Below are positions 1-14,746 of a stretch of 14,746 nucleotides of DNA, piece after piece. Within the stretch, counting starts at the first letter, position 1. Every line of letters starts with the position of its first letter. Location: assembly GCA_964554235.1 (NCBI GenBank), contig CAZKNU010000028.1:1-14746 (forward strand). The letters are read 5' to 3'. The DNA comes from an uncultured Methanosarcinales archaeon (GTDB lineage Archaea; Nanobdellota; Nanobdellia; Woesearchaeales; GW2011-AR9). The notes below the pieces were generated by a model. That model made no database searches. It was not told the origin of the DNA and saw nothing but the letters and a program-made list of their open reading frames with translations. The position numbers and the translations under genes were made by a program.

Positions 1-9049: not shown

Positions 9050-11537
9050 TGGATAAATACTTGGTCACTACAGGTAATGTGTTTTGCAGGGCTGACCTTA
9101 ACAACTCTTGAATGTTTTCTCCTTCTACAGTTCCTAATTGTCCAACGTGTTGTGCTAATTCTGAGAACAGTTTTTGGTCTCCAAGGCGTGCAGCTGCCGC
9201 AGCTAAGTCAGAAATTTCTTCCGACCATGCACCCATTCTCTGGGCGTAAGCAGCGGCTTCCTCCTGTATTAATACCACTTTTCTTTCGTGCTCCTTTCTT
9301 GCTACTTCTTCATTCACCGCGTATTCAACACCTTTGGCAGCAACCTCAATCTTTTTGGCTTCTGCGAAAGCTTCTGCTTTACCAACCTCTTGCATTTTAC
9401 AAACTAGATTGCCTAACTCTACTGCGGCTATTTTAACATCTTTTTCTCGTTCAAATGCTGCTAAGGCAGTTTCTTCTGTTATCATTCTTAATTTGTTTGT
9501 ATCCTGTTGTATTTTTTGCGTTAACTCTGTTAGCGTATATCCCTGTTGCTCTAACTTCTTTGTAATCTCTGTTTCCTGTTCTTTTTGCCCCAATTCCAAT
9601 TGCTTCAACTGTTTATTAATCTCAATTTCTTGTTCTTTCTGTTCACGTTCTTTCTGCTTCAGGTGTGTAGCCATTTCAATTTCATTCACTTTGTCATCCA
9701 TGTTCATCTCTCTGATTTGTTGAGAGACCGCAAATCCTTGCTTCTTGCTACCCAATTCTTTTTCAAGTAGTTGCCCTTTTAGATCTAAGTCTAACCCCTT
9801 CATAGCTAATTCTTGTTCCCGTTGCAGTTTTACTTCGTTAAACGCTAATGCCATCCTCTCGTTGCTTAAGTTTAACCTAAATGCACTCTGTTCTGCTTCT
9901 GTCAGCAAGTCTGCCAGTTCATCATTTAGAACTGCTACGTTCAGCACTTCCAAATCGTATACTCTCATCCCATTCTCTTTAAAGAACCTTCCAGTCCTTT
10001 GCTCGCCTTCTTTTTTAACTCCTAAGATGGCATCTCTTACCAAATCTATACTATTAGGATAAAATTCGCTAAGTGAAATCTTTTTCACTGCTGACCTCAT
10101 GATTGAACTCAAATGCTCGCAAAGTAAGCCTACATAATCACTGACATCAAACCATTTCTTTGGCTCACCTTCAAAAGAAATTCTGTAAGAAACTTTAACA
10201 TCGAGCTGAATATGCTCCTTGGTTTCAACCGTTACAACATCAGAAACTTTATTACCTTCCTGCTGCAGGAAAACAGTTTCTAGTAGAAGTTTATCGCTCT
10301 TAGGAGTTCCCGTAGAAAACGTTAATTTCTCCAAACTTTCGGAATAATCAAGAATACACCTCTCTGGTCCTTGCACAACCTTTCTTTCTTTCTCTGAAAC
10401 AATCATTGTTGCGTGGTTAGGCGGAACGTAAACTGAAACGGCTTTGCCTTTATCACGGTTAACGACCCCATACAATACTTCAACTGTTTTATCTAAGCTT
10501 CTTTCTACAATGCTTTCTTTTATTGGATTAGGAAGAACGTTTTTAGGCCCCTTAATCGTCTTAATTTCACCGGTGTTCAGATTTCTAACATAAAGCCCTT
10601 CACTTTCAGCCAAGGATATCGGACTTATTTCTCCTCTAAGTTCTATATTTTCATTGGGAAAGAAAAGCCCGTCTTTACCTTCCACAAACAATTCTTGTCC
10701 TATTTTAAACGGTCCGGCACCAATGATATTAGATAAGGGGTCATTTTCTTCAACTTTAAAATCTTTAGTAACATACAAATGCAACCCTCTTTCTGGTTTT
10801 AGCGTCTGCGCCTGAAATATTGCTCTGCTGATCCCGCTAACAACTTTTTCAAGAAGAGTTTCATTGGGAGCTGGAATAACTTGATTAGGCCCAACAATAT
10901 ATTTTTTCTCGCCATTTGGCTCTAATAACACGCAGTATTCTCCAGCCATCAGTTTTACTGCTTTTCTTACAAAATTCCCGTCGTCTTGAGGAACTACTTC
11001 GAGACCGATTGTGGGCATGTAAAAACTTTTTTCTGAGCCTTTGATAATCATTTCAGTGCCAGTTGGAATTGCAGTATCATTCATAGTCGTGTTATTGTAA
11101 GCTCTTATAAGCAAGTATTCGTCTTCTCTTAATTTATGCCCGCTGATTACTTTTGCCGTCTGCCCGGGCCAAAGTGGAAACGTTTTTGGTCCTGGGACTA
11201 CTACTTTTTCACCATAGTTTAACTCTTGTGCTGCATTTATGCCGCGAGAATATTTAGCATCCGGAGAGGTAGTAGGATTTTCTAAGACAATATATTCTGA
11301 ATCTGCAGCAAACACAAAATTGTGCATTGCTTGTTCGTCAGCAAGGCCGACAGGCATTACTTTTCTGGTTTTAGAATCAATGTTTACTAATCTTTCCGTG
11401 TTGGACATACTAATCTTTGCCGGACCAACATAAAGGACAACATCTCCTTTAGTCATGTCCTGCACATAACAGAATTCATTTCCAGCTAAAAGAATATCTC
11501 TCTCCCTTTGATCTCTTATCTCCCTTTGCTCAGCCAT
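9015..11537 (-). CDS. major vault protein (MVP) homolog (840 aa)
   Basis: Full-length collinearity with eukaryotic MVP. The N-terminus has repeated vault-repeat motifs: VLYVGPAKI, VVPGPKTFPLWPGQ, YIVGPNQVIPAPNE and EGLYVRNLNTGEIKTIKGPKNVLP (compare human [24 protein letters not shown]). YVPPNHATMIV...KVVQGPE matches YRVPHNAAVQVYDY...RVVFGPE. The shoulder segment FDVSDYVGLLCEHLSSIMRSAV matches [22 protein letters not shown]. A long E/K/Q-rich coiled coil (cap-helix) follows, then a C-terminal cap-ring-like tail. Confidence 0.85.
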   Translation of the reverse strand: MAEQREIRDQRERDILLAGNEFCYVQDMTKGDVVLYVGPAKISMSNTERLVNIDSKTRKVMPVGLADEQAMHNFVFAADSEYIVLENPTTSPDAKYSRGINAAQELNYGEKVVVPGPKTFPLWPGQTAKVISGHKLREDEYLLIRAYNNTTMNDTAIPTGTEMIIKGSEKSFYMPTIGLEVVPQDDGNFVRKAVKLMAGEYCVLLEPNGEKKYIVGPNQVIPAPNETLLEKVVSGISRAIFQAQTLKPERGLHLYVTKDFKVEENDPLSNIIGAGPFKIGQELFVEGKDGLFFPNENIELRGEISPISLAESEGLYVRNLNTGEIKTIKGPKNVLPNPIKESIVERSLDKTVEVLYGVVNRDKGKAVSVYVPPNHATMIVSEKERKVVQGPERCILDYSESLEKLTFSTGTPKSDKLLLETVFLQQEGNKVSDVVTVETKEHIQLDVKVSYRISFEGEPKKWFDVSDYVGLLCEHLSSIMRSAVKKISLSEFYPNSIDLVRDAILGVKKEGEQRTGRFFKENGMRVYDLEVLNVAVLNDELADLLTEAEQSAFRLNLSNERMALAFNEVKLQREQELAMKGLDLDLKGQLLEKELGSKKQGFAVSQQIREMNMDDKVNEIEMATHLKQKEREQKEQEIEINKQLKQLELGQKEQETEITKKLEQQGYTLTELTQKIQQDTNKLRMITEETALAAFEREKDVKIAAVELGNLVCKMQEVGKAEAFAEAKKIEVAAKGVEYAVNEEVARKEHERKVVLIQEEAAAYAQRMGAWSEEISDLAAAAARLGDQKLFSELAQHVGQLGTVEGENIQELLRSALQNTLPVVTKYLSNALVDRSLGKP

Positions 11538-11544
11538 TTTTTAT

Positions 11545-11550
11545 ACCTCC
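11545..11550 (-). promoter_or_regulatory. Shine-Dalgarno-like GGAGGT 7 nt upstream of the MVP start codon
   Basis: The minus strand reads GGAGGT-ataaaaa-ATG. This is the only gene in the window with a clear SD, implying a leadered transcript, unlike the TATA-at-minus-25 genes. Confidence 0.5.
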
Positions 11551-11642
11551 AATACCATTAAATCCGACTTCTAATGCGAACAATTTAAACCTTTGGTTTA
11601 AACTATATAAACCGACTTAAAACTTTAAACTTCAAAGAAAGG

Positions 11643-11652
11643 TTTATATAAT
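11643..11652 (+). promoter_or_regulatory. TATA-like box TTTATATAAT for the AbrB/PhoU-like regulator gene
   Basis: The plus strand reads caaagaaagg-TTTATATAAT-(20 nt)-ATG. The purine-rich upstream flank is BRE-like. The architecture matches the kae1 and tgt promoters. Confidence 0.4.
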
Positions 11653-11672
11653 AATGGCTAAAACAGCGTGGT

Positions 11673-12590
11673 ATGGAACGAAAATTGGTTCAGCAAGGAA
11701 ATTCTACTTTAATGGTTTCCCTGCCGTACGAATGGGTAAAAAAGAACAGTCTGCGGAAAGGGGCGGAAGTTTCTATAAGAGAAGATGATAACAATATGGT
11801 GATTTTCACAAAAAGCGAACCTTCTAAAAAGAAAGCAGCAACTCTAACTTTAACTACTGATACTGAGCCTTCAGTCAGGACAGCAATCATTAGCGCTTAT
11901 CGCTCCGGATACGATTTAATCAGGATAAATTTTAAATGCAGGCCGGCGCATCAGCTTGTTGCGGAGATAATTAAAAATTATACTATCGGCTTGGAAATTA
12001 TTGAGCAGGGCAAAAACTTCCTGCTGCTGGAAAACATTACCGAGCCAGATGCCGGGCAATTTGAAGTGCTTTTTAACAAGATATTTTATAATATTTCTCT
12101 TTTGGCTGAGCATACTGAGCAGAGGCTGAAAGGGAAAGAAACACTTGACTGCAAAAGCATCATTTTTAAAATACATCAATACGACAATTTCTGCAGGCGG
12201 GTTGTTTCCAAGAAACCTTTTTCTTCAACCAAAGCAGGATTTTATTATGCTTTGTTTACTCTTATTACCCAGGGGCAAAGGGAGCTTTATCACTTAAACA
12301 GCTATTTAGATGAAAATAAAGTAATGCTTAAAGATTTCAGAGTGCTGGAGCATTTAAAAGAAGTGCTCAATTTATTGCGGGAGGCGCATGCCAGCAAAAA
12401 CCTTGCTTTGATTGAGCAAATTCATGATTTAAAGAAGGAATTCCGCCACACTGTTTTTTACCCGTCCATAGAAAAAGGCCGGAAAAAAGAAAATGTGGCG
12501 CTTTACCATATTGCTTCGTCTTTAAGGCTGTTTTATCTTGCCTGTAGCCCGGTTACTGGTTTGGTTATTGGTTTTAAAGAATCTTCCTAA
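11673..12590 (+). CDS. AbrB/SpoVT-domain plus PhoU-like helical domain transcriptional regulator (archaeal 'phosphate uptake regulator' family), 305 aa
   Basis: The N-terminus ERKLVQQGNSTLMVSLPYEWVKKNSLRKGAEVSI has the swapped-hairpin AbrB signature typical of the N-terminus of archaeal PhoU-family proteins. The remainder is a helical, PhoU-like repeat region. The gene is divergent from the MVP gene. Confidence 0.65.
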   Translation: MERKLVQQGNSTLMVSLPYEWVKKNSLRKGAEVSIREDDNNMVIFTKSEPSKKKAATLTLTTDTEPSVRTAIISAYRSGYDLIRINFKCRPAHQLVAEIIKNYTIGLEIIEQGKNFLLLENITEPDAGQFEVLFNKIFYNISLLAEHTEQRLKGKETLDCKSIIFKIHQYDNFCRRVVSKKPFSSTKAGFYYALFTLITQGQRELYHLNSYLDENKVMLKDFRVLEHLKEVLNLLREAHASKNLALIEQIHDLKKEFRHTVFYPSIEKGRKKENVALYHIASSLRLFYLACSPVTGLVIGFKESS

Positions 12591-14626
12591 GAAGCGGATG
12601 CTTCTATCCGTTGGTAAAGCTTTCTTATCCTCTCCCGTGCTGATAACGGAAACTCCTTTGCGCCGTAATCACCGTAAATGAATGCAGAACTTTTTTCATC
12701 TGCAGGATGAAACAGAAGGCAGTAATTATGCATTTCGTCTTCTGAATCAGAGTTATAATGAACAATAGTCGCCTGCCAGTTATCTATGCGGGCTGTGTAC
12801 GATTTTGCGCCTTCTTTTGTTACATAATCTTTGACCAGGTCATTTTCGTGTATGGAAGCAGGCATCCATTGCACTGCATCTCTTTCTACCCTGGACAACG
12901 CATTTTCAAGACTATAATCTCTTTCATTTGCAGAGTAATCTGTTTTAAGTTTAGAACCGGGCGTTTGTCTGTTTGCAGATGAATCAGTTTCAGAAGTATT
13001 TTCAAAATCAAGTTTTACTGAGATAGTTTCCTTATCCAGCCCCCTCATCTTATCAAGCTGTCCAACAACATAATTAATTAGTGCAAGTTTTTTAATCAGC
13101 CAACCATCTCCCCCTTTCTTTAAAATAGGTTCATGGCTATAACAAGTTTCTCCACTAAGATGGTTGTAAGCTTGGAAGATTTCCTTTCCATCTGTTAAGA
13201 CTATTATTTCCCTAACGTTATCATCACTCCAGTTCTGGCCCATCGTGCCATATCTAAAAGTAGACCTACTATCAATAACCCTTGCTTCAATCTCGCCTTC
13301 CTTGTATACGTAAGTTTCCGTGCATAATGAATGGTCGCAGGCATCAGAGCCGTGAGCATTGGGATTACCGGTATGGTGCGTTTCTCTAGACCAGTTGCCA
13401 AAAGCGGTCGTGAAAGAAGCGAATGCTTCAATTATAGTTGACAGGACAATTTCTTCGGGCGTGTTTGTTTCACGCAAAACTATGGGGTTATTATCATCTG
13501 CACCAAGCATGATTTCGTGCTCGTTTACAAAATCTTTAAGCAGCGTATTCTGTCCCTTAACTTTTGTTCCTATGATTTTATCTCTTTTTTTCCCAGATCT
13601 AAGCTCTGGGATACTCATCCAGACAAAAGGATTGATTCGATGTTCTCTATAAGTTTCAAAATTTTCTTTTAATTTGTAATGCAGCTTTTCGGCATCATCA
13701 TTGCTGAGGTGTTCGGGATTGAGAAAATCTTTTAAAGCAAATTTAAATTCAGGAAAATAAATCTTTTTTAATTTTTGCTGGACTTGTTCGCAGCATTCCC
13801 GCAAATTAATACTTTGGAGCAGTTTACCCTTATCGTCTATAACAATCCTAACTTGTTTTCCGTTAATATCAATTTTTTTTCCTTTATCATCTTCAACAAG
13901 AGCAAAATCAAACAGGTGCTCCCCGGTAAGGACGTAATACATTACTGCTCCTAATGTGTATAATTCGCTTCCCACGGTTACACGGCTTTCCTTTCCTGAA
14001 AGAAGTTCTTCCAAAATTTTGGGGTGGGTGTATTGGGTTCCTCCTCTTGTTGGCAGAACTTTGCTTTCCACATCATCCATGCTAGCAGCAAATTGAAAAT
14101 CTATAAGTTTAACTTTTCCATCAATTCCAATCAAAAAATTAGAAGGTTTTAAATCGCGATGCAACATTTTTTTCTCAAGATGCAAGTAACGCAAGGCTTC
14201 TGTAGCCTGCAAAAGAAGGTCCAGAAACTTATCTTGGTTAAGAACTGGCCCAAACAATTCTACATGTTGCTGAAGGCTCTGGGCATCAAGAAATTCTTCT
14301 ACAGTAATAATGCTGCTTTTATATTCATGGGTATCTAATATTTGTACAATGTTGGGGTGATTAAGTAATTTTAGTCTTTCCACTTCTTTCCTATTTGGAT
14401 CCCCGCGGGAAAGATTTATTCTTGCCTGCACCGACGGTTCTTCTAGTCCTATCAAACCTTTGGGGACTTTAATGATAACTCTTTTCTGGCGCCGGTCTTG
14501 TTCAATATGAAATGCCTCGTAAACCTCCCGATGCTTGCCTTCACCAATTTTTCTGCCCGGGAAATATCTTTTGCTGATAAGAAAATCAGTTAATTCTTGG
14601 TCTGGAAATAGATTTGGGTGTTCCAT
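12587..14626 (-). CDS. eukaryotic-like Ser/Thr protein kinase with a roughly 350-aa uncharacterised C-terminal domain (679 aa)
   Basis: Hanks-type motifs are present: a degenerate Gly-loop KIGEGKHREVY, VIIKV (VAIK-like lysine), HRDLKPSNFLI (catalytic loop), DFQFA (DFG variant) and GTQYTHPKILEE (APE region). The C-terminal region (about aa 330-679; 12590-13639) has no recognisable family and contains the His/Cys cluster HHTGNPNAHGSDACDHSLC. The stop codon overlaps the regulator's stop convergently at 12587-12590. Confidence 0.8.
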   Translation of the reverse strand: MEHPNLFPDQELTDFLISKRYFPGRKIGEGKHREVYEAFHIEQDRRQKRVIIKVPKGLIGLEEPSVQARINLSRGDPNRKEVERLKLLNHPNIVQILDTHEYKSSIITVEEFLDAQSLQQHVELFGPVLNQDKFLDLLLQATEALRYLHLEKKMLHRDLKPSNFLIGIDGKVKLIDFQFAASMDDVESKVLPTRGGTQYTHPKILEELLSGKESRVTVGSELYTLGAVMYYVLTGEHLFDFALVEDDKGKKIDINGKQVRIVIDDKGKLLQSINLRECCEQVQQKLKKIYFPEFKFALKDFLNPEHLSNDDAEKLHYKLKENFETYREHRINPFVWMSIPELRSGKKRDKIIGTKVKGQNTLLKDFVNEHEIMLGADDNNPIVLRETNTPEEIVLSTIIEAFASFTTAFGNWSRETHHTGNPNAHGSDACDHSLCTETYVYKEGEIEARVIDSRSTFRYGTMGQNWSDDNVREIIVLTDGKEIFQAYNHLSGETCYSHEPILKKGGDGWLIKKLALINYVVGQLDKMRGLDKETISVKLDFENTSETDSSANRQTPGSKLKTDYSANERDYSLENALSRVERDAVQWMPASIHENDLVKDYVTKEGAKSYTARIDNWQATIVHYNSDSEDEMHNYCLLFHPADEKSSAFIYGDYGAKEFPLSARERIRKLYQRIEASAS

Positions 14627-14746
14627 TTATTTCTCAACACACTAAACCCCAGAAATAATAAATCTATTTTTACTTACTGCTAGCCGCCTGCCTTTCCAAA
14701 TCTCTTTTCTTAGAAATGGCTGCGCTCTTACCCGAGCATAAAGCAG

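Follow-up and report, generated by a model that had tools for sequence, protein, structure and literature searches.

One target of the Hanks kinases YabT, PrkC, and PrkD in Bacillus subtilis is AbrB, whose DNA binding is inhibited by the phosphorylation (PMC4837961). The kinase described here, encoded in a 14,746-nt stretch of archaeal DNA (the whole of which is hereafter called the window), shares with PknB and with PrkC/YabT its catalytic fold and residues, as well as the arrangement of an N-terminal kinase followed by a C-terminal non-catalytic module. Unlike these enzymes, it is archaeal, shows no transmembrane helix when examined by eye, carries no PASTA or other known sensor domain, has DFQ in place of DFG, and bears C-terminal modules whose relatives are a handful of metagenomic archaeal proteins. 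Its likeness to the PD-T4-6 and MADS Mad6 kinases is limited to the kinase domain, for which theirs are the best-scoring PADLOC models. With eukaryotic vault-associated proteins and kinases that phosphorylate the major vault protein (MVP) it has only an idea in common, namely a kinase gene located two genes from an MVP homolog; its tail has no sequence or fold similarity to the eukaryotic vault-associated proteins, and the adjacency to MVP seen here is not conserved. We regard the kinase as ordinary in kind, a Hanks kinase with a lineage-specific tail, and as novel only as a domain family.

Kinase Gene and Genomic Placement

The features of the locus are collected in Table 1. A sequence-only reading of this DNA had drawn attention to positions 12590-13639, which correspond exactly to aa 330-679 of a genuine open reading frame of 679 aa; the identical full protein is also found on ENA contig ERZ27284377 k119_19049. 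The same reading had assigned the N-terminal part to the Hanks-type kinases, and our searches agree: Pfam Pkinase (PF00069) matched aa 24-254 (E 3.4e-31), its 109 bits exceeding the gathering score of 31.7, and a PDB sequence search returned M. tuberculosis PknB as the nearest solved relative of the kinase domain (E 4e-18). The motifs it had read, HRDLKPSNFLI and DFQFA, lie at aa 156-166 and aa 176-180, respectively. The catalytic residues K53 (the VAIK Lys), E83 (the alphaC Glu), D158 (HRD), N163, and D176 (DFQ) are all present in the sequence and are invariant in the three-sequence alignment A2. The domain departs from the usual pattern in having DFQ for DFG and in a Gly-rich loop that reads GEGKHR, with Arg replacing the third glycine; given these two replacements, kinase activity is assumed here from the sequence. 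When hydrophobic stretches were judged by eye, no transmembrane segment was seen in the 679 residues, for which reason a transmembrane sensor kinase was rejected, and the kinase is best read as soluble and cytoplasmic. A RIO/Bud32-type kinase was likewise rejected because of marginal scores in the NCBIfam profile scan.

Table 1. Features of the kinase locus, with positions in the window.
Feature	Position	Strand	Evidence or remark
Major-vault-protein homolog, 840 aa	9015..11537	(-)	MVP_shoulder and PDB MVP match
Divergent intergenic region, regulator/MVP	11538..11672	(.)	Carries palindrome GTTTAAAC
Palindrome GTTTAAAC, inside TTTAAACC-TTT-GGTTTAAAC	11596-11603		Candidate operator
AbrB/SpoVT-type regulator, 305 aa, convergent to kinase	11673..12590	(+)	PF04014
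Complete kinase gene, 679 aa and stop	12587..14626	(-)	ORF list and translation
Domain B, aa ~575-679, small alpha+beta module	12590..12904	(-)	Alignment A4, HMM, AF2
Low-complexity Ser/Thr/Asp/Asn-rich linker, aa 546-574	12905..12991	(-)	Alignment A2
Domain A, aa ~385-545, unannotated alpha/beta module	12992..13474	(-)	phmmer, alignments A1/A5, HMM, AF2
His/Cys cluster HHTGNPNAHGSDACDHSLC, aa 417-435	13322..13378	(-)	Sequence and column-by-column check
Linker kinase-to-domain A, aa 330-384	13475..13639	(-)	Alignments A2/A3, AF2 model 1
Hanks-type Ser/Thr kinase domain with subfamily-specific C-lobe extension, aa 1-329	13640..14626	(-)	Pfam Pkinase, PknB match
Ribosomal protein S7, 3' end	14670..14746	(-)	Sequence read

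The kinase subfamily comprises six close clusters at 180-336 bits, after which scores drop to 79 bits. Scanning the GTDB species-representative genomes with the kinase alignment returned only three unrelated bacterial kinases, and no reference genome therefore carries an ortholog matching the alignment patterns. The subfamily is best described as small and confined to metagenome-derived archaeal contigs, and the uncultured host archaeon is probably a member of the DPANN.

The kinase gene starts 43 nt after the end of S7, and the two share a strand. S7 also precedes the kinase in loci L003 (78% identity) and L004, and the gene order in L001 is rpoH-rpoB-rpoA-L30e-NusA-S12-S7-kinase. Neither the Rfam nor the tRNA scan gave a hit in the window. 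The placement of the kinase gene bears on whether the protein might be an antiviral defense kinase of the PD-T4-6 or Stk2 type, in which variable C-terminal modules would recognize viral proteins and lead to phosphorylation of a host target. The top PADLOC matches were mad6 (E 4e-34) and many PD-T4-6 models, but none extends beyond aa 13-343, the generic kinase domain, and in NCBIfam the Mad6 model scored 87.9 bits, far below its cut-off of 460. In favor of such a role, close relatives differ in their C-terminal architecture (domains A and B, A only, A with another tail, or a TM-like tail), and toxin-antitoxin genes (HepT-MNT, PIN-RHH) are found in or beside the L008-11 locus; however, the kinase directly follows the RNA polymerase/S12-S7 housekeeping cluster in three lineages and its regulator is vertically conserved, which is unlike the pattern of defense islands. 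Neither a full-length match above cut-off nor a defense-island context, which together would mark PD-T4-6/Mad6 membership, was found, and we consider a defense role highly improbable.

Architecture of the C-Terminal Tail

The tail of ~350 aa consists of two modules, domain A and domain B, and is a lineage-specific extension. It had been described as belonging to no recognizable family, which our searches bear out: aa 330-679 gave no significant match to Pfam, NCBIfam, PHROGs, or PADLOC profiles (all PADLOC matches falling within the kinase-domain segment given above), and nothing meaningful was found among PDB sequences with the tail, the domain-A profile, or the domain-B profile, nor among PDB/BFVD folds. 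The C-terminal 350 aa matched none of 5.8e9 protein clusters in a word-indexed search, and an exhaustive phmmer search of 1.84e9 representative proteins recovered only four relatives of the tail. The tail had also been called W/Y-rich, which is only mildly true, with W and Y making up 6.0% of the tail vs. 3.3% of the kinase domain and 4.3% of the other window proteins. No duplication was detectable between domains A and B (BLASTP E 0.31).

Of the two linkers, the one joining the kinase to domain A shows conservation only in the closest ortholog and is weakly conserved in alignments A2/A3; its assignment also draws on AF2 model 1, where most of residues 1-60 have a pLDDT under 50. The low-complexity linker that follows domain A is partly deleted in ortholog P0001 and has a pLDDT of 32-38 in AF2 model 2. 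Domain B is 52% identical between this kinase and P0001 (alignment A4), and these are the only two of the 81 proteins retrieved that its HMM matches; with a pLDDT of ~45-72 its predicted fold is uncertain. Domain B is best read as a recent add-on common to one ortholog.

For domain A, two independent AF2 runs from two alignments gave matching topologies with a core pLDDT of ~75-93, in which an N-terminal helix leads into a meander of five long antiparallel strands, with a short strand and then a C-terminal helix at the end. Residues conserved in at least seven of eight sequences include G410, G426-S427-D428, Y439, G460-T461, W466, R472, A486, and W509. Among the retrieved proteins, the domain-A HMM recognized six of the seven full-length members of the kinase subfamily and two stand-alone proteins, and none of ~65 other kinases; the profile detects the domain in P0005, P0009, and P0007, and in the word-indexed protein-cluster search it returned only the two stand-alone proteins. 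The eight domain-A sequences gave noise only when scanned against Pfam at E up to 5, and comparison of the modeled folds with PDB/BFVD gave a best E of 0.018, a TM of ~0.2, 5-13% identity, and large RMSD. There is a topological resemblance to actin capping protein CapZ alpha/beta and to p32/MAM33-like proteins, which is not evidence of homology. Taken together, domain A is best read as an autonomous alpha/beta module that also exists on its own, and as regulatory or partner-binding in role.

In the models, S427, D428, and T461, with Y439, W466, and R472 nearby in sequence, would be located in or beside the loops connecting strands 1 and 2 and strands 3 and 4. Since both loops are predicted at the same edge of the meander sheet, they may form one putative binding site, placed there by topology alone, whose occupant, either a small ligand or a partner protein, would control or target the kinase. 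The suggestion made in the sequence-only reading that the tail is a sensor is possible for a cytoplasmic ligand or partner. In its strictest form, domain A would bind a metabolite or nucleotide and switch the kinase allosterically, without the regulator described below. Three points would suit such a small-molecule sensor: conserved polar residues (S, D, T, R, Y, W) are modeled as a group in neighboring loops of a stable sheet, domain A exists in stand-alone form, and Hanks kinases commonly carry sensor domains at their C-termini. We judge this possibility to be unlikely, though not negligible.

A metal site had been proposed within the tail at HHTGNPNAHGSDACDHSLC, a stretch of domain A that falls in the loop region joining strands 1 and 2 and surrounds the conserved G-S-D motif. 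A metal- or redox-sensing domain built on this cluster would fit the six His/Cys residues found within 19 residues of this kinase (H417, H418, H425, C430, H432, and C435), and in other members a His is often found a few residues ahead of G-S-D, at varying positions. None of the six columns is conserved over eight family members, however, whereas a zinc-finger-like site would be expected to keep three or four Cys/His ligands from one homolog to the next; the closest ortholog, 59% identical, retains only H417 and C435, P0002 is devoid of His and Cys in the HHTGNPNAHGSDACDHSLC stretch, and the loop is modeled by AF2 at lower confidence. Non-conservation largely refutes metal or redox sensing through this cluster, and we find it hardly credible.

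Conserved Pairing with an AbrB-Type Regulator

The gene order had been correctly read, with the regulator on the opposite strand between the kinase and the MVP homolog. The stop codon of the regulator overlaps that of the kinase by 4 nt, and its N-terminal swapped-hairpin domain (PF04014) was matched with 35.4 bits (E 1e-8; gathering score 24.7), while the C-terminal ~250 aa had no match, PhoU included. A regulator of this type, ~300 aa long and convergent to the kinase, was present in all five lineages (5/5), the orthologs being those in L003, L004, L008-11, and L012-14 at 38-69% identity, and PF04014 exceeded its gathering score in each of five regulator orthologs. The pairing persists despite differing upstream genes and the insertion of a HepT-MNT pair between the two. 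Kinase and regulator form a conserved gene pair.

The intergenic region between the regulator and the divergent MVP homolog contains the palindrome GTTTAAAC, which occurs once in the whole window. L003 and L008-11 have this 8-mer ahead of the regulator, whereas L012-14 have it ahead of the kinase; in L012 it is absent upstream of the regulator. In ~69 kb of non-redundant archaeal loci it was found six times, four times in intergenic regions upstream of the regulator and once upstream of a kinase gene, a count to be read with the fact that the motif was chosen after inspection of these same intergenic regions. This distribution is consistent with GTTTAAAC acting as an operator of the regulator; as it contains TTTAAA, another reading is that of an ordinary archaeal TATA box in an AT-rich sequence.

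The MVP Homolog Is a Neighbor

The MVP homolog matched MVP_shoulder (PF11978, E 5e-30) and, weakly, Vault_3/4, and its aa 142-579 matched rat and human MVP in the PDB (E 6e-25). The sequence-only reading had linked the kinase to this gene, proposing a vault-binding module or a kinase acting on MVP. An intact MVP adjoins the kinase locus only in this window and in none of the other kinase loci. Among the nearby genes of six informative lineages, one (the window) has an intact MVP, one (L002) has a remnant, and four have none, namely L003, L008-11, L012-14, and the P0004 contig, where contigs rather than whole genomes were examined. Domain A is present in all four of these, and the partner found in 5/5 lineages is the regulator, so that a link to MVP is unsupported as a general property. 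In the loci compared, the MVP homolog is a neighbor of the kinase and not its conserved partner.

The exception of interest is L002, a 2.1-kb contig in which a stand-alone domain A, only ~25% identical, precedes what is left of the N-termini of AbrB and MVP. Within 150 bp after domain A come 24 aa of an AbrB N-terminus (16/24 identical) and an ORF of 37 aa. The first 30 aa of this ORF match the N-terminus of MVP in an ungapped alignment, with a core of 16/20 identical residues (tblastn E 2e-5). These fragments suggest that the trio of kinase, regulator, and MVP was adjacent in more than one lineage. Searches of JGI metagenome contigs with the MVP protein or a degenerate DNA pattern of its N-terminal motif, and of IMG/VR with MVP, returned nothing. 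Both the contiguity of the three genes in the window and the L002 fragments of all three would fit a single functional locus in which the MVP homolog is a docking site for domain A and/or B or a substrate of the kinase; set against the MVP-free loci above, such a vault-linked kinase seems quite unlikely. It is very unlikely that the trio constitutes an ancient archaeal circuit controlling a vault-like particle, with domain A and/or B recognizing the particle; were it so, the L002 fragments would be a decayed copy of that circuit.

Proposed Function and Implications

The reading we tentatively favor, at somewhat less than an even chance, is that of a kinase/AbrB-regulator signaling pair in which domain A is regulatory or partner-binding, the regulator is phosphorylated, and any link to MVP is indirect. 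The kinase would work together with the convergently encoded DNA-binding regulator and would phosphorylate it, altering its binding to a GTTTAAAC-type operator. We infer this phosphorylation, gene adjacency by itself being no proof of a kinase-substrate relation. In this genome the candidate operator would lie in the promoter region common to the regulator and the MVP homolog, and any MVP link would thus be transcriptional and indirect.

Domain A is a definable, previously unannotated family, with a confident core model and a signature of G-S-D, Y, G-T, and W. The kinase/AbrB-regulator pair may represent a simple Ser/Thr signaling module in small-genome archaea, whose regulation is poorly understood. 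Additionally, one of the few archaeal MVP homologs has a promoter region in common with the regulator in this genome, which may offer a handle on the control of an archaeal vault-like gene, although a direct kinase-MVP link is unsupported.

Kinase and Catalytic Domain

The interval 12590-13639, singled out by the sequence-only reading, is exactly residues 330-679 (the tail) of a 679-residue ORF, here called the kinase. Pfam Pkinase matched its residues 24-254 (E 3.4e-31; 109 bits, cut-off 31.7), the closest solved structure was M. tuberculosis PknB (E 4e-18), and the catalytic residues Lys53, Glu83, Asp158, Asn163 and Asp176 are present, and invariant in the closest relatives; the kinase carries Gln in place of the DFG glycine and Arg in place of the third P-loop glycine. 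Judged by profile and catalytic residues, it belongs to the Hanks kinases. The motifs read from the DNA were found as described (HRDLKPSNFLI, residues 156-166; DFQFA, 176-180; HHTGNPNAHGSDACDHSLC, 417-435), and annotation and domain matches agreed with the placement then given to the neighboring genes, an AbrB-type regulator and a major vault protein (MVP) homolog.

Features of the window and of related loci
Feature	Sequence	Position	Strand	Length	Remarks
GyrB ORF	window	492-3716	-	1074 aa	large insertion between ...GGCFSKDT... and ...VFVHNS...
Nucleotidyltransferase-like ORF	window	7112-7669	-	185 aa	GTEDIDL motif; weak PADLOC match PDC-M21B, E 7e-5
Small ORF	window	7892-8224	-	110 aa	downstream of MVP
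Small ORF	window	8555-9049	-	164 aa	downstream of MVP; overlaps MVP stop
MVP homolog	window	9015-11537	-	840 aa	MVP_shoulder E 5e-30; rat/human MVP E 6e-25 over aa 142-579
Palindrome GTTTAAAC	window	11596-11603			in 135-bp regulator/MVP intergenic region
Regulator	window	11673-12590	+	305 aa	AbrB/SpoVT N-terminal domain, PF04014, E 1e-8
Kinase	window	12587-14626	-	679 aa
Domain A	kinase	aa ~385-545
Domain B	kinase	aa ~575-679			behind low-complexity linker
End of RNA polymerase/ribosomal protein cluster, with 43-nt gap to kinase	window	14627-14746
Same cluster	L001	1-10000
Stand-alone domain A (P0003) and two fragments	L002	1334-2104
Regulator-like fragment	L002	1920-1994		24 aa	MKRKLVEQGQCTLMVSLPKSWGRK
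MVP-like ORF	L002	1991-2104		37 aa	core ERDVILAGNEFAYVQDMTK
GTTTAAAC, two occurrences	L003	3498-3532			upstream of regulator
HepT-MNT pair	L008	11399-12039			also in L009-L011
GTTTAAAC	L008	13025-13050			upstream of regulator
GTTTAAAC	L012	3969-3976			80 bp upstream of kinase

In a 20-kb ENA contig with the exact kinase (L001), the gene order is rpoH-rpoB''-rpoB'-rpoA'-rpoA''-L30e-NusA-S12-S7-kinase, and 43 nt separate S7 from the kinase both there and in the window. The kinase closes this archaeal cluster in three lineages, and its conserved placement after S12-S7, a position occupied by EF-2 in many archaea, hints that it could be transcribed together with housekeeping genes. The split rpoB and rpoA of the upstream cluster, the "Nanoarchaeota archaeon" label of one kinase subfamily member (P0008) and the recovery of relatives from 0.1-um groundwater filtrates together suggest that the source is an ultra-small archaeon of DPANN type. 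The window is an entire NCBI contig of 14,746 bp; its proteins are singletons among ~15 billion sequences, and the patterns used found no kinase ortholog among 185,579 GTDB species representatives. Elsewhere in the window, the insertion in the GyrB ORF has the look of an intein.

A Rare Two-Module C-Terminal Half

As the first reading had supposed, the C-terminal half has no recognizable family: Pfam, NCBIfam, PHROGs and PDB sequence searches all returned no match. Searched exhaustively with phmmer, 1.84e9 representative proteins yielded only four relatives of the tail, namely a full-length ortholog (P0001; tail identity 58%), a kinase whose tail ends after the first module (P0002) and two stand-alone proteins (P0003, 177 aa; P0004, 155 aa), and the truncated and stand-alone forms divide the tail into two modules, domains A and B. 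A profile HMM made from five sequences of domain A added P0005 (E 1.5e-25), P0009 (9e-16) and the insertion-interrupted P0007 (1e-8), and did not find the domain in any other kinase retrieved; since the exhaustive search was single-sequence, the family perhaps extends a little beyond these eight sequences. The kinase subfamily is itself very small (in a search with the kinase domain, six clusters at 180-336 bits, the next at 79 bits), and six of its seven full-length members have domain A, the seventh (P0006) having a TM-like tail in its place. By alignment and HMM, domain B is limited to the window kinase and P0001, with no detectable similarity to domain A that would mark it as a duplicate.

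The protein falls outside every described C-terminal domain family, outside the zinc-binding domains and outside the defense-kinase families, and the architecture is a known kinase joined to an unannotated, extremely rare module. Lineage-specific tails are common in prokaryotic kinases, so an unusual one would not surprise a specialist. PADLOC matches are confined to the kinase domain and the genomic context is housekeeping, for which reasons we rate a PD-T4-6-like defense kinase as very unlikely.

AlphaFold2 modeled domain A identically in two runs (five and eight sequences; core pLDDT ~75-93) as a long helix, a meander of five long antiparallel strands, a short strand and a C-terminal helix, while domain B reached a pLDDT of only ~45-72, too low for its model to be interpreted. 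Residues kept in at least seven of the eight aligned domain-A sequences include G410, G426, S427, D428, Y439, G460, T461, W466, R472, A486 and W509. The His/Cys cluster is not supported as a conserved metal site, as none of its six His/Cys is conserved in this alignment: the seven homologs, P0001 first, have H, S, S, H, R, Y, P at H417; C in P0001 and otherwise gaps at H418; R, K, R, R, S, W, R at H425; Y, V, I, Y, I, I, I at C430; S, Q, S, S, S, T, K at H432; and C, G, N, S, T, S, G at C435. Even the ortholog at 59% identity retains only H417 and C435. By the alignment, the cluster is a lineage-specific decoration surrounding the actual motif, G-S-D, and a metal or redox sensor is extremely improbable. 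In the model the strand1-strand2 loop holds G-S-D and the strand3-strand4 turn holds G-T...W; because the meander puts both loops at one sheet edge, domain A may present a single conserved polar site.

A Convergent Regulator as the Conserved Partner

Genomic context was compared over five kinase lineages, and the kinase is paired with a convergent AbrB-type regulator in all five, which identifies this pair as the conserved unit.

Gene order in the five kinase lineages
Loci	Kinase	Order
window, L001	window kinase	S12-S7-kinase, convergent regulator, MVP
L003	P0001	S7 (78% identical)-kinase, convergent regulator, 92-aa gene, unrelated 397-aa gene
L004	P0002	rpoA''-L30e-NusA-S12-S7-kinase, convergent regulator, contig end
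L008-11	P0009	upstream genes differ; kinase, HepT-MNT pair, convergent regulator, PIN
L012-14	P0007	kinase, convergent regulator, deoxyhypusine synthase

The regulator orthologs share 38-69% identity and all have the AbrB domain. Their C-terminal part of ~250 residues (aa 55-305 in the window) is also well conserved over the five lineages, with YDNFCRR and ELYHLN invariant, and had no Pfam family or PDB sequence match, PhoU included. The pair outlasts the insertion of the HepT-MNT toxin-antitoxin genes, and in L008 a PIN/RHH pair sits just past the regulator. L002, L008 and L015 have NTP_transf_2 genes resembling the 185-aa window ORF close to the kinase.

The palindrome GTTTAAAC is a candidate operator of the regulator. 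The window has a single copy of it, within TTTAAACC-TTT-GGTTTAAAC; both L003 occurrences and one of two in L008-11 (there in a perfect 11-nt palindrome) are upstream of the regulator, and the sole L012-14 occurrence precedes the kinase. Five of six non-redundant occurrences, from four lineages, thus fall in kinase/regulator promoter regions, the motif having been chosen after viewing those regions, and it is nearly absent elsewhere in the kinase loci. Alternatively, it might be TATA-box-like, as TTTAAA resembles the archaeal TATA box.

We tentatively favor, at somewhat under even chances, a soluble signaling kinase working together with the regulator; most likely it would phosphorylate the regulator and so alter operator binding, with domain A serving for input or docking. 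A precedent exists in B. subtilis, whose AbrB is phosphorylated by three Hanks kinases (YabT, PrkC and PrkD), which inhibits its DNA binding (PMC4837961). That the kinase is instead an independent small-molecule sensor is unlikely.

The MVP Homolog and Its Link to the Kinase

The suggested association of the tail with MVP did not extend across lineages: among the five, an intact MVP adjoins the kinase-regulator pair only in the window (the L004 contig ends after the regulator). The L003 397-aa gene did not match MVP (BLASTP E 0.33) and had no Pfam hit, MVP is absent within 10 kb of the kinase locus in L008-11, and the 18-kb contig encoding stand-alone P0004 had no MVP Pfam hit. The link is not dismissed outright because of L002, a 2.1-kb contig in which stand-alone domain A is followed within 150 bp by two gene fragments. 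The first is identical to the regulator N-terminus at 16 of 24 residues; the second overlaps its stop, and its first 30 residues align gap-free to the MVP N-terminus (16/20 identical in the core; tblastn E 2e-5). By these similarities, L002 resembles what decay and rearrangement would leave of the kinase-regulator-MVP neighborhood in a distant lineage. Direct binding or phosphorylation of the vault by the kinase is nonetheless quite unlikely. Under the favored kinase-regulator reading, the kinase may influence MVP expression indirectly, since regulator and MVP have a common candidate operator region here.

The 164-aa and 110-aa ORFs, on the MVP strand, matched no family and have no equivalent elsewhere among the loci compared; possibly they are partners of MVP in one operon. 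The MVP homolog forms a singleton among the 15 billion proteins of the collection, and JGI metagenome and IMG/VR scans gave no close relatives. A 2019 preprint did not find MVP in archaea, and the archaeal homologs found in publications to date all come from the Asgard group (PMC12962969). An MVP homolog in what is probably a DPANN archaeon is arguably more remarkable than the kinase, and is a finding separate from it.
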